Shown piece after piece: positions 1 to 64,000 of a stretch of 64,000 nt of DNA. The translations under genes were made by a program, and so were the position numbers. Position 1 is the first letter of the stretch. The number at the start of each line of letters is the position of its first letter. The notes beneath the pieces were generated by a model. It made no database searches. It was given only the letters and a program-made list of their open reading frames with translations, and was not told the origin of the DNA. The DNA is from Promethearchaeota archaeon (GTDB taxonomy: Archaea > Asgardarchaeota > Lokiarchaeia > Sigyniarchaeales > SOKP01). Location: assembly GCA_048938025.1 (NCBI GenBank), contig JBHLMP010000006.1, positions 1-64,000 of the forward strand, written 5' to 3'.

Positions 1-642
1 TATGAGCCTGAACCAGAGCCAGTATATGAATCTACACCTGAACTAGAACCGGAACCAATCTATGAGCCTGAGCCAATATATGAGCCTGAGCCAATGTATG
101 AACCTGAACCAGAGCCTGTTTATGAACCTATACCTGAACCTGAGCCAGTTTATGAACATGAACCCGAACCACAAATGAATATTCCTATACCAGAGCCAGT
201 ATATGAACCTACACCTGAACCTGAGCCAGTTTATGAACATGAACCCGAACCACAAATGAATATTCCTATACCAGAGTCAGTATATGAGCCAGAACCAGAG
301 ACTATATCTGAGCCTGAACCAGAACCGGAACCAAAATATGAGTCTGAACCAATGTATGAGCCAGAGCCAGTATATGAACCTACACCTGAACTAGAACCAG
401 AGCCTGTTTATGAACCTATAACTGAACCAGAGTCAGCTTATGAATATAAGCCAGAACCTTCTTATGAAATAGAGCCAAGACCAATTTACAAACCAGAACC
501 AGAGCCCGCTAATGAATATGAACCAGAGCAAAAGCCAGCTTATGAGCCTATACCTGAACCGCCAGTATACGAATTCAAACCAAAACCAGAAAAGGAAGAG
601 GAACTTGAGGAAGAACCTACTGAATATGAAAAAGAAGAGTAA
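1..642 (+). CDS. C-terminal part of a Glu/Pro/Tyr-rich low-complexity repeat protein (5' end lies outside the window)
   Basis: Frame 1 is open from base 1 ([23 protein letters not shown]...) to TAA at 640-642; YEPEPEP repeats; acidic tail [15 protein letters not shown]. Confidence 0.8.
112..276 (+). repeat. Near-perfect tandem repeat, 81-bp (27-aa) period, within the CDS
   Basis: cctgaacctgagccagtttatgaacatgaacccgaaccacaaatgaatattcctataccagag occurs at 133 and 214. Confidence 0.9.
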
Positions 643-829
643 AATAACTCATTTAATAATTAATTATAACTATTTCATAATATCAGTTTTATAGTAAGAA
701 CCTCCTCCATGGATTATTTTAATGGGTCATCTTCCCCTAAAATGAAAATTGAGTTAAAAAGGATATTTAATTAATCAAAAATTTTAAATAATTAACCCAT
801 TAAAGTCTTAGAGATTTTCAACAGGGAAA

Positions 830-1846
830 ATGATAGTGAAATCGACTTTAAATCCTGAAAGGAAACAGGAAATCATTGCATATATATTATTAATCTTAAC
901 TGCTGTTATTTGGGGCGGTACCTGGCCATTAGGTCGATGGTTAGTATCTGAAGAAGTTGGAGGAAGTACTATACCCCCACTGATGATAGCAGCAATCCGG
1001 TATTTCGTGGTTATAATTTGTTTTTTTCTGATTCTTAAATATCGAGAAGGAACCTTGAATTTTCAATTTGCAAAAAAAAATTGGAAAATATTAACTTTTA
1101 TGGGGTTAGCATCTGTCACAATTTATCAAGCAGGTTATCTTATAGGTGAAATCTTTACTGCTGCGAGTGATGCTAGTATCATGGTCGCAACAAACGCTAT
1201 TTGGGTTGTTATTCTTTCGAGTTTATTCCTAAAGACTGAATTCTTTACTTGGAAAAAATTTATTGGAACTATTTTAGCATTTATAGCTGTCATTATTGTG
1301 GTAGGATTTTCTCCAAATGTGGATGTGTCAAATCGAATTCTTGGAGACATTTTGATTTTAATAGCTGCCTTTGCTTATGCAACATACACGGTTACTTCGC
1401 GTTATTTTTTGAATAAAACTCAAGATAATCTTAAATCGTATCAACCAAGCTCTTTATGGATAATAACATGGGTATCTTCTCTTGGATTTTTAATTACAAC
1501 ACCTATAGCATTACTTATTAGTCCAGAATTTCTCAATCCGCAAGAATATTTTACTATTCCAGTCCGTATATGGATTGGAATTGCCTATTTAGCATTTCTT
1601 TCTACAGTAGGAGCATATACATTTTACTTAGAAGGAGTTAAACGTTTAAATGCTAGTAGAGCCGCGATATTTCAAACATTAGTACCATTATTTGGAATAA
1701 TCTTCTCAGCTATATTTTTACAAGAAGAATTCGATATTTTCATTTATCCCTTTTCCTTGTTATTGGTAATATTAGGAATATCTCTTGTAAATCGCGATAA
1801 ATCCCAAAAAAGAAGAGAAAGATTCAGTAAAAGTGAAAATAAATAA
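830..1846 (+). CDS. DMT/EamA family transporter
   Basis: About 10 TM helices; IWGGTW start motif; two EamA-like halves; GVKRLNASRAAIF. Confidence 0.9.
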   Translation: MIVKSTLNPERKQEIIAYILLILTAVIWGGTWPLGRWLVSEEVGGSTIPPLMIAAIRYFVVIICFFLILKYREGTLNFQFAKKNWKILTFMGLASVTIYQAGYLIGEIFTAASDASIMVATNAIWVVILSSLFLKTEFFTWKKFIGTILAFIAVIIVVGFSPNVDVSNRILGDILILIAAFAYATYTVTSRYFLNKTQDNLKSYQPSSLWIITWVSSLGFLITTPIALLISPEFLNPQEYFTIPVRIWIGIAYLAFLSTVGAYTFYLEGVKRLNASRAAIFQTLVPLFGIIFSAIFLQEEFDIFIYPFSLLLVILGISLVNRDKSQKRRERFSKSENK

Positions 1847-1926
1847 TATTAGAGATTTTAAAAGGAAATTATAATAATACAAAATGGTTAAATAATTAAA
1901 AATTTGGTTAAGGAGTCAATAAAATA

Positions 1927-3876
1927 ATGAGTTATAATAAAATTGTTAAAGGCAATTCAGGTGATGAAAAGTTCTTTTTAGGAAATGAAACAATTGTTCG
2001 TGGTGCTTTAGAAAGTGGTATAGACGTTTACACTTATTATCCAGGTACACCCAGTTCTGAAGTTGGAGAGATTTTTATGGAAATTTTCAGAGACGTAGGA
2101 ATGAAATGGGTGGAATCAAGTATCAATGAGAAGGTAGCTATAGAAGTCGCTGGTGCTGCATACGCAAGAGGTGCCTCTGTTATGGTTGGTATGAAAAATG
2201 TGGGATTGAATGTTGCATCAGATCCCTTATTTGCCCTTTCTACTACTCATCCTAAAAATAAGAATTCCGCCATAGTTATTTTAGTTGCTGATGACCCTCA
2301 ACAACATTCAAGTGCTGTAGAGATGGATTCAAGATATTATTTAAAACTTTTTAAAATACCTGCATTAGAGCCGAGCAGTCCTCAGGAATGTTTAGAATTT
2401 ACTAAAAAAGCTTTTGAAATTTCAAGAGAGTTGAAACTTCCGGTTATTTTAAGAACTGTCACGATGGTTTCTCATTCTAGAAGTAATGTAATTATTGGAG
2501 AAATAAAACAATCGAAAATTAAAGAGGATTTTGATCTATCAAAGGAATTCAATGTGGCTTCAAGACTTTATTTTTTAGAGTTAAAAGAAGATCAGATATA
2601 CAATAGGTTGAATCAAGCATTGGAGATGTCAGAGAATAGTTCATTGAATAGAATTGAAAATATGAATGTGAAAAATGAATTTGAGTTAGGAATCATAACT
2701 AGTGGTGTATCATACAGTTATATACTTGAAGCTTTTGATTTTCTTGGTTTTGAAGTTCCAGTTCTTAAAATTGGTTTTATAAATCCATTACCAGCACAAA
2801 GAATAGCAAATTTTCTTAAACAATTCAAACAGGTATTTATTGTAGAAGAAAATGATGCTTATATTGAAACACAAGTTTTAGCGATTGCTCAAAAAGATGA
2901 GATTAAAGTGAAAATTCATGGGAAAGATCCTTTTTCTTATTCTAAAGAAAATTCATTATTACCTGTTGTTGGAGAATTGGATCCTACAAAAATTGCCCTT
3001 GCACTAATTAAAATAACAAATATAGCTCCAAAAATAGATCTAAACCAAATCAAAGGGAAAAAGTATGATATATTGGGTAGGTTACCTATATTATGCCCAG
3101 GTTGTCCCCATAGAACAACAGGTTATGCAATAAAGCAAGCAATTACAAAAATTAAATCGAAAACGGGAAAAAATATTTATTTTTACCAAGATATAGGATG
3201 TTATACTCTTTTGGCATATCCTCCCCTGTCATTTGCTAATGTTAAGTATTGTATGGGATCAAGTATAGCATTAGCTCAAGGGGTTGCTCAAACAAATGGA
3301 AGTTTAAACATTGCCATTATAGGAGATGGAACTTTTTTTCATGCCGGAATACCTGCGCTTTTAAATGGAATCTATAATAAAGCTCCAATTTTAGTGTTAA
3401 TATTGGATAATGGATGGATCGGGATGACAGGGCAGCAACCTCATCAAGGAAGCGATATTCGTTATTATAAAGAGGGACATTTTAAGAAGAATATAAAGTT
3501 GGAAGATTTTTTACAAGGTACTGGTGCTCATATCAGTGTAATAAGGCATCATGAAGACAGTGAACAAAATTATTTAAGTAGATTAAAGGAAGTGATATAT
3601 GAGAAAGGGTTTGATGTCTTGGAAAGAAAAAATTTGCATGTTATACTTGTAAAAGATGAATGTATCCAGAAATACATTAAAAGATATGAGCCAAATGTGA
3701 GATATGTTGATGTAAAATCATGTAAAAATTGTGGTTTATGTTATAGTGAATTTTTATGTCCTGCGATTATTGAAGAGGATAATGCTGCTTTCATTAACTC
3801 AACCCTATGCTTAGGATGTGGTATCTGCGAAGAAATTTGCCCTAATAATGCTATTAACAGGGAGGAGATATCATGA
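1927..3876 (+). CDS. iorA: Indolepyruvate:ferredoxin oxidoreductase alpha subunit
   Basis: LGNE..RGA, YPGTPSSE, NEKVA, MKNVGLNVA, LCPGCPHR, DIGCY, GDGTFFHAG (TPP binding), C-terminal 2x CxxCxxC ferredoxin. Confidence 0.95.
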   Translation: MSYNKIVKGNSGDEKFFLGNETIVRGALESGIDVYTYYPGTPSSEVGEIFMEIFRDVGMKWVESSINEKVAIEVAGAAYARGASVMVGMKNVGLNVASDPLFALSTTHPKNKNSAIVILVADDPQQHSSAVEMDSRYYLKLFKIPALEPSSPQECLEFTKKAFEISRELKLPVILRTVTMVSHSRSNVIIGEIKQSKIKEDFDLSKEFNVASRLYFLELKEDQIYNRLNQALEMSENSSLNRIENMNVKNEFELGIITSGVSYSYILEAFDFLGFEVPVLKIGFINPLPAQRIANFLKQFKQVFIVEENDAYIETQVLAIAQKDEIKVKIHGKDPFSYSKENSLLPVVGELDPTKIALALIKITNIAPKIDLNQIKGKKYDILGRLPILCPGCPHRTTGYAIKQAITKIKSKTGKNIYFYQDIGCYTLLAYPPLSFANVKYCMGSSIALAQGVAQTNGSLNIAIIGDGTFFHAGIPALLNGIYNKAPILVLILDNGWIGMTGQQPHQGSDIRYYKEGHFKKNIKLEDFLQGTGAHISVIRHHEDSEQNYLSRLKEVIYEKGFDVLERKNLHVILVKDECIQKYIKRYEPNVRYVDVKSCKNCGLCYSEFLCPAIIEEDNAAFINSTLCLGCGICEEICPNNAINREEIS

Positions 3877-4454
3877 CCTGTGATAGCTATACGATAGTAA
3901 TTACCGGCTTAGGGGGACAAGGTTTAATAAGCTTGCTGAAAATTCTGGGAAATGCCTTAGTTACTAAAGGATATAAAGTAATAACTTCTGAAACACATGG
4001 TCTTAGTCAGAGAGGTGGTAAAGTGACATGTTTCCTTCGTTTCGGGGATATGTTGAATGCTCCAATTCCAATGATTGGATCAGCAGATATGATCATTGCT
4101 ACTGAAAAAAGCTGCATTTTGGATGTGTTAAAATACGCAAAACAGAATATGAGTACAAAATTAATCATATCCTCTTATGAGAAAAGGATAATAAATGAAA
4201 AATACCCTTCTGAAAATTATATATTAAAAGTCCTTAATGAAAATTCGGATAACATATACTTTATACCAGATACCAATATTGCGGAAAAGCTTATGAAAAA
4301 TCTAAAAGCTACTAACATAGTTATATTAGGCTATATTTTAAGATTTTTACCGTTAAGTGATAAAGATATTGAGAACTCTTTAAAGCAACAATTTATAGGA
4401 AAAGATTTAGAAATAAATCTAAAAGCTCTTAAAGAAGGACAAAATATAAAATAG
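3873..4454 (+). CDS. iorB: Indolepyruvate:ferredoxin oxidoreductase beta subunit
   Basis: GLGGQG, SETHGLSQRGG; ATGA overlap with iorA. Confidence 0.92.
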   Translation: MTCDSYTIVITGLGGQGLISLLKILGNALVTKGYKVITSETHGLSQRGGKVTCFLRFGDMLNAPIPMIGSADMIIATEKSCILDVLKYAKQNMSTKLIISSYEKRIINEKYPSENYILKVLNENSDNIYFIPDTNIAEKLMKNLKATNIVILGYILRFLPLSDKDIENSLKQQFIGKDLEINLKALKEGQNIK

Positions 4455-4479
4455 AGTTATATTATCTAGACCTATTATC

Positions 4480-6117
4480 TTATCCCAACCTTTTTTTTTC
4501 GAGTTCGATTAATTCTCGCCGTAAAATTTTACCTGAACCTGATTTAGGGATATCATCCACAAATTCAACCTCTCGTATCTTCTTATAAGCGGAAATCCTT
4601 TCAGCAACCCAATCCATAATTTCCTGGTCAGTTACTTTACCCTTAGACGCTGGTTTTAAAATTATAAAAGCTTTCGGTATTTGCCCGATATCTAGTTCTT
4701 TAGATGGTTTTCCAATAACAGCAGCATCAAATACATGTGGATTTTTAAATAGTAAATCCTCAAGTTCAGCAGGTGCAATAGCCCACCCTTTGTATTTTAT
4801 CATTTCCTTGATACGATCAACAAGATGCTCGTATTCATCATCGTCAATGTACGCCATATCACCTGTTCTCAACCATTTTTCACCAGTTTTAGGGTCAATC
4901 CAAAAGGCATTTTTAGTAGCTTCAGGTCGATTCCAATAGCCTTTCATAACTTGAGGCCCTTTAATAACTAGTTCTCCAACTTGCCCCCGTTCAGGGAGCT
5001 CCTCACCAGTCTCTAAATCAATAATTTTATGAAAAGTATCGGGAATAAGAGTACCTTGAGATTCCATTTTAGGGCGATACATAGGATTTACAGCAACAAC
5101 TGGAGAGGCTTCAGTTAATCCCCAACCATGTTGGACGGTCACTTCTTCAGCATTACACTTTTCTTTTGCTAATTTTTCAAATCTATCAAGAAGTTCAAGA
5201 GGTATCGGTGCAGCGCCATTGTTAAAAATTTTAAGGTTTGGCCAATCATATCCTTTTACATTTGGGTCTTCAAGATGTCGAACTACTGCTAGAAATATTG
5301 GAGGTACACATAGGCTATATGTAACTTGATATTTTTCAATGAGCTCACAGAATTGTTTCACCTCAAATCGTGGTGTTACTACTTGTGCTGCGCCTAACCA
5401 AATAGCTTGGTTCATACACACATTTAATCCATAGATATGATAAAGAGGAAGTACAGTCATAGCGATATCTAATTCGCTTAAATCGAAAAGTGGGCATACT
5501 TGGATAACATTTGACACCATATTGTAATGTGTAAGCATGGTTCCTTTTGGCAGACCTGTTGTTCCACTTGTATATACTAATGTCGCGAGATCTTCTTTTG
5601 AATTAAAGTTGTATTCAGGAGGGTCTGGACTGGTTTTAATCATTAATTCTGACCATCCAATAGTTCCTTTTGGCGTTTCTGGTTTCTTTTCATTTTTTTC
5701 TATTACTATAATATTTTTAAGATTTGTTTTATCCTTGATTGCTGCAACGTTAGGGTATTCTGGTTGTGAAACTATGATTGTCTCTACTCCAGCATCATTT
5801 GCTTCATATTCTACCTCAGATTCTTTGAATAATGGGTTCATCGGAACTAGAATTGCCCCTGCTTTTTCTAACCCAAAAAAAGAAATTTCCCACTGGATTG
5901 TGTTTGGTCCATATAAGGCGATTCTATCCCCTTTTCTCACACCTAAATCTTTTAATGCTGTCGCAAATTTGTCAACTTGTTCTTTAAATAGTTTGAAACT
6001 CATTTCTTCAGGGTAGAGAAAAGCATGTCTGTCTGGAAATCTTTCTGCTGTATCTTCCAAAATTTCATAAATGGGGATTTCAGGATAATAAAGATGACCC
6101 CTTTTAAATTTAACCAC
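4480..6117 (-). CDS. Long-chain fatty acid-CoA ligase (AMP-binding enzyme)
   Basis: YTSGTTGLPKG, GWGLTEASP, LRTGD, DRIKEMIK, PKSGSGKILRR; probable start GTG at 6117 behind AGGTGA SD (ORF track start 6126). Confidence 0.93.
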   Translation of the reverse strand: MVKFKRGHLYYPEIPIYEILEDTAERFPDRHAFLYPEEMSFKLFKEQVDKFATALKDLGVRKGDRIALYGPNTIQWEISFFGLEKAGAILVPMNPLFKESEVEYEANDAGVETIIVSQPEYPNVAAIKDKTNLKNIIVIEKNEKKPETPKGTIGWSELMIKTSPDPPEYNFNSKEDLATLVYTSGTTGLPKGTMLTHYNMVSNVIQVCPLFDLSELDIAMTVLPLYHIYGLNVCMNQAIWLGAAQVVTPRFEVKQFCELIEKYQVTYSLCVPPIFLAVVRHLEDPNVKGYDWPNLKIFNNGAAPIPLELLDRFEKLAKEKCNAEEVTVQHGWGLTEASPVVAVNPMYRPKMESQGTLIPDTFHKIIDLETGEELPERGQVGELVIKGPQVMKGYWNRPEATKNAFWIDPKTGEKWLRTGDMAYIDDDEYEHLVDRIKEMIKYKGWAIAPAELEDLLFKNPHVFDAAVIGKPSKELDIGQIPKAFIILKPASKGKVTDQEIMDWVAERISAYKKIREVEFVDDIPKSGSGKILRRELIELEKKRLG

Positions 6118-6217
6118 TATTTTCACCTATTTAAGTACTAAATTAATCATAATATACAATCTTTATTAATAATTTCTTGCAGTATAATCATAAGTATTTT
6201 TAGATCTTATATGAATA

Positions 6218-7372
6218 TTAAGTTCTTAAGGGATAAGTTCCAAAGATTTTAGTAGTTTCAATCATCCACTTTAATCGTTCAACTGACATTTTGGGGTGAA
6301 AATTAGCTGGAGAAACCATGAATCCCCCACCATGCCCCATTGCTTCAATAGCATTCTTAACAGCTTGTTCTACTTCTTTTTTTGATGCATCTACTAAGAT
6401 ATGTCTTGTGTCGATATTTCCAGATAAACATAGCTTATCTCCTACCTTTTTTTTAACTAAATAAGGATCAACAAAAGGAGGCTCTAAACATTGGAGGCCA
6501 TCAAACCCAGACTCAACTATAAAATCCAACAAACTGGTAATATCTCCATCTGTATGTAAAATATACTTAGACCCCCAATTGTGAATTGCTTCCGCCACTT
6601 CTTGATAACGAGGTAATAAATACTTATTAAAGTCCCTAGGGTTAATCATTGGACCTCCACTGTGTGCGATATCTCCACCTTCAAGAAAAATCTTAGCACC
6701 GCAGTCCGAATAAGCTTTAAATACAGTTAAAACAAAATCAGTAGTAAATCTGAAACGTTCTTCAATTAATTTTGGGTCATTCTTCAAAGCACGCACAAAA
6801 TTTGGCATTCCCATTCCCTGCCATACAGGGGGGAATATAGATGTTAGCGCATTTTGAACAATAATACAAATCTCGTCCTTTATATCACGACACTTTCTTA
6901 AAACTCCTTTATAGAATTTTTTAGCTTTCTTGTATTCGTCTCTTAAGTCAGGTTTAGGATATTTTTCCCAGTCTTCTCGATTTTTTATATATCCTCCATA
7001 ATAATCTGGATATGGATTTCCATCAATATTTCTTACTTTATGTCTCTTTCCAAATATATCTGTCATCTCAGTTTTACTTTCCAAAATGAATGGAATATAT
7101 TGGACCCCCACTCCATCAAATCCTAATTCATAGCCAGCTCTAACTGTTTTTGAAAATACAGAAATTTCAATATCATTTAATATTGAATTAAGTCTATTAA
7201 GCCAATCATCTGGATATTGTTCTTCCAATTCGTCAAAAATTTCAAAGGTTGTTCTTGGAGGAGGACCTAAGATCTTATCAGCAACATTTCCATCAATATT
7301 TATTGTATGGGTTGGAATTCTATCAGGTTCTTCATGATTTAATGCAGCCCATATTCTATCAAAGCTATTCAT
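6218..7372 (-). CDS. Uroporphyrinogen decarboxylase / MtaA-CmuA family protein
   Basis: ALNHEEPDRIP, GGDIA, LHTDGDI, LCLSGNID, GGGFMVSPAN. Confidence 0.85.
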   Translation of the reverse strand: MNSFDRIWAALNHEEPDRIPTHTINIDGNVADKILGPPPRTTFEIFDELEEQYPDDWLNRLNSILNDIEISVFSKTVRAGYELGFDGVGVQYIPFILESKTEMTDIFGKRHKVRNIDGNPYPDYYGGYIKNREDWEKYPKPDLRDEYKKAKKFYKGVLRKCRDIKDEICIIVQNALTSIFPPVWQGMGMPNFVRALKNDPKLIEERFRFTTDFVLTVFKAYSDCGAKIFLEGGDIAHSGGPMINPRDFNKYLLPRYQEVAEAIHNWGSKYILHTDGDITSLLDFIVESGFDGLQCLEPPFVDPYLVKKKVGDKLCLSGNIDTRHILVDASKKEVEQAVKNAIEAMGHGGGFMVSPANFHPKMSVERLKWMIETTKIFGTYPLRT

Positions 7373-7484
7373 ATTACTATTTTCGAGTATAGATTATTTA
7401 ATATTATATCTTATTTGTCATGAAATTTTACATTATAGATATAAAGAAAAGAAATTTTAGAAAAATAAAAAAGCAAGTTTTAAG

Positions 7485-8822
7485 TTATTTAATTTTATAT
7501 TGACTTTTCAAGAAATTAATAATGTAATCTTTGACTTTATCTCTATCAGGTAAGCTGGCCACCATACCGTAAATAGCTGAGTCTCCTTCTGAACTCTTTT
7601 GGGGATTTTCAGCGACTTCTTTAACAGCATCTCTGAGATCTTTTAAGAAAGAATCAACAATTTGAGCATGATGGGGATTAACCATCATATGTAAAGCATT
7701 TGGGAATTGAATTCGATCTAAATGCCATCCTTTTTCATCCATAACATCTCCTACATGAAAAATATCAACTTCGTCAGAAGTAAAAGAAAAAACGCTCATT
7801 ACTGGTTTTCCGATAATATATACCTCGGGAATTTGATTAATACCCGAAGTCAATTTTTCTGTTGCGTCCATAACAATTTTTGCTAAGTCTAAATAACCAT
7901 CTATACCTAAAGATCTCAACGCGGCCCATGCTGCTGCGATTGCACCACCGGGGCGAGTTCCTCTCATAGTAGTTGAGATATAAACGCCACCGGACCAATC
8001 CGTATAAACAGAAAATTGATATTTCCAAATCCTTTCTTTTCTATATAGTATTGTAGATGACCCTTTAGCTCCGTAACCATATTTATGAATATCAGCAGAT
8101 ATGGATGTCACACCAGGAACCGAGAAATCAAAATCAGGAACTTCATATCCAAGTCTCTTCACAAAAGGTAACATAAATCCTCCAAGACAAGAATCTACGT
8201 GCATTCCAATGTTATGTGATTGAGCAATAGAGGCAAGTTCTGAGATCGGGTCTACAACGCCTCTCGGGAAATCACATGCAGAACCAACCATTAAAATTGT
8301 ATTGTTGGTTAATGCTTCCTCCATTGCCTTTACATCTGCTCGGTGGGTCTCTTTATCTACTGGTACTCGCACTGCCTTTACTCCAAAATAATCAGCTCCT
8401 TTATCAAAAGCAGGATGTGCTGAGCTAGGCAAAACCATTTCTGGTTCTTTAATATCAGGAAATTTATCTCTAGCCCAATCTCTATAAGTCTTTACCGCCA
8501 TTACAATGCTCTCAGTTCCTCCTGAAGTCATACTTCCGCAACACCTTTTATCGCCCCCAAATAAATCAATAACCATGGAAATTACTTCTGTTTCGAATTT
8601 TTTTAAACTTGGAAAAGCTATTGGACTTAATGCGTTTTTAGAGAAAAACATAGTATAAGCTTTTTTGAGCATTTCAGTATGTTTGTCTGTAGCATGATAA
8701 ACCAAGCTCCATACCCTACCATCTCTCCAATTTATATCATCTTTACGAATTTCTTCCATTTCTTCTAAGATCTTATCTTCATGAATCCCATTTTCTGGCA
8801 ATATAACCTTCGGTCTAGCCAT
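7485..8822 (-). CDS. PLP-dependent group II decarboxylase, sphingosine-1-phosphate lyase-like
   Basis: NALSP..FPSLKKFETEVISM, TSGGTES, HVDSCLGGF, SISADIHKYGY (PLP lysine), WSGGVY..TTM.GTRPGG. Confidence 0.85.
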   Translation of the reverse strand: MARPKVILPENGIHEDKILEEMEEIRKDDINWRDGRVWSLVYHATDKHTEMLKKAYTMFFSKNALSPIAFPSLKKFETEVISMVIDLFGGDKRCCGSMTSGGTESIVMAVKTYRDWARDKFPDIKEPEMVLPSSAHPAFDKGADYFGVKAVRVPVDKETHRADVKAMEEALTNNTILMVGSACDFPRGVVDPISELASIAQSHNIGMHVDSCLGGFMLPFVKRLGYEVPDFDFSVPGVTSISADIHKYGYGAKGSSTILYRKERIWKYQFSVYTDWSGGVYISTTMRGTRPGGAIAAAWAALRSLGIDGYLDLAKIVMDATEKLTSGINQIPEVYIIGKPVMSVFSFTSDEVDIFHVGDVMDEKGWHLDRIQFPNALHMMVNPHHAQIVDSFLKDLRDAVKEVAENPQKSSEGDSAIYGMVASLPDRDKVKDYIINFLKSQYKIK

Positions 8823-9067
8823 TTTTTTTCACAAACAGATTGTATAATATTTAGGATATTTAAATTAATTAAGAGTTTAAAACCTTGATATACCATTAAA
8901 TAAATTTACTTAATGAAAAATTAAATTAATTTATTTCATTGAAATATAGCGATTTTAACGAAATTTTCAATTATTTTTGAGGGTTTCTTAACTAGAGGAG
9001 GGGAATATCAATACTGGATCTATGGAAAGAAAAATCTTATAAAATAAATCAAATTTTAAATTAATTA

Positions 9068-9550
9068 TTGGTAATAGAACTTATGTCGTCTTTAAATAGA
9101 GAAAAATTGCATACAACCTGTAGAGAATCCTTAGAGAAAGATAAAGATTTCATTCCTCGGAAATATACACTTACTCATTCAGATTCCACAGGAGAATTAT
9201 ATTTAACCATCGATTGTGATTATGATTACAACCAGATATCAGGCTTGTATACTCGTTTTATGAGGGATGAAATTTTAGCGGAATGGCAAAGAAATGAAGA
9301 AAAAGATGAATTGCATGTATTTGCCCATGTTAGTGGCGGAATTGTTTTTGGATGGGCAGCACTACGATATAGAATTTTTAAGCATCATATGCCAATGGTC
9401 CTACAAACTATTAGAGAGGGAGATACTCAACTGTTTGAGATTTTTCCAATTCTTGACAATGTTCCTATATTTGTGCATTTTTTATCACAAAATAAAAAAT
9501 ATAATAAAATTGAAAATTATGGAACTTTAAAAGATTATAAGTTGGATTAA
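9068..9550 (+). CDS. Stay-Green (SGR) family protein, putative metal dechelatase
   Basis: PRKYTLTHSD.TGELYLTI, RDEILAEW, LHVFAHVSGG, RYRIF...MP.VL, GD..LF, VHF.S....NKIENYGTL match the SGR domain; likely start ATG 9083. Confidence 0.88.
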   Translation: MVIELMSSLNREKLHTTCRESLEKDKDFIPRKYTLTHSDSTGELYLTIDCDYDYNQISGLYTRFMRDEILAEWQRNEEKDELHVFAHVSGGIVFGWAALRYRIFKHHMPMVLQTIREGDTQLFEIFPILDNVPIFVHFLSQNKKYNKIENYGTLKDYKLD

Positions 9551-9754
9551 TTCAAAATCTTAAAAAAAATTATATTGCATAATTTTTTAAAAATTTTCAA
9601 AAATCCAAAAGGATTATTTCAATTCTAATTTTTTTTTGAAAAAGGATAAAGCGATTTAAATTATTAATAACTATTTGTTCTTATTAATAATATATAAAAG
9701 AGAAACAAATAATAATTAGTTGGATTTTTGAATTCTTAAAAGAAAGGAAACACA

Positions 9755-10501
9755 ATGACAGTCATCACTTATAAAGTAGTTTTCGATGGTCGGATCGATG
9801 ATAAATTAAAAAATAAGATTGACAACGGATTTTTAGAGGAAGTAATTGATGATGCCCAAACTCAGGTAGTTATAGGAGTAGATTTTTATGCTAAAGATTT
9901 TAATCTATATGGGAAAGGGATAAGAGCTCAAGTTTGGATCTTAAGTCAAGATCAAATGTTTAAGGCAATAAAAGCTATGTATTACAAGGGTGCGAATCTC
10001 GTCATATATGTGAAATCTGATAATTCATCTACTGTTGAAAAATTAATAGATTCTTTTAAAAATGCTAAGATTAATCCAAATAATATAATTTTAATAGAGA
10101 CTACAGAAGATTTTACTGAAGCTTTTTTTGAATATGCAATTGTAATTACTTTGTATCATGATGGATTAATAAGTTCTAGTACATTCAGAGAGAAAAAAGT
10201 AGTTTATGAGAAAGGGAATGACCCAAAATTTACAGTTTTAAGTGATTATTTAGAATCAGAGGAATATGAAATTAAAAATTTGAAAGATTTATTATTAAGA
10301 AAAGAGGGGAAAATTGAAGAATTAAGAAAGCTAGTTAAATTTAAAGATAAACAAATAAGCAATTTAAAAGATTCCCTCCAATCGAAAGATAAACTCATAA
10401 GATCACAAATTAACGAAATGAAAATTATTACTAATTCTGTAAAGATTAAAGAAAAAGAACTTGAGGATCTACGAAAAGAATTAAAGCTTAAAGATAAGTA
10501 A
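9755..10501 (+). CDS. Degenerate Rab-like small-GTPase domain fused to a coiled coil
   Basis: YKVVFDG, IGVDFYAK, IRAQVW, F...KAMYYKGA retained; P-loop GKT, DxxGQ and NKxD absent; heptad-rich C-terminus. Confidence 0.65.
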   Translation: MTVITYKVVFDGRIDDKLKNKIDNGFLEEVIDDAQTQVVIGVDFYAKDFNLYGKGIRAQVWILSQDQMFKAIKAMYYKGANLVIYVKSDNSSTVEKLIDSFKNAKINPNNIILIETTEDFTEAFFEYAIVITLYHDGLISSSTFREKKVVYEKGNDPKFTVLSDYLESEEYEIKNLKDLLLRKEGKIEELRKLVKFKDKQISNLKDSLQSKDKLIRSQINEMKIITNSVKIKEKELEDLRKELKLKDK

Positions 10502-10726
10502 ATAAATGATTTAAAGAATTCGAAAACATCAATCGGTACTTTTCATTAAATATTTTAAAATTATTGTTTTTATATCTAATCAACAAAATGATATAAAATT
10601 ACAATACATATTATCTGGGCAATATGATTATTAAAAAATAATGAATGTATTGATTATTACATATTTAAAGACTTACATAAAATTGATTCAATTAATAATT
10701 ACGTAGTTAAATAGATATACACACTT

Positions 10727-11134
10727 ATGGAATTAAATGGTTATATAGAGGATCCAAGGGTTAATGATGAGGATCTTGGGAAAAATTTAGAAGCGTTATT
10801 GCATATGTTTTTAATTAAAAATCCGAATGTTAATGCAGCAGTAGTAATCACCACTGAGGGCCTCCCAATTATTTCTGCTATTTCTCATCGTTTAGATGAA
10901 ACAAGAATCGCGGCCATGTCAGCTACACTACTTTCTTTGGCAGAAAGGGCTATAAAAGAAATGGAGAGAGGAGCTTTCAATGAACTTTTTATTAAGGGAA
11001 CAGAAGGATACTTAATACTGGTACAAGCAGGACCTCATGCTGTTGTAATGCTTTCTACAAACATAGATGTTCAACTAGGATTATTATTTTTTGAGTGTGA
11101 AAGAATATGCGAAAAGATTGCATACATCCTATAA
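10727..11134 (+). CDS. Roadblock/LC7 (MglB-like) protein
   Basis: AAVVITTEGLPIIS, RIAAMSATLLSLAERA..EMERG, IKGTEGYLIL. Confidence 0.92.
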   Translation: MELNGYIEDPRVNDEDLGKNLEALLHMFLIKNPNVNAAVVITTEGLPIISAISHRLDETRIAAMSATLLSLAERAIKEMERGAFNELFIKGTEGYLILVQAGPHAVVMLSTNIDVQLGLLFFECERICEKIAYIL

Positions 11135-11173
11135 CTTAGCAAAGTTATTATTCTTTCTATATTTATCATTATT

Positions 11174-12043
11174 ATGTTCTTCTCTAAACCAATAACTGAA
11201 ATCATAAAAGAGCGTACTTCCAGGAGAACCTACTCTCCTAAACCAATCGAAAAAGGCAAAGAAGAACGGTTAAAAGAAATATTTACTCTTAAAAGTTTCT
11301 CAAGTCCGTTTAGTAATATTGCTGTTAGATGTCGATTTGAACTCATTGGTATGCCTGAATTTGAACCAAATGAAAAGAAAAAGCTAGGGACTTATGGATT
11401 AATCTCAGGAGCTAAAGAATTCATAGTGGGTGCTACTGAAGAATCAAAATATTATATTGAAAATTATGGTTATTTAATGGAAGTGATAATTTTGGCTGCA
11501 ACTGATATGGGATTAGGTACGTGTTGGTTAGGGGGAACCTTCAATCGTAGCTTATTTTCTGCAAAAATTAATTGTAATTCAAATGAAATAGTTCCAGCAA
11601 TTTCTCCTATAGGTTATAATCCAGAAAGTCGCAGTTTTAAAGAAAAAGTAATCCGTAAGATTGCTAAAGCAAATGATAGGTATCAGTGGGATAAACTCTT
11701 TTTTAATAATAATTTTAATACCCCTCTTAATCAAGAAGAAGCTGGAAAATATGCTCCTCTACTTGAAATGGTTCGACTTGGTCCTTCTGCTGGAAATAAA
11801 CAGCCATGGAGAATTGTTAAAGAATTAGATAATAATATTTACCATTTTTATGTAAAAAGTTCGAAAAATAAACTTGGTATTAAATATAGTATGTTCGTAC
11901 GTCTCGATATAGGAATTGCAATTTGCCATTTTGACCTAACTGCTAGGGAACTTGAAGTTGGAGGAAATTGGGAATTCCTCCAACCAAAAATTAATGAAAA
12001 TGAAGGATTAGATTATATTATTTCTTGGAATGGCTCTTCCTGA
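11174..12043 (+). CDS. Nitroreductase family protein (tandem domains)
   Basis: RTSRRTY, GLGTCWLGG, LGPSAGNKQPW, DIGIAICHF. Confidence 0.9.
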   Translation: MFFSKPITEIIKERTSRRTYSPKPIEKGKEERLKEIFTLKSFSSPFSNIAVRCRFELIGMPEFEPNEKKKLGTYGLISGAKEFIVGATEESKYYIENYGYLMEVIILAATDMGLGTCWLGGTFNRSLFSAKINCNSNEIVPAISPIGYNPESRSFKEKVIRKIAKANDRYQWDKLFFNNNFNTPLNQEEAGKYAPLLEMVRLGPSAGNKQPWRIVKELDNNIYHFYVKSSKNKLGIKYSMFVRLDIGIAICHFDLTARELEVGGNWEFLQPKINENEGLDYIISWNGSS

Positions 12044-12148
12044 AAATTTTTAATAGAATATTACCTTATTCCAACAGAATTTAAATATAAATATATCTTA
12101 TGAACCATTTTTAACTATATTAGCACAAGAAGTTATTATATTTAGAAT

Positions 12149-12694
12149 ATGAAAAATTTTTTAAATTACTGGAATGCTATATCCTTTGCATTTATTAAAC
12201 ATGGTAGCCTAAAACGAAAGGCTAAGAATGTCCCTTATGTCATTCATCCAATTCGAGTTACTTCAATTTTAAGAGCAACTGGTTTTAACGAATTTGAACA
12301 CGGAGATTTAATGATCGCAGCGTTGTTTCATGATCTAGTTGAAGACACTGATACCAATTTAATAGAAATTGAAAGCCAATTTGGAAAAACAGTTGCTCTA
12401 ATTGTTGCTGAACTTACTAAACCTGATGGGGCTAAAGGTCGTAAAAAAGAAAAATATCTTGAAAGTTTCTTAGAAAAATCAAACGAAGCAAAAATAATTA
12501 AAATGGCTGATAGAATAGATAATCTTATGGAAAAGGGAGATATTTGGACTGAAGAAAAACAAGCATTATATGCTGAACAAGCGAAAATAATTTTAAAATC
12601 TTGTGGTGCTGCTAACAAAGAATTAGCTGATAGGTTAGACTATGAAATCAAAAGAGTTTTAGAAACTTATGCTCTATCAGAGTTCGAAAAGTGA
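12149..12694 (+). CDS. Standalone HD-domain protein, RelA/SpoT hydrolase (Mesh1/SAH)-like
   Basis: H...RK...PYVIHP, AALFHDLVEDT, VAELTK, KMADRIDNL. Confidence 0.88.
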   Translation: MKNFLNYWNAISFAFIKHGSLKRKAKNVPYVIHPIRVTSILRATGFNEFEHGDLMIAALFHDLVEDTDTNLIEIESQFGKTVALIVAELTKPDGAKGRKKEKYLESFLEKSNEAKIIKMADRIDNLMEKGDIWTEEKQALYAEQAKIILKSCGAANKELADRLDYEIKRVLETYALSEFEK

Positions 12695-12745
12695 AAATAA
12701 TAAAAAAAAACAGGAATTAATTATTTTAAATCCTTAATTCTTAAA

Positions 12746-13780
12746 TTAGACAAACCGCTGATTAATAACTGTTTGAAATTGTATATCTGACCGTGGTCGA
12801 TTTTGATATCCGCCTCTCTTTGAGACTAGGTAAAACTGTGCCATGGTTTTATCATGAACTAAGGTAATTCCACGCCACTTATTACTATTGGAATTGAATT
12901 CTACTACGTTTCCAAGACCAACTCCTTCTCTTGTTGAGAATTCAAATTTTAAGCCATTTAAAATCTTAATAAGTTCATCATGATATTCAGTAATTTCTAT
13001 TTTCTGTGGTTTGTCTTTAAATCTTAAGGCTTCAATTGAAAAAGCTTTAAGGATATCATTACTCATATATTTCCATGCATCAGAGTTAGCGTAAAATTCA
13101 ATTCCGATAAATTCTCCATTTATAAACACAGCAATTCCACACTGGTTTTCTACATTCTTGAAGTTACTGACCATCTTGTCTGTTTGTTTTTCAGATTCTT
13201 GCGTAATTTCAAGATAACTTTGAGTAGGAGCTATAGCAAGGTCATAATTCATCTCAGCTCTATGAGACTGGATTTCCTCCCATACGGCACCCTGTCCTGC
13301 TGCTGAAATTGCCTCAAATGCAACATTAGGATGTAGTCGAGTATTTGACGATTTAAACCCTCGTCCTTTCTTATAACTCCATCTTGATTGTTCTACACAT
13401 TTCGCAGGGATTTTATATTTCTGAGAAGGATTTCCAGGATTTTGCTTGACAATAGACTGTTTTCCTCCAACGGGTAATAAAATTGGTTCCCATATTGTTC
13501 TATCCTGCTTTCCGCCATGGACAGTCATTCCAAATGGAATTAAAATTTGTTTGTTGCTTTTATTTATAACTTCTAATTCTCCAACAGCATCAGTTTCAAC
13601 AATTTCGATTAGTTCCAACTCTTCAGCTTCTTTTATTGTAATAAATTCAATAAATTTATCATCTTGAACAATGATGGGGATAACAGTCATATTTTTATGA
13701 ACTTGAGGAGATTCTAACTTAAGAAAACCAAATGGATTTTTAAACATAGATTCTACAATTTGAATACTTTCATTTTTCAA
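12746..13780 (-). CDS. ARPP-1 / DUF6569-like domain protein
   Basis: V.EL.V.N, GGKQDR, CVEQSRW, Q..VW, G.A.FING.F.GIEFY. Confidence 0.7.
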   Translation of the reverse strand: MKNESIQIVESMFKNPFGFLKLESPQVHKNMTVIPIIVQDDKFIEFITIKEAEELELIEIVETDAVGELEVINKSNKQILIPFGMTVHGGKQDRTIWEPILLPVGGKQSIVKQNPGNPSQKYKIPAKCVEQSRWSYKKGRGFKSSNTRLHPNVAFEAISAAGQGAVWEEIQSHRAEMNYDLAIAPTQSYLEITQESEKQTDKMVSNFKNVENQCGIAVFINGEFIGIEFYANSDAWKYMSNDILKAFSIEALRFKDKPQKIEITEYHDELIKILNGLKFEFSTREGVGLGNVVEFNSNSNKWRGITLVHDKTMAQFYLVSKRGGYQNRPRSDIQFQTVINQRFV

Positions 13781-13782
13781 AC

Positions 13783-14196
13783 TTACTCATCCTCCTTTAA
13801 ATTATTTTTATTTTTTTCTTTTTTTTTGGCAACGTCTTCTTCATAAAGCGGACTTATAAATTGGTCAACAATATCTTCTCCATTTTTAGTAAGTTCTACC
13901 CCATAAGAGACTTGGATTTTGCCATTGTCAGTTTTTCCATTTATTCTTGTACCTTTTTCAATTTTTAGATCAGGCTCAGGTATTTTTTCTGTGTGAGTTT
14001 TTATTAAGCCACCTCGTTTAAGAGCATTTAAATGATAATTTAAACTTTGTTTTTGTATACCAATATTATCAGCCATTTGTTTAGGTCTTTGAGGATTTTC
14101 CGAGAGTTCTCGTAAAATATCAGCTCTTACAGGGCTTCTAAATACAAGTCCAACTTTTTCAAAGATTGGTTTTTTCTTCTCTTTCTTTTTTGCCAT
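13783..14196 (-). CDS. ArsR-type winged-HTH transcriptional regulator
   Basis: SPVRADILREL, QSLNYHLNALKRGGLI; ends 2 bp before the ARPP-1 gene. Confidence 0.85.
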   Translation of the reverse strand: MAKKKEKKKPIFEKVGLVFRSPVRADILRELSENPQRPKQMADNIGIQKQSLNYHLNALKRGGLIKTHTEKIPEPDLKIEKGTRINGKTDNGKIQVSYGVELTKNGEDIVDQFISPLYEEDVAKKKEKNKNNLKEDE

Positions 14197-14224
14197 AATT
14201 TTTCACATCAATTTTGGTAAAAAT

Positions 14225-14280
14225 GTTTTTTACTATAAAAGTTTTTACTGTAAAAATATATAATGAATTGCATATTTAAA
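14225..14280 (-). promoter_or_regulatory. Promoter with two tandem palindromic operators
   Basis: TTTTACTATAAAA and TTTTACTGTAAAA within 14225-14256; TTTAAATA TATA box on the minus strand at 14273-14280. Confidence 0.5.
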
Positions 14281-14369
14281 TGTTTGTAACTTTCAAAAAA
14301 TAATTTCTTTTATTAGAATAATTCAGATTTGAAAAGGAATAAAATAATAATTTAAGTAAAAATAGATGA

Positions 14370-16655
14370 TTATTCAACTGGCTGAAAAATTCCCTTTTTT
14401 ATTAAAGAAAGAATTGCTTGATAATCTTTTGGAGTACACACATTTTCCGGAAGTAAGTAAATGGCATAAAAGTAATTAAATTTATGTTGTTTCATAAAAT
14501 CTAGCGCTCTTTTAATCATTTCTTTCTCATTTTGGTTTAGATCAGCTTTTTTAGGCATTATTATTTGTAATGGATAGACAAATGATGTATTCAAATTTTT
14601 TTCTACTAAATCCTTTATTCCTCGAAATGGTTGAAGATTTCCACTAAATTGGTCAATTAGTTTACCATAATTTTTGTATACATCATAAGCTAAAGACTCA
14701 ATTGAGTATAAAAAGTTCTTAGACGGATTTTCTTTCATTATTATAATTATTCTTAAATTTACAAACTCAGACATCAAAAGAATTGATCCACGATACTCTA
14801 ATTTAATTGTTCGTGAATCCTTTGTACCTTCCAATACTTCTGTTCCAAAATTATGCAAAGCTTGTAAGTATCCCGCGATTAATGTCAGATCAAATTCCTT
14901 TTTTTCAAATGACTCAGCATACAAATCAATACCGGATTTTTTATCGAGAACAATGACATATTTTAAATTCATAACATCAGTGCATTGTTCTAAAATTAAT
15001 TCTAACCTTTTTCTACCTTTTGTTTCCCTTTTTCTAAGTTTTGTATATCCTACGAATCCTATGAAAGCGGCAGCAATTATGATTATGGCAATAATAAGGT
15101 ATATTGTAAAATCGTCGGCAGAACCGGTTGAAACCGGTACAGAGATGATTGTAAAAACTTGTGTTTGAACTCCAGCATCAGTTTGATTATTCCAATATAA
15201 ATATGCTATGTAGTTGCCTTCTAAAATACCCGAAGGTATGACGTAAGAAAACACATAATCATCAGGTGGAATGGTCTTCTTTATTTCAGTTTCCATAGAA
15301 CCAAGAGGATCAATTAATCGAAATGTATAATTTCCAGGTAAAACAGGAGTACCAATCGAAAATGCTAATTCTTCACCAACTTCAAATTCAGTTGAAACCG
15401 TATTAATATTAAAGTTAATGTTTGGAGAATAAGCTTTTATTTCCCATTCTGCCCCATCTGTAATGATATTATTGGGTATTATTAATAGACTTTCTAGAGG
15501 ATTGATTGTCACATTATCGATTATATTTATCAAATCTTTATAAACTGAAAAATTCTCCCATTGTGAAGGATAGGAAAATTCTACTGAGCAATTATTTGAA
15601 TATCTTGTAATAGAAGGTCGTACTGTCCATTCATTTGTAGAATTAGCTTTGATTGTTACTGAGGCTGGAGCAGAAAATATATTGTGTGTATTTAATAGGT
15701 AGGTTACATCGAAAATTAGATTTGCTGAATTATTGCAAAAAACAGGAAGATTGATCTGTTCACTGTTTGGAGAAAAGTCTAATATTGTAAGCGGTAAACT
15801 ACCAGATCCTATAGACGACCCATTTTGAATTTCATAAAATTCATTATCAATTTCAATAGTCATATTAATAGCTTTTGGATATACAGGAATTTCTGTTTCT
15901 CGAATTAATTTATATAAAAATGGTGAATTTGATATTCCTGTAGTCCAAGTTTCGGTGTTAAGAAATTGAGAGATTAATAGATCTGGATATATTGGATCAT
16001 TGTCATTATAATACCAATGATATCTGTCATCGTCTACAGAAATTATATTTGAACCATTTAAGACCAAAAAATAATCTCCCTTTGGCAAGGTTAATTTTGA
16101 AGGAAAAGCTTGTAAATACCATCCTTCTACATCTGACATATTTATATCCATAGTTAAATATAATGTATTATTAGGGATATCATTTAAAGTATCATATCCT
16201 CTCACTTGAACTTGAATGATTTTGGGAGTAGTATGAATTTCTTTCTTTCCATAAACATATACACCTAAAAGCGTCTCTGATTCATTTAACTGAATTTGTA
16301 CTGCTAAACCTTGTTTTCTGAAATTCATATTTTGAAAATAAATTTCCTCATATACTCCATAGCTTTTGTTTTCAATAATTTCAATCTCTGAGCCTAAATC
16401 ATTTATATTTGTGAAATTTAATTCAATATCTTCAATGTTCCATGAAGAAGATGGCAATGTAATGTTAATTGAATCTTCTTTATCATAAAAACCTTGATTA
16501 ATTGAATTTTCAATCATTTCAAAATTTAAGTTAATATCGAGAGAATGATCACTACCATTCGACGAAATAACATCTAAATTCTGAAATAATACTGTAAATA
16601 AACTTAGTAAGACTAAAAATGTAAATCCTTTTTTTATTAAATTTAATTTCTTCAT
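14370..16655 (-). CDS. Single-pass membrane protein: large ectodomain + cytoplasmic longin-like domain (paralogue 1)
   Basis: N-terminal signal, many NxS/T sequons, TM IYLIIAIIIIAAAFIGFVGY, then KKSGIDLY...LIAGYLQALHNFGTE...IKLEY...LMSEF. Confidence 0.8.
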   Translation of the reverse strand: MKKLNLIKKGFTFLVLLSLFTVLFQNLDVISSNGSDHSLDINLNFEMIENSINQGFYDKEDSINITLPSSSWNIEDIELNFTNINDLGSEIEIIENKSYGVYEEIYFQNMNFRKQGLAVQIQLNESETLLGVYVYGKKEIHTTPKIIQVQVRGYDTLNDIPNNTLYLTMDINMSDVEGWYLQAFPSKLTLPKGDYFLVLNGSNIISVDDDRYHWYYNDNDPIYPDLLISQFLNTETWTTGISNSPFLYKLIRETEIPVYPKAINMTIEIDNEFYEIQNGSSIGSGSLPLTILDFSPNSEQINLPVFCNNSANLIFDVTYLLNTHNIFSAPASVTIKANSTNEWTVRPSITRYSNNCSVEFSYPSQWENFSVYKDLINIIDNVTINPLESLLIIPNNIITDGAEWEIKAYSPNINFNINTVSTEFEVGEELAFSIGTPVLPGNYTFRLIDPLGSMETEIKKTIPPDDYVFSYVIPSGILEGNYIAYLYWNNQTDAGVQTQVFTIISVPVSTGSADDFTIYLIIAIIIIAAAFIGFVGYTKLRKRETKGRKRLELILEQCTDVMNLKYVIVLDKKSGIDLYAESFEKKEFDLTLIAGYLQALHNFGTEVLEGTKDSRTIKLEYRGSILLMSEFVNLRIIIIMKENPSKNFLYSIESLAYDVYKNYGKLIDQFSGNLQPFRGIKDLVEKNLNTSFVYPLQIIMPKKADLNQNEKEMIKRALDFMKQHKFNYFYAIYLLPENVCTPKDYQAILSLIKKGIFQPVE

Positions 16656-16836
16656 AATTTCATTAAAACAGATTCTAGATTTAAATCTCCTTTCTTATTA
16701 AAAAATTTTTAGTTTATAATCTATTATGAAATTTCTATCAAATTTTAAGATACTGTTATTGAGATAAACTAATATTCTTAATTTAGTTTGTTATTAAAAA
16801 TTTTCTAAGAAGATTATCTACATAAATTAAATTATA

Positions 16837-17058
16837 TTATGAATACCTTTTTTTTATCCATATTACGTATTGTATTCTTGTTAATAATAGAATACCACCA
16901 ATTAATAATGCAATACCAATAGCCATCAATAATGGGGATGCTTCTTCTGGTGAGCTTAAATATGATATTACCCAGATAATCAATAATACTATAGCTATAA
17001 TTATTATTATCAAAGAATAGTTTCTAATCTTTGTGTCAAATGTATCTAATTCTTCCAT
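16837..17058 (-). CDS. Small 2-TM membrane protein
   Basis: Two hydrophobic helices, ATG start, basic C-terminus. Confidence 0.65.
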   Translation of the reverse strand: MEELDTFDTKIRNYSLIIIIIAIVLLIIWVISYLSSPEEASPLLMAIGIALLIGGILLLTRIQYVIWIKKRYS

Positions 17059-17331
17059 TTTAACCTTAAATTATCTTTTAGATATGAAAGACTAAATGAA
17101 TTAAAGGTAAAGGTATAAAAAAATGTTTCCTTAAAGTAGCTTGAAAATTAAAAATTGATAAGGAAAGCAAATAATTTATTCAATTTCCTATAAAACTTAA
17201 ATCTTAAAAGTGACTACTATTATTTACTTTAATTTATTAATCAATTCTAAAAGATCTCTTGATATTTTATTATACGAACATAAAAAAGCCTAATTTTTCA
17301 TTATAAAGTAATTATAATATAGAAAAAATAG

Positions 17332-17697
17332 ATGGTGAAAATATTGGAAGAAGTAGCAAAAATAGAAGAAAAAAGTGATATTGAGGAAGTCAAGGAAGAA
17401 CCTATAACGAGAACAATCATTCCAGAGATATGCACGTATGAGAATGAAGATAGCACAGGTTACATAATTGAAGTCATTTTACCTGGTGTAGAGAAAGATA
17501 CTATTAAATTAAAGATGAATGAGAATTATTTAGTTGTATATGGTGAAACCGATTCATTAAATTACGGTGGTCTCTATCAACTATGCTGCTCAATCGATCC
17601 TGACAAAGCAAAATCGACTTATAAAAATGGATTGCTAAAGATTGAAGTTCCCTATCTAGATATAATGAAAGATACTGTTAATGTTAAAATAGAATAA
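17332..17697 (+). CDS. Hsp20/alpha-crystallin family protein
   Basis: IEVILPGVEKDTI, AKSTYKNGLLKIEVP. Confidence 0.9.
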   Translation: MVKILEEVAKIEEKSDIEEVKEEPITRTIIPEICTYENEDSTGYIIEVILPGVEKDTIKLKMNENYLVVYGETDSLNYGGLYQLCCSIDPDKAKSTYKNGLLKIEVPYLDIMKDTVNVKIE

Positions 17698-17700
17698 TTA

Positions 17701-17720
17701 TCTCTTTTTTTTCTTTTTTT
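17701..17720 (+). terminator. Oligo-T archaeal terminator after hsp20
   Basis: tctctttttttt cttttttt immediately after the stop codon. Confidence 0.55.
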
Positions 17721-17803
17721 ATTAAGATAGCTTAAAGGTTATTTATATTTTCTCGTTTAATCTACATAATCTATAATAGGATTTCTTAATTTGATAGAAT
17801 AAT

Positions 17804-18292
17804 ATGGAAAATAAAAATTTCTCATCATCGAAAGTTTCCCTTATAATACAAGTAAATAATTTAATAACAATTTATGAGCAAAAAGCAGAATGTGGAATTT
17901 TTTTTAAGCTTAATCAAGAAAAATCACCTTTAGATATTATTGGTGTATTAGATTTTTTAAAATACAAGATTAAAAAATGGGGGAATACAAATCTCTTTAG
18001 CTATCATGGTGATTTATTTAATGGTAGTACTGTTCTTGTAGTTGGAGCAAGAAATCTTGAAGAAGCAATAAGTATAATGATTTATATGTTTTTAACTAAG
18101 TTTATAGATAAGGAGTACGAAATTAACAATCTTATCAAAAGATTAGGCTCTTCAAATGATATTGAACAGTATTTAAGAAATAACCTTTCTAAAAACACAA
18201 AAAAAGGATATCCAAGCAATTCAGACCTGGAAATGGAATTAAAGAATCATTTAGAAGGTCTTATTAAAAGTGAACATAATTCTACAACCTAA
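17804..18292 (+). CDS. Hypothetical protein
   Basis: 162-aa ORF with ATG start and genome-typical codon use. Confidence 0.7.
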   Translation: MENKNFSSSKVSLIIQVNNLITIYEQKAECGIFFKLNQEKSPLDIIGVLDFLKYKIKKWGNTNLFSYHGDLFNGSTVLVVGARNLEEAISIMIYMFLTKFIDKEYEINNLIKRLGSSNDIEQYLRNNLSKNTKKGYPSNSDLEMELKNHLEGLIKSEHNSTT

Positions 18293-18319
18293 TGTTTAGA
18301 AGTAAATTTATTATTTTTA

Positions 18320-19603
18320 TTAATTCTGCTCTTTTTTAATATTCCGCGATAGATACGTTAAAGTAAAGAAAACTAGTAGCCCTAAAAATATAAGAAAATA
18401 GTGTATTGCATATATTTCAATCTCCATAACGTATCCTGCTATTATAGGAGTTAACCCAAATCCCATTCCTACAATAATTTCATTAATAGTTGCATATCTT
18501 GTTGAGTTCTCAGCTGTTCCATATTCAAGCATAATTTTCATTCCAACACCGTGAATTAATCCTAAGAAAAGCCCGACAATAGCTGTTATAATTGAAATAT
18601 ACCAAATATTTCCCAAAAGAACAATCGTGAATGCAATTAGGACGACTGCTATGAAACTTACTAGAGTGGCTATTTTTCTACTATAAATCTTCATTGAATT
18701 TATCCAGGTTAACCCTAATAATTGCATAAATTGTAGTCCACATTGTACAAGATAGGTTAGATAAGAAAATTCATCAGATAAAAGGGCTTTTAGAAGAATA
18801 GGATAGCCAAAAATAAAAATTGATTTTGATATTGTTAAAAACATTATACAAATCCATGAAAAGAGTACAGAGTATACAATCATAGGTGTTTGTGAGTTAA
18901 CTACTAAATCTTCTTTTATATCTAAGTGAGAAAGGGGGTCTTCTGATTGATAAATTACGCCTTCTTCTAAAATAGCAGGACCTTTTTCCTTTTGTATGAA
19001 GAAACTTAAAGGAATTAATAGAAATGATAATAACCAAGAAATTATCATTGCAGAAAAATCATTTAAAGAAAATGCCCAAAGAAAACCGACAAGAAGCCCT
19101 ATTATAAACCCAGAATTCCAAGAAAGATTAAATAAAGCAAAATTTTTCTTTGATTTTTCAATACTACTTACTTTTTGCCACTTACTTAATAGATTAAGAC
19201 AATTTGGCCAAAATAATCCCAATGTTAATCCCAATAATATTCGACAGATAATTAAAAACCAAGCCTCAGGGTATAATATTTGAGCTACTGTTAGAAATGG
19301 GGTCAATGTTGAATTTATTATAAGAGCATTTCTAATCCCTAAAAATTTAGTTGTTAGTAATTGCCCTATTATGGGTGCAACGATATAAGTAATTGATCCT
19401 GCAGAAGATATGAAACCTAAAGTACTTTCTCTAATATCTATTACGAAATAAAGATAATTAAATAGAGCTCTTTCAAAGATTGAAAGATAAAACAACCTTA
19501 CAAAGGCAAGCACAAAAATTGGCCATGTCCGATAATCTTCCCCCGAGTATTTGATATTAACTTTATTATTTTGATATGTAGGAGATTTTCTCGGGTTCAT
19601 CAT
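18320..19603 (-). CDS. MFS transporter
   Basis: About 12 TM; CRILLGLTLGLFWP; FNLSWNSGFIIG. Confidence 0.88.
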   Translation of the reverse strand: MMNPRKSPTYQNNKVNIKYSGEDYRTWPIFVLAFVRLFYLSIFERALFNYLYFVIDIRESTLGFISSAGSITYIVAPIIGQLLTTKFLGIRNALIINSTLTPFLTVAQILYPEAWFLIICRILLGLTLGLFWPNCLNLLSKWQKVSSIEKSKKNFALFNLSWNSGFIIGLLVGFLWAFSLNDFSAMIISWLLSFLLIPLSFFIQKEKGPAILEEGVIYQSEDPLSHLDIKEDLVVNSQTPMIVYSVLFSWICIMFLTISKSIFIFGYPILLKALLSDEFSYLTYLVQCGLQFMQLLGLTWINSMKIYSRKIATLVSFIAVVLIAFTIVLLGNIWYISIITAIVGLFLGLIHGVGMKIMLEYGTAENSTRYATINEIIVGMGFGLTPIIAGYVMEIEIYAIHYFLIFLGLLVFFTLTYLSRNIKKEQN

Positions 19604-19821
19604 CGTTTAATACCTTTTTAAATTTAATTAAAATTTAAAATAATACTTTCCTCAAATAATTTCTTAAAGGGAAATATTGTTCAAAAAGGTACGAAATCTA
19701 TTTGGAAATCATTAAATATAATTAATTTAAACGTGAAGTAGAAAATTAGCTTATTAAAGAACTTTGAGGGATTAATATGTGAAGAAGAAATGTACAAATA
19801 TACAATTGATTTATTGTGCTT

Positions 19822-20664
19822 CTATTGAAATATATCAAATCCAGCGTTTTTGAATGCTTGAATTTGTTTTTCATTCAATTCGACCATTGCTTTAGATGGG
19901 TATCTTAATTTAAATAAAAATTGTGCATGATTTTTTATCTCCAACTTTTTCATCCTTTTTTTAACCAGTTTTATCCAACTAGTTTTATGTTGTTTATTTG
20001 CCTCAACAACTTCTATGTAGGCTTTTTCAAGATAAAGATCTACATTTTCATCGAAATCCCCATATTTATTATTATAATCTTCTGCTATCTCTTCATCACT
20101 TAAAATTTTGTATTTTTCATTATTAACAATTGTGTTGTATTTTAATTTAGGTATGTTTTTGGGAATAGATTTTGGATATCCTATTGATAAAACCATCATA
20201 GGAAGTACATATTTGGGTATTGAAAAATATTCCCTTGCATTATCAATCTCAGATTGGATTGAGCCCACGTAAACCGATCCTAGTCCATAGCTTTCAGCTA
20301 AGAGGACAACATTCTGGGCAGCACACATAAGATCAGCATAGGCTATTAGAAAGTGTGAAAGGGCGTTTTCTCCATGAAAGTCAGTATCAGATTTGATAGC
20401 CCATTTTTTTATCCTATAAAAATCAATACAAAAAATCATGGATAAAGGTGCATTTTGTACCCAAGGTTGACCTCCAACAAATTCTGTTAATTTTTTCTTT
20501 CCTTCGGCTCCTTGGACAATGATGATTGATATTGGTTGAATGTTTCCTCCTGATGGAGCATTATTAGCAACTTGAATAAGTTTTTCATGGATATGATCTG
20601 GAATTTTTGTATCTTTAAAGCATCTAATAGATCGCCTTTTTATCATTAAATCATAAAGAGTCAT
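19822..20664 (-). CDS. Nitroreductase (NfsA/FRP-like)
   Basis: RRSIRCF, APSGGNIQP, AQNVVLLAESYGLGSVYVG, LSIGYP. Confidence 0.92.
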   Translation of the reverse strand: MTLYDLMIKRRSIRCFKDTKIPDHIHEKLIQVANNAPSGGNIQPISIIIVQGAEGKKKLTEFVGGQPWVQNAPLSMIFCIDFYRIKKWAIKSDTDFHGENALSHFLIAYADLMCAAQNVVLLAESYGLGSVYVGSIQSEIDNAREYFSIPKYVLPMMVLSIGYPKSIPKNIPKLKYNTIVNNEKYKILSDEEIAEDYNNKYGDFDENVDLYLEKAYIEVVEANKQHKTSWIKLVKKRMKKLEIKNHAQFLFKLRYPSKAMVELNEKQIQAFKNAGFDIFQ

Positions 20665-20774
20665 AATTCATTTGATTAATATTGATTTATTTAGATAATT
20701 AATGATCATTCAGAAGTAAATATTTCATTTTTGGAAGTGCTTATCTTTTTTAAGATTAGAATTTTATACATATT

Positions 20775-21989
20775 ATGAAGTATCGAAAAATGGGTTCATT
20801 GGGTTGGGAAGTATCTGCTTTAGGTTTTGGGGCTATGCGATTGCCAGTGAATCAACAATTCAAGATTATTGAAGAAGAAGCAATTAAGATGATTCGATAT
20901 GCAATTGATCATGGCGTAAATTATATTGATACTGCATATCCATACCATGATGGGTATAGCGAAGTACTTGTAGGAAAAGCATTAAAAGAGGGTTATCGTG
21001 AAAAAGTTCATCTCACTACAAAATTACCTATTTGGTTAGTTAAAAAAAGAGAGGATTTTGACAAATATCTTAACGAACAGATTGGGAGATTACAGACAAA
21101 TCCGGATATTTATTTATTTCATGGATTAAACAAAGGACGATTTGAAAAAATTAAAAAGCTTAATTTAATCGAAAAAATGGAAGAAGCTAGAGATATTGGC
21201 TTATTTCAATACATAGGTTTCTCATTTCATGATAGTTTTGAAGTATTTCAAGAGATAATTGATTATTATGATTGGGACTGTTGTCAAATCCAGCATAATT
21301 ATCTAGATATCGATTATCAAGCGGGTACTAAAGGATTAAAATATGCTGGAAGTAAAAACATTGCAGTTATTATTATGGAACCAATTCGTGGCGGGAAATT
21401 GGCTATTCCAGAGAATAAATTAGAGACAAAGCCAGAGATTAAGGAGGTATTGGAAAACTCGAAGGTAAAAAGAAGTATGGCTGATTGGGCCTTACAATTC
21501 CTTTGGAATCAACCTGAAGTTTCAGTTGTATTAAGTGGTATGAGTACTATGGAACAAGTTATTGAAAATGTAGAATCTGCTGATAAATCAGAAATCAACA
21601 TTCTATCTGAAGAAGAGTTACAAACAATTTCAACTTTACGAGAAGCTTACAAAAAATATAATATAGTTCCTTGTACAAGTTGTGGATATTGTATGCCCTG
21701 CCCAAATGGAGTAACTATTCCAAGTGTTCTGATGTTAATGAATGAAATTGCATATTGGGGTGAAAGCCGTAAACTAAGAATTGCATTTTTTTACAACAGA
21801 ATGACTAAAACCCAAGAAGAATTAGAGAAAAAGATATCAGAAGGAGAAGAAGTTGAAGGAGCAGCCTCTCTATGTATTCAATGTGAGGAATGTCTGGATA
21901 AGTGTCCACAACAAATTGATATTCCTAATATAATGGAAAAGGCAAATGCTATTTTTGAAGAGAACAAAAAAGTTCCAGAAGTATTGTGA
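20775..21989 (+). CDS. Aldo/keto reductase with C-terminal 4Fe-4S domain
   Basis: SALGFGAMRLP, GVNYIDTAYPY, GFSFH, MEPIRGG, CTSCGYCMPCP, CIQCEECLDKCPQ. Confidence 0.93.
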   Translation: MKYRKMGSLGWEVSALGFGAMRLPVNQQFKIIEEEAIKMIRYAIDHGVNYIDTAYPYHDGYSEVLVGKALKEGYREKVHLTTKLPIWLVKKREDFDKYLNEQIGRLQTNPDIYLFHGLNKGRFEKIKKLNLIEKMEEARDIGLFQYIGFSFHDSFEVFQEIIDYYDWDCCQIQHNYLDIDYQAGTKGLKYAGSKNIAVIIMEPIRGGKLAIPENKLETKPEIKEVLENSKVKRSMADWALQFLWNQPEVSVVLSGMSTMEQVIENVESADKSEINILSEEELQTISTLREAYKKYNIVPCTSCGYCMPCPNGVTIPSVLMLMNEIAYWGESRKLRIAFFYNRMTKTQEELEKKISEGEEVEGAASLCIQCEECLDKCPQQIDIPNIMEKANAIFEENKKVPEVL

Positions 21990-22097
21990 CTTTTTCTAAA
22001 AAAATTAATGGATTGGATGTTAGAAAGTTGAAAAAATGAAGACCATATAAGTAAGTGATAATCAATTCATAAAAATTAATGATTTTATAATTTTAAA

Positions 22098-23006
22098 GTG
22101 TTTAAAATGGTTGAAGTTAATAAAATTGTAAACCCTAAAATCGAAGTAGATCTTGATGTTTGTACTAAATGTAAAGCATGCACACGTGCATGCCCCTTAA
22201 GACTTTACTACTTTAGAGATGATAATTTAGTAATGAGACGGTCTACTGAAATTTTGTGTATGGAATGTGGACATTGTTTTGCTGTTTGTCCAGTTAATGC
22301 TATAAAGTTAAGAATTTACCCTGATGAAGAGAAAATAGAGAATTTGGTAGATTTTGAGCTTCCTACTTATAAATCAGTATTAAGCCTAATTAAAGCTCGA
22401 AGGTCTATAAGAAATTTTAAACCTGAACCAATTCCAGAAGATTTGTGGAATAAACTTATTGAAGCAGGAAAATATTCTCCAACAGGTCATAATGATCAAC
22501 TGGTAAATTTTACAATTTTACGTGATCCTGAACTATTGAAAAACTTCTCAGATGAAATTACAAAGGGATTTATTGAACTTTCTAAAATTTATGCTGAACG
22601 TGATAAATGGAGAGAATACAGAATGTCTATTGAAAAAAGCAATCTAAAGATAATTGAGGGTACACTTCCATATTTTAGTGATACACTTAAGGGAATTGAG
22701 CGAGGTGAAGATTTTTGGTGCTGGAATGGAGAACTAATTATTATTCATGCCTCTAAAAAAACAAGCACACTAATTCCAGATTGTTCTGTAGCAGCTAGCA
22801 ATATCATGTTAGCCGCTGAATCATTGGGATTAGGAACATGCTCGTTAGGAATGGCGACAACTGCTATAAATACGTTTGAGAATGTTTCTAAAATAATTCA
22901 ATTTCCACAAAATCATGTAGTAGGTTATACTTTAGCAGTTGGCTTTCCAAAAATCAAGTATTATCGAATACCACCTCGAAGGTCAGCAAAAGTAAAGTGG
23001 TTTTAA
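22098..23006 (+). CDS. Ferredoxin-nitroreductase fusion
   Basis: CTKCKAC..ACP, CMECGHC.AVCP, RRSIRNF, AAESLGLGTC. Confidence 0.92.
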   Translation: MFKMVEVNKIVNPKIEVDLDVCTKCKACTRACPLRLYYFRDDNLVMRRSTEILCMECGHCFAVCPVNAIKLRIYPDEEKIENLVDFELPTYKSVLSLIKARRSIRNFKPEPIPEDLWNKLIEAGKYSPTGHNDQLVNFTILRDPELLKNFSDEITKGFIELSKIYAERDKWREYRMSIEKSNLKIIEGTLPYFSDTLKGIERGEDFWCWNGELIIIHASKKTSTLIPDCSVAASNIMLAAESLGLGTCSLGMATTAINTFENVSKIIQFPQNHVVGYTLAVGFPKIKYYRIPPRRSAKVKWF

Positions 23007-23050
23007 ACAATATATATAAATAAATTTCAAAAAGATAAAAAAAATTATTT

Positions 23051-23389
23051 TTAAATGGTTTTAATCATTATCAACATCATCTTGTACTTTTCAACAGCCT
23101 GTAATGCGTGAGGTTCATTTGCTGGCATAAGAATCATCTGACCTTTCTCCAAAATATGATCTTTTTTAGAAATTGTGATTTTAGCTTTTCCATCGAATAT
23201 ATATACAAGAGCATCAAATGGGGTAGTATGTTCGCTTAGTCCCTCACCCTTATCAAAAGAGAATAAGGTGACAGTACCTTCGTCCTTATTTATTAGTGTT
23301 CTACTGACAACTGAACCTTCTTGATAGTCGAGCATTTTCTCTAAATTATGTATTTTTACATCTTCCGTAATTAAATCTTTATCTCTCAA
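23051..23389 (-). CDS. Cupin domain protein
   Basis: VVSRTL, FDKGEGLSEHT, MPANEPHAL. Confidence 0.9.
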   Translation of the reverse strand: MRDKDLITEDVKIHNLEKMLDYQEGSVVSRTLINKDEGTVTLFSFDKGEGLSEHTTPFDALVYIFDGKAKITISKKDHILEKGQMILMPANEPHALQAVEKYKMMLIMIKTI

Positions 23390-23533
23390 ATTTCCTTCAC
23401 AATTAAATTATCAGCTTTTTAAATTAAATAAAGAAATTCTACATATAAAATTAAATTCGAACATGTTTTATCTTTTCACATTTATAATATATTATATGTG
23501 TATTAATCAAATTCGAAAATCATTTGATATTTT

Positions 23534-23644
23534 ATGAAGCGAGAAAAAAAAATTGCTATCGTTATCATCGTAACAACAATAATTCTGTTTGTATCTATTC
23601 TTTTGTTTATTATGAGTACTTCTATTAGTCCGTGAACGCCTTAA
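23534..23644 (+). CDS. Unannotated single-TM micropeptide: 33 aa ending at TGA 23633-23635, or 36 aa if TGA is recoded as Sec
   Basis: MKREKKIAIVIIVTTIILFVSILLFIMSTSISP-TGA-ACG-CCT-TAA; basic N-terminus followed by a hydrophobic helix. Confidence 0.55.
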
Positions 23645-23673
23645 AATGGGAATTAATTTATTTAAAAAAGTGA

Positions 23674-23708
23674 ATGACTCTTGTAAAAAATGTTAGTTAC
23701 AAGAAGAC
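23674..23708 (+). other. SECIS-like hairpin (alternatively an inverted-repeat operator)
   Basis: ATGA-C-TCTTGTAA-AAAATGTTAG-TTACAAGA-A-GA: perfect 8-bp stem, A-rich loop, GA/GA core. Confidence 0.4.
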
Positions 23709-23766
23709 AACCTTGTGCAGGTTTTAAATTGTTTTAATAAATAAATTTATTTAAGATGATTTTAAT

Positions 23767-24078
23767 ATGAATGAAACATTTTCCGAGCGAGTTAAACAAC
23801 TAATTAAACAAATTCCAAATGGAAAGGTTTCAACATATGGTCAAATTGCTGCTCGTGCTGGAAATCCGAGAGCTGCACGACAAGTAGCATGGATATTGCA
23901 TTCTTGTTCGAAGAAAGATAATTTACCATGGCATAGGGTTATTAATAGTAAGGGAAGGATTTCATTGCCTTATGATGGTGGTTATCAAATGCAGAAAAAG
24001 CTATTAGAGCTAGAGGGGATTGTTTTTAATGAAGATGATATTATTGATCTTGAAATTTATATTTGTCGAGTAGAGTAA
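23767..24078 (+). CDS. Alkyltransferase-like (ATL, YbaZ/Atl1) protein, MGMT family
   Basis: IPNGKVSTYGQIA, AARQVAW, LPWHRVIN (Trp replaces the catalytic Cys). Confidence 0.92.
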   Translation: MNETFSERVKQLIKQIPNGKVSTYGQIAARAGNPRAARQVAWILHSCSKKDNLPWHRVINSKGRISLPYDGGYQMQKKLLELEGIVFNEDDIIDLEIYICRVE

Positions 24079-24110
24079 TTTAAAAATTCAAAAAAATTGA
24101 GAGAAAAGAT

Positions 24111-24563
24111 ATGGTAATAAAATATAAAGATATTTTGGATATCCTTGCGCCATGTGGGCTTAGTTGCCGTAAATGTTTTGCAAACTCTAATGGGGAAATA
24201 AGAAAAAAAAGCATGGAATTACAAGAACAGTTAGGATCTTTTGATAGATATGCTGAGAGATTCTCAACATTCCTACCCGTATTTAAAAATTACCCCTCAT
24301 TTAAAGAATTACTTACATATTTAACACAAGAGAATTGTAGTGGATGTAGAAAAGGATCTTGTTTTTATCCTGATTGTGGAGTAAGAAGTTGTTATAAAGA
24401 TAAAGGAGTTGACTTTTGTTTTCAATGTGATGAATTTCCTTGTGATAAAACTAATTTTGACCCCGATCTTAAGAGGAGGTGGATTCAAATGAATAATCAG
24501 ATGAAAGAAGTAGGATTGAAATTATATTACCAAAATACTAAAGATTTACTAAGATATGAATAA
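24111..24563 (+). CDS. DUF3795-like Cys-rich protein
   Basis: APCGLSCRKC, CSGCR, C.VRSC, FCFQCDEFPC. Confidence 0.8.
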   Translation: MVIKYKDILDILAPCGLSCRKCFANSNGEIRKKSMELQEQLGSFDRYAERFSTFLPVFKNYPSFKELLTYLTQENCSGCRKGSCFYPDCGVRSCYKDKGVDFCFQCDEFPCDKTNFDPDLKRRWIQMNNQMKEVGLKLYYQNTKDLLRYE

Positions 24564-24599
24564 AAGGAAAAAAAAAATGAGATAGTTAAATTTAGGATT

Positions 24600-26705
24600 T
24601 TATAGCCAAGGCGGAATCTGCATAGGTGCATCCACAATCCATTCCGGATAGATATAACCATTTGATGTAACAATTGATTTTGTTCCACCAGATTGCCATT
24701 GTACCCATAAAGCGACAGAATAAATTGTCTCTGTAATTGGATCATACCCTTCAATTAAATCATGGTATATATTAAATGCAATATTACCTCCAGCTCCTTC
24801 AAATGGATTAGTTTTATCTATAGTTTCTAATTGAGCTACAATATCATCAGAATCAATGGATTGTACTTTGTTAATCGCGTCTGACAGCATAAAAACAGAA
24901 TCATAGGATCCTATTGCTGTATAAAAAGGATCCTTAGCCCATATTGCTGTATATGAATCCCACATTGGTATTGTTATACTTGTTTTATTAGTTCTTGTTG
25001 TTGATTGTACTACTAATTGATATTTACATGCTCCTGCTGAATATTGCCAGTAATCTTCAAATTCAGACATATAATCAATCCCAGCAATCATAAAATCGGG
25101 TTGAAGAGCCTCATATTGAGTCATCAATTTGATTCCACCTTGTGCTGAGATGAGAGGAAAAACGATTTGTGCTCCATCAGTGTGTAATTGGTATACATAT
25201 CCAGTAAAATCTGCAGAAGTAGCTGTAATTGGATACGCAATTTCACTTACTATTGTAAAATTAAACCAAGGATTAATAGTTAACCCATAGTATCCATAAG
25301 GTACATAATAACCGTGTAAAATGTTTGACCAAGGTGTCGTCCATTCAAGATTTTCCCTTATAATTCCAACTTTAGTCACGTTTACGCCTAATGCTGCCTC
25401 CAAGGCAGGTTTAAGCGTTAAAGCATAAAATTCAACAATTTCCTTCGCTAAAGATGTAGAATTGATAGGCATTGTACGGAAACAATATTTATATTTAGCA
25501 TAATCCATGGCAACAGTTGTACAGAATGAATCTGTAGATGCTCCTGTATTTATGAAAATTTTATGCTCGTCCATTACCGCTTCCCGATATGTCATTACTG
25601 CTTCTGTTCTATATCCACCAATGAAAAAATCAGGATCATGTTGAAGGATCAGATTCTCTGCTGCTAAGACTCCCTGACTAACATTTAATAAGGGAATAGC
25701 TTCGTAGGTATTTTCACCTACAATTCCAAGATAGTAAGTACCATTGGGAAAAGTCGGATCCATAGAATTATAAATTAAAATACCTCCAGCTTCGTTTATC
25801 TGTCTTATAGCTAAATATGATCCTTGAAATGTACCTTCACCCGATATATCAGTAAAATCAGCAAGGGTTCCAATCTTAATTATATGATCTTCAGGAGTAT
25901 CAATTGGTGCCCCTGGGACAAATAAAACACCCGAGTATAAATAAGGAATATCTATGTTTACAATTTCACTATTAGTAGTCTCCTCATTACCAGCGTTGTC
26001 TATAGCATAGTATTCGATGGTGTGATTTCTTTTAGCATAACCCCCTAATGTGAATAACCCAGTATATGATGTCCATGGTCCATTATCTATTCGGTATTCG
26101 ATGCTATCAACCCCTGAACCAGTACCATCATCTGCCAATAAAGTGAAGGTCGTGCTATTACTAACTATATTGGGCAAAGATTCAGGAGTATAAGATATAG
26201 AACTAGATGGGTTCATACTGTCGATGATCAATTGATAAGAGCTTACATAAGCAATATTATTTGTTTCATCAGACTCACTTACATCATTATCACTATCGAT
26301 AATCCAACCTATATAAAATATTCCATCTGGGATTCCAATATCTGGAAATATACCACTCCATGTTGAAAAACTATAATTTAAAGAAGATATTGATGGGATT
26401 GTATCAACTCCTAACAAATAATCATCTACCGTAATAATAGTATTAGTTGAAACGTAATAGCTTACATTAAAGGCACCTGTTGATGATTGCCCAAGATTCT
26501 CGACATAACACCATACTTGAATTATAGTAAAGCCGGGTTTAACTGCCGTTGGAAAAAAATCAGAATAAAGTGGTCCTCTATCTGTCAAATCTGGTGGACT
26601 TTTTTTTCCTTTTGGCAAAAAACTTACCCAGGTGATCGCAATAGAACTCACACCAATAATAATGGCTATTAAAATGGCTATTATTGTTCTTTTTTGTATT
26701 TTCAT
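24600..26705 (-). CDS. Membrane-anchored CARDB/Ig-like stalk fused to a type-1 periplasmic-binding (LivJ-like) domain
   Basis: N-terminal TM; IDSDNDVSESDETNN (CARDB); GSGVDSIEYRID...TIEYYAIDNAGNEE (Ig-like); IKIG.LAD, AIRQINEAGG, IGGYRTE, YDSVFMLSDAI. Confidence 0.8.
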   Translation of the reverse strand: MKIQKRTIIAILIAIIIGVSSIAITWVSFLPKGKKSPPDLTDRGPLYSDFFPTAVKPGFTIIQVWCYVENLGQSSTGAFNVSYYVSTNTIITVDDYLLGVDTIPSISSLNYSFSTWSGIFPDIGIPDGIFYIGWIIDSDNDVSESDETNNIAYVSSYQLIIDSMNPSSSISYTPESLPNIVSNSTTFTLLADDGTGSGVDSIEYRIDNGPWTSYTGLFTLGGYAKRNHTIEYYAIDNAGNEETTNSEIVNIDIPYLYSGVLFVPGAPIDTPEDHIIKIGTLADFTDISGEGTFQGSYLAIRQINEAGGILIYNSMDPTFPNGTYYLGIVGENTYEAIPLLNVSQGVLAAENLILQHDPDFFIGGYRTEAVMTYREAVMDEHKIFINTGASTDSFCTTVAMDYAKYKYCFRTMPINSTSLAKEIVEFYALTLKPALEAALGVNVTKVGIIRENLEWTTPWSNILHGYYVPYGYYGLTINPWFNFTIVSEIAYPITATSADFTGYVYQLHTDGAQIVFPLISAQGGIKLMTQYEALQPDFMIAGIDYMSEFEDYWQYSAGACKYQLVVQSTTRTNKTSITIPMWDSYTAIWAKDPFYTAIGSYDSVFMLSDAINKVQSIDSDDIVAQLETIDKTNPFEGAGGNIAFNIYHDLIEGYDPITETIYSVALWVQWQSGGTKSIVTSNGYIYPEWIVDAPMQIPPWL

Positions 26706-26923
26706 TTTAATATTCTCCTAATTGGATATTCATTATAAATATATCAATAATAGATTTAAAGTTTTCCTTAAATCATAAATTTTTAGGGGAACTTCTAAAT
26801 ATTTCCTTTCTTGGAGGTGTTATGATATCTATAGCAAGATAATCACAATATTACCATTCTCTTTTTGTAGTATCTTTACTGGTGGATGAGGAAATTAAAA
26901 GATTTGTAAAATATTTATTATAA

Positions 26924-27136
26924 AAAGGATCTTGTTTATATCCTGATTTTGAAGTAAGAAACTGTTATTAAAGTAAAACTATTGAATTATGCTTCCACTG
27001 CGATGAATTTCCTTGTGAAAAAACTAATTTTGATTCTGATCTTAAGAGAAGGTGGATTCAAATGAATAATCAGATGAAAGAAATAGATATTAAATCATGC
27101 TATCAGAAGTCTAAAGATTTATCAAGGTATAGGTAA
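26924..27136 (+). pseudogene. Degenerate copy of the 3' 213 bp of the DUF3795 gene
   Basis: Colinear with 24351-24563 (shares aaaggatcttgttt, gatgaatttccttgtga, ggtggattcaaatgaataatcagatgaaagaa); contains an in-frame TAA and has lost Cys codons. Confidence 0.85.
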
Positions 27137-27154
27137 GATATTTCAAAAAAATAA

Positions 27155-27622
27155 TTAAGTTAAAGATAAAATAAATTTTCTAATTTTGTTACTATATAGT
27201 CCTTCTTTAATTTCTTTTTTATTAATTTCCAGAGTTGATAGTGGTTGTTTATCACATAATTTTGCTATGTTTTCAAATGCTTTATGATCTCCTTTCCCAC
27301 CCTTAGTACAGAAAAAGGCAACATTCTTAATCTTACTCCTATACTCTGTAATATATGTTCTTATTGGCGTACTCATTCTTTTACTCCATATAGGCGTTCC
27401 AATTATGATTAAATCATATAATTCAGGATTTTTTTCAATCTCTTTAATTATTGTTAATTTCTCTCTTGTAGCATCTGCACCAGCTCTAAGAAATCCTATA
27501 ACTCCTGATCGCTTTTTAGTATCAAATATTTCTTCATACTCGCAATTTAACTCTCTTGAAATTAATTCACCAATCTTCTTTGTATTACCTGTTCTTGAGT
27601 AAAAAACTACTAAAAAACCCAT
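27155..27622 (-). CDS. Flavodoxin family protein
   Basis: VFYSRTGNT, IIGTPIW, VAFFCT.GG. Confidence 0.9.
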   Translation of the reverse strand: MGFLVVFYSRTGNTKKIGELISRELNCEYEEIFDTKKRSGVIGFLRAGADATREKLTIIKEIEKNPELYDLIIIGTPIWSKRMSTPIRTYITEYRSKIKNVAFFCTKGGKGDHKAFENIAKLCDKQPLSTLEINKKEIKEGLYSNKIRKFILSLT

Positions 27623-27796
27623 AATAAGTTATTTAACTAAAAAAAACTATTAAAACTTTAGATTTCTAATTTAAATAATAGAAATGAATTTTTCAGTAAA
27701 TTTAAAAGAATTATATTGAATAATTTAATATAAACCATTAATTCAAATTCTCATAAGAATATATTTTAAAGTTAACTAAAGTACATTATCCCGATT

Positions 27797-28642
27797 ATGA
27801 TCATTTGGATATTAGATTCCGAATCTGGAACAAAATTATTATATAAATCATTTTTGAAAACGAGTGCCGATGAGGATATTGTTTCTGGTTTTTTAACAGC
27901 GTTTCATCATTTTTCTATGGTTGAATTTAAGCAATCATTAGAATCTATAGAAATGGGTGGATTAAGATGGAGTTATATATTAGAGCCAGAGTATCAATTA
28001 CTTTTTGTGGCAGCAGACACCAAAAGTGTAAGAACTGAAATGCTAATGGGGAGATTAAATGTTATAAGAGAAGCATTCGTAAAGGAATTTAAATCCGCAT
28101 GGGAAAAAAAAGGTCACAGTTGGGATGGAAATATTAATATTTTTTTACCTTTTATTGATGTAATTGAGGATTATTATAATCAATGGGAAGAGGTTGAAAC
28201 ATTAACCCATGTTGCAGATTTTTTTGATATCTTGGGTGTTTTTCAACACATATTAATTTCAATTAGAAATATTATGGATCATAAAATGTATAGTAAGTCC
28301 AAAAATGAAATTTTAAATCTCATTGATAAATCGTATAATACTATTAAAAATCAAGCAAAATACAAAAATCATCCAGAATTGAAAAATATCTCCTATTCTA
28401 AAGAGGCTTGGTTTAATATAATTGATATAAACCTTATTAAGGGTGAAAAAAAATTAGTTATGACGTATTTGAAATCAATTCTTAGACAAATTGTAACTAT
28501 TTTAAAGGAAGTAAAAGGAGAGAATTTATGTTTAAGATATTTTAGCGAAGAACATATTTATGCTTACATTTATAATAATATGAAATTATTAAAAGATTTA
28601 AAACTAGATTTGTTTTTTTTGGAACTTTTTCTATTATTATAA
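27797..28642 (+). CDS. Soluble protein with an N-terminal longin-like domain
   Basis: IWILDSESG..LLYK, DIVSGFLTAF..F...EF...LESIEMGG, LLFVAAD; helical C-terminal half. Confidence 0.65.
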   Translation: MIIWILDSESGTKLLYKSFLKTSADEDIVSGFLTAFHHFSMVEFKQSLESIEMGGLRWSYILEPEYQLLFVAADTKSVRTEMLMGRLNVIREAFVKEFKSAWEKKGHSWDGNINIFLPFIDVIEDYYNQWEEVETLTHVADFFDILGVFQHILISIRNIMDHKMYSKSKNEILNLIDKSYNTIKNQAKYKNHPELKNISYSKEAWFNIIDINLIKGEKKLVMTYLKSILRQIVTILKEVKGENLCLRYFSEEHIYAYIYNNMKLLKDLKLDLFFLELFLLL

Positions 28643-28766
28643 TAATTAATCATAGGCTTTTGGTTATATATAGCCCTCATTTTAATTTAAGGAAGGGTCT
28701 TATTGCCAATATTATTTTATGATTTAGGTACGACTAAAAAGTTTAAATATGATTATGATAATTATA

Positions 28767-28844
28767 TAATTAGTGGAGGTAAAAATAAGAGTTATAAGAG
28801 TCGCGTATAATATTAGATTCAAATGAATAACCTCCCAATAATTA
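28767..28844 (+). promoter_or_regulatory. Candidate structured 5' leader / attenuator
   Basis: taattagtggaggt (28767-28780) is complementary to acctcccaataatta (28830-28844); TATA tttaaata at 28742. Confidence 0.4.
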
Positions 28845-28884
28845 AACATTTTATAGGAATCTAAAAGCATATATAAAATACTTA

Positions 28885-29454
28885 GTGAGAGTAGTGGAAA
28901 TTATACCGAATTTTTCATTTGGGTTATTAAATGGATGGATTTATTTCGTATTCTATTTAATTGTTTTTATTTTAGTGTTGAGTACGTGTTCTAAAGAGGT
29001 AAAAAAGCGATTATACGATAGATCTTTATGGGATAAAAAAATAAAAATAATTACAGCTATTGGGAAATTATTTTCATTTGCTAATATTATCATGATTTTC
29101 TTAGCAACTATACAATTCGGTACAATAGAGTTTATTATTGGAACGGTATTATATTCGGTTGGTCTAATAGGTTTAGGAATCGCTATTATTAATTATCGAA
29201 ATGCACCTTTAGATAAACCAATAACTATCGGATTATATAAAATATCTCGTAATCCACAAATGGTTATGATTTATATCATGTTTGCTGGAATGATTTTAAT
29301 AATCGGTTCTTGGATTAATCTGATTTTTTTATGTATTTCGATTATATGTGCTCATTTCAGTATACTAGGGGAAGAAAAAGCTTTAACTGAACAATATGGA
29401 GAATTATATGATAATTATAAGACAAAAGTACCAAGATATTTTATGTTTTTTTAA
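28885..29454 (+). CDS. ICMT/PEMT family membrane methyltransferase
   Basis: T.GLYKISRNP, EEKAL.EQYG..Y..YK.KVPRY. Confidence 0.88.
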   Translation: MRVVEIIPNFSFGLLNGWIYFVFYLIVFILVLSTCSKEVKKRLYDRSLWDKKIKIITAIGKLFSFANIIMIFLATIQFGTIEFIIGTVLYSVGLIGLGIAIINYRNAPLDKPITIGLYKISRNPQMVMIYIMFAGMILIIGSWINLIFLCISIICAHFSILGEEKALTEQYGELYDNYKTKVPRYFMFF

Positions 29455-29469
29455 AAGAATAAGAGCTAA

Positions 29470-30093
29470 TTGAAAATGATTAAACCAATTATTATTAAAA
29501 TATTTATTATCACAGTTATTAGTTTCTTTCTTATAGGATTGTTTGTACCTATGGCTATAATAAAAAAAAAAGGCAAAGATCCTCATGGAACACATGAAGG
29601 AGCTTCATTACTGACTAGATTAACGCCTTATACTATTTTTACTTGGTTAACATATATTATTTTATTTGTCATAGATGGTAAAACAATCTTAAATTTTTTA
29701 GTTTTTGAATTTGTAATTTCAGACATTTTCATATTTATCGGTATAATTATGATATCTTTGGGTTTACTAATAGATTTATGGGGAACAATCGCACTAGGAA
29801 CTAACTTTAGGATTGAACTTCCAAAAGAAGAAATCTCTCTAAATACTACTGGAATTTATAGGTTAATGAGAAATCCCATTGTTATGGGAGTTTATTTGCT
29901 TGTTACTGGAAGTTTTCTTATTATTCCGACAATAATTTCACTGATCTTCTTAATAGCAAACATTTTGACTTTTGATTCAAAAATAAGAGATGAGGAAAGA
30001 TTCCTTGCTAAACGATTTGGAGAAGAATATAAAAATTATTGCACAAAAGTAGGAAGATATCTTCCATTTAGTATAATAAAGAATAAAAGATAA
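29470..30093 (+). CDS. ICMT/PEMT family membrane methyltransferase
   Basis: LGTNFRI, TTGIYRLMRNP, EERFLAKRFGEEY..YC.KVGRY. Confidence 0.9.
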   Translation: MKMIKPIIIKIFIITVISFFLIGLFVPMAIIKKKGKDPHGTHEGASLLTRLTPYTIFTWLTYIILFVIDGKTILNFLVFEFVISDIFIFIGIIMISLGLLIDLWGTIALGTNFRIELPKEEISLNTTGIYRLMRNPIVMGVYLLVTGSFLIIPTIISLIFLIANILTFDSKIRDEERFLAKRFGEEYKNYCTKVGRYLPFSIIKNKR

Positions 30094-30112
30094 CATGTGT
30101 TGGTGATAAGAT

Positions 30113-30877
30113 ATCAGGGAATCAGCAAATTATGGAAATTGGGTACCATTAAATTTATTATACTTTTTAATAGGTGCAAATTTAATTTTATTAATCCCTT
30201 CCTTATTCCCAATTCCTCTAATCGTTAGAATAGTATTATGGGTAATTATAGGATTGCTTCTTTTACCATCTTCTTATTTATTTTATTTATTTTATAAATT
30301 TTCAGTAAATAATAAAGAGTTACAATATATGGTCTGGAATTTAGTCATCAATAAATTATCTTGGAATGGACAAGGCAAAGCGCTTGATATTGGCACCGGA
30401 GCTGGAGCATTAGCAATAGAGCTTGCTAAGAAATTCCCTGAATCTAAAGTTTGGGGAATTGATTATTGGGGAAAAATATGGAATTATTCTAAACTTAAGT
30501 GCGAGAGAAATGCTAAAGTCGAGGGTGTTGCAGATCAGGTTGTATTTCAAAAAGCGCATGCTTCAAAATTGCCTTTTAAAGATGGTGAATTTGATGTTAT
30601 TATGAGTAATTTCGTATATCATGAAATTCGAGATGCAAAAGATAAAACCAAACTCATTAATGAGTCTTTTCGAGTTTTGAAAAAAGGAGGGGCCTTTTCT
30701 TTGCAAGATATCTTTAAAAGTAAAAAGAAATTTGGTGATATTGAACAATTAATCAGAGAGATTAAGAAATGGGGCATTGAGGAGGTTAATTTCATCGAAA
30801 CAACTCAAGAAATTCCAATACCTAAGTTGTTGAAATTTGAACTCAAAACAATGGGTTTATTATATGGAGTAAAGTAG
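30113..30877 (+). CDS. Class I SAM-dependent methyltransferase with N-terminal TM segments
   Basis: LDIGTGAG, GIDYW, LPFKDGEFD, RVLKKGG; frame extends upstream through NYGNWVP to an ATC at 30113 preceded by GGTGA (ORF track start 30254). Confidence 0.85.
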   Translation: MRESANYGNWVPLNLLYFLIGANLILLIPSLFPIPLIVRIVLWVIIGLLLLPSSYLFYLFYKFSVNNKELQYMVWNLVINKLSWNGQGKALDIGTGAGALAIELAKKFPESKVWGIDYWGKIWNYSKLKCERNAKVEGVADQVVFQKAHASKLPFKDGEFDVIMSNFVYHEIRDAKDKTKLINESFRVLKKGGAFSLQDIFKSKKKFGDIEQLIREIKKWGIEEVNFIETTQEIPIPKLLKFELKTMGLLYGVK

Positions 30878-30884
30878 ACTTAAA

Positions 30885-31532
30885 ATGGGCTTAAAGCAAA
30901 AATTAGTTAATCAAATAAGAAAACCTAGTGGAAAAGTAGGACGAATAATTGCCAGGGGTATGAATAAAGGGCATGCAAAATTAGCAAAGTGGGGTTTATC
31001 TAAAATTGTTATAGAACCAAATTATATTATTTTAGATATTGGATGTGGGGGTGGGGGAAATATAAAGCGTTTTGCTGAGATTATAGTAGATGGAAAAATA
31101 TATGGAATTGATTATTCAGAAACAGCCGTATCGGTAAGTAAGGAAGTTAATAAGAGATATCTTGAAAATGGAACTGTTGAAATATACAATGCTTCTGTTT
31201 CATCTTTACCTTTTGAAGATAATTTCTTTGATATCATAAGTGGTTTTGAAGCTTATTACTTTTGGCCAGATTTACCAACAGATTTAAAAGAAATCTATAG
31301 AGTTCTTAAACCAAAAGGAAAAATAATTTTAGTTAATGAAGGGTATTTATGTAATAATGAGAAAAAAAGAAAAAAAGCTCAAATGTGGTCAGAATTGGGG
31401 AAATTTCCTCTTCATACTCCTGAAGAATATAATGATTTATTAACTAATGCTGGTTTTTCTAATATCCAAATTTTTGAAGAAAATAAAAAGGGTTGGATTA
31501 CAATTATAGGTAAAAAAATTCGCGTTATATGA
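30885..31532 (+). CDS. Class I SAM-dependent methyltransferase
   Basis: KPSG..G...ARGMN.GH, LDIGCGGG, LPFEDNFFD, YFWPD, RVLKPKG. Confidence 0.92.
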   Translation: MGLKQKLVNQIRKPSGKVGRIIARGMNKGHAKLAKWGLSKIVIEPNYIILDIGCGGGGNIKRFAEIIVDGKIYGIDYSETAVSVSKEVNKRYLENGTVEIYNASVSSLPFEDNFFDIISGFEAYYFWPDLPTDLKEIYRVLKPKGKIILVNEGYLCNNEKKRKKAQMWSELGKFPLHTPEEYNDLLTNAGFSNIQIFEENKKGWITIIGKKIRVI

Positions 31533-31635
31533 GTATGAAGATGTTATAAAAAAATATGAAAATATGGACTATACAAATATTAAATACAATTGAAAAAATT
31601 GAATTAATAAGATTTTAAAAAATAGCTGATTTAAA

Positions 31636-32133
31636 ATGAATAAAAAACGACATGAGGGTCATGAGAGGGAAATTCCAAATGCCCATATATTTCATGCCAT
31701 ATTACCAATAGGATTTGCAGCAATATGGATACTAGATTCAAGAATATTCCAATTCTCAACTTTTTTAAACAATTTTGTACCTTTTATAATTCGTTTAATA
31801 CTCTTTGTATTAGTTTTTGCGATTGCTATTACTTTTATAATACTGTCTCACCGTGCCCTATTTAAATCACATCACCCACCTAGTAGCTTGATTACTAATG
31901 GAATTCTTGGATATGTGAGAAATCCAATGTATTTTGGCATTTTATTAATTTATGTGGCATTAATATTCTTTTCCATTTCATTAATTTGTATTGGTCTCTT
32001 TGTTATAGTATTTCTGGTTTATAATTGGATGGTAAATTTTGAAGAAAAAATTCTTCTGGATATGTTTAGTAATCAATTTTTAGAATATAAAAAAAAAGTA
32101 CCAAAATGGATTCCAAATCCCTTTAAAAAGTAA
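31636..32133 (+). CDS. ICMT/PEMT family membrane methyltransferase
   Basis: LITNGI..YVRNPMY, EEKIL...F...F.EYKKKVPKW. Confidence 0.88.
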   Translation: MNKKRHEGHEREIPNAHIFHAILPIGFAAIWILDSRIFQFSTFLNNFVPFIIRLILFVLVFAIAITFIILSHRALFKSHHPPSSLITNGILGYVRNPMYFGILLIYVALIFFSISLICIGLFVIVFLVYNWMVNFEEKILLDMFSNQFLEYKKKVPKWIPNPFKK

Positions 32134-32152
32134 AAAGAAAGGACCCGTAGTA

Positions 32153-32551
32153 ATGGTTTCTGAGCAAATATGGAAAAAAATATGGTTGATATTTGGGATT
32201 ATTTTTTTATTTATTTCAATTTTTATGTTATTTTTTGGCTCCTCACTAGCTTCAATAACAAGAACCAGACCGTTCTCAGATCGCGCTAGAGCTATGATAA
32301 GTTTCTTCTGGATTTGGATGTTTATATATAATGGAATAGGATTCATTTTACTTTATAAAAATACTGAAAAGTATAAAATTTTATTAATTTTAGCGATTCC
32401 TGCGGGAATAATCTTTACAATTCTTCAAATAATCTATATCATAATAGGGCTTTTTGAATTTGTATTCTCAGAAATTATGTGGGCGGTAAGTTCCTTAATA
32501 TGGTCAATAATAGCAATAGTATATTTTTTTGATAAAAAAAGGCATGCGTAA
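32153..32551 (+). CDS. 4-TM hypothetical membrane protein
   Basis: Four hydrophobic segments; co-oriented within the cluster. Confidence 0.7.
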   Translation: MVSEQIWKKIWLIFGIIFLFISIFMLFFGSSLASITRTRPFSDRARAMISFFWIWMFIYNGIGFILLYKNTEKYKILLILAIPAGIIFTILQIIYIIIGLFEFVFSEIMWAVSSLIWSIIAIVYFFDKKRHA

Positions 32552-32587
32552 TGCATTTAATTAGTTGAAATTGTGAATTAGAATAAC

Positions 32588-33301
32588 ATGAAGAATATGC
32601 ATAAATTTGTAAAAGTAGGATTTACAAACTGCTATCTATTAGAATGTAATTCTGGATATCTACTGATCGATACTGGATATCCACATCATTATGAGAAATT
32701 TGTATCCAAACTAAAAAGAAAGTATAATATTCATATAACTGAAATAAGATATTTGCTTTTAACTCATCATCATGATGATCATGCTGGATTTGCAGCAGAA
32801 TTACTGAAAAACTCTAAAGCAAAATTGTTACTCCATGAAAAAGCTCTGAAAAGATTAGAATTAGGAACCACTGAAGAAGAAGGCAAACCAGTTAATTTTA
32901 GACTTAAAATTGTTCTTAAAATATTTAGTATATTTCACGAGTTTTCCTATCCTCCTATTATCACTTCTAAAAATCACATAATTTTAAAAGACTTTGAAGT
33001 CAATAAGGATCTTCTAAGAAATATTGGAATAGATGGAACTATTCTTTATACACCTGGACACACCAAAGATGGAATTTCAGTAATCTTAAAAGATGGTTCC
33101 GTCTTTCCAGGAGATAATACTATGAATTCATGGTATTTTAATATATTTGGAATAAAAAAAAGACCTATTTATATCCAAGATATCGGGTTAATTTTCAATA
33201 GTTGGAAGAGATATATCGAATTTGGTGGAAAATTTGTATATCCAGCACATGGTAAACCTTTTGACATTAAATATCTAATAAAATATCTTAAAGAAAACTA
33301 G
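32588..33301 (+). CDS. Metallo-beta-lactamase fold hydrolase
   Basis: LIDTG, THHHDDHAG, TPGHT, GD, PAHG. Confidence 0.92.
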   Translation: MKNMHKFVKVGFTNCYLLECNSGYLLIDTGYPHHYEKFVSKLKRKYNIHITEIRYLLLTHHHDDHAGFAAELLKNSKAKLLLHEKALKRLELGTTEEEGKPVNFRLKIVLKIFSIFHEFSYPPIITSKNHIILKDFEVNKDLLRNIGIDGTILYTPGHTKDGISVILKDGSVFPGDNTMNSWYFNIFGIKKRPIYIQDIGLIFNSWKRYIEFGGKFVYPAHGKPFDIKYLIKYLKEN

Positions 33302-33404
33302 GTTTTATTTTTGGATTTTAGCAAAACCTTATTACAAAAGAATACATACAATTCTTAATTGTTGCATTTTTAGCAAATGTACACAATTGTTTTAGGTTTT
33401 ATCA

Positions 33405-33665
33405 ATGGCAAAAGCAAAAGGAACAGTAAAATGGTTTAATAGTAAAAAAGGCTATGGCTTTATTACTCCTGATGATGGTTCGAGTGATTTATTTGTTCAC
33501 TATTCCACTATTCAAGCCGAAAGTGGCGATTTTAAGATAATTTATGAAGGGGATATAGTAGAATATGAAGTCACTCAAGGACAGAAAGGGCCACAAGCCA
33601 GCAATGTCGTAGTTATTGAAAAAGGACCTCGACAGAGTTTTCATGGCCGGAAATCTTTTTATTAA
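33405..33665 (+). CDS. csp: Cold-shock domain protein
   Basis: [15 protein letters not shown] (RNP1), LFVHYS (RNP2), [10 protein letters not shown]. Confidence 0.95.
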
Positions 33666-33709
33666 TAAAATAGTTTATTAATTAAGAAAGAGAATAGGTA
33701 ATAAAAATA

Positions 33710-33810
33710 AGGAATTTTGGAAGATAGTAAATATGTGAGGAAAGATTTGTTAATTTCTTTTTAATATTTCTCTACGTCTGACAGGTTCCCTTTTTTTTTT
33801 TTATTTTTTT
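33710..33810 (+). terminator. Long imperfect hairpin plus poly-T after csp
   Basis: Nested pairings ggaa/ttcc, aaatat/atattt, gaggaaa/tttcttt, followed by a T12 run at 33791. Confidence 0.45.
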
Positions 33811-33882
33811 AACGCTCTAAATTGAAGCTAAGTAATAAAATTATTAAGAATAGTAGTGATTTATAATTAAAAATCATGATTT

Positions 33883-34557
33883 TTGTATAAAATGAGCCAG
33901 TTGAATGAGAATAAGACATGGACGAGAGAACGAGTTGAAAGATATATCCAATCAACGGAGAAATTAATTAATTATAGATATAAACCATTTGCCAAGCAAG
34001 TACTGGATTCTATAAATGAGTTTGGTATAGAAGGGATTCCAAAAATTTTAGATATTGGATGTGGGCCAGGCATTCTCTTATTTGAAATTAAGAAAATTAT
34101 TCCTGACGTAAAGTTAGTTGGGGTTGATTCCTCAGAACAAATGTTAAATTTTGCCAAAGAGAAAGCAGAACACAATAATATTGATGAGCTTGAACTATTG
34201 AAAGGTTTGGCTGAAGATATTCCATTACCAAATGATGATATAGAGGTGGTTGTATGCCTAAATTGTCTTCATGATTTTAAGGATGCGAAACAGACAATAG
34301 AACAAGTATACCGAGTATTGCGGAGTGGAGGGATTTTTATTTTGAAAGATAAAAATGGTGCTTATCCTCGATGGAAAATGCGTTTACATTTTATTCCATT
34401 AATTCTTAGGACAGGTTTAAAGAGAGCTCGGGCTTATTTAAGAAGCGAGCCATTTTGGCTTGAACCGCATCAAGTATATGATTGGATGAGCCAATTAGGG
34501 TTTCAAGAGATTAGTGTTTCAAATAAACCTGATTATGTTATTATAGGAAAAAAATGA
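33883..34557 (+). CDS. Class I SAM-dependent methyltransferase
   Basis: ILDIGCGPG, GVDSSEQML, RVLRSGG. Confidence 0.9.
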   Translation: MYKMSQLNENKTWTRERVERYIQSTEKLINYRYKPFAKQVLDSINEFGIEGIPKILDIGCGPGILLFEIKKIIPDVKLVGVDSSEQMLNFAKEKAEHNNIDELELLKGLAEDIPLPNDDIEVVVCLNCLHDFKDAKQTIEQVYRVLRSGGIFILKDKNGAYPRWKMRLHFIPLILRTGLKRARAYLRSEPFWLEPHQVYDWMSQLGFQEISVSNKPDYVIIGKK

Positions 34558-34559
34558 GT

Positions 34560-35030
34560 TTACAGTTTTAACTCAAAAAATTTAGCACCCTCATAAGGAT
34601 TATAACGATAAGGATCTATTTCTTCAAATCCTAAAGAAAGATATAAGGTTATTGCTTCTTTCATAAATGGAAGTGTGTCTAAACGCATATGTGTATATCC
34701 CAATTTCCGAGCAGTATTAAATATTTGTTTTGCTAACGCTTTTCCTATGCCTTTTCCTCGATATCTTAATCGAACATAGAGCCTTTTCATCTCACAGATG
34801 CCTTCATCAAAATTTCTTAGAGCTACACATCCTGCTAATTTATTTTTATAAAATGCTAAGAGAAGAGATCCCTCTGGTAATGAATAATCACCAGGTAAGG
34901 ATTCTAGTTCCTCATTAAAATTTTGAAATTCTAAATCTATGTTTAAGTAGTTAGCATATTCTTTAAATAGCTCGGATGCTTGTTCTATTCGTTCTTTAGA
35001 TGTTACCTGTTTAATCTCTAGCATGAGCAT
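34560..35030 (-). CDS. GNAT N-acetyltransferase
   Basis: LPGDY, CEMKRLYV, RGKGIGKAL, LDTLPFM.EAI.LY..LGF. Confidence 0.93.
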   Translation of the reverse strand: MLMLEIKQVTSKERIEQASELFKEYANYLNIDLEFQNFNEELESLPGDYSLPEGSLLLAFYKNKLAGCVALRNFDEGICEMKRLYVRLRYRGKGIGKALAKQIFNTARKLGYTHMRLDTLPFMKEAITLYLSLGFEEIDPYRYNPYEGAKFFELKL

Positions 35031-35148
35031 CTAAGAAGAACATTTCTGTATAGTTTAAAAATAATTTGAATTTTGATCAAAGAATTTATATAAGATTTAA
35101 AAGTATTTTTCTTAAATTAAATATAAACAATAGAGGTAGAAATAAAGA

Positions 35149-35601
35149 ATGGTAAAAGTAAAATATGGAACTCAAGAGTTTGCGGATGCTTATCGTGATG
35201 CCCTAAATAAAAATGAGAATTACAAGGACGCTGCTGCCGATTGGGAAGGTGACTTTGTCTGGGTAGCCACTCCAAGCGGAAATTTAGACCATGAACAGAG
35301 AATGTGGATTGGACTTTATCATGGTAAATGTACAGGTTGTAAAGCATTGGATCCAGATGATAAAGTAAGACTTTTACAACCAGGAGAAAAACCGAGTGGA
35401 GAAGGGTATGAAGTTGAATATATATACACTACTGATTATGAAACATGGAAAAAAATCACTATTGGTGAAGCAGATTCTATTAGAATGATGTTAAGTGGAA
35501 AAGCAAAACTCGAAGGAGATATGGCTAAAGTTATGAAATATACTAGAGCAGCTGCTGAACTTACAGTTTCTGCTCAACAACTTGATATAGAATGGCTTTA
35601 A
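35149..35601 (+). CDS. SCP2 sterol/lipid-binding domain protein
   Basis: LN.NENY..AAADWEGD, W......GE.D...M.SGKAKLEGDM. Confidence 0.85.
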   Translation: MVKVKYGTQEFADAYRDALNKNENYKDAAADWEGDFVWVATPSGNLDHEQRMWIGLYHGKCTGCKALDPDDKVRLLQPGEKPSGEGYEVEYIYTTDYETWKKITIGEADSIRMMLSGKAKLEGDMAKVMKYTRAAAELTVSAQQLDIEWL

Positions 35602-35696
35602 AAAATAAATAGGGAAGTTGATAAATATAAAGATTTTTAAAAAGAAACGTTGAACTAATAATATTTAAATTCAAATTCAATTTAAATAAAAAATAA

Positions 35697-36221
35697 GTGA
35701 GAAATTTGGCTACTACAAAAGGTAAACTTACTCTTTTTTCCATCATATATATAATTGTAGGATTCTTACATATACTAATTCCCGTATGGGGTGTTGTTCT
35801 TGAGGAACCATTTAATTATGCAGAGTTTTATTGGTATTGGGGATTCTACTTTCATGCTAGTGAGGGAAACTTCGATACAGGGACCATTGGTAATGAAGGT
35901 ATCCTATTTGCTGGTAGAACTGCTATGATAATGATGATAATTTGCTTTATAATCCTACTAATAACTTTTATTTTAGCTAGAACATTAGACATTTTTAAAA
36001 CTGAGAAAAATCTAAGTCTTTTTGGAGTTATATGGCTCATAATGGGCATTTTACTATTAATTGCTCCATCTATATATGTTGCAGAAGTAAGTGATGACAT
36101 ATTTCATGATTATGTTTGGGGAGTCGGAATATATTTTTCATATATTCTAGCAATTGTGCCTTTATTACTAGGAATACTTATTCTCTATATGAAATCGAAA
36201 GGACAAAAAATTGGGACTTAA
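35697..36221 (+). CDS. 4-TM membrane protein
   Basis: Four TMs; aromatic loop FYWYWGFY after TM1. Confidence 0.7.
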   Translation: MRNLATTKGKLTLFSIIYIIVGFLHILIPVWGVVLEEPFNYAEFYWYWGFYFHASEGNFDTGTIGNEGILFAGRTAMIMMIICFIILLITFILARTLDIFKTEKNLSLFGVIWLIMGILLLIAPSIYVAEVSDDIFHDYVWGVGIYFSYILAIVPLLLGILILYMKSKGQKIGT

Positions 36222-36306
36222 TTCATGTAAATAGTATCTTAATGGAGTTAAGATAATTTTTTTTTTATCTCTTTTTATTTTTTTTTAAATAACAAAAGAT
36301 ATCTAC

Positions 36307-37557
36307 TTATCGCCATTCAGTACCACAATGACCGCATTTATATTTATGACCATAAACTCGTGGATATGCAAATATTATATGAGTTTTATCAATTATTTCC
36401 CGAATGAGATCTTTGTTAGCATTTCCACATTTAGGACATCTACGCCTTCCCTCAGAACTTCCCTCTAAAATTATTTGTCCTTCTTTTTCTAGTTCAGGAG
36501 AGATGATTGATTTCAATTCTTCTACCAAAGAATAAGAAGAAATAGCCTGTTCTGTTTCCTCAACATTTAGCTCTTGGGTATCTATTGTAATCTTTTCTTC
36601 CATCTTTAATGCAGGTTCCATTAATTGTTCAGTCTCAACTTTTAAAGGTTTTTGAGAGGGGACCTTAAGTTCTTCATGAGGTTGAGGAATTGCTACTTCC
36701 ACTACTTTTTTACCTTTTTCTTTAAACCTTTTATTTTCATCCTCGAGAGCGACTACTTGTTCTTGTAAAATAGCGATTTCTTTTTCTAATTGTGCAATAT
36801 CCGGTTTTTGCATCTTTAAAAAGTCAATGTTATTTCTTAATAAATTGGTTTCGTTTACCAATTCATGGATTTTTTCATTTTTATTAAGAATTAAATTTTC
36901 TAATCTATTAACTTCTTCCATCAAGTTTGCTATAGTATTACGAGTACTCTCAATGAACTCAACATCAGGTTTTTCTTTCTCTTTGAGTATCCTATTATTA
37001 TCCTCTAATTCAGCAATCATTGCTTCTAAATCTATAACTTCTTCCTCTAATTGTGCAATTGTAGCCAACTCAGTTTTTAAATCTCGGATATTATTTTTTA
37101 ACACTCTATTTTCATGTTCTAATTCAGAAGCTTGATTTTTTAATGGTTCAAGATTTTTCTCTAATCTATGGTACTCTTCTGTTAAATTTTCGATTTTTTT
37201 AGTATACTCTTTTAAAATCAGGGGATCCACTGTTTCACCTAAATTTTCTTTTTGTTTCGAAAATTCAAGATTTAAATTTTCAATTTTTTTTTGTAAAATT
37301 TCACTTTCATAATCTTTCTGAGCTAACTCTTTTCGCTGTGAAGAAACCATATTTTTTAAAATTGTAATTTCTTCTGATTCATTTAAACTATCGGCGGTAA
37401 CTTTGCCACTTAATAAGGTTCGTGAATTCTGTTCTTCTAATTGAGCATTTAACCTATTAATCTCATTATTCAATTTTTCTATAATCTTTTCCAATTCTGC
37501 TCTGTTCCTTTCTTCTTCTTCAGCTTTATCAATTAAATCCTTTAAATTTTCGCTCAT
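36307..37557 (-). CDS. Long coiled-coil protein with C-terminal Zn ribbon
   Basis: About 280 aa of heptads; CPKCG...CGHCG.EWR. Confidence 0.8.
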   Translation of the reverse strand: MSENLKDLIDKAEEEERNRAELEKIIEKLNNEINRLNAQLEEQNSRTLLSGKVTADSLNESEEITILKNMVSSQRKELAQKDYESEILQKKIENLNLEFSKQKENLGETVDPLILKEYTKKIENLTEEYHRLEKNLEPLKNQASELEHENRVLKNNIRDLKTELATIAQLEEEVIDLEAMIAELEDNNRILKEKEKPDVEFIESTRNTIANLMEEVNRLENLILNKNEKIHELVNETNLLRNNIDFLKMQKPDIAQLEKEIAILQEQVVALEDENKRFKEKGKKVVEVAIPQPHEELKVPSQKPLKVETEQLMEPALKMEEKITIDTQELNVEETEQAISSYSLVEELKSIISPELEKEGQIILEGSSEGRRRCPKCGNANKDLIREIIDKTHIIFAYPRVYGHKYKCGHCGTEWR

Positions 37558-37720
37558 CGTATTAAAATTTCCATAATTTTATTTAAACATTTCCAATTTT
37601 CTAGAAAGATAATGAAGTTCTAATTAAAAAATTTAAGGAGACTAGATTAAGAATAAAATAATATGAGCATTGCAGAAATCTAAAAAATAATTAATTAAAT
37701 GTCATATTAATTTGGATATC

Positions 37721-37756
37721 AAAGCTTTATAAATAATTAATTAAAGCTTTATAAAT
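37721..37756 (+). promoter_or_regulatory. Duplicated BRE/TATA-like element
   Basis: aaagctttataaat at 37721 and 37743 (22-bp period). Confidence 0.5.
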
Positions 37757-37832
37757 GTTTGAATATTTACTACTCTTACTTTAAGGTTAAATCTTACAAT
37801 AAAAATAAAAAAATAAATGAAGGGTAATTAAA

Positions 37833-38420
37833 ATGGAAGATGTAAGTGATGAAATTTTCTGGAAAAATATAATTAAACAGTATTGGAAAATATTCGTCAT
37901 TTGTATAATCGCAGTAATCGTATGTGCTATAGGAGTACTTCTAGTCCTTGTTTGGTTTATAGAAACCTCTACTCTTGGGGGGCAAGGTGAATGGACTTTT
38001 AATCAGTGGACATTAAATTATGTTGTTGGCTTTATGATTTTGATAATTCTTTGGGAGTTATTACTTGTAGGAGTTCCAGCAGCCCTATTTTTTGGTGTAG
38101 GGGGATATCTATGGTGGAAGAAATTACCTGATGAAGAAAAACAAGTATTCAAAGGAAGAGAAAAGAGGGAAAAGAAAAAATACAAACATTCAAAAAACTG
38201 GGGTGGCGGTGGAGGATTTAATATATTTATGTTTATAGCCTACTGTATCGTTATCGCGATTGATGGAAACTATAATACTAGATTTGGACAATTAGATTAC
38301 AGCTATTTCATTTATGCTTGGTTTTTTACTATTATGTGGCTTTTGATAATTTTTGGCATTCCTGTGGTTATTATACTTTTGATTGTTTATTTTAAAGTAT
38401 GGAGAAAAAAATTAGAGTAA
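37833..38420 (+). CDS. Hypothetical membrane protein (about 4 TM)
   Basis: Hydrophobic helices, basic loop and GGGGG linker. Confidence 0.75.
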   Translation: MEDVSDEIFWKNIIKQYWKIFVICIIAVIVCAIGVLLVLVWFIETSTLGGQGEWTFNQWTLNYVVGFMILIILWELLLVGVPAALFFGVGGYLWWKKLPDEEKQVFKGREKREKKKYKHSKNWGGGGGFNIFMFIAYCIVIAIDGNYNTRFGQLDYSYFIYAWFFTIMWLLIIFGIPVVIILLIVYFKVWRKKLE

Positions 38421-38483
38421 AATTTTTTTTATTATTATTTTTTTTGCATAAAACCTCTTAAATTCAAGAAAAAAAGATATAAA

Positions 38484-40760
38484 TTATTCTTTAGGTTGAA
38501 AGACTTTTTTCTTTATCAAATTAAGGATTGTTTCAGCCTCTTTTGCATCAAAACCCTTTCTTATTGATAATAGACTAGTAACAGTAAAATAATCCTTGTT
38601 TTGCTTTTTCATAATCACTTTAGCTCGACTTGCCATGGATTTTTCATCCGACTTAAGTTTAATATCTCGTTTAATTATTTCTAATGGATATATTAAAGCT
38701 GTTTGTAAATGTTGTTCAAGTAATTCACCGATTCCTTTAAGTGGTGTTATATTTCCATTAAAGCTTTCAATTATATTACCATATCTTTTATTAATATCAT
38801 AAGATAAAGCTCTAATTGATTCTAAAAAGTCATGTGAAGGATTTTCTTTCATAATAAGCAAAATTCTAAAAGTCTTAAATTCTGACATTAAGATTTTTGA
38901 ATCGTGATATTCCAATTTTATTGTCTGAGATTGTTCACTAGCTCCAGTTAATTCAATACCAAAGCTACGAATTGCTTCAAGAAATCCAGCAATTAATGAA
39001 GCATCAATAGATTTACCAGCATAAATCTGCTCGTATATATTTAACCCAGATTTCTTATGTGTAATAATCAAATAATCTAAATTTAAAACATCCATATATT
39101 TATTAAAAATACTCTGTCTGTATACCTCATGTTTTCTCTTAGAGATTTTAACAAGTTTATATGTGGTAAAACTAGCAATAGATAAAATTGCTACAGCAGA
39201 TACTATTATAACAATTAGCATCGGATCTAAGACAAAAGGAATACTTACTTTAAATTCTTGAGTAATAACACCTGCATCCGTAGCATTATTCCAGAAAATG
39301 TAAGCCTTATAAATCCCTTCATTAGGACTAGATGGAAGTTGATAACTCAGTATGAGATCTTCTGTTCCGATTGAATCTATTATATAAACTTCATCTGGCT
39401 GAGCGGGATAACCTAATGAATTAATTAACCTAAAAGTAATATTTCCTGGAGGAATTGGAGACAGAACAGAAAATTGTATTTCTTGACCTGCTCCAAACTT
39501 TGTTTTTTGTACATTTAAAGGAAGTTGTATATTTGGAGAATTTGCTGTTATTCTCCAGTCCGATCCCTCTATTATTGTATTATTCTGAAGAAATATAAAG
39601 TGATTTATTGGATCTTTTATAACATCTATGGTAATATTTTCCCATCCAAAACCTATATCTCTATATATAGTTAAATTATACCAATTGTTTGGATATATAA
39701 ATTTAATAGAATAGTTACTATAACATCTATCAAACTGTTGAGTCATTATCCAAGTATTTTTCAAATTCTCTTTAATTAATAATTCCCACTCCGTATCAAG
39801 AATATTTTGAAGTTTTATATGATAACTTAAATTGAATAATAACTCAGAGACTCGATTATTTACTATTGGTATATTATATATTTCAGATAAAGGAGAAATA
39901 TCTTTACTGATATTTAATTGACCTGTTTCAGGTTCTGTTCCATTTAAGATGGGATAATAAATACCATCAATAATTGCACTCATATTAATTTCCTCTGGAT
40001 CAAAAGATTTATCTACTCTTTGAATTAATTTATATAATAAAGGTTCTCCCTTAGCTTCCCAGTTCCATTTTGCTCCGTCATGTTTTGCTGTATTCAAATT
40101 AGCATTAATAGATCCACTATCATTGTAATACCAATTATATGCTGTTCTATCACCAGGAATATTCATTTCAGTTCCATTCATTACCAAATAATATTGACCA
40201 CTTGAAAGTGATATTGGATTTTCGAAAGTTTGGATATACCAATCAAAATTATTAGTCATATTTATTGGTACCGTTCCATAAATATTATCATCTGGTATGT
40301 TTTCTGCACCATTATATCCTTGTATTTGTATATATGCTGGAATTGATGGATCTTCACCACTACGAACTCCATATATATATACTCCAAAAATATCTGTAGG
40401 TACGGTAATATTAATTTGCACACCATATCCATATTCACCCTTAAAACCGACTGTTTTGGTTTCATCTCCCTCTTCTTCAATTGTTATAATTTCTTTTCCT
40501 AACTTTATATCAGTAAAATTAAGCTCCATATTTGTAATGTTCCAAGTTGCTGATGGTAAAGGAATATTTATTGAACTTATGTCTATACTTATATTTATAT
40601 TATCTGAATATTCAATCATAGGGACGTTTGAATTTATCTCAAGTGATTCATCATTATTTTGAGCATTAACAAAATTGGTGATATAAATTAAACTTACTAA
40701 GAAAAGAGTTATGATTGTGAATCCTATTATATAAGATCTTGATTTATATACCTCTTTCAA
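38484..40760 (-). CDS. Single-pass membrane protein: large ectodomain + cytoplasmic longin-like domain (paralogue 2)
   Basis: FWNNATDAGV, TM, KKSGLNIYEQ...LIAGFLEAIRSFGIE...TIKLEY..SKILMSEF, ends LIKKKVFQP. Confidence 0.8.
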   Translation of the reverse strand: MKEVYKSRSYIIGFTIITLFLVSLIYITNFVNAQNNDESLEINSNVPMIEYSDNINISIDISSINIPLPSATWNITNMELNFTDIKLGKEIITIEEEGDETKTVGFKGEYGYGVQINITVPTDIFGVYIYGVRSGEDPSIPAYIQIQGYNGAENIPDDNIYGTVPINMTNNFDWYIQTFENPISLSSGQYYLVMNGTEMNIPGDRTAYNWYYNDSGSINANLNTAKHDGAKWNWEAKGEPLLYKLIQRVDKSFDPEEINMSAIIDGIYYPILNGTEPETGQLNISKDISPLSEIYNIPIVNNRVSELLFNLSYHIKLQNILDTEWELLIKENLKNTWIMTQQFDRCYSNYSIKFIYPNNWYNLTIYRDIGFGWENITIDVIKDPINHFIFLQNNTIIEGSDWRITANSPNIQLPLNVQKTKFGAGQEIQFSVLSPIPPGNITFRLINSLGYPAQPDEVYIIDSIGTEDLILSYQLPSSPNEGIYKAYIFWNNATDAGVITQEFKVSIPFVLDPMLIVIIVSAVAILSIASFTTYKLVKISKRKHEVYRQSIFNKYMDVLNLDYLIITHKKSGLNIYEQIYAGKSIDASLIAGFLEAIRSFGIELTGASEQSQTIKLEYHDSKILMSEFKTFRILLIMKENPSHDFLESIRALSYDINKRYGNIIESFNGNITPLKGIGELLEQHLQTALIYPLEIIKRDIKLKSDEKSMASRAKVIMKKQNKDYFTVTSLLSIRKGFDAKEAETILNLIKKKVFQPKE

Positions 40761-40907
40761 ATATAAACCCCCGAAATATTAAAATCAAACTAAAATGCTT
40801 AAGAATATAGTCTCAATTAGTCTATTTAAATTTTGATTTTATTGCTTATAGGATTCATAAATAATAATTAATAAGTATTCAAAATTAAAGATTTGAAGAA
40901 TTTAAGA

Positions 40908-43220
40908 TTAAACAGCAACTTGAAAAATATTTTTCTCTATTAATTTAAGAATTATTTCAATATCTTTAGGGCTGCAAGTTGTTTCAGATATTAAATCTTT
41001 AATATGAAAAAAATCTGTACCCTTTTTTTTCATAATTGATATTGCATCATCAATAAAATATTTCTCATTAGGGCTAATTCGAATTTTCTCTAATTTATCT
41101 CCATTAACAAATTTTAGAGGATATACAATTGATACATTAAGATGTTTTACAAGTAAATCTTCTATAGTTTTAAATTTTCTAACATCTCCATCAAATTGAT
41201 CAATTAAATTCCCATAATTCTTATAGATATCATAAGCTAAATCTTCAAGTGAATAGAGTAAAAATTCTGATGGACTTTCTTTTAATATGAGAATTAATCT
41301 AATATTTACAAATTCGCTCATTAATACAATTGAATTTCTATATTCTAATTTTATGGTCTGAGATTGATTTTCAACTTTCATTAATTCAATTCCAAATGAA
41401 GAAAGGGCTTGTAAAAACCCGGAAATTAAAGTACCATTTAAATCTTTACTTGTAAAACTTTGTTCATAAACACTTAATCCAGATCTCTTATTTGTCACAA
41501 TAAGATAATCAAGGTTCATAATATCCATACATTTACTGAATTTTTTATGCTCTTCCTCAATCTTACTAGCTCGAATCTTTTTAATTGTTCGATAAGATAT
41601 TAATCCCCCAACAATCCCTACTATTCCTAGTATAACACCAGTAACAATCCATATTGGATCTATAGTAAAGGGGATCGGAGGTTTAGCTACTTGAAAGTCT
41701 TGAGACTGAACACCTGCATCTGTGTTATTATTCCAATAAATTAAAATATAATATGAGCCTTCACGTGAATTTGATGGAATTGTATAAGAAAATAACTGTT
41801 CTGTAGAACTAATTTCTCTTGTTTCTATTGGTTCTTCATAACCAAAACCTAATGAATTGATAAAAAAGAATGTTAGATTACCTTCGGGTGCTGGTGCAGA
41901 AACAGTAAATTGTAATTCTTGTCCTGGTTCCCAATCCAAGACAGGAAGGTTTAAGTCAAAAATTATATCTGGCGAATTTGCAGTGATTCTCCATTCAGCA
42001 CCACCAAGTATAATACTATTAGGAATGAGAATTGTATTTGTATTATTATCTATAATGGTACTAGATGTAAGGTTATCCCATGATAATCCTAATTTTCGAG
42101 ATATTGTAAAGTTATACCAACTATCTGGATAATTAAACTTTACATAATAGTTAGAACCTACACTATTTAAAAGCGGAAATAGTGACCAACGATTATTAGA
42201 TTCTTCAACAATTGCAGAGGCTTTAGTTGAAAAGTTATTGTTTAGAGTAATTGAAAAATTATAATCATAATTTAATATCAGAGACTGATTAATCATGATG
42301 GGAATATTTAAATCAATCTCCTCAGAAAAGTGAGTTAAATCGGATAAATTTAAGAACCCATCCCCTATAGTTAATCCATCAGTTATTTCATAATTATCTC
42401 CATTAAATTGAGCAGTCATATTTAATTCTGAAGGAAAATATAGTTGATTTGGATCAGAAATTTTCAATTTGCATAAGAAACTTGAATTTACTGTACCAAT
42501 AGCCCAAGAAGTTATATAAGAGGAAGAATGCAAGAAAGGAATCTCAGGATCTAAATCATCTTTCTGCCAAAAATACTTTGCTTGATCATCTATAGGTAAC
42601 CCAGTTCCGTTCATTACTAATGAATAATTTCCAATCGGTAATGTAATAGGATTTGTAATAAAATCTTGATAATACCAATCTAAATCAGTAGATATATTTA
42701 AATTGATAGATCTATAAATTATACCATTAGGTATGGAATTAATTTCGTTAAATCCTTGAAGTTGGAATTTAATTGTCTCGTTTGCCTGTGGGGTTTTATA
42801 TGCTTTGATGTACACACCTAGTAAATCGGTTTCCTCCAAAATTTCAATTTGAGTCGCTAGAGCAAAGGTTCGAAAATTAACATTTTTATTCCATACTTGC
42901 CCCAATGCAGTTTCACTTTCTTCAATAACTCTAACATCACTTCCTAAACTTATGTCAGAAAAATTAATTTGTATATTTGAAATTGTCCAATTTGGTTCTG
43001 GTAAATCGATTTGAATTGAACTAACATTCTCTTTCAATCCTTCAATTTGACAATATTCATAAAATCCAAATTTAGATGAAATTGTAAAAGGTTCACCATT
43101 AGTTTGAGCATTTGAAAATCCTATGAAATTATTTAAAAATAAAAGAAAAAAGAATAGAACTAATATGATTCCTAAAACAGTTTTCGATTTAGATATACTT
43201 AGTCCCATAAAATTGATCAA
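40908..43220 (-). CDS. Single-pass membrane protein: large ectodomain + cytoplasmic longin-like domain (paralogue 3)
   Basis: YWNNNTDAGVQ, TM, KRSGLSVYEQ...LISGFLQALSSFGIE...TIKLEY..SIVLMSEF, ends LIEKNIFQ. Confidence 0.8.
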   Translation of the reverse strand: MINFMGLSISKSKTVLGIILVLFFFLLFLNNFIGFSNAQTNGEPFTISSKFGFYEYCQIEGLKENVSSIQIDLPEPNWTISNIQINFSDISLGSDVRVIEESETALGQVWNKNVNFRTFALATQIEILEETDLLGVYIKAYKTPQANETIKFQLQGFNEINSIPNGIIYRSINLNISTDLDWYYQDFITNPITLPIGNYSLVMNGTGLPIDDQAKYFWQKDDLDPEIPFLHSSSYITSWAIGTVNSSFLCKLKISDPNQLYFPSELNMTAQFNGDNYEITDGLTIGDGFLNLSDLTHFSEEIDLNIPIMINQSLILNYDYNFSITLNNNFSTKASAIVEESNNRWSLFPLLNSVGSNYYVKFNYPDSWYNFTISRKLGLSWDNLTSSTIIDNNTNTILIPNSIILGGAEWRITANSPDIIFDLNLPVLDWEPGQELQFTVSAPAPEGNLTFFFINSLGFGYEEPIETREISSTEQLFSYTIPSNSREGSYYILIYWNNNTDAGVQSQDFQVAKPPIPFTIDPIWIVTGVILGIVGIVGGLISYRTIKKIRASKIEEEHKKFSKCMDIMNLDYLIVTNKRSGLSVYEQSFTSKDLNGTLISGFLQALSSFGIELMKVENQSQTIKLEYRNSIVLMSEFVNIRLILILKESPSEFLLYSLEDLAYDIYKNYGNLIDQFDGDVRKFKTIEDLLVKHLNVSIVYPLKFVNGDKLEKIRISPNEKYFIDDAISIMKKKGTDFFHIKDLISETTCSPKDIEIILKLIEKNIFQVAV

Positions 43221-43380
43221 TATATATATTCTAATTGTGAAGATGCTTGATTAAATCTTAATAGCAAATCCCCGTATATAAAAAAATTCGTAATATTTTA
43301 TAAATTTATGTTTGTTTTATTCACCTTTTTCAGCTAACTTTTTAGAATATCAAAATTTATTCTTTTCTACTCATCTTTTT

Positions 43381-43605
43381 CTAAGTAGCCGCTATTCTTT
43401 TTGGATTTTTTGTCTGAGCTTTAATCGCTTCATGAAGTAATTTATTCACTAACTTAGATCGCTCTATTAGGCATACAGGTTGGATTTGTACAGAAATGAT
43501 TTGTAAACCTTATACCTTCTTTTGCCAATCTATCAATATTTGGTGTCTTTATAATCGGATTTCCAGCAAATCCTAAATGATCTGTTCTTTTAATTTTTCA
43601 CTCAT
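43381..43605 (-). pseudogene. Internally deleted sulfatase remnant
   Basis: Minus strand encodes [43 protein letters not shown] (CxPxR), out of frame with ATG 43605 and followed by a stop. Confidence 0.85.
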
Positions 43606-43655
43606 TTAATTTTACTTCGTTTTTTCAAAATATATTATTTTCTCATAATGTTGGT

Positions 43656-44831
43656 TCAACAGTCTTTCAGAGGAGTCATAAATCCACCAGCAGTTCTTTC
43701 TGTTAATGGACTCATTGAATTGCATTCCTTAATTTGAACATTTGTATCTAAATAAAATGTGCCAATCTTCTGAGCTTTATCATACAACTCGTTTTTTAAA
43801 TTATCTTCGATTGAATTAAATAAATAAAACTTAAAAAGTGGTTCAGAATTTTCTTCAACATCCCAAATTCCGTTTATTTTTCCATTTATCAAAATAGTAG
43901 CTGCAGCATTACCGGACCGATCAAAAACTCTGTCATAATTACTATAGTTAATATATCTTCCCCGTTCTTTATATCCCATAAGATAAGGATCGAGTTCAGG
44001 CAAAAAATTTAAGACTTTTTCCTTAGAATTATCAACATCTTTTAATTGATTCATATCAGACTTAAAGATAATAAAATCACCCTCAATATTCAAGACTTTT
44101 ATTCTCTCTAACTGTTCTTCGATAATTTTTAATGCTCCTCGTATCTTTGTCTTTGTTAAACCTGTCCACCAAGAAATATCACTTTCAGTTACTGGACCAT
44201 ATGATTTCACATATCTTTCGACTAGCTGCTTTATTGCATCTTTTTCATTAAATTCTGCTAAATGTATGGTTGGAAACTGTTCACTGAAGAGAATATATTT
44301 ATTTCGTCTGTCTTTCCAATCTTTAATGGGTCTACCTCTAATTAATAAGCCATGATTACACATCAATTGAATAATTGCCGGTATATTTGATTCTGAATTC
44401 AAATCTTTCCGTATTTCAGATGCAGATAACTCTTTTCCTTTTAAAATTTTAATAATAGAATTTGATATCTCTTGGTAATCTTTTAAAGAAATTTTATGAT
44501 ACTCCATATATTTTTGGAAAGTTTTTTCAGAAAGTTTAAATGTTGCAGCATGTACAATAGGAATCATGTTTTTTGTTTGAATAAACAAAGTTCTGCGCAT
44601 ACCGCGAATTCTACCCATAGTTTTGTTTATGTAGAGTTCTTTTTCTAAATCAGCTTTTTTGAAATTTCGTGTTCTTATAAAAAGTGCCAAATAAGATGTT
44701 TTAAGGTCGGTAGAATGAAGGCCGCATAGATCTTCAGTTATTTGAATAATATCGTTAGTCTTATTATCTTCAGTTAAATGTTGTTTTTTTAAAACTAATT
44801 TATTTACTTGGATTAAATCGAAAGTATTCAT
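43656..44831 (-). CDS. AlkZ/YcaQ-family (winged-helix) DNA glycosylase-like protein
   Basis: KQHL, GLHST, GMRRTLF, YVKSYGPVT..DI.WWTG, FLPELDPYLMGYKER, GKINGIW. Confidence 0.85.
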   Translation of the reverse strand: MNTFDLIQVNKLVLKKQHLTEDNKTNDIIQITEDLCGLHSTDLKTSYLALFIRTRNFKKADLEKELYINKTMGRIRGMRRTLFIQTKNMIPIVHAATFKLSEKTFQKYMEYHKISLKDYQEISNSIIKILKGKELSASEIRKDLNSESNIPAIIQLMCNHGLLIRGRPIKDWKDRRNKYILFSEQFPTIHLAEFNEKDAIKQLVERYVKSYGPVTESDISWWTGLTKTKIRGALKIIEEQLERIKVLNIEGDFIIFKSDMNQLKDVDNSKEKVLNFLPELDPYLMGYKERGRYINYSNYDRVFDRSGNAAATILINGKINGIWDVEENSEPLFKFYLFNSIEDNLKNELYDKAQKIGTFYLDTNVQIKECNSMSPLTERTAGGFMTPLKDC

Positions 44832-44881
44832 ATAGTATCGACTAGTAATATTATCATTAAAAATAAAAAAATTGATTAAAA

Positions 44882-45448
44882 TTAAGATTTAATTTTTTTA
44901 AGCACAAAAGCAAAGTTTCTACCTAATCTCTCAAATGTTTGTATACCCTCTTCATCATTCAATACATCTCCCGGATCCTTACCCACTCCAAGGTTCCAAT
45001 AGCTTGAGCCAACAACTATCATCTGCTTTATCAAGAAAAAATAGTTAATGCTAGAAAAGACATGAACCGCTCCTGCTCTTCTAACGGCAACCACTGCAGC
45101 ACCAACTTTATTTTTTAAATGTCTTCCTGTAGCATATCCAGCTCTTTCTATTAATGCTTTTGTACTTGTAGTTAGATTTGAGAAATAAGTTGGTGATCCA
45201 ATGATGATTCCGTCTGCTTCAAGCATTTTTTGGATATATTCATTCATTTTATCATTTGGTAAAACACATTTTTGATCATCATTGTCTACACATTGTAAAC
45301 AAGCGGTACATCCTTGTAATTTTTCCATTCCTATCCAATTATAATCACATTCGATTCCTGCAGCCTTTAATTCTTTCATAACAGTATTTAAGCAATGATA
45401 TGTATTTCCTTCCTTTCTTGGACTTCCATTAAATAATACGACTTTCAC
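44882..45448 (-). CDS. Iron-sulfur flavoprotein (NADPH-dependent FMN reductase family)
   Basis: NGSPRKEGNT, CTACLQC...C, GSPTYF, AVRRAG; likely GTG start at 45448 behind AGGAG. Confidence 0.9.
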   Translation of the reverse strand: MKVVLFNGSPRKEGNTYHCLNTVMKELKAAGIECDYNWIGMEKLQGCTACLQCVDNDDQKCVLPNDKMNEYIQKMLEADGIIIGSPTYFSNLTTSTKALIERAGYATGRHLKNKVGAAVVAVRRAGAVHVFSSINYFFLIKQMIVVGSSYWNLGVGKDPGDVLNDEEGIQTFERLGRNFAFVLKKIKS

Positions 45449-45561
45449 TTTTAGTACTCCTAAATTATGATTATTTTTCAATAATTATTATTATACTATT
45501 AATTTTACCAATGATTACATTTTAAAAATTGGAAAAAAAGGAGATTTTGATAAATAAGTAT

Positions 45562-46305
45562 TTACTTTTTTTTTAGAAATAATCTTTCCATCCATTTTGG
45601 GAGCATAAAGCCTCCGTAAAATTCGATTGAGCTCGAAATTAAGATCAACCTAGCTACTATTAGTATGATAATTGAAATTCCACTCAAAATTTCTAATACT
45701 GAGCCCAAAACAAAGGATGTAAAAGCAGCAAAAAGCAATTTTCCTTTTAATCTGATTTCAGGACTGCCAGATTTTAAGGATTGGCGAGCAAAAAAGAAAC
45801 CAGTTATTAGTACCATCAAAACAAGGAAAAGTTGGTAAGCTGTAACAAAGAATTCATACTCAGCATCAACAGGACTAGTAACTTCTCCTATTAATGTATG
45901 GTCAATTAGGAGTACTGTGAAAAATACCATTTCGAATATAATTCCAGTAATTGCAAAAATTAGTAAAATTGTTGTCTGTCTTTTTTTATAGAGAAGATCG
46001 GTGAAGGCAGTCATCCAAATATACGCGGTTATTGGTAATGGAACCACTCCAATTATAAAATAATACTGAGGTGCTGACATATAGCCATTACCATCAGTTA
46101 ATAATGCGACTAAAAATGAAGAAGAACTCGCATACCAACTCGAGACAATTCCAAGCCAAACAAGACCGACGAGTAATATTATTCTATTTTTTGATTTAGG
46201 ATATTTTGCGATAATGGTAATCCCAATTACTATTGATATCAGAACAAAGATTAAGCTAAAAATTCCATTTATAAACTCATCCGGAGTTAAAGTCATAAAT
46301 ATCAC
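45562..46305 (-). CDS. Standalone 7-TM membrane protein
   Basis: Seven hydrophobic helices, no soluble domain; EIRLKGKLL, F.LPKW. Confidence 0.75.
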   Translation of the reverse strand: MIFMTLTPDEFINGIFSLIFVLISIVIGITIIAKYPKSKNRIILLVGLVWLGIVSSWYASSSSFLVALLTDGNGYMSAPQYYFIIGVVPLPITAYIWMTAFTDLLYKKRQTTILLIFAITGIIFEMVFFTVLLIDHTLIGEVTSPVDAEYEFFVTAYQLFLVLMVLITGFFFARQSLKSGSPEIRLKGKLLFAAFTSFVLGSVLEILSGISIIILIVARLILISSSIEFYGGFMLPKWMERLFLKKK

Positions 46306-46416
46306 TTTTTTCTAATTCATTAAAGATGTTATTCATTGATTTAATATGTGTAATAGTCCAATAAATAATATTATATCACAAATTTATTAATTTATTATTA
46401 ATCCATTAGAATCTCT

Positions 46417-46740
46417 CTATTCTAATCTTTCAATTCTAAAAATAACTGGTCTAAACCAATCAGTACATCCCGTAATTACGGTACCCTTTTGTTTCATGCC
46501 AATAATATTACCTCCTGATGCTATGGTCATTATATCTTTACGTATATCTGCCCAAGCCCAATCACAAAAACCTTCCGGTACACTTGCTAAATTCGGATCT
46601 ATGATGAATTCTTGACCATCTTCAAAACGTTCACATAAATTTATATCATGATATCGGTCTATGATGTATTCTTCAATTAAATCTTTATTAATTGAACGTT
46701 TAAGTACAGTTATTTTACATTTTGGCATCTTAGAACCCAT
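46417..46740 (-). CDS. TIGR04076-like small protein
   Basis: CKITV, C.RF.DGQEF, PEGFCDWAW, CTDWFRPVIFRIER; likely ATG at 46740. Confidence 0.8.
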   Translation of the reverse strand: MGSKMPKCKITVLKRSINKDLIEEYIIDRYHDINLCERFEDGQEFIIDPNLASVPEGFCDWAWADIRKDIMTIASGGNIIGMKQKGTVITGCTDWFRPVIFRIERLE

Positions 46741-46846
46741 TTTGAAATCCTCTTTTTTAATTAAAATAAATTTTCGCTTTTTAACATAAATTATTTTAGA
46801 GCTGTTTTTCATATATTTTCATATAATAAAGAATTTATTCAAATCC

Positions 46847-48094
46847 ATGAATTCTATCATACTTGAACGTCCTGAATTACTTGCTCCTTGTCAAGATTTT
46901 AATTCATTAAGGTTTGTTGTTGGGATAGCAGATGCTATATATTTTGGAGTAAGTAAGTATAGCATGCGCATAAAGGCAAAAGGTTTTAAAAGTGACGATT
47001 TAAGAAAAATTGCAGAGTTTTGCCATAACCAGAATCCACCTATGAAAGCCTACTTAACTACAAATATTTTAATTTATGATTCTGAATTACAAGATTTAGA
47101 AACTTTGATCTTAGAAGCTAAAGAAGCAAAGATTGATGCTATAATTGCTCATGATCTTGCTGTACTAAAATTTGCAAAACAAAATAAGATGGATTTTCAT
47201 ATATCAACCCAAGCAAATGTGTCTAACATTGAAGCAGCAAAATTTTATGAAGAATTAGGGGCTGAAAGGATTATTTTAGCAAGAGAGCTCTCTTTAAAGC
47301 AAATAAAACTCATTAAACATCACCTCTCAAAAACTAAAATTGAATCTTTTGTTCACGGTTCGATGTGTACTTCAATTTCAGGAAGATGTTATTTGTCTGC
47401 TACTGTTTGTGATTCTGAGGAATATTCAGCAAACCGAGGAAATTGTGTTCAGCCATGTAGGAGAGAATGGCGAGTTATTGACGATGAGAATAATGAATTT
47501 ATCTATGATGGTCAAATGTTTTTGAACACGAAAGATTTGTGTATGATTGAATATATTCCTCATCTTATTGATGCGAACATAGATGCTTTTAAAATAGAAG
47601 GTAGATTGAAGGATCCACTTTATATAAAAGTAGTAACAGAATGTTATAAAGAAGCTCTTGATAGTTTTTTTAATAGAACTTATACAAAAGAAAGAATTAA
47701 AAATTGGCTTCAAAGACTATCTAAAGTGTATAATCGGGGCTTTCATACTGGTTTTTATTTTAGAAGACCTACTATTGAAGATATTCAATTAGAGCAAAGA
47801 GGTAATATTTCGCCTTACAAAAAACATTATCTTGGGAAGATTATAGCTTTTGATAAGATGAGTAAAACAGCCAATGTTCTGCTTGAAAGTTTAGAAGTAC
47901 CACTAAAATTAGGAGATGAAATTATAATCATTGGGAATAACACTTATTCAATAGAAACCATAAAAAAAATGATTTATAAAGGTGAGAAGATCAAGAGTAT
48001 TGTAAGGAAAAGATATAGCGATCCAGTAAAAATTAATTTACGTATTGACAATTGCGAAACAAACGATAAAATTTATATCATTTCAAAAACATAA
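46847..48094 (+). CDS. Peptidase U32 family protein (TrhP/RlhA-like Fe-S RNA hydroxylation factor)
   Basis: PELLAP, ADAIYFG, HISTQANV, ILARELS, FVHGSMC..SGRCYLS, NRGNCVQPCR, FKIEGR. Confidence 0.92.
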   Translation: MNSIILERPELLAPCQDFNSLRFVVGIADAIYFGVSKYSMRIKAKGFKSDDLRKIAEFCHNQNPPMKAYLTTNILIYDSELQDLETLILEAKEAKIDAIIAHDLAVLKFAKQNKMDFHISTQANVSNIEAAKFYEELGAERIILARELSLKQIKLIKHHLSKTKIESFVHGSMCTSISGRCYLSATVCDSEEYSANRGNCVQPCRREWRVIDDENNEFIYDGQMFLNTKDLCMIEYIPHLIDANIDAFKIEGRLKDPLYIKVVTECYKEALDSFFNRTYTKERIKNWLQRLSKVYNRGFHTGFYFRRPTIEDIQLEQRGNISPYKKHYLGKIIAFDKMSKTANVLLESLEVPLKLGDEIIIIGNNTYSIETIKKMIYKGEKIKSIVRKRYSDPVKINLRIDNCETNDKIYIISKT

Positions 48095-48151
48095 TCAAAT
48101 GATTTTTGTCAGACTCCAATCTAATTATAGAAAATATTATCAGATACAATT

Positions 48152-48823
48152 ATGACCTTTGAGGAGAAAAGAAGAAGATTGGTTGAAAGTCTTACAAGTC
48201 GAAAAATCTTAACAGATCCAAAAGTAGTTAGAGCAATGTTAATAGTTCCTAGACACAAATTTGTACCTGAAGAGGCTGTTTCTTCTGCTTATATGGATTC
48301 TCCTCTATCAATTGGTCAAGGTCAAACAATAAGCGCACCTCATATGAACGCCATGATGTGTGAATATCTTGAACTTAAAGAGGGAGAAAAGGTTTTAGAA
48401 GTTGGAACAGGTTCGGGATATCATGCTGCTTTATGTGCAGAATTAGTTGCCCCAAAAGATTCAGAATCAAAAGGGCATGTATACACAATTGAACGCATCA
48501 AACAGTTAGTTGAAGGAGCTAAACGTAATCTGAAAGATACAGGATATGAGAATATTGTAACGGTAATTCATGGTGATGGTACATTAGGATATCCAGAGGC
48601 AGCTCCATATGATAAGATTTTAGTAACTGCTGCTTCACCTAGCAAAATTCCTCAACCGCTAAAAGAACAATTAAAAAATGGTGGAGTATTGTGCGTTCCA
48701 GCAGGTTCGAAAAATTTTGCCCAAAACTTATATATTATTAAAAAAAGAGGAGAAAAATTCGAAACCAAACGTGTTTCTGGAGTAAGATTTGTTCCTCTAA
48801 TTGGAAAATATGGATTTGATTAA
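48152..48823 (+). CDS. pcm: Protein-L-isoaspartate O-methyltransferase
   Basis: VPRHKFVP, AYMDSPL.IG.GQTISAPHM, VLEVGTGSGYHAA, GDGTLGY, APYDKI, VRFVPL. Confidence 0.96.
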   Translation: MTFEEKRRRLVESLTSRKILTDPKVVRAMLIVPRHKFVPEEAVSSAYMDSPLSIGQGQTISAPHMNAMMCEYLELKEGEKVLEVGTGSGYHAALCAELVAPKDSESKGHVYTIERIKQLVEGAKRNLKDTGYENIVTVIHGDGTLGYPEAAPYDKILVTAASPSKIPQPLKEQLKNGGVLCVPAGSKNFAQNLYIIKKRGEKFETKRVSGVRFVPLIGKYGFD

Positions 48824-49128
48824 ATTATAGAATATTAAATTATTCTTAAAATGAGTTTATTCAGAAAAATTATGTTTTAGCTTTTTTTCCATTAATTTTT
48901 TACGAACACTTTTTACGTATTCGTTATTTTGTATTCTATCTTTTATAGATTTGTTATTATAGGCCCAGCCATTACGCTTTTCAAAGTTATTTCCTTTAAT
49001 TGTAACTCATTCTCTTTTTTTAATGTTTCTTTACTTTTATTACTACATTAATATTTAAAAAGATAATCAAAACCGACAGAAGTCCTCCTAATCCTAACAA
49101 AATTGTAAAAGATATAAAAGTATAAATA

Positions 49129-51318
49129 TTAAAAAATCTTTATTTGGAGAGTAATTTCAAAATTTTTACCTATTTTAATGAGAGGAGTAACATTTATTCC
49201 TTGATAGATCTTTTTATATCCTTCTTCAGTGTAGGCATATGCAATTATTGGAAATTTATTAATTTTAACTGAATCTACTTTACTCAAAATAGTAAATTCG
49301 ATATTTAAGTTGTAAGAATCATCATATGCTTTAAAATGGGATCCCTCATATTGGAAAGGCTCTAGTAGATCTTTTTCCTTATCATCCTTGAGTTCTACTT
49401 GAGCACTCTCCCATCGGAATTTATTTGTATCCCCATTAAAGAAAAAGGGAAGATCAATTGCTAGCTGTAAATTATTAACAATCCTCTCTAGTTCTTCTTC
49501 TTGACCAGGGATTTCCTCAAAATTAACTCTTAGTATTGCTTCAATTTGGTTCTCTTCAACATAAATATCTTTTGTAATCAAACACGGATTTCTAAAATTT
49601 GTTTTGGTATCTTTTACTGTTCCATGTTTTTCCATTTCTAAAATTGCGAGTTTAACATCTTTTTCACTACTTGTAACCTTAAAATTACCGTCAATAAAAT
49701 CACCAAACTCATAATATTGATCCGTATACAATTGTTCCAGATTATCATCTTTGTGTAAAAATCTTATCCGCAACATGCTCCGCCTAAATTTATCTACTAA
49801 AACCTCTTTATCTTTAAGTTTTTTACTTTCATGATAAGCTTCTTGCCATCTTGTTAATGTATTAAGTACATTATAAGATTTAGGTTTGTAATCTAATTCA
49901 AAAATCGTCCCACCGTTAGAGGGATTAATATAAAGATTAAGTAATTTTGATTCAATCAAATAATCTGTTTTACTATCTTTGTTAAAATCTAAAGGAGTTA
50001 TATAAATATATGATTCTAAAGCTGGATTCATTAGAGTGTTTATCTCATCAATTAACTTCTCAGCATTAATTAAGTGAGAATATACTGAAAATCTTAAAAA
50101 TTGTAAATAAACTCCTCCAAAAAGCCCATGCCAATAGCAGTCATTACACTGTGACTTATAAATCTCATCCCATGCTTCATTTATTTTATCTAGAATTTTT
50201 GGAATTAAGACGTCATCATCGACTTCTATTAATCGTTCTTCTGCCTTAATAAGTTTTTCTCTTACATAAAGCATTTTTTTGTGCATATTATTAGATTCAG
50301 GATATTTCACGAGAAAATATCGCCAAAATCCTCCCTTTAAAAACAAATACTCATCTTGTTTTTCAGGGTCATCTTTCAATGCTTTCCTAATTTTTTTAAA
50401 ACGCTTTCGAATTGGTGTTAATAACACCCATTCTTCCATTTTATCATAACTTGCTGTGGGAAGATACACCAATCCTTTTGCTGCAAATTGCTCCATATAT
50501 TCAGATAATGTTAAAGATTTAATCCATTTATTATTTTTAATCTGTTCAAAAAAGGAAGGAATAAATGGCTTTCCATTATCACCATCCTTATGTCCTTGGC
50601 CTTCAACATAGCAGATTTCGTGGGTTGTACCCCACACTCCCATCTTTTCTGCATCTGAGATCAGTAATGCTACTCTATCACCTTGAAAATCTGCCATTTT
50701 CTTTAAATAATCAATTGAATAATAACTTGGCTTCCATGGTGTCAAATATCTCAGCTCTTCATTGATTGGAAAGACTCTTAACGTTTTTCCATCATCTTCA
50801 GTAATATAAGTGTAAAATGTATTTTCTTCAGTTATCCCTGTTGATCGAAAATGATTGTCATCAACTATTACATATGTTAAACCAACATCATTTAGAAAGG
50901 AAGGATAATTGGGTTCCCAAACTCTTTCAGATAACCATGCACCTTTCACATCTAATCCAAATTCTGCTTGGATTAATTCTGATAACTTTTTTATTTGAGC
51001 AATCTTATCACGGTATGGTATAATAGAAAAAATAGGCTCATAATAACCACCACCAATTATTTCAACTTGGTTTCTTCTTGCCATTTCCTTTAGCTTTTGA
51101 ATGAATTCAGGTTTGTTTTCAATAAGCCATTCCAGCAAATTACCTGAAAAATGTAAAGTAAATTTAATTTCTGGAAATAGATATAAATTTTCTACTAAAG
51201 GCTCATAAGACTTCTTATAAACATCCTCAATAACCCAAATGAAGTTATTAACTGGCTGGTGAAAGTGAAATACAATAGGGAGGTTTATAGTTTTTTCACT
51301 CATAATTCTAGATTGCAT
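49129..51318 (-). CDS. GH57 alpha-amylase / 4-alpha-glucanotransferase
   Basis: HFHQP, GGGYYEP, WLSERVWEP, DAEKMGVW, SYDKMEEW, KYPESN, SQCNDCYWHGLFGGVY. Confidence 0.93.
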   Translation of the reverse strand: MQSRIMSEKTINLPIVFHFHQPVNNFIWVIEDVYKKSYEPLVENLYLFPEIKFTLHFSGNLLEWLIENKPEFIQKLKEMARRNQVEIIGGGYYEPIFSIIPYRDKIAQIKKLSELIQAEFGLDVKGAWLSERVWEPNYPSFLNDVGLTYVIVDDNHFRSTGITEENTFYTYITEDDGKTLRVFPINEELRYLTPWKPSYYSIDYLKKMADFQGDRVALLISDAEKMGVWGTTHEICYVEGQGHKDGDNGKPFIPSFFEQIKNNKWIKSLTLSEYMEQFAAKGLVYLPTASYDKMEEWVLLTPIRKRFKKIRKALKDDPEKQDEYLFLKGGFWRYFLVKYPESNNMHKKMLYVREKLIKAEERLIEVDDDVLIPKILDKINEAWDEIYKSQCNDCYWHGLFGGVYLQFLRFSVYSHLINAEKLIDEINTLMNPALESYIYITPLDFNKDSKTDYLIESKLLNLYINPSNGGTIFELDYKPKSYNVLNTLTRWQEAYHESKKLKDKEVLVDKFRRSMLRIRFLHKDDNLEQLYTDQYYEFGDFIDGNFKVTSSEKDVKLAILEMEKHGTVKDTKTNFRNPCLITKDIYVEENQIEAILRVNFEEIPGQEEELERIVNNLQLAIDLPFFFNGDTNKFRWESAQVELKDDKEKDLLEPFQYEGSHFKAYDDSYNLNIEFTILSKVDSVKINKFPIIAYAYTEEGYKKIYQGINVTPLIKIGKNFEITLQIKIF

Positions 51319-51539
51319 TTTTCCATTAGTTTAATATAAGTAAAAGAGGATTGCTTATAAAAAATAACATTATTAATATTAATTTTTTTTATTATACTAA
51401 GGGAAACTGAGACGATAACTAAAATTCAAAAAAAAATACAAATTTTATTAATCTACAATAATTTAGTTGATCATTAAATTTTGTGGATTTGGTATTTTTG
51501 AAAATCATAGATCTATACTTTATAATATTGAACTCTTAA

Positions 51540-52859
51540 ATGGATGGCTTACATATGTTCACTAAAATTAAACGTATGTATAATGAATACCCCAATACAT
51601 TTAAAGTGCTGACTCTTGCTAGTTTTATTGACCGCTTAGGAGGTTTTTTATTATTCCCTTTTTTTTCCTTGTATATAACCGATCATTTTGGAGTGGGGAT
51701 GACCGAAGTAGGAATTCTATTTGCAATCTTAGCGGGAGGAAGTATAATCGGTAGTGCTATCGGAGGAGCATTAGCTGATAAATATGGTCGCCGTCTATTG
51801 CTCTTATTTGGTTTGGTTATAAGCGGGACAGGAAGTATATTGATGGGACTAGCCGATGAACTGTATATTTTTTACATACTCGCTGCATTTTTCGGCGTGA
51901 TAGGTGATCTTGGAAATCCTGCACGACAAGCAATGGTAGTGGATTTACTTCCAACAGAGAAACAAGCAGAAGGATTTGGTATTTTACGAGTGGCAGTTAA
52001 TCTTTCAGCAGTGATCGGTCCTAGTCTTGGTGGATTTTTAGCAACCCAATCCTATATGATCTTATTTATTGGAGATGCTGTGGGCAGCATAATTACCGCA
52101 TTTATTGTTTATAGTGTCATTCCTGAGACGAAACCTCAAAAACTTGATGACGCACCAGAAGAGACAGTAGCGAAAACTTTCATAGGATATAAAGACGTGT
52201 TAAAGGATTGGGTATTTGTGTTATTTCTCAGTGTTTCTGCAATAACAGTATTAGTATATATGCAAATGAATAGCACCCTTTCAGTATTTTTACGGGACGT
52301 TCATGGATTCCCAGCACAGGGATTTGGTTTGTTATTAAGTATGAATGCGATTATGGTGGTATTGTTTCAATTCTGGATAACAAGAAAGATTTCAAAGTAT
52401 GCTCCCATGAAGATGATATCTCTTGGAACGCTGTTATATATGATTGGATTTGGTATGTATGGTTTTGCCTCCACAGTATACATGTTTTTTATTGCCATGG
52501 CAATTCTCACGGTGGGAGAGATGATCGCAATGCCAATTGGTCAAACTGCAGCTGCATCTTTTGCATCTGAAGACAAAAGAGGACGGTATATGGCAGTGTA
52601 CGGTTTCCATTGGGCGATTCCAACTTTATTTGGGGTTTATACCGCTGGATTAGTCATGGATAATATTAGTCCATACTGGGTGTGGTATTTGGCGGGGATT
52701 CTGTCTCTATTTTCAGCGGTAGGTTTTTGGCTACTCCATGGTCCTACAAAAAAGCGCTTTTCAGAAGTAATGGAAGTTTCAAAAGTAGTGGAAACTCCAA
52801 TAATAATGGAAGCTCCAAGAGTAATAGAACCCATAAAAGAAGATTTACATAAACCATGA
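51540..52859 (+). CDS. MFS transporter (MdtH/DHA1-like)
   Basis: GGALADKYGRR motif A; 12 TM; RGRYMA. Confidence 0.92.
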   Translation: MDGLHMFTKIKRMYNEYPNTFKVLTLASFIDRLGGFLLFPFFSLYITDHFGVGMTEVGILFAILAGGSIIGSAIGGALADKYGRRLLLLFGLVISGTGSILMGLADELYIFYILAAFFGVIGDLGNPARQAMVVDLLPTEKQAEGFGILRVAVNLSAVIGPSLGGFLATQSYMILFIGDAVGSIITAFIVYSVIPETKPQKLDDAPEETVAKTFIGYKDVLKDWVFVLFLSVSAITVLVYMQMNSTLSVFLRDVHGFPAQGFGLLLSMNAIMVVLFQFWITRKISKYAPMKMISLGTLLYMIGFGMYGFASTVYMFFIAMAILTVGEMIAMPIGQTAAASFASEDKRGRYMAVYGFHWAIPTLFGVYTAGLVMDNISPYWVWYLAGILSLFSAVGFWLLHGPTKKRFSEVMEVSKVVETPIIMEAPRVIEPIKEDLHKP

Positions 52860-53013
52860 TATTATTAGCGAATATATATTTCTTTATCATTTTAATATAG
52901 TTTTATTGCAAATATTCCAAAATTTATGATGATTAAATTTAAATTATGGAGATATTAGTAAAAGATTTTTACTTATAAAAGATAACTAGTTATAATACTG
53001 AAGATTGGATTAA

Positions 53014-54747
53014 ATGAATAGTATGTTAAGCTTTATTGATAACAATTTGGTACAAGATATCTTTAATTCTAATGAATTTAAAGGATGGCTTCTTTCAAAA
53101 AGATGGTTTGGAGATAAATCTGCATTATCTAATCTTGAGTTCAAGATTAACCTAAATTATTTTGAAATTCTTTCTGAAAGGATACTACTAACTGTAATAG
53201 ATATTCAAAAACCGGAATATAAAAAATCTTATTTCTTGCCTTTAATTTATTACGAAAAGATTCAAGAAATTCTTGAGCTAAATGAAATAAGTAATAAAAA
53301 AAAAATTCTGGCCCTTACAGTTAATACCTTTAGTAAGAAAATAGTCTTAAATATTGAAGGAGAACAAAAAATATTCACAGTAAATTTAGTAGAAGGTGAA
53401 TATTGTCTTTTCTTCTGGAAAAAAATATTATTTGATAAAGAGATCTCTGAAAGCTTTCCATCTCGTTCTTTAGATTTAACACTTTATACTGAACAGTTTC
53501 AAGATGAGGCTAATATGAAAAAGGTTCAAAATTTAATTGAAACTAGTTTATATCCTGATCGATATTCACTCTCATTGACACAATTAGGAGGGGGAAATAC
53601 CACAAATACCTTATTTTTATTATCAATTTTAAATAACAGAATGCCTGATCAAGAACCAAATACATATGTGTTAAAATCATATAAAGAATATTTGGAAAGT
53701 TTAGAACCAGCTACTTTGTTTATTTTAGTACAAAATGAATTTCCAAATGCACCTAAAATATATGGTACAATTAAATTGAGGGATAAAGAAACAATTGGTA
53801 TCCTTGAAAACGTCCCTAATATAGGAAATTTGGGAGATATCTATTGGAGTGAACTTAATAACATGCTTAATAGGGAGTTTAAAGATTTTAACAAAGATTT
53901 CTCTCAATTAACCGAAAAATCTAACATTTCTCAAGTAATAAAGGAAACTTGTTATGAAACATTAAAAGTCTCTGATGAAATTGGATACTATATTAAAAGA
54001 TTACATGAGTCTTTAATTTACCCAGAAAGAGAAGAATATAACTTAGAATCTGTAGAAAGTAATAAGTATCTTGCATCTTATACAGAGAAACTTAATTCAA
54101 TGATTACAGAATTACAAAATACAATGAACCTTCAAACTGATAATTCATTTTTTAATTTACCTAAAATTAATTCAATACTAATTGATATTAAAGACATTAT
54201 AGAGACTCTTAGAATTGATTTTAAAGAAATAAAAATTCAAATTCAACCTGTGCATCAAGATTTGCATATGGAACAAATTTTGTATAATAAAATAAATGAT
54301 CAATATCAGTACTACTTTATAGATTTTGAAGGAGATCCACAATTAACTTTCACAGAAAAAAAAGGAAAATTTCCAATTGAAAAAGATTTAGCGTCCTTTT
54401 TAAGGGCATTAAGCTATATAAAATTCAATACATTTCTTAAATTCATAGAACAAAAAGTGATTAGGAAGGGTAAATATGAAGTTCCTGAAGAAATTCTTTA
54501 TAACATAATTTTTAGAAGAGCTGCTAGACCCATAAATAAAACACTTGATGTTGTTCTTAAGGTTTTAAACATCTGGGAATCAAAATTAATTGGAAAAATT
54601 TTAAAAAATTTAAATGTACATTATACGCTAATTACCTACTTTTACATCGAAAGAGCATTACATGAATTAAACTATGAAATGCTATTTAGACCAAGTAAAA
54701 TAATTGTGCCAATTTTAGGACTAAAAGAAATAATTGATAAAAGTTAA
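53014..54747 (+). CDS. Maltokinase (Mak/Pep2)-like protein
   Basis: KRWFGDKS N-cap, HQDLHMEQIL, IDFEGDP, KDLASFLRALSY, ERALHELNYE..FRP. Confidence 0.82.
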   Translation: MNSMLSFIDNNLVQDIFNSNEFKGWLLSKRWFGDKSALSNLEFKINLNYFEILSERILLTVIDIQKPEYKKSYFLPLIYYEKIQEILELNEISNKKKILALTVNTFSKKIVLNIEGEQKIFTVNLVEGEYCLFFWKKILFDKEISESFPSRSLDLTLYTEQFQDEANMKKVQNLIETSLYPDRYSLSLTQLGGGNTTNTLFLLSILNNRMPDQEPNTYVLKSYKEYLESLEPATLFILVQNEFPNAPKIYGTIKLRDKETIGILENVPNIGNLGDIYWSELNNMLNREFKDFNKDFSQLTEKSNISQVIKETCYETLKVSDEIGYYIKRLHESLIYPEREEYNLESVESNKYLASYTEKLNSMITELQNTMNLQTDNSFFNLPKINSILIDIKDIIETLRIDFKEIKIQIQPVHQDLHMEQILYNKINDQYQYYFIDFEGDPQLTFTEKKGKFPIEKDLASFLRALSYIKFNTFLKFIEQKVIRKGKYEVPEEILYNIIFRRAARPINKTLDVVLKVLNIWESKLIGKILKNLNVHYTLITYFYIERALHELNYEMLFRPSKIIVPILGLKEIIDKS

Positions 54748-54750
54748 AAT

Positions 54751-55338
54751 CTATTCTTCTTCTATTTCTGGCATTTTAGCGAATTCATATGAATAGTGAG
54801 ATGATGAACGATCTACAGGACCAATCTCTTTTTTGTATTGTGTCCTTAAACTTTTACTAGATTTCATTTCTTCATCAGTATAATCATAAATATCTTTAGG
54901 ATCATAGTTGATTAATTTATAGATGAAAACTTCAACGAATTTTTTTGGTCCCAGTTTCTTTGAAATTAAAATATAATTCTCCTTATCAATGAATTTAGGA
55001 AAAAGTCCTAAATGTTCACATAAATCTAATTTATATTCAATATTATCTATTTGGCCTTCTAATCTTGCTATATCGTTAATAAAGCGAGCTAATTTATTCC
55101 CTAATTCCATCTGTTTTGCTCCATCTAATGGTTCAAGTAGTTTTCTAAAAGTACTCTTTTTTAAAATAATAAAATCTCGATTATTCAACGATTTAATAGC
55201 ATTATTTTGTATCACAAAATATTTTGACATGTCAAGATATTTACGAATGAAATCTGCTTTTGATAGACCTAGCTTAGAGCGCATTTTTTCAATGTTATTG
55301 TCCAAATCTTCTTCAATCCTTACCGTGATAACAGTAAT
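54751..55338 (-). CDS. Ribbon-helix-helix (CopG-like) regulator with C-terminal domain
   Basis: (M)TVITVRIEEDL...LGLSKADFIRKYL; frame extends 11 codons upstream of the track start to an ATT at 55338 with GGAGG 9 nt upstream. Confidence 0.75.
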   Translation of the reverse strand: MTVITVRIEEDLDNNIEKMRSKLGLSKADFIRKYLDMSKYFVIQNNAIKSLNNRDFIILKKSTFRKLLEPLDGAKQMELGNKLARFINDIARLEGQIDNIEYKLDLCEHLGLFPKFIDKENYILISKKLGPKKFVEVFIYKLINYDPKDIYDYTDEEMKSSKSLRTQYKKEIGPVDRSSSHYSYEFAKMPEIEEE

Positions 55339-55363
55339 CTTTTATTTCCTCCAATATTTGTTC

Positions 55364-55396
55364 ATGTAATATTTGTATGCATAATATATCATTAGT
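55364..55396. repeat. 33-bp direct repeat, copy 1 (putative operator)
   Basis: atgtaatatttgtatgcataatatatcattagt; 27/33 identical to 56011-56043. Confidence 0.6.
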
Positions 55397-56010
55397 ATTT
55401 AAAGTAATAATAGTATATAAATGATTGTTTTTTACAAAAATTACAAAAAATAATCTAAAATAGTATAGTCAGATAAAAGCCGTCTGATAATATTCTTATT
55501 CAAATCATTTCATCTGACGTTCCATATTGTCTATATTAAATATTAATTTGGTTTTATCCCCTTTTCGAAAGAATATTTGAGAAAAACAATTGAAATATTA
55601 TCAAGTTATAAATTTTTTAGAGTTTACCTTAAATGTAACTAATATTTTTCTCTTAAATGGGATAGGCTTAATTTTTTTATATTCACATATAACGATATGT
55701 AAAAAAAAAATTCCAAAAAATCCCTTTAGGAACACAAAAATGTTGAAAACTCAATATGGTGGGATAATTATGGTATTTTTAATAAATTTTTATGAACTTT
55801 TTATTATTTTTTGAATTGAACATAAATGGTAATTTAGTTGAAATTAATAACTAATTTTATTGAAACTTACAAAATTTATGTGATTATAAGTAAGAAGATT
55901 CACTTTTAAAGCAGAGTAAGTTTTTGATTGTTTTATTTTTGTTAAATGTTTATTTTATTTAAATAACTAATTGATAGACTTAAACAAATTTTTACATTTT
56001 TTGATATCAA

Positions 56011-56043
56011 TTGTAATTATTGTAATCATACTATATCATTAGT
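56011..56043. repeat. 33-bp direct repeat, copy 2 (putative operator)
   Basis: ttgtaattattgtaatcatactatatcattagt. Confidence 0.6.
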
Positions 56044-56139
56044 CTACAAATAATACACGAGGTAAATATAAATACCCTCTAAAATATTGGTTTCATGTAA
56101 ATAACCATAAAAGAATTATTAAGGGTTGATTAACAAGTA

Positions 56140-56463
56140 ATGGAAATTACCGAAACAGGTATTTTGGAAGTAAATCTAAAAAATAAAACGGATTCACTAA
56201 CAATCGAATCTGATGAATTAATTGAAAAAATAGTTAAAGCCTTATCTTCTCGTACAAGACGCCAAATTTTACATCATATTCAAATTGAACCAATGGATGT
56301 TTCAAATATAGCTTCTAATTTAGAAATGACAGAAGCAAATATTTCAGCCCAGATAAAAAAACTTGAGGAGGCTGGGTTAATTTCATGTGATTATGCGTCT
56401 GGCGAGCATGGGGTTAGAAAGATTAGTAAGGTAAAATATGACAAGGTTTTAATTAAATTTTAA
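56140..56463 (+). CDS. ArsR-type HTH regulator
   Basis: KALSSRTRRQIL, ANISAQIKKLEEAGLI, GEHGVRK. Confidence 0.9.
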   Translation: MEITETGILEVNLKNKTDSLTIESDELIEKIVKALSSRTRRQILHHIQIEPMDVSNIASNLEMTEANISAQIKKLEEAGLISCDYASGEHGVRKISKVKYDKVLIKF

Positions 56464-56617
56464 TTCATCAGAATTATTATTTATCTCTTTTTCTAAAGCA
56501 TTGTGTAATTTCAACTGAAATCAATAAGTTTCATAATCAAATTGTGTTTTAATTACTTAATTTAAATTATTTTATTAATTATATTTATTTACGTCTTATA
56601 CTAAAGCAACAATTCAA

Positions 56618-57562
56618 ATGAAAGAAAGAGTTTCTTTTAAAATTCCCGGTCGAATATGTATCCTTGGCGATAAAGTTGATTTATTAGGTAATCCAGTCAT
56701 AGCCATGGCAATTAATTTAATGATGAAGATAAATTTTGTAGCAGAGAAAAATAATAGAGTAACCTTTTATAGCCATAATACCAAAGAAAAGACTGAATTT
56801 AGTTTAGGTGAATCTCCTCCTAAAAATATTGATCTAGGTTATTGGAGTGTTTTATATGAGCGCTTAAAGGAGAAGATCACTAGAGGTTTTTGTATAGAAG
56901 TGGATTCTGATATTCCAATTGGATGCGGATTATCGACTTCCGCAGCAGTATCTGTTGGATTTCTGAGAACGCTAAATGAGGCATTTGACTTGAATTTATC
57001 AAAACCTGAAATCGCTGAACTTGCATACTTAGGTGAGAATCATGATTTAGGAATTCAATGTGGGAGAATGGATCAATATAGTATAGCTTATGGAGGTGTG
57101 ACTTTTATTTATACAGATGAAAATCCAAGAGTTGATATATTAGATATAAGTGAATTACCCATTGTTGTTGGAGATTCTATGGAAGAAAGAAAATCAATAT
57201 CTGTATTAAACAGAGTTAAAAAACAAATAAAAGAAAAAGATAAAGCAACTTTAGATGCATTTAAAGTCATTGAAGAAGGGGTTTATCAGGGGCGAGAAGC
57301 TTTACTTAAAAAAGATTTCAAAAAGTTAGGCAAACTAATGAATAGACAACAGGAACAAGAGATTATTCTAAAAGCGGAGACTGAAAAAATTCATACTTTA
57401 TGCGAAGTATCTAAAAAGGCTGGAGCTTTAGGAGCTAAGCAAATGGGTGCTGGAGGGGGTGGATGTATGTTAGCAATATGTCCTGGGAAACAACAGGAAG
57501 TCGCTAAGGCTATTGAAGATGCTGGTGGAAGATCGTGGATTTTTGATATTTTCAATTATTAA
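56618..57562 (+). CDS. GHMP family kinase (galactokinase/mevalonate kinase-like, substrate uncertain)
   Basis: PGRICILGDKVD, SDIPIGCGLSTSAA, CGRMDQ, GAKQMGAGGGGC. Confidence 0.9.
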   Translation: MKERVSFKIPGRICILGDKVDLLGNPVIAMAINLMMKINFVAEKNNRVTFYSHNTKEKTEFSLGESPPKNIDLGYWSVLYERLKEKITRGFCIEVDSDIPIGCGLSTSAAVSVGFLRTLNEAFDLNLSKPEIAELAYLGENHDLGIQCGRMDQYSIAYGGVTFIYTDENPRVDILDISELPIVVGDSMEERKSISVLNRVKKQIKEKDKATLDAFKVIEEGVYQGREALLKKDFKKLGKLMNRQQEQEIILKAETEKIHTLCEVSKKAGALGAKQMGAGGGGCMLAICPGKQQEVAKAIEDAGGRSWIFDIFNY

Positions 57563-57608
57563 ATTTTAGGAGATCTAAAGTAATAAGATAAAGTGGAGTA
57601 AAATCTAA

Positions 57609-58346
57609 TTGAAGGCTATTATTTTATGTGCTGGATATGGAACTCGTATGAAACCTTACACTGAAACATACCAGAAAACTATGATTCCTATTCATGGCAA
57701 ACCTTTACTCGAGTATCTTATAAAGGGCATTAAGTTAGCTGGTTTTAAAGATTTCATAATAGTAGTAGGATATAATAAAGAACAGATTATTGATTACTTT
57801 CAAGAAGGGAAAAAATGGGATGTTAATATTGAATATATAGAACAACATGATTTAAATGGAACAGGAGGAGCATTATTATTATGTGAAGATTCAATCACAG
57901 ATCAGCATTTCTTTCTAACTTGGGGAGATACTTTAGTAGCTTATGATGTTTATAGAGAAGTCTATGAAGTGTTTAAAAATGAATCTCCGGATTTTATTTT
58001 AGTTACTAATTATGTTCATGATCCTTATAAAGGAGCTGCTGTTTATTGTGAAGGAAATTACTGTATAGATATTGTTGAGAAACCACGAAAAGGAAAATCA
58101 ACTACAAATTTAAATAACGCAGGCATGTTTATTTTATCCAGAGATATATTTGATATATTAAAGATGCAAACTCCATCAAAACGAGGTGAAATAGAAGTAC
58201 CTGATGCTATACAGCATGGAATAAAAGAAAAGCATTGGAAATTACGAGTTGTTAAAATAGAAAAAGATCAATTCTATGGAGATTTTGGGGATGTTAAGAA
58301 ATACGAGAAACTTGTGAAGAATACTGATTGGCTTAATCTCTTATAA
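57609..58346 (+). CDS. Sugar-phosphate nucleotidyltransferase
   Basis: AIILCAGYGTRMKPYT, GTGGAL, WGD, IVEKP, SKRGEIE. Confidence 0.9.
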   Translation: MKAIILCAGYGTRMKPYTETYQKTMIPIHGKPLLEYLIKGIKLAGFKDFIIVVGYNKEQIIDYFQEGKKWDVNIEYIEQHDLNGTGGALLLCEDSITDQHFFLTWGDTLVAYDVYREVYEVFKNESPDFILVTNYVHDPYKGAAVYCEGNYCIDIVEKPRKGKSTTNLNNAGMFILSRDIFDILKMQTPSKRGEIEVPDAIQHGIKEKHWKLRVVKIEKDQFYGDFGDVKKYEKLVKNTDWLNLL

Positions 58347-58355
58347 TAATCATTT

Positions 58356-60512
58356 TCAAATTGTTACTAGAACTAAAATATAATTTACTATTCCACCTAT
58401 TAATAAAGCAAGACCTATTTCAAGAGCAGATATTTGTAAGGCATATTTCCAATTAGTTTCTTTTGCGATTAATACTATTGTTGCAAAACAAGGGATATAA
58501 AGCATAGTAACTAAACTAAATACAACCATTTGGCTGGGTGATAATAATACTAAGAGACTTTTTCCCATAGAATTTGCTAAAACTGCTAGGAGTACTAGGG
58601 TTAATTCTTTTCTTAAAATCCCATAAATCAAAAAAATTCCTGTAATAACTGGTAAACCTAGCCAAAATCTTGTTATTGGTGATAAAATAAAATTTATAGG
58701 ATCTAACAAGCGAAACTTAAATACTATTTCTAAAATAATACCAGCTATAATTATAATAGGCAATGCTTTATAGACAAATTCTTTAGTTCTTATCCATGTT
58801 TGTTTTAAAATTACAGAGTAATTTGGTGCTCTGTATTCATGCATTTCCATAATTAATTCTGTACATTGACCTGGCATCACCTTATTCAGTATTTTTCCAA
58901 CAATAATTATAACTGAAAAATTTATTGAAAATAATATTAAAACCCAAATGATGCCTAGATATCGTCCAATCAAGCCCAAAACTACTGTCATAACCGCTGC
59001 ACACGGGATTAGGGAGGTCAAAGCAATTGAAATCTTTTTCTCTCTTTCAGTTTCCATAATCCTACAACCAGCACAAGCAGGAACATTACATCCGAATCCT
59101 AAGATCATAGGAATGATAGTTTTACCATGAACACCTATAAAATGCATAAATCTATCCAGGAGAAATGCTGCTCTAGGCAAATAACCGGAATCCTGTAGAA
59201 TCTCAATTATCAAGAAGAATGGAATAACATATACCAAAACACCACCAATAGCTCCAAAAAATCCACCAATACCACCATCCCAAAATATTAAAACCAATAG
59301 ATTTTGCTCACCATATGTCTGATAAATTTTATCACTCCACATAGTAAAAACCTCCTCAATCAATCCCCCGAAAAAGTTACCGATAAGAAAAGTAAATAGA
59401 AATATACCAATAAGTACTAATGCTAAAATTACATACCCCCAGAAATAATGAGTTGTTATATAATCAAATTTTTCAGTTAAAGAAATCTTCATTTTTTCTG
59501 AAGGCTTTACTATCATTGCTTTTTCAATAACTGTATGTATATTATTGTAGATTTCAGCCGAAATTATTGTGTTGATATCTTCACCATGATATTCCTCTAG
59601 TTCTTTACGATATTTATCAACTAATTCAAGAATACTGGATGTTTTTTCATTACTTTTGAATAATTTTTCTATTTCTTCATCGTTCTCTAAAATTTTAATC
59701 GCTAGAAATCGTGGAGGAAAATTATATTTTGAAAAGTATTCTTTATGAGTATCTATTTTCTTAATTAGGCTCTTAATTTTTATTTCAACTTCTTTTCCAT
59801 ATGAAAGTATAGAATTTAAATCTGGAAATTGAAATGTTTTTTTAGCTGAAATATTTTGTATACTTTCTTTTAGAGAATACCTTTTTAAATGTTCTTCGTG
59901 AGTCAGATGTTCATGGATTTCTTTTCCCCCTTGAATATAATGAAAGTGAGGATGATGATACACAACTAATTCTATAGCTTCTTCAAGTAATTGATGTACA
60001 CCTTTACCTTGAACTGCAATTATTGGAATAACAGGTAATTTAAAGATTCTTTCTAACTCTTCAAAATTAAGCTCAATATATCTTTTTCGTAAGAGATCCA
60101 TTTGATTAATGGCTAATATCATTGGTATTTTTAATTCTAATAATTGGAAGGTAAAGAATAAGTTACGTTCAAGATTTGTAGCATCTATTACATTAATGAT
60201 AATGTCCACTTCATCTGATACAAGATACTCTCTACTTACAATTTCTTCTAATGAATAAGTAGAAAGAGAATAAATTCCTGGTAAATCTACTATATTAAAA
60301 TGATAACCTAAAAAGCTTAAGTATCCTTCCATCTTCTCTACGGTTTTTCCTGGCCAATTTCCAATAGTTTGAGAGAGTCCCGTTAATTGATTAAATATTA
60401 CTGACTTTCCAACGTTCGCGTTACCAGCTAAAGCTATATTAATTGTATCCTTATACTTTTCTTTCTTTAACCCTAGTTTTTCTTCAGATTTATAACTAAT
60501 TGCTTTTCTCAC
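58356..60512 (-). CDS. feoB: Ferrous iron transporter B
   Basis: GNANVGKS, GNWPGKTVE, DLPGIYSL, NLERNL, DSGYLPR, GFGCNVP, LYIPC. Confidence 0.96.
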   Translation of the reverse strand: MRKAISYKSEEKLGLKKEKYKDTINIALAGNANVGKSVIFNQLTGLSQTIGNWPGKTVEKMEGYLSFLGYHFNIVDLPGIYSLSTYSLEEIVSREYLVSDEVDIIINVIDATNLERNLFFTFQLLELKIPMILAINQMDLLRKRYIELNFEELERIFKLPVIPIIAVQGKGVHQLLEEAIELVVYHHPHFHYIQGGKEIHEHLTHEEHLKRYSLKESIQNISAKKTFQFPDLNSILSYGKEVEIKIKSLIKKIDTHKEYFSKYNFPPRFLAIKILENDEEIEKLFKSNEKTSSILELVDKYRKELEEYHGEDINTIISAEIYNNIHTVIEKAMIVKPSEKMKISLTEKFDYITTHYFWGYVILALVLIGIFLFTFLIGNFFGGLIEEVFTMWSDKIYQTYGEQNLLVLIFWDGGIGGFFGAIGGVLVYVIPFFLIIEILQDSGYLPRAAFLLDRFMHFIGVHGKTIIPMILGFGCNVPACAGCRIMETEREKKISIALTSLIPCAAVMTVVLGLIGRYLGIIWVLILFSINFSVIIIVGKILNKVMPGQCTELIMEMHEYRAPNYSVILKQTWIRTKEFVYKALPIIIIAGIILEIVFKFRLLDPINFILSPITRFWLGLPVITGIFLIYGILRKELTLVLLAVLANSMGKSLLVLLSPSQMVVFSLVTMLYIPCFATIVLIAKETNWKYALQISALEIGLALLIGGIVNYILVLVTI

Positions 60513-60592
60513 GATTTAATTTTTTGAAAAATATAATAAAATAACCTTTTATTTTGAAAATTTAAGGCGTATGCTCTATATTATTAAAGAGT

Positions 60593-60883
60593 TTAGGTCC
60601 TTTCTTTTTTTACCATAATTTTAGATGCTAAACCTCTACCAATAACTAAACAAGACCCTTTAACAATTATTTCTATAGGTCCTCTAAAAAGGGCTGATCT
60701 TTTTTTTATCATTTTTACTCCCGGGATAATTCCTAAATTAGCAAGTCGCTTCTTTGCCATATAACCGGCATGTACTCTTAATACTATTACTTCTTCACCA
60801 TTTTGACAATTAGATAATCTATCAATTTGCCGGTATCTATGATGCCTTCTAGTAGAATAATTATTATGGATCAATTTCATCAT
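60593..60883 (-). CDS. feoA: Ferrous iron transport protein A
   Basis: KRLANLGIIPG, GPI, LVIGRGLASKI; directly upstream of feoB. Confidence 0.92.
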   Translation of the reverse strand: MMKLIHNNYSTRRHHRYRQIDRLSNCQNGEEVIVLRVHAGYMAKKRLANLGIIPGVKMIKKRSALFRGPIEIIVKGSCLVIGRGLASKIMVKKERT

Positions 60884-60923
60884 TAATATGCTTTAAATCC
60901 CTAAATATAATATTGAAAATGAA

Positions 60924-60949
60924 TATTTAAATTTTAGGTTTAACTAAAA
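60924..60949 (-). promoter_or_regulatory. DtxR/MntR-like operator adjoining the feoAB TATA box
   Basis: Palindrome TTTTAG-GTTTAA-CTAAAA at 60932-60949, next to minus-strand TTTAAATA at 60924-60931. Confidence 0.6.
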
Positions 60950-61224
60950 GCATTACTAGTATCTTGTAAAGAGAGTTATTTATGATTGTATAGGATAAGT
61001 AGTTTAACTTTTTAATAGAATTTAATTTTGTTTTAACACTGGAAATAATAAAATTATAATGAATTTAAAGATAAATAACTATACAAATATTAGATTGAAG
61101 ATCTCGAAATCACTCCCTTTTACTTAAAAATAAATGAAATCTTATTTTTGTTTATTTCTTATAAGAAGTATAAGCTTGAAAATTTTAACTTAAAACAGTT
61201 AGACCTGAAGCAATATGAATTGAA

Positions 61225-62373
61225 TTAAAACTCTTTATAATAAGAGATTAATGTATTTTTTATTTTTTCAAAATGTCCTAAATGCACCTTTAAGAGATCA
61301 TCTAATGTTTCTCGGAGTCCTGCCTCTTGTACTTTCTTTAAGATTTTAAAATATGGTGATTCTTTGAGATTTTTTTCTAAAGGTTGATTTATTTCTGTAC
61401 CTTTTAAGAGAAATTCGAGAGAGTCAACTTCTTTTACATTTATATTTTTTTGAATAATTTCTAACAACATTGTGTCAAAAGTAATCCTTAAAATAACTTC
61501 GTGATCAAAATCACCTGTTTTAGGCAATAGAACCTCCTTAAGAAGTGATATTGACTTTTGAAAGAGAGTAATTGAATCTTGTCCTAATTCTTTTATCTTT
61601 TGTCCAAAAGACCGATTCTTAGTAAGAGTGAGACATAAAGTAGCTAGTGTTTGATATTCGGCTACAAAATGAATAAAGCGTGCTTTTGTGTTGAGAATTG
61701 TGTCTTTTGATTCTTCTTCACCTAAAAGTTCACCTAAATTATCAATAGATTTTCTGAAATATGTTGCTATTTCTAAGAATTTATTTGCTGAAGCTTCATA
61801 ATCTTTGGCAGATAATAGAAGAAGTGCATTTTTTTCTTCTTGTTCATATAATTCATCAAATTTGTTAATTCTCATAACAGCTTTTAAAATCAATCGTTTT
61901 CCTAAATCTTTTTTAATACGAGAACGCTCATAAGCTTGTCCTGCTTTCAGAAGAAGAAGAGAAGAAGGGCTATGAAAGTCTTCTGGATCAGCTTTGATCA
62001 AATACTCAGAAGCTTTTTCCCAGCTTTCTCCAGCGGATTCCCAATCATTCATTTTATAAGAGAGATTTGCTAATCGCATGAGTAATTTAGCTGAGATTTC
62101 ATATAGCTTTAATTCTTCAGTCTTTCTAATTATTGATTTTAATCGATAAAGTGCTTGAATATTATTCTTAAATTGAGATATAATCTGAACAATTCTAATA
62201 AATAATTCATCTAATTTGATATAACTCCCTAAATCAATATAAATTTCAGCAGCTTTCTCATAAAGATCGATAGCTTCATCTCCTTTACCTTTATCAGCAA
62301 GATTCTCCGCTCTATCAATTAATTGAATTGCTTCTAATTCTCTATCATCGTTATATGTATTACTAAACACCAT
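61225..62373 (-). CDS. TPR-like alpha-solenoid protein (SNAP-like pattern)
   Basis: EAIDLYEKAAEIY, SAGESWEKASEYL, KAGQAYE, SANKFLEIATYF. Confidence 0.7.
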   Translation of the reverse strand: MVFSNTYNDDRELEAIQLIDRAENLADKGKGDEAIDLYEKAAEIYIDLGSYIKLDELFIRIVQIISQFKNNIQALYRLKSIIRKTEELKLYEISAKLLMRLANLSYKMNDWESAGESWEKASEYLIKADPEDFHSPSSLLLLKAGQAYERSRIKKDLGKRLILKAVMRINKFDELYEQEEKNALLLLSAKDYEASANKFLEIATYFRKSIDNLGELLGEEESKDTILNTKARFIHFVAEYQTLATLCLTLTKNRSFGQKIKELGQDSITLFQKSISLLKEVLLPKTGDFDHEVILRITFDTMLLEIIQKNINVKEVDSLEFLLKGTEINQPLEKNLKESPYFKILKKVQEAGLRETLDDLLKVHLGHFEKIKNTLISYYKEF

Positions 62374-62542
62374 ACTTTTTCAGCTTAAAAAGATAAAATG
62401 ATATTTTGATATATTTAAACCAGAAATTTTCTTTATTATATTTATATCAAGTAATTATCTAGTATTTTAATTTATAGAATTTAAATAAATAAACTCTTAT
62501 TTATACTTATTTATACAAATAATTAGATGAAGGTTAGACTTT

Positions 62543-63430
62543 TTATTGATGATAAAAGAGCTTAATATTTCGATTTTTAACTATTTTTTTAAATTCGAAG
62601 CTTTGGTAAGCAGATGAGAATGATTCTTTAGCATCTTCTATAGCTCCATAAAAAATGAAATTAGAAAACCATGTTGCAATAGACATTATACTAGCTCTTC
62701 TATAACGTGTATGGAATTTAATATTTAGACGCGGTGATGAATATTGAAATAAGAATAGATTAGGTGCTGTGCCAACTGGAAGTTCTAGTGATGAACTAAT
62801 TAAGCGTTGAGTTTCTAATATATGGGCTAAACTCTCCAAATTAATAACACCTCCATCAATCCAAATCTTTTTAACTCCTAAGTCTTTTAAACCTTCCAAG
62901 AGATTTACATTATTAGGTTGGTTTTTTTCCGTAATGTAAGCATATCTTTGAGTAGACGTCATATTTTCAGAGCTTATTATTAAAACCACTACTGAAAGTA
63001 TTTTATATTTCTGAATTATTTTTAATTCTTTATCGTTCTTTAAATTCGAAATGGTATTATAAATATATTGGTCGGGTTTAATACCTCTTTCATTAAGATA
63101 TTCGACTCCACAAATTCTAGACTCAAAATTTCCACCTAATACAAAAGGAGGATTAAAATGTTTCAAATAAAAAGCTAGATAACTAATCATAGCCTTGGGT
63201 GTAGATGCGGATATTTCAACTAAATTAGGTATTTTGTATTGATTTGATAATGAAATTTGTGTATTTATTGACTTTAAAGCTTTTCTCTCATCGAAAATTT
63301 CACTATTCTTACGATTAACAAACGATTGACCTTGATAAAAAAGTGTCCCTATTAATACAGGGGGTAAATCAAAACTCCCTCGACCTACTTTTATGTGTCC
63401 GTAGGAATAAAATTTTGATTCTTTCATCAT
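62543..63430 (-). CDS. Divergent MtrH-like (tetrahydromethanopterin methyltransferase subunit H family) protein
   Basis: PVLIGTLFY, FDE.KA...IN.Q..LS, IYNTIS, LPVGTAPN, FIFYGAIE. Confidence 0.7.
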   Translation of the reverse strand: MMKESKFYSYGHIKVGRGSFDLPPVLIGTLFYQGQSFVNRKNSEIFDERKALKSINTQISLSNQYKIPNLVEISASTPKAMISYLAFYLKHFNPPFVLGGNFESRICGVEYLNERGIKPDQYIYNTISNLKNDKELKIIQKYKILSVVVLIISSENMTSTQRYAYITEKNQPNNVNLLEGLKDLGVKKIWIDGGVINLESLAHILETQRLISSSLELPVGTAPNLFLFQYSSPRLNIKFHTRYRRASIMSIATWFSNFIFYGAIEDAKESFSSAYQSFEFKKIVKNRNIKLFYHQ

Positions 63431-63567
63431 AAAACATCATTTTGGGTCTTGCCATTTTTCGGAGGATATAATTAGATATACTTCAATTAATTCAAATATT
63501 GCTTGAACATCTTTAAAACAAGATATAGCGGCTATTATCTTTAAAATTATAAAATTTATCTAAGCTA

Positions 63568-63855
63568 TTAAACAATTCTGTCTTTAGGTTTTCTTGTTTT
63601 TTTAATCTTTAACTTAATATCATGTTCTGAGATAAGCCAGACTAATACATCATAAGGTATCTTACGAAAATAGATTTCTGCCGCTTTTTCTCTGACTCGC
63701 TCTTTGTTCGTTAACCTTGGATCTCGTTGAACAAGTAATTCTCGTTCGGCGAGCATCCAACATAAATTGTCATATGTGTAGTTCCTTTGTGAAAGATAAT
63801 ATGCAGCAACATTAATTTGATCTTCTAAATCTATTTCTTTTCCACTCATTTTCAC
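63568..63855 (-). CDS. Small protein with two DUF2934-like repeats
   Basis: INVAAYYLS...CWMLAEREL and VREKAAEIY...VWLISEHDI. Confidence 0.65.
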   Translation of the reverse strand: MKMSGKEIDLEDQINVAAYYLSQRNYTYDNLCWMLAERELLVQRDPRLTNKERVREKAAEIYFRKIPYDVLVWLISEHDIKLKIKKTRKPKDRIV

Positions 63856-64000
63856 TCATTTTTATAAAATTTAATTTTTACTATGATTGCATTTTTTTTA
63901 TTGAAGGTCAAGTTTGACACCACATTTTTTACACTGAGAATCTAATAATTTAACAAAGCAATCTTCATGGTATAGTTGACCACATTCTGGGTTACCACAT

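Follow-up and report, generated by a model that had tools for sequence, protein, structure and literature searches.

A candidate membrane selenopeptide gene with a Lokiarchaeota-type SECIS element in a Promethearchaeota archaeon

SelK and SelS of eukaryotes are single-pass membrane selenoproteins with selenocysteine (Sec) 2-3 residues from the C-terminus. SelK has, to our knowledge, no Cys partner. The sections of the selenoproteome survey used here report no eukaryote-specific selenoprotein family in Asgard archaea (PMC11227280). The published Asgard selenoproteome comprises seven families, all soluble or enzyme-linked, and rests largely on homology to known selenoproteins and on Sec/Cys pairs, according to the parts of two reports on which this account draws (PMC11227280, PMC13188914). 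A SECIS-first search yielded no new family in the portion of the study cited here (PMC4989117). Literature searches for a small or membrane-bound selenoprotein of Asgard archaea yielded none; further candidates may be listed in the supplements of PMC4989117 and PMC11227280. Lokiarchaeota and other Asgard archaea have a type I, eukaryote-like SECIS, the lokiSECIS (Mariotti et al. 2016, PMC4989117; Huang et al. 2024, PMC11227280). In the relevant passages of PMC4989117, AUGA is located directly 5′ of a 9-bp stem and GA (or AA) directly 3′ of it, and a fixed length of 11 nt is reported for the apical loop.

The window, that is the whole stretch of 64,000 nucleotides that was analysed, contains a micro-ORF that runs into an in-frame TGA and is followed by a hairpin (Table 1). 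The first-pass annotation had described an ORF ending in TGA, one Thr and one Pro codon and TAA. Read with TGA as Sec (U), it indeed yields the claimed peptide of 36 residues. The hydrophobic stretch (residues 7-27) has a mean Kyte-Doolittle hydropathy of 3.2. STSISP leads from the helix directly to U, and the peptide contains no Cys. It matched no Pfam family at E-values up to 0.01 and no NCBIfam family either.

Table 1. Features of the micro-ORF locus and its borders; positions are those of the window.
Feature	Position	Strand	Remarks
A/T-rich TATA-like box	23481..23496	+	about 40-50 nt upstream of the micro-ORF start; read from the sequence and alignment A4
Left copy of the imperfect 8-bp direct repeat, ATCAAATT	23506..23513	+	module border; alignment A4
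Shine-Dalgarno-like TTGATA	23524..23529	+	5-10 nt before ATG; GTGATA or TTGATA at the same place in orthologues
Micro-ORF, 33 sense codons	23534..23632	+	MKREKK (basic N-terminus), hydrophobic helix of 21 residues, STSISP
In-frame TGA, proposed Sec codon 34	23633..23635	+	TGA in 5/5 syntenic copies
Tail ACG CCT and TAA after TGA	23636..23644	+	TAA at 23642-23644; tail unconserved
LokiSECIS core	23674..23707	+	ATGA, 9-position stem (first position C.A), 10-nt loop AAAATGTTAG, 3′ stem arm, GA
Second small hairpin (AACCU..AGGUU)	23709..23723	+	directly 3′ of the SECIS; T-runs after it; aligned to the modelled side hairpin
Right copy of the imperfect direct repeat, ATAAATTT	23741..23748	+	end of the module missing in G012; alignment A4
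ATL-like gene	23767..24078	+	DNA_binding_1 only (PF01035, 95.6 bits), PWHRV motif; ends with TAA, no in-frame TGA

With SelK and SelS the predicted peptide shares one transmembrane (TM) helix near the N-terminus and a Sec next to the C-terminus. The comparison made in the first-pass annotation stands as an analogy of architecture. It does not extend to homology: there is no sequence similarity and no Pfam or NCBIfam match, the window peptide is much shorter, and its Sec would be located outside the cell rather than in the cytosol. A second parallel in form is VhuU, a very small selenopeptide of archaea whose Sec is close to the C-terminus and whose gene is directly followed by a SECIS; this genome has a copy at C54 with that arrangement. 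VhuU differs in being a soluble fragment of the [NiFe] hydrogenase, with a conserved Cys/Sec motif for metal binding. It has no membrane helix and no sequence relation to the window peptide.

The hairpin carries the marks of a lokiSECIS: ATGA, a stem of nine positions, an A-rich loop start, a loop-final AG, GA and a location in the 3′ UTR shortly past the stop. ATGA (23674-23677) is located on the strand of the ORF, 29 nt past TAA and 38 nt past TGA. A perfect 8-bp helix is formed by 23679-23686 with 23697-23704, followed by A and by GA at 23706-23707. The AUGA/GA core, the 8-bp helix and the A-rich loop were all located as claimed before, about 30 nt past TAA. Consensus features beyond the earlier description are the loop-final AG, the second hairpin at 23709-23723 and the C...A as first stem position. 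The stem consists of eight Watson-Crick pairs and this C.A. Pairing at the first stem position is also lacking in eight of the 18 distinct true SECIS compared, and C.A occurs there in the VhuD SECIS of G022. A side hairpin also forms part of the structure modelled for alignment A1 (19 true SECIS), and two of its three modelled pairs show compensatory changes.

Covariance models provided the strongest separation from other sites. Model R1 was built from 19 SECIS, and model R2 from nine SECIS of VhuD, HdrA, VhuU and PrxL only, with the window element outside the training set. R2 assigned 53.8 bits to the window element (E 1.3e-8 for the 3.5-Mb genome). It was the best non-training match, followed by matches of 32.2 and 32.0 bits. 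R1 gave 59.9 bits and rank 6 among nine strong matches in the genome, with the next match at 31 bits; the second-best match within the window reached 13.8 bits. In the modelled structure, 92.5% of the cells were paired and compensatory changes were present in 11 of 12 pairs, and none of 500 shuffles equalled it. Applied to 33 loci, R2 detected a SECIS in 31; the exceptions were the locus of G012, which lacks the module, and one unrelated match. The SECIS-like hairpin of the first-pass annotation was recognised as SECIS by a model of known families only, and by these scores the hairpin at 23674-23707 is a genuine SECIS of the Lokiarchaeota type and no chance repeat.

Less specific methods did not single out the element. 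The minimum free energy of -11.9 kcal/mol (z = -0.34) was reached or surpassed by 74 of 200 shuffles. Rfam yielded no match at gathering scores across the whole window and evidently has no model that catches this SECIS type. The sole Rfam match around the locus, a snoRNA with an E-value of 9.9, was rejected as chance. A loose pattern scan gave 132 matches genome-wide, mostly noise; among 13 matches examined, four were inside ordinary coding sequences and lacked the loop-final AG.

The window element differs from described lokiSECIS elements in loop length and spacing. The loop begins with AAAA and ends with AG, with a run of A6 instead of A7, and has 10 nt, versus 11 nt in all 19 SECIS of alignment A1. 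The shorter form was kept in all five orthologous copies, without an indel in contigs from four runs of four studies. It is also present after VhuD in G062 and in the metagenome locus L067, where R2 scored 60.9 and 70.8 bits. Judged by this recurrence, the 10-nt loop is a natural variant rather than a defect. The 29 nt between stop and SECIS compare with 0-13 nt for the other eight SECIS of the genome. The distance of 38 nt from UGA to SECIS is about half of the shortest other distance seen in the lineage (about 75-80 nt).

The genome encodes the Sec machinery that the first-pass annotation had named as a prerequisite, including tRNA-Sec, SepSecS (385.7 bits), EFsec (243.7 bits; cut-off 242.25) and two selD genes (190.7 and 164.6 bits) with one in-frame TGA each. 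The tRNA-Sec has a UCA anticodon, an intron and a 31-nt insertion in the T-loop. The insertion explains its Rfam score of 34.6 bits, below the gathering score of 47. ARAGORN called no tRNA-Sec in the genome. A tRNA-Sec with such an insertion is described for Lokiarchaeota in the part of PMC4989117 considered here. For PSTK, a weak partial match to the eukaryotic model TIGR03575 was obtained (48.4 bits; cut-off 382). PF09106, the winged helix of bacterial SelB, had no match; it was the wrong probe and among the controls positive only in E. coli.

Syntenic orthologues were present in three other species genomes (G056, G043 and G063) and in the metagenome locus L068. The module occupies an equivalent site in all copies, flanked by the putative promoter on the cupin side and by ATL. 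TGA stands at the end of the helix in all five copies, including the window, and never TAA or TAG; codon 34 is also invariant in contigs from four runs of four studies. The TGA is followed on the same strand by the SECIS at 38, 38, 33, 37 and 37 nt. Conservation of TGA and of the hairpin, on which the earlier reading depended, was found for both: TGA at codon 34 in 5/5 syntenic copies, and a SECIS of 88-100% identity, 33-38 nt downstream. The SECIS of G056 is identical to that of the window in 34 of 34 positions, and those of G043 and G063 in 88-91%. Pairwise identities, computed without the near-identical window-L068 pair, were 0.88-1.00 in the SECIS, 0.79-0.91 in the coding DNA of ATL and 0.43-0.76 in the spacer that precedes this gene; the ORF had 0.54-0.64 in the pairs without G056. 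Substitutions in the SECIS keep or improve pairing. The micro-ORF peptide is under purifying selection: between window and G056 there are 10 synonymous and nine non-synonymous changes (pS 0.43, pN 0.12, pN/pS 0.27; binomial P 0.0055).

The sequence behind the TGA behaves differently from the SECIS. The tails comprise 2, 6, 4, 0 and 2 codons across the five copies, and neither length nor sequence is conserved; conserved coding sequence after the UGA was absent among the five. None of these copies of the window's type has a Cys codon at the UGA position. Population variants in runs X5 and X6 were 23636 A>G and 23643 A>C, the latter changing TAA to TCA, and in a close population variant the frame continues six residues past U. 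Among the runs found to contain the stretch, none was of RNA. The predicted ending P-U-T-P holds in the window strain and is limited to it because the residues after U are not conserved.

The borders of the module were defined by comparison with genomes that lack it. G012 has a single copy of the direct repeat and is without everything up to the right copy (alignment A4). In a contig of run X9, position 23513 is joined straight to the sequence just upstream of ATL. The same A/T-rich box is present upstream of the ATL gene in G012 and may act as a promoter. The Shine-Dalgarno-like TTGATA may serve in initiation. Among 54 genomes of the genus, the module was detected in just four. It is dispensable, given this distribution and its absence from G012, the closest syntenic relative, and from a strain in run X9. 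The ATL-like gene is a neighbour outside the selenoprotein unit. It starts 59 nt after the SECIS in the window, and the position of the module relative to it is the same in all five copies.

An ORF that ends in UGA and is followed by a genuine SECIS, with both kept in related genomes, probably encodes an uncatalogued tiny selenoprotein. We regard it as reasonably likely that the locus is a real selenopeptide gene, small and self-contained. Its mRNA would probably be started by the A/T-rich box, which precedes the micro-ORF by about 45 nt. The 33 codons for a single-pass membrane peptide would run into the UGA. Following the positive-inside rule, the basic N-terminus would reside inside the cell and the C-terminus outside. 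The kink-turn SECIS 38 nt downstream may recruit, together with the side hairpin, EFsec, Sec-tRNA-Sec and a SECIS-binding factor. Reading of the UGA as Sec would place a selenol at or next to the C-terminus on the outer membrane face, and translation would end two codons later. The peptide has no Cys partner, which favours intermolecular or metal/chalcogen chemistry. An intermolecular diselenide or selenylsulfide, or metal/chalcogen binding at the membrane surface, would be most likely.

Several observations stand against a selenopeptide. The 0-6 unconserved codons and the strain-level change from TAA to a sense codon would look alike in the case of a plain stop and drifting non-coding DNA. 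The missing Cys partner, the missing acidic linker, the 38-nt spacing, the 10-nt loop and the position 29 nt past the stop count in the same direction, as do a dispensable module and a folding energy no better than that of shuffles. A real membrane micropeptide with TGA as ordinary stop is an unlikely explanation. The SECIS would then be inherited from a longer selenoprotein ancestor and either be undecayed or be kept for another purpose, such as RNA stability, 3′-end formation or as a site for a kink-turn protein. Because T-runs come after the second hairpin, the element could also have a part in 3′-end formation. The variable tail, the alternation of TAA and TCA at one tail codon among strains, the lack of Cys and the dispensability of the module all agree with an ordinary stop. 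SECIS relics do exist in the genome: the element at C67:1477-1542 follows a multi-TM ORF without TGA. This sole relic seen is decayed, with seven of nine stem pairs and 31-32 bits, whereas R2 assigns 52-57 bits to the element of the window and to those of the four orthologues. The SECIS copies are 88-100% identical against 43-76% in neighbouring non-coding DNA, and their changes maintain or improve the stem. The TGA itself is retained in 5/5 copies, even though mutation of its G to A, giving TAA, would be neutral in a genome with 29% G+C, where TAA ends 72% of the long ORFs and TGA only 14.6% of the ORFs of at least 150 aa. We infer Sec insertion at the UGA.

The selenopeptide gene may belong to a larger group. 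The SECIS of the window led to a set of small membrane-anchored UGA-ORFs in related genomes; at least 22 small TM ORFs that combine an in-frame TGA with a SECIS were counted in such genomes and in contigs. The ORFs of the set run from a basic N-terminus through one TM helix to an acidic D/G linker and a single TGA, which supplies the U of a C-x(1-4)-U or U-x-C motif. A tail follows, and then a SECIS of the window's type with its side hairpin. The ORFs comprise about 35-110 codons. Among the 10 members of alignment A2, only C and U are invariant outside the helix. A Sec/Cys pair is present in the C-x-U set, where TGT of G051 is aligned to the TGA of the others. The frames stay open for 21-54 codons past TGA, with pN/pS of 0.42-0.95 downstream versus 0.24-1.53 upstream of it. 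Ten members gave only noise in Pfam and NCBIfam, with no SelK/SelG or SelS family at E-values up to 10.

The window type resembles this set in its basic N-terminus, its only TM helix with one TGA beyond it, and its lokiSECIS. It differs by the lack of the acidic D/G linker, the Cys partner and a tail of 20-50 codons, and by its site upstream of ATL instead of behind a tRNA gene. An HMM of alignment A2 had no match in G000. An hhalign comparison of the window peptide with the profile of the set gave a non-significant probability of 31% over 23 aligned columns, which cover the TM helix only. The window gene looks like a minimal relative of this uncatalogued set of small membrane-anchored selenoproteins. 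A broader proposal is quite unlikely: that the window gene and the C-x-U and U-x-C ORFs form one superfamily of Asgard membrane-anchored selenoproteins, a counterpart and possibly a forerunner of SelK and SelS. Its minimal form would be a peptide of 34-40 residues with a lone C-terminal selenol at the membrane surface, acting through an intermolecular diselenide or as a metal/chalcogen handler.

The position of the module between the putative promoter and the ATL start would allow a function as selenium-sensing leader, in which termination or Sec insertion at the UGA would affect how the ATL-DUF3795 genes further downstream, which share the promoter, are transcribed or translated. The 59-nt distance from the SECIS to ATL, the same position relative to ATL in all five copies and G012, where this promoter would drive ATL directly, fit such a role. 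The purifying selection on the peptide as a membrane helix does not, as a pure leader needs none. Members of the wider set carry the same SECIS type in other contexts, e.g., downstream of a tRNA gene, and no alternative pairings that form an attenuator were seen on folding. We know of no link of ATL or DUF3795 to selenium. Together with these counterarguments, the leader function is very unlikely. The first-pass annotation had named an operator for ATL as an alternative role of the inverted repeat. That the repeat binds a protein as such an operator, or is palindromic by chance, and that the ORF is spurious, is extremely improbable: despite the location of the repeat 60 nt upstream of ATL, a folding energy no better than shuffles and the lack of an Rfam match, this reading is contradicted by covariance scores at least 20 bits above every non-SECIS site in 3.5 Mb, by the strand-specific presence of ATGA, loop AG, GA and side hairpin, by nearly identical elements after VhuD genes and by the coding substitution pattern of the ORF.

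If this gene and the wider set of UGA-ORFs are real selenoprotein genes, Asgard archaea would have single-pass membrane selenoproteins, a kind so far thought eukaryotic. The archaeal selenoproteome would be larger than listed and include selenols at the membrane surface. LokiSECIS elements would tolerate a 10-nt loop and a UGA at a distance of only 38 nt, which would constrain models of the archaeal SECIS-binding factor. ORFs of this kind are cut at the UGA or missed altogether by gene callers. The SECIS-first look at this genome revealed three UGA-ORFs of no known family: the one in the window and those at C72 and C77, the latter two having no match in Pfam or NCBIfam.

The sequence matches the layout described by the first-pass annotation, a short ORF with an in-frame TGA followed by a hairpin (ORF listing, translation). 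The peptide consists of MKREKK, a 21-residue hydrophobic stretch (mean hydropathy 3.2) and STSISP. Folding energy did not set the hairpin region apart (z = -0.34; 74 of 200 shuffles were at least as stable), and Rfam gave no match for it. Evidence for the hairpin thus has to come from comparison with true SECIS elements.

Coordinates of the micro-ORF module (micro-ORF, TGA and hairpin) and of other loci in the text
Feature	Contig or locus	Position	Strand	Remark
Module edge ATCAAATT	window (C66)	23506-23513		start of gap in G012
Micro-ORF start ATG	window	23534	+	opens 33 sense codons
In-frame TGA of micro-ORF	window	23633-23635	+	
TAA, preceded by ACG CCT	window	23642-23644	+	3' of micro-ORF TGA
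Hairpin ATGACTCTTGTAAAAAATGTTAGTTACAAGAAGA	window	23674-23707	+	29 bases 3' of TAA
Second hairpin	window	23709-23723		
Module edge ATAAATTT	window	23741-23748		end of gap in G012
Stop codon inside ATGA of SECIS	C54	16830-16895		also loci L017, L019, L092, L094
Weak SECIS-like element	C67	1477-1542		
Sec locus	C48	21260-26818		SepSecS, tRNA-Sec and EFsec within 6 kb
ORF with one in-frame TGA	C72 (L040:1134-1535)	about 81934-82335		..SSST-U-TLAFCG..
ORF with two adjacent in-frame TGA	C77 (L042:210-677:-)	about 4318-4828	-	..HAD-U-U-ADV..
Wider-set loci	L017, L018, L019, L025, L026, L028, L030, L031, L033, L034, L084-L090, L092-L095, L066, L071-L073			

A loose pattern scan of the genome gave 132 matches, of which 13 were examined. 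Eight have a common layout and follow a UGA-containing ORF, 0-13 nt 3' of its stop. ATGA precedes a stem of nine positions and an 11-nt loop with A's at its start and G at its end (AG in seven of eight); GA or AA comes next. The layout is that of the Lokiarchaeota-type SECIS (lokiSECIS) as published in the available text of PMC4989117. The ORFs are three HdrA-VhuD pairs, one HdrA, one VhuU, one PrxL and two without a known family. Four matches lie within ordinary coding DNA and lack the loop-final AG. The thirteenth is the hairpin of the window. Directly 3' of the GA, all true elements seen in this lineage have a small second hairpin, about ACC..GCAA..GGU, whichever gene precedes, and it shows compensatory changes. 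In an alignment of 19 true elements, pairing in stem and second hairpin amounts to 92.5%, and 11 of 12 pairs show compensatory changes, a level reached by none of 500 shuffles. Several selenoprotein genes use the TGA within the ATGA of their own SECIS as stop codon. The weak element on contig C67 (31-32 bits, seven of nine stem pairs) follows a multi-TM ORF without TGA. As a probable decaying relic, it is a useful yardstick for the look of a non-functional SECIS in this genome.

Covariance models supported the SECIS reading of the hairpin. Model R1, trained on 19 elements with the window's hairpin left out, assigned it 59.9 bits, the sixth of nine strong matches at 52.7-71.8 bits. The next match has 31 bits and the remainder <20. 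With filters off, the second-best site within the window has 13.8 bits. Because R1 might lean on close relatives of the hairpin, R2 was trained on nine elements of VhuD, HdrA, VhuU and PrxL only. With 53.8 bits, the hairpin is the top non-training match of R2 in the genome, followed by two at 32.2 and 32.0 bits. Having C.A as the first stem position is nothing unusual: of 18 distinct true elements, eight have no pair in that place, and a VhuD SECIS in genome G022 also has C.A. The hairpin departs from the consensus only in its loop, which is one A short (10 nt vs 11).

The 10-nt loop is a natural SECIS form. It is present in all five copies of the module. A pattern search with <=2 mismatches in 135 genomes of the family matched five, four of them with micro-ORF copies. 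The fifth match follows a VhuD gene with the usual in-frame TGA (G062). A second VhuD gene with a 10-nt loop is located on metagenome contig L067; L065 and L070, which are closely related to it, have loops of 11 nt. R2 scored these VhuD elements with 60.9 (G062) and 70.8 bits (L067).

Orthologues were sought by DNA searches in the genus (54 genomes), 40 relatives and metagenome contigs. The module is located at the same site, flanked by the cupin-side promoter and the ATL gene, in three other species (G056, G043 and G063) and on metagenome contig L068. All five copies have a basic N-terminus and one hydrophobic helix, directly followed by TGA in the contexts SISP-U (three copies), LFST-U and HGIG-U. 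The annotation had looked to homologues for conservation of TGA and hairpin. Both are conserved: the TGA in five of five syntenic copies, the SECIS with 88-100% identity. For comparison, identities are 54-64% for the ORF, 43-76% for the spacer before ATL and 79-91% for ATL coding DNA, leaving out the near-identical window-L068 pair and, for the ORF range, pairs with G056. The tail after the TGA has 2, 6, 4, 0 and 2 codons, and the TGA-SECIS spacing is 38, 38, 33, 37 and 37 nt. ORF differences between window and G056 comprise 10 synonymous and 9 non-synonymous changes (pS 0.43, pN 0.12, ratio 0.27). Under neutrality, so high a synonymous count has a probability of 0.0055. The 34-nt SECIS has zero changes in this pair. 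Contigs from sequencing runs (four runs, four studies) have an unchanged TGA and SECIS and no A-run indel; they differ by a single synonymous ORF change and by two tail changes, one of them TAA to TCA. TGA terminates 14.6% and TAA 72% of the ORFs >=150 aa in this genome.

Comparative sequence evidence identifies the hairpin as a genuine, selected SECIS. It can serve no UGA other than the one in the micro-ORF, and the micro-ORF is likewise under selection as coding sequence. Among neighbouring plus-strand genes in the window, no other gene for the SECIS to serve was found. The genes for ATL and a DUF3795 protein (3', plus strand) have a TAA stop and no in-frame TGA, and a minus-strand cupin gene sits between the SECIS and the nearest 5' plus-strand gene. 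The micro-ORF probably encodes a single-pass membrane selenopeptide of 34-40 residues, in which Sec is C-terminal or adjacent to the C-terminus. The main rival, a UGA that is a plain stop, is rather unlikely: it would account for the short, drifting tail, but leaves the retention of SECIS and TGA unexplained. Methanococcus sets no strict limit on the UGA-SECIS distance; the distances tested, according to the available text, were not as short as 38 nt (PMC9622424). A selenium-sensing leader for ATL is compatible with the other readings and has a slim chance. The alternative raised in the annotation, an inverted repeat acting as operator for ATL, is contradicted.

The closest syntenic relative, G012 (flanks 88% identical), lacks about 235 bp including the whole micro-ORF and SECIS. 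The module edges form an imperfect 8-bp direct repeat in the window (23506-23748), and G012 kept a single motif copy. A strain co-occurring in sequencing run X9 has the same junction. For G012, it is simpler to assume that recombination between the short repeats removed the module, because three more distant genomes carry it at this site. The module is dispensable, as it is absent in G012 and the X9 strain. The A/T-rich box 5' of the micro-ORF in the window precedes ATL in G012.

The genome (3.52 Mb, 29% G+C, 96.7% complete; the window is part of contig C66) encodes the Sec machinery that the annotation presupposed: two selD, SepSecS, EFsec and tRNA-Sec. The selD genes are in tandem, with one in-frame TGA in each. 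SepSecS has 385.7 bits and EFsec 243.7 bits, barely above the cut-off. The tRNA-Sec gene adjoins SepSecS and has a UCA anticodon. Due to a 31-nt insertion in the T-loop, it is below the Rfam gathering score and was missed by ARAGORN. Exactly such an intron was reported for Lokiarchaeota tRNA-Sec (PMC4989117, available text). PSTK is represented by a weak match to the eukaryotic model, no more.

SECIS similarity revealed further small UGA-ORFs elsewhere in the genus. Behind a basic N-terminus and a single TM helix, they have an acidic D/G/S linker and a Cys 1-4 residues before the in-frame TGA. A 21-54-codon tail and a lokiSECIS follow, with the stop often contained in its ATGA. Outside helix and start, only Cys and U are invariant in a 10-member alignment. 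The HMM of this alignment matched 22 of 154 genomes of the order and 15 of 53 in the genus, with zero matches in the genome of the window. Some matches, spread over three genera, are of a second type in which U-x-C follows a Gly-rich linker; a U-x4-C form is present on two metagenome contigs. The wider set spans at least four genera of the order, with acidic or Gly-rich linkers. G051 (L086) has TGT in place of TGA and kept a SECIS-like element whose loop measures 12 nt. Of 33 loci scored with R2, 31 gave a SECIS; the G012 locus, which lacks the module, and an unrelated match in G037 gave none. Stops are 7.3% of all trinucleotides, and the chance of an open frame over 21-41 codons is 0.20 to 0.04 per lineage. 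The pN/pS test downstream of the TGA is weak because ratios are only 0.42-0.95. Pfam and NCBIfam have no family for these proteins. Seven Asgard selenoprotein families are described (PMC11227280); a 2026 review adds none (PMC13188914) and a SECIS-first search found no further family (PMC4989117), as far as the available portions of these papers extend. In the available literature on Asgard selenoproteins, supplements aside, no description of the wider-set ORFs was found.

Micro-ORF and wider set are alike in architecture and SECIS type. In contrast, the micro-ORF has no linker, Cys or tail, and comparing profiles gave no significant result (31%, confined to the helix). For these reasons it is held apart: by analogy, it is treated as working like the wider-set genes, while membership is not demonstrated.

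The two ORFs without a known family that precede a lokiSECIS in this genome are located on contigs C72 and C77. The ORF on contig C72 ends 4 nt 5' of a perfect element (52.7 bits with R1), has nothing above noise in Pfam and is a possible further unlisted selenoprotein. The ORF on contig C77 has no match in Pfam; its lokiSECIS scores 55.5 bits with R1 and 32 bits with R2.

Follow-up and report, generated by a model that had tools for sequence, protein, structure and literature searches.

The window analysed here, a stretch of 64,000 nucleotides from an Asgard (Promethearchaeota) archaeon, carries three related minus-strand genes, found as open reading frames where an earlier sequence-only reading of this DNA had placed genes of about 760 codons: gene A (38484..40760, 758 aa), its tandem paralog gene B (40908..43220, 770 aa) and a third paralog of an older clade, gene C (14370..16655, 761 aa). 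B is 40% and C is 39% identical to A. A and B have TTG start codons, and their start positions are uncertain by a few codons. Judged from sequence features and structure models, all three are predicted to be type I surface glycoproteins with a longin-like tail. The tail is encoded at 40911-41588 in B and at 14373-15044 in C, and was matched there by a profile (HMM) of the tail module with E values of 3.6e-84 and 3e-88, respectively.

Hydropathy plots show exactly two hydrophobic stretches in each protein, an N-terminal one that ends in NAQ or SSN and an internal one around residues 502-545, in agreement with the signal peptide and single transmembrane (TM) helix proposed earlier. In A the signal-like segment (40659..40760, minus strand) covers approximately residues 1-34, with a putative cleavage site, deduced from the sequence, between VNA and Q; the TM helix (39162..39224, minus strand, approximately residues 513-533) is the sole internal hydrophobic stretch and is K/R-rich on its C-terminal side. 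The signal-segment and TM assignments are based on hydropathy, charge and the asymmetric distribution of N-x-S/T sequons. The ectodomain of A is acidic (29 K+R vs. 60 D+E), and the tail is basic directly after the TM helix. Before the TM helix A, B and C contain 17, 18 and 17 sequons, about twice the number expected by chance (6.5±2.3, 8.4±2.4 and 8.1±2.5 in shuffled sequences), and after it 1, 3 and 1 (1.3, 1.5 and 1.1 in shuffled sequences). In 59 full-length homologs the ectodomain has on average 17.8 sequons vs. 7.8 after shuffling, all 59 exceeding their own shuffle mean, the tail has 1.0 vs. 1.4, and 12 sequon columns are conserved in 60% or more of the rows. By these statistics the approximately 480 N-terminal residues of A, B and C are predicted to be extracellular and are probably N-glycosylated, and the sequon and charge asymmetry puts the tail inside the cell, not outside it. 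As the sequence-only reading had noted, there is no kinase or cyclase: neither these nor any other Pfam or NCBIfam family reached the cut-off in A, B or C, and the searches revealed no enzymatic output domain.

The description of the ectodomain as beta-rich and dense in sequons also held, the AlphaFold2 model of the A ectodomain being all-beta (pLDDT 94.1). The models predict a lectin-like jelly roll, a second beta sandwich and a macroglobulin (MG)-like Ig stalk for the ectodomains of A, B and C. The jelly roll of A (40011..40502, minus strand, approximately residues 87-250, model residues 54-217) matched in VIA structure comparisons the lectin-like domain of Cwp84 (4ci7_A, Z 13.7, rmsd 3.2, 152 aligned residues), and also PHR domains, carbohydrate-binding modules and phage tail or baseplate proteins. 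The membrane-proximal MG-like Ig domain (39231..39536, minus strand, approximately residues 409-510) matched MG domains of alpha-2-macroglobulin and complement (VIA, Z 10.5-11.4, rmsd 2.1-2.6, 90-97 aligned residues). Its profile match to 2p9r_A was weak (E 0.026), and Pfam MG2 was found, weakly, in 4 of 70 relatives.

In the AlphaFold2 model of the A tail (pLDDT 90.8, pTM 0.83) a helix (2-25) is followed by a beta-beta-alpha-beta-beta-beta-alpha arrangement (27-131), helices at 143-156 and a small unit of three helices and two strands. The first of these is the basic juxtamembrane helix that had been read from the sequence (39084..39155, minus strand, module residues 2-25, pLDDT 89-94); it ends in the conserved D23-x-x-N26. 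The longin-like character of the following domain (38691..39083, minus strand, module residues 26-156) was confirmed at the level of the model: the best 25 VIA rows for the tail were all longin domains (Z 9.0-12.3, model residues approximately 26-156), among them synbindin (2zmv_A, Z 12.3), Sec22b (3egd_C, 11.0), sedlin (10.7), AP mu/sigma subunits (about 10.5) and a Lokiarchaeota longin (8yqg_B, 10.2), and roadblock domains scored lower (Z 7-8.8). All 18 Foldseek matches at E≤1e-3 were to adaptor sigma, the Rag C-terminal domain, LAMTOR or the VAMP7 longin, with E of about 1e-4. The tail matched no curated longin family of Pfam or NCBIfam, and the best hit of a PDB profile search was spurious (E 0.15), thus the modelled longin identity is one of fold only. 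The last 68 residues (38487..38690, minus strand, module residues 157-224), barely probed by the VIA searches, have a b-H-H-H-b layout in the model and, as neighbours in the Atlas, the HrcA winged-helix cluster and PriA (TM 0.6-0.66). The winged-helix C-terminus suspected earlier is consistent with this layout and these neighbours, which are, however, weak for a unit of 68 residues.

The longin domain is the most conserved region of the family, with a mean pairwise identity among 59 homologs of 50.5% vs. 37.6% in the ectodomain. D23 is kept in 69, N26 in 60 and R98 in 59 of 70 relatives, and D23, N26, G38, R98 and S108 are invariant in ten paralogs that are only 19-25% identical to A. Together, D23-x-x-N26, the K-x-S-G loop that leads into strand 2 and R98, where strand 5 begins, make up a conserved patch that is a candidate functional site.

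The 373 homologs of A are all unnamed or annotated as hypothetical proteins, no precomputed Pfam domain is recorded for the 120 of them that were listed, and all relatives with a source name are from Asgard archaea. The complete tail module occurs in ten proteins of this genome, eight of which have a TM helix just ahead of it; soluble proteins and one response-regulator fusion are also among its carriers. The module HMM matched 700 cluster representatives with E≤1e-3, and of 301 genomes sampled from the phylum 217 gave a match. In this genome it also recognised the N-terminal, longin-like parts of three longin-Arf-like GTPase fusions (E 1e-9 to 1e-11). On sequence grounds the tail is a reusable module, placed behind many unrelated ectodomains. 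In a quick tree C fell in a clade separate from that of A and B (support 100), and the split between A and B lay inside one genus. The A/B duplication is thus genus-specific, which argues against a conserved A/B heterodimer. A tandem, lineage-specific duplication combined with faster-diverging ectodomains suggests diversification of recognition.

The window contains the four putative partners named in the sequence-only reading: a Robl_LC7 (roadblock) gene (10727-11134), a weak Ras-like gene (9755-10501, Pfam E 2.3e-5), a soluble longin-like protein (27797-28642) and a TPR protein that weakly matches SNAP (61225-62373). Other genes intervene between all of them and the receptor genes. In the window neither A/B nor C has a GTPase gene (E≤1e-5) within 6.5 kb; the only candidate for C is a degenerate Ras-like gene at a distance of about 3.9 kb, and five other genes (roadblock and four unrelated ones) separate the two. 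In the whole genome a PF00071 match was found within 3 kb of 4 of the 9 module loci (background 0.102, binomial P 0.009) and within 6.5 kb of 5 (background 0.174, P 0.011), these distances having been picked after viewing the neighbourhoods in this genome. The same distances applied to four other genomes gave 8 of 24 loci (upper-bound background 0.169, P 0.038) and 14 of 24 loci (background 0.288, P 0.0024); gene ends were approximate there, and as these are kin genomes, shared synteny inflates the statistics. A Ras gene lies 57 bp downstream of the gene of a 1318-aa module protein on the same strand, a cluster of a module protein, ATP-grasp_5, a long Ras and a P-type ATPase is common to this genome and an order-level relative, and in two genomes of another genus a Ras gene accompanies the C-type ortholog, at distances of 6 bp and 1.1 kb. 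The proposed link to small GTPases is therefore backed by neighbourhood enrichment for the module superfamily, but not by a GTPase gene near A and B. A conserved neighbour with a putative link to A is the convergent gene (37833..38420, plus strand) of a 195-aa four-TM protein without a Pfam family above the cut-off; of 14 related loci, 10 have a homolog of it next to their A-type gene, at identities down to 35%.

Our preferred interpretation, which we hold tentatively and at slightly less than even chance, is that A, B and C are surface receptors coupling an external ligand to small GTPases through the longin module. The ectodomain would bind a ligand or surface outside the cell, for which a glycan is the most likely candidate, and the single helix is predicted to span the membrane and to continue as a rigid basic helix into the longin domain. 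Held at the membrane, the module could dock or regulate a cytosolic small GTPase (Ras/Rab-like or Arf-like) in the manner of the longin/roadblock platforms of TRAPP, Mon1-Ccz1, Ragulator and the SRP receptor, so that GTPase activity would be placed at the plasma membrane in response to the outside. The three proteins are thus candidates for linking the cell surface to the GTPase machinery, made with a fold that eukaryotes use to dock GTPase switches. We found no expression data for A, B or C.

It is possible, though rather unlikely, that these are envelope or adhesion glycoproteins without signalling, which form the irregular protein coat of an S-layer-less Asgard cell or mediate cell-cell or cell-particle adhesion. 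The tail would then do no more than anchor the proteins, sort them or gather them in clusters, for instance through binding to components of the cytoskeleton or of ESCRT. That longin domains can act independently of GTPases, as they do in SNAREs and adaptor sigma/mu subunits, favours this alternative and counts against GTPase docking. The Ig/MG-like stalk matches S-layer proteins (VIA; SlaB 8qox_B, Z 9.4; Haloferax 7ptp_A, Z 9.3), the paralogs are numerous with diverging ectodomains, one soluble paralog has a weak MIT-like match (E 3.5e-4), and the available text of PMC11284389 indicates that S-layer protein was absent from the proteomics of a cultured relative. Against this alternative stand the stronger conservation of the tail and its invariant polar patch, which point to a specific intracellular partner, the enrichment of GTPase genes in the vicinity of module genes, and the occurrence of the module in soluble proteins and a response-regulator fusion.

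An improbable suggestion concerns the ligand and is compatible with the receptor interpretation: the lectin-like ectodomain may bind sulfated polysaccharide, the proteins acting as sensors or capture proteins together with a cassette of cytoplasmic sulfatase, MFS importer and TauE exporter that is interleaved with the receptor genes in relatives. There, sulfatase (PF00884, E 1e-46), TauE, alkyl-sulfatase-like MBL and MFS genes lie between or beside the receptor genes, the sulfatase occurring in 7 of 14 loci (75-91% identical among them), and the outer domain resembles lectin and carbohydrate-binding folds. In the window, however, an AlkZ-like gene takes the place of the cassette, the sole sulfatase match of this genome is distant and partial, the fold matches carry no sugar specificity, and the region is syntenic across the family, thus the adjacency may be inherited rather than functional. 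Membrane-tethered transcription regulators, like ToxR or CadC with reversed polarity, whose C-terminal unit would bind DNA under ectodomain control, are a very remote prospect: besides the layout and Atlas neighbours of that unit, weak as the latter are, a soluble paralog shows weak C-terminal TrmB, HTH_47 and IclR matches (E 1e-4 to 2e-3), but the tails of A, B and C match no Pfam HTH family, the last helix conserves mostly hydrophobic residues besides K-K, winged helices frequently bind proteins rather than DNA, and the GTPase-gene association points elsewhere.

It is instructive to compare the putative receptors with known longin systems. In our searches of the literature, as far as it was available, we found no account of a type I receptor architecture with a longin tail. 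The best fold matches of the A tail, the TRAPP-core longins (synbindin/TRAPPC4, sedlin/TRAPPC2 and TRAPPC1, the last with Z 10.1) and those of Sec22b and VAMP7 (Z 10.2 for VAMP7), share its beta-beta-alpha-beta-beta-beta-alpha-alpha topology over 121-124 aligned residues (rmsd 3.0-3.4) at 5-9% identity and without a Pfam match. Unlike the longin SNAREs, A, B and C have no SNARE motif, and their TM helix precedes the longin domain and follows a large ectodomain, whereas the SNAREs have a C-terminal tail anchor; unlike in the TRAPP core, no TRAPPC3-like partner is encoded beside them. GAP-type longins (FLCN, NPRL2, SMCR8/C9orf72), which have Asgard look-alikes, match the A tail with Z 7.2-9.3 (7o2w_A, 4zy8_C, 8adl_S) and share with the module a conserved Gly as the last residue of the loop leading into strand 2 and, about 60 residues on, a conserved Arg (R98). 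The GP motif, defining for this group according to the available text of PMC12290439, is absent from the tail relatives, which have S-G-[L/V/I] without the Pro, and A, B and C lack the DENN domain and the NPRL2-type C-terminal domain. The module belongs to the same expanded superfamily, in the same phylum, as the longin-GTPase fusions and the solved Lokiarchaeota Roadblock-Longin protein (8yqg); the available text of PMC4917890 and PMC10933270 reports 41 longin-like domains in Lokiarchaeum. In these accounts, as far as available, Asgard longin proteins are soluble or GTPase-fused, in contrast to the membrane-spanning A, B and C, and the word "transmembrane" does not occur in PMC10933270. The logic proposed for A, B and C, a membrane-anchored longin/roadblock platform positioning a small GTPase, would by analogy be that of Ragulator-Rag, in which LAMTOR1-anchored roadblock dimers hold Rag GTPases on the lysosome, and of the SRP receptor, with its SRX longin and membrane-anchored SRbeta. 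The fold kinship extends to both (VIA; LAMTOR and Rag C-terminal domains Z 7.7-8.8, SRX Z 9.4-9.9), although the roadblock matches are weaker than the longin matches, and, unlike in either system, the anchor of A, B and C is their own TM helix joined to an extracellular domain.

The three genes, which the sequence-only reading had described as a paralogous family, are present as open reading frames on the minus strand of the window (G+C 29.6%): A at 38484-40760 (758 aa), B at 40908-43220 (770 aa) and C at 14370-16655 (761 aa). Over the full length B is 40% and C 39% identical to A. According to hydropathy, all three proteins start with an N-terminal hydrophobic segment ending in ...NAQ or ...SSN, and contain only one more hydrophobic stretch, around residues 502-545, which is followed by a run of Lys/Arg. 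The segments before the transmembrane (TM) helix of A, B and C contain 17, 18 and 17 N-x-S/T sequons vs. 6.5, 8.4 and 8.1 in shuffled sequences, those after it 1, 3 and 1, which is the chance level estimated from shuffles. The same asymmetry was found in 59 full-length homologs: the ectodomains have on average 17.8 sequons vs. 7.8 after shuffling, with all 59 rows exceeding their own shuffle mean, the tails 1.0 vs. 1.4, and 12 sequon positions are conserved in at least 60% of the rows. Three lines of evidence, hydropathy, charge and sequon asymmetry, thus place the N-terminal part outside and the C-terminal part inside the cell, as had been proposed, and as far as it can be read from the sequence they establish the topology and the likely glycosylation of the three gene products. 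A search for sequencing runs covering 38484-43220 returned 20 rows, all DNA or guessed to be DNA, with no RNA run among the rows listed.

The cytoplasmic tail (residues 535-758 of A, here called the module and numbered from its own first residue) was modelled with AlphaFold2 from an alignment of 70 sequences (pLDDT 90.8, pTM 0.83). The predicted model starts with a helix (2-25) continuous from the membrane, and continues with a beta-beta-alpha-beta-beta-beta-alpha arrangement at residues 27-131 and a helix at 143-156 (DSSP: E27-34, E40-45, H53-70, E78-84, E87-94, E97-103, H109-131, H143-156). It has the five-stranded antiparallel sheet of longins, with an extra C-terminal helix in place of the N-terminal helix of roadblock proteins. 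Foldseek found 18 matches in the PDB at E<=1e-3 (1.3e-4 to 1e-3), all of them adaptor sigma subunits, Rag C-terminal domains, LAMTOR or the VAMP7 longin. VIA, a structure-comparison search independent of Foldseek, aligned about 120 residues of its top matches at an rmsd of about 3 with model residues 26-156: synbindin (2zmv_A, Z 12.3), Sec22b (3egd_C, Z 11.0), sedlin (Z 10.7), AP mu/sigma (Z about 10.5) and the solved Lokiarchaeota longin domain 8yqg_B (Z 10.2). Ranks 1-25 were longin domains throughout (Z 12.3-9.0), and roadblock structures ranked below them (Z 7.0-8.8, 94-104 residues aligned). The predicted model establishes the longin character of the tail at the level of the fold, and at this level the original "longin-like" assignment was correct.

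Sequence comparisons gave little sign of this relationship. A, B and C had no match above the cut-off to the curated Pfam longin families PF13774, PF04099, PF01217 and PF04628, neither did any of 70 relatives match a curated Pfam longin family, and one soluble paralog reached PF13774 only at E 0.0056. Genome-wide scans with PF04099 and PF01217 produced no match, but the controls were equally silent, so these scans carry no weight either way. Profile searches against PDB sequences with two sequence queries (A2 and A5) returned no longin; the best hit of A5, protein kinase A (E 0.15), was dismissed as spurious. Nothing in Pfam or NCBIfam matched A, B or C above the cut-off, and the sub-threshold matches (Sec3_CC, E 0.015; PB1-F2; T2SS lipoprotein, E 0.008) were regarded as noise. 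The feature search of the Atlas, a structure and feature resource, did not yield a named family at a useful score.

The family is large. A word-indexed search identified 373 homologs; among the 120 listed none had a precomputed Pfam domain, and those with names were hypothetical proteins of Promethearchaeota, Lokiarchaeota or other Asgard-labelled metagenome-assembled genomes. When only the tail (A residues 535-758) was used as query, an exhaustive phmmer search returned 700 cluster representatives at E<=1e-3, 104 of them at E<=1e-30, with the match typically located at the C-terminal end of proteins of about 220-1570 aa (e.g. residues 530-752 of 753, 1069-1289 of 1291 and 1228-1445 of 1447). 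When ten distant representatives were looked up, the four having an organism name belonged to Helarchaeota, Lokiarchaeota and Heimdallarchaeota. In six-frame searches (E<=1e-5) the module was detected in 217 of 301 genomes of the phylum, including 67 of the 68 genomes of the window's own family. Pfam families were lacking altogether in 21 of 24 long or odd relatives, whose ectodomains are mostly unannotated. These results show that the tail is a conserved, reusable, Asgard-wide module.

Within the genome that contains the window, an HMM of the tail detected the whole module in ten proteins: A, B and C, four proteins of 1157-1553 aa, one of 723 aa, and two soluble proteins of 460 and 464 aa. 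A hydrophobic helix directly precedes the module in eight of the ten, and in seven of these eight there is a second hydrophobic segment at the N-terminus. With the longin part by itself, further matches were obtained to one more single-pass protein, three multi-pass membrane proteins, and three proteins in which a longin-like N-terminus is located ahead of an Arf-like GTPase. Outside the A/B/C trio the paralogs are only 19-25% identical to A, and D23, N26, G38, A62, R98, S108 and L214 are invariant across all ten. Among the 70 relatives D23 is found in 69, N26 in 60, S37 in 54, G38 in 61 and R98 in 59, with Lys at position 98 in five more.

Several other occurrences of the longin part or of the module deserve mention. 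A soluble 281-aa protein encoded in the window (27797-28642, plus strand) matches the longin part with its N-terminal 125 residues (HMM E 7.5e-6), and has no Pfam family above the cut-off. The module appears in other domain combinations in the relatives P0239 (605 aa), P0243 (1021 aa) and P0261 (433 aa): in some relatives it is C-terminal to tandem winged helices of the DDRGK/PCI/UFL1 type, to which P0243 adds an FG-GAP/BBS7-like propeller, and in one protein labelled as Heimdallarchaeota it is followed by a response-regulator receiver domain. Two module-bearing surface proteins of 1180 aa are encoded in the same genome (contigs C63 and C13; loci L055 and L057) in near-duplicate seven-gene cassettes (methyltransferase, 540-553 aa unknown protein, CxxCxxCC protein, receptor, 104-aa unknown protein, Ogg glycosylase, 91-aa unknown protein), which represent a segmental duplication.

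Asgard archaea encode dozens of small GTPases as well as longin or roadblock domains. It had been suggested that the window supplies partners for the receptors. A gene at 9755-10501 (plus strand) encodes a degenerate Ras-like protein of 248 aa, which matches Pfam Ras at E 2.3e-5 over part of the profile only, and directly downstream of it there is a roadblock/LC7 gene (10727-11134, plus strand; E 3.6e-14); the two genes are also found together in the closest relative. The proposed partner genes are present in the window, which by itself is no sign of a link, but operon linkage of the receptors with the roadblock, Ras-like, soluble longin and TPR genes had to be rejected: the nearest of them, the roadblock and the Ras-like gene, are 3.2 kb and 3.9 kb from C, with unrelated genes in between, four of which separate the roadblock gene from C. 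B and the gene of the TPR protein, which matches SNAP weakly, are 18 kb apart, and there is no GTPase gene within 6.5 kb of A or B.

Gene-neighbourhood evidence for a possible link to small GTPases came from other module genes. In a survey of their neighbourhoods in the genome, which scanned 54 of the 85 ORFs in eight stretches, Ras-family genes were found close to several of them. A count in the same genome used all 65 PF00071 matches and took as background the 2163 ORFs that are 200 aa or longer; with A and B treated as a single locus and hits to the longin part alone disregarded, there were nine module loci. A PF00071 match was within 3 kb of four of the nine (background 0.102, binomial P 0.009) and within 6.5 kb of five (background 0.174, P 0.011), both thresholds having been picked after the data of this genome had been seen. 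With the thresholds then fixed, four better-assembled genomes were analyzed, three of other genera and one of another family, in which the 26 of 54 module matches that cover most of the module were retained and combined into 24 loci. A Ras match was present within 3 kb of 8 of the 24 loci (upper-bound background 0.169, P 0.038) and within 6.5 kb of 14 (upper-bound background 0.288, P 0.0024), P values that make the case look stronger than it is, since the gene ends are approximate and the genomes are kin.

Single gene-pair cases are more telling than these neighbourhood counts. The gene of a 1318-aa module protein is followed, 57 bp downstream and in the same orientation, by a Ras gene. A set consisting of a module protein, ATP-grasp_5, a long Ras protein (about 360-390 aa) and a P-type ATPase is common to contig C72 of the genome and to an order-level relative. 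On C72 (about 72043-82000; locus L054) these are a 1553-aa module surface protein, ATP-grasp_5, a 390-aa Ras protein extended at its N-terminus, and a P-type cation ATPase; in the order-level relative (L067) the same four genes are together, with a module protein of 3031 aa. Finally, the C-type ortholog in two genomes of the genus g4 has a Ras gene 6 bp away (convergent) in one case and 1.1 kb away in the other.

Our tentative interpretation, to which we would give slightly less than an even chance, is that the module serves as a membrane docking site for a small GTPase or regulates it there, and that these proteins couple an outside cue, probably a glycan, to GTPase-controlled processes. A wider proposal, which we regard as somewhat doubtful, is that A, B, C and their module relatives are the missing membrane anchors of the Asgard small GTPases, which have no lipid anchors. 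They would then form an outside-in pathway in which a surface receptor acts, through a longin platform held at the membrane, on a Ras/Rab- or Arf-like GTPase, with the invariant patch of D-x-x-N, K-x-S-G and Arg as putative GTPase-facing site. If true, this would be a prokaryotic outside-in pathway made of the same components that later served eukaryotes in TRAPP, Ragulator and the SRP receptor.

According to a table in one review, Lokiarchaeum lacks CAAX motifs and prenyltransferases, and the same source counts 41 longin-like domains in this organism (PMC4917890). In the available part of a structural study presenting Asgard GTPase, roadblock and TRAPPC3 structures (PMC10933270), GTPase genes are described as seldom located in operons with their presumed regulators, which makes partners hard to assign; the word "transmembrane" does not occur in that part. 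The asCOG paper (2020 preprint), as far as its accessible text goes, reports 130 roadblock/longin asCOGs and longin fusions to two-component domains. In the portions of the literature searched, including a 2026 preprint on structural clustering, there was no description of a single-pass TM-anchored, receptor-like longin protein, and a listing in the asCOG tables is possible.

What we describe is a large phylum-wide family, in which a probably glycosylated ectodomain is connected by a single helix to a conserved longin module. It offers a concrete, clonable way to approach the membrane recruitment of Asgard GTPases and the cues that act on them: the tails, small soluble domains, can be assayed with the GTPases of the organism, and the ectodomains can be used in screens for ligands. 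If the GTPase link is true, receptor-coupled GTPase control is older than eukaryotes.

The predicted ectodomain is all-beta (pLDDT 94.1) and in the model it shows three parts. Residues 54-217 resemble lectin-like or carbohydrate-binding jelly rolls and phage receptor-binding proteins, the best match being the lectin-like domain of Cwp84 (4ci7_A, Z 13.7, rmsd 3.2, 152 residues aligned). The middle beta sandwich was barely covered by the fold searches. Residues 376-477 are of the MG type, matching MG domains of alpha-2-macroglobulin and complement proteins (Z 10.5-11.4, rmsd 2.1-2.6, 90-97 residues, 14-20% identity). The sequence signal is weak (profile E 0.026; four of the 70 relatives match Pfam MG2, at E>=0.006), and the seven-strand MG-type sandwich seen in the model speaks for the fold, not for family membership. 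A non-signalling role in the envelope or in adhesion is another explanation, which we find rather unlikely. The best conserved part of the proteins is the longin domain (mean pairwise identity 50.5%), followed by the C-terminal unit (39.0%) and the ectodomain (37.6%). For MK-D1, the available part of one report (PMC11284389) states that no S-layer protein was detected and that glycoproteins were few. Should the GTPase link prove false, the family would still be a candidate for a main constituent of the unusual cell surface of Asgard archaea, which lacks an S-layer.

The genomic surroundings of the receptors may bear on the nature of the ligand. A and B are separated by 147 bp on the same strand, and their neighbours encode an AlkZ-like glycosylase, an FMN reductase, a coiled-coil zinc-ribbon protein and a 195-aa four-TM protein convergent with A. 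In 7 of 14 related loci (L025, L026 and L031-L035) a cytoplasmic sulfatase (PF00884), 75-91% identical among them, is located beside or between the receptors, often accompanied by genes of TauE (TauE/SafE exporter), an alkyl-sulfatase-like MBL protein and MFS proteins, so that the cassette is interleaved with the receptor array. The cassette is absent from the window, where the AlkZ-like gene (43656-44831) takes its place. Sensing or capture of sulfated glycans would fit these loci and seems quite improbable to us; it concerns the ligand, and is compatible with the preferred interpretation, in which the module acts on a small GTPase.

The four-TM protein (37833-38420, plus strand) belongs to no known family; a homolog is likewise placed in 10 of the 14 related loci, kept down to 35% identity, and it could be a partner of A or just retained synteny. 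The 416-aa protein encoded at 36307-37557 (minus strand) is nearly all coiled coil, with a zinc-ribbon-like C-x-x-C ... C-x-x-C end and only weak coiled-coil noise in Pfam; in some relatives conservation is confined to the short zinc-ribbon end. In four relatives of genus g1 (L027-L030) a gelsolin-repeat protein of about 281 aa (PF00626, E 6e-6), not there in the window, is encoded two genes from the receptor array. The window also encodes a Staygreen-family protein (9068-9550, plus strand; PF12638, E 9e-47), unexpected in an Asgard archaeon, the family being best known from plant chlorophyll breakdown.

At least two family genes were found in 11 of the 14 related loci. In the two closest relatives (L025 and L026) the array has three tandem receptor copies instead of the two found here; their first copy is 84-85% identical to A and their third only about 54% to B, which suggests a change of copy number or recombination in the array. 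In a quick maximum-likelihood tree of 37 family proteins (SH-aLRT support) a C-type clade with members of two genera stands apart from the rest (support 100), the split between A and B falls within genus g1, and genus g4 shows separate tandem expansions. The arrays therefore grow and diverge per lineage, and A and B are not an ancient fixed pair. Because of the position of this split, the idea of a conserved A/B heterodimer was set aside. Complex prediction for the two tails gave "no answer" (score 0.05, mark 0.32), which is neither for nor against binding.

The last 68 residues of the module (b159-161, H170-185, H193-196, H205-216 and b220-222 in the predicted model) were barely sampled by the fold searches. 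This arrangement and the Atlas neighbours, which include an HrcA winged-helix cluster and PriA (TM 0.60-0.66 over 58-67 residues, weak for such a short piece), are consistent with a winged helix, a bundle of three helices with a beta-hairpin as wing. The PCI, DDRGK and UFL1-type matches obtained in Pfam scans of the 70 relatives and 20 short or odd relatives were discarded as evidence on this unit, all coming from P0239 and lying N-terminal to the module. That the proteins are membrane-tethered DNA-binding regulators, as such a winged helix might suggest, is very unlikely, there being no Pfam HTH match for the tails of A, B and C or for the 70 relatives.

It is instructive to compare the module with the known classes of longin and roadblock proteins. 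Roadblock/LC7 proteins (PF03259) are defined by an alpha-beta-beta-alpha-beta-beta-beta order with a packed N-terminal helix and by a Pfam match; the tail differs from them, and Robl_LC7 matched neither A, B and C nor the 70 relatives. According to the available part of PMC12290439, GAP-type longins have a "GP" motif just ahead of strand 2, beside the arginine finger. When this motif of FLCN, NPRL2 and SMCR8 was sought where the loop leading to strand 2 ends, the module was found to differ in having Gly followed by L, V or I instead of Pro: 61 of the 70 relatives have G at position 38 and 67 have L, V or I at position 39, where P is not among the five commonest residues. R98, invariant in the ten paralogs and present in 59 of the 70 relatives, might be a counterpart of the arginine finger. 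The longin SNAREs (Sec22b, VAMP7 and Ykt6) run from the longin domain through a SNARE heptad motif to a C-terminal membrane anchor; A, B and C, which have no synaptobrevin or SNARE match in Pfam, are unlike them in being built in the order of ectodomain, TM helix, longin domain and a small domain at the very end.
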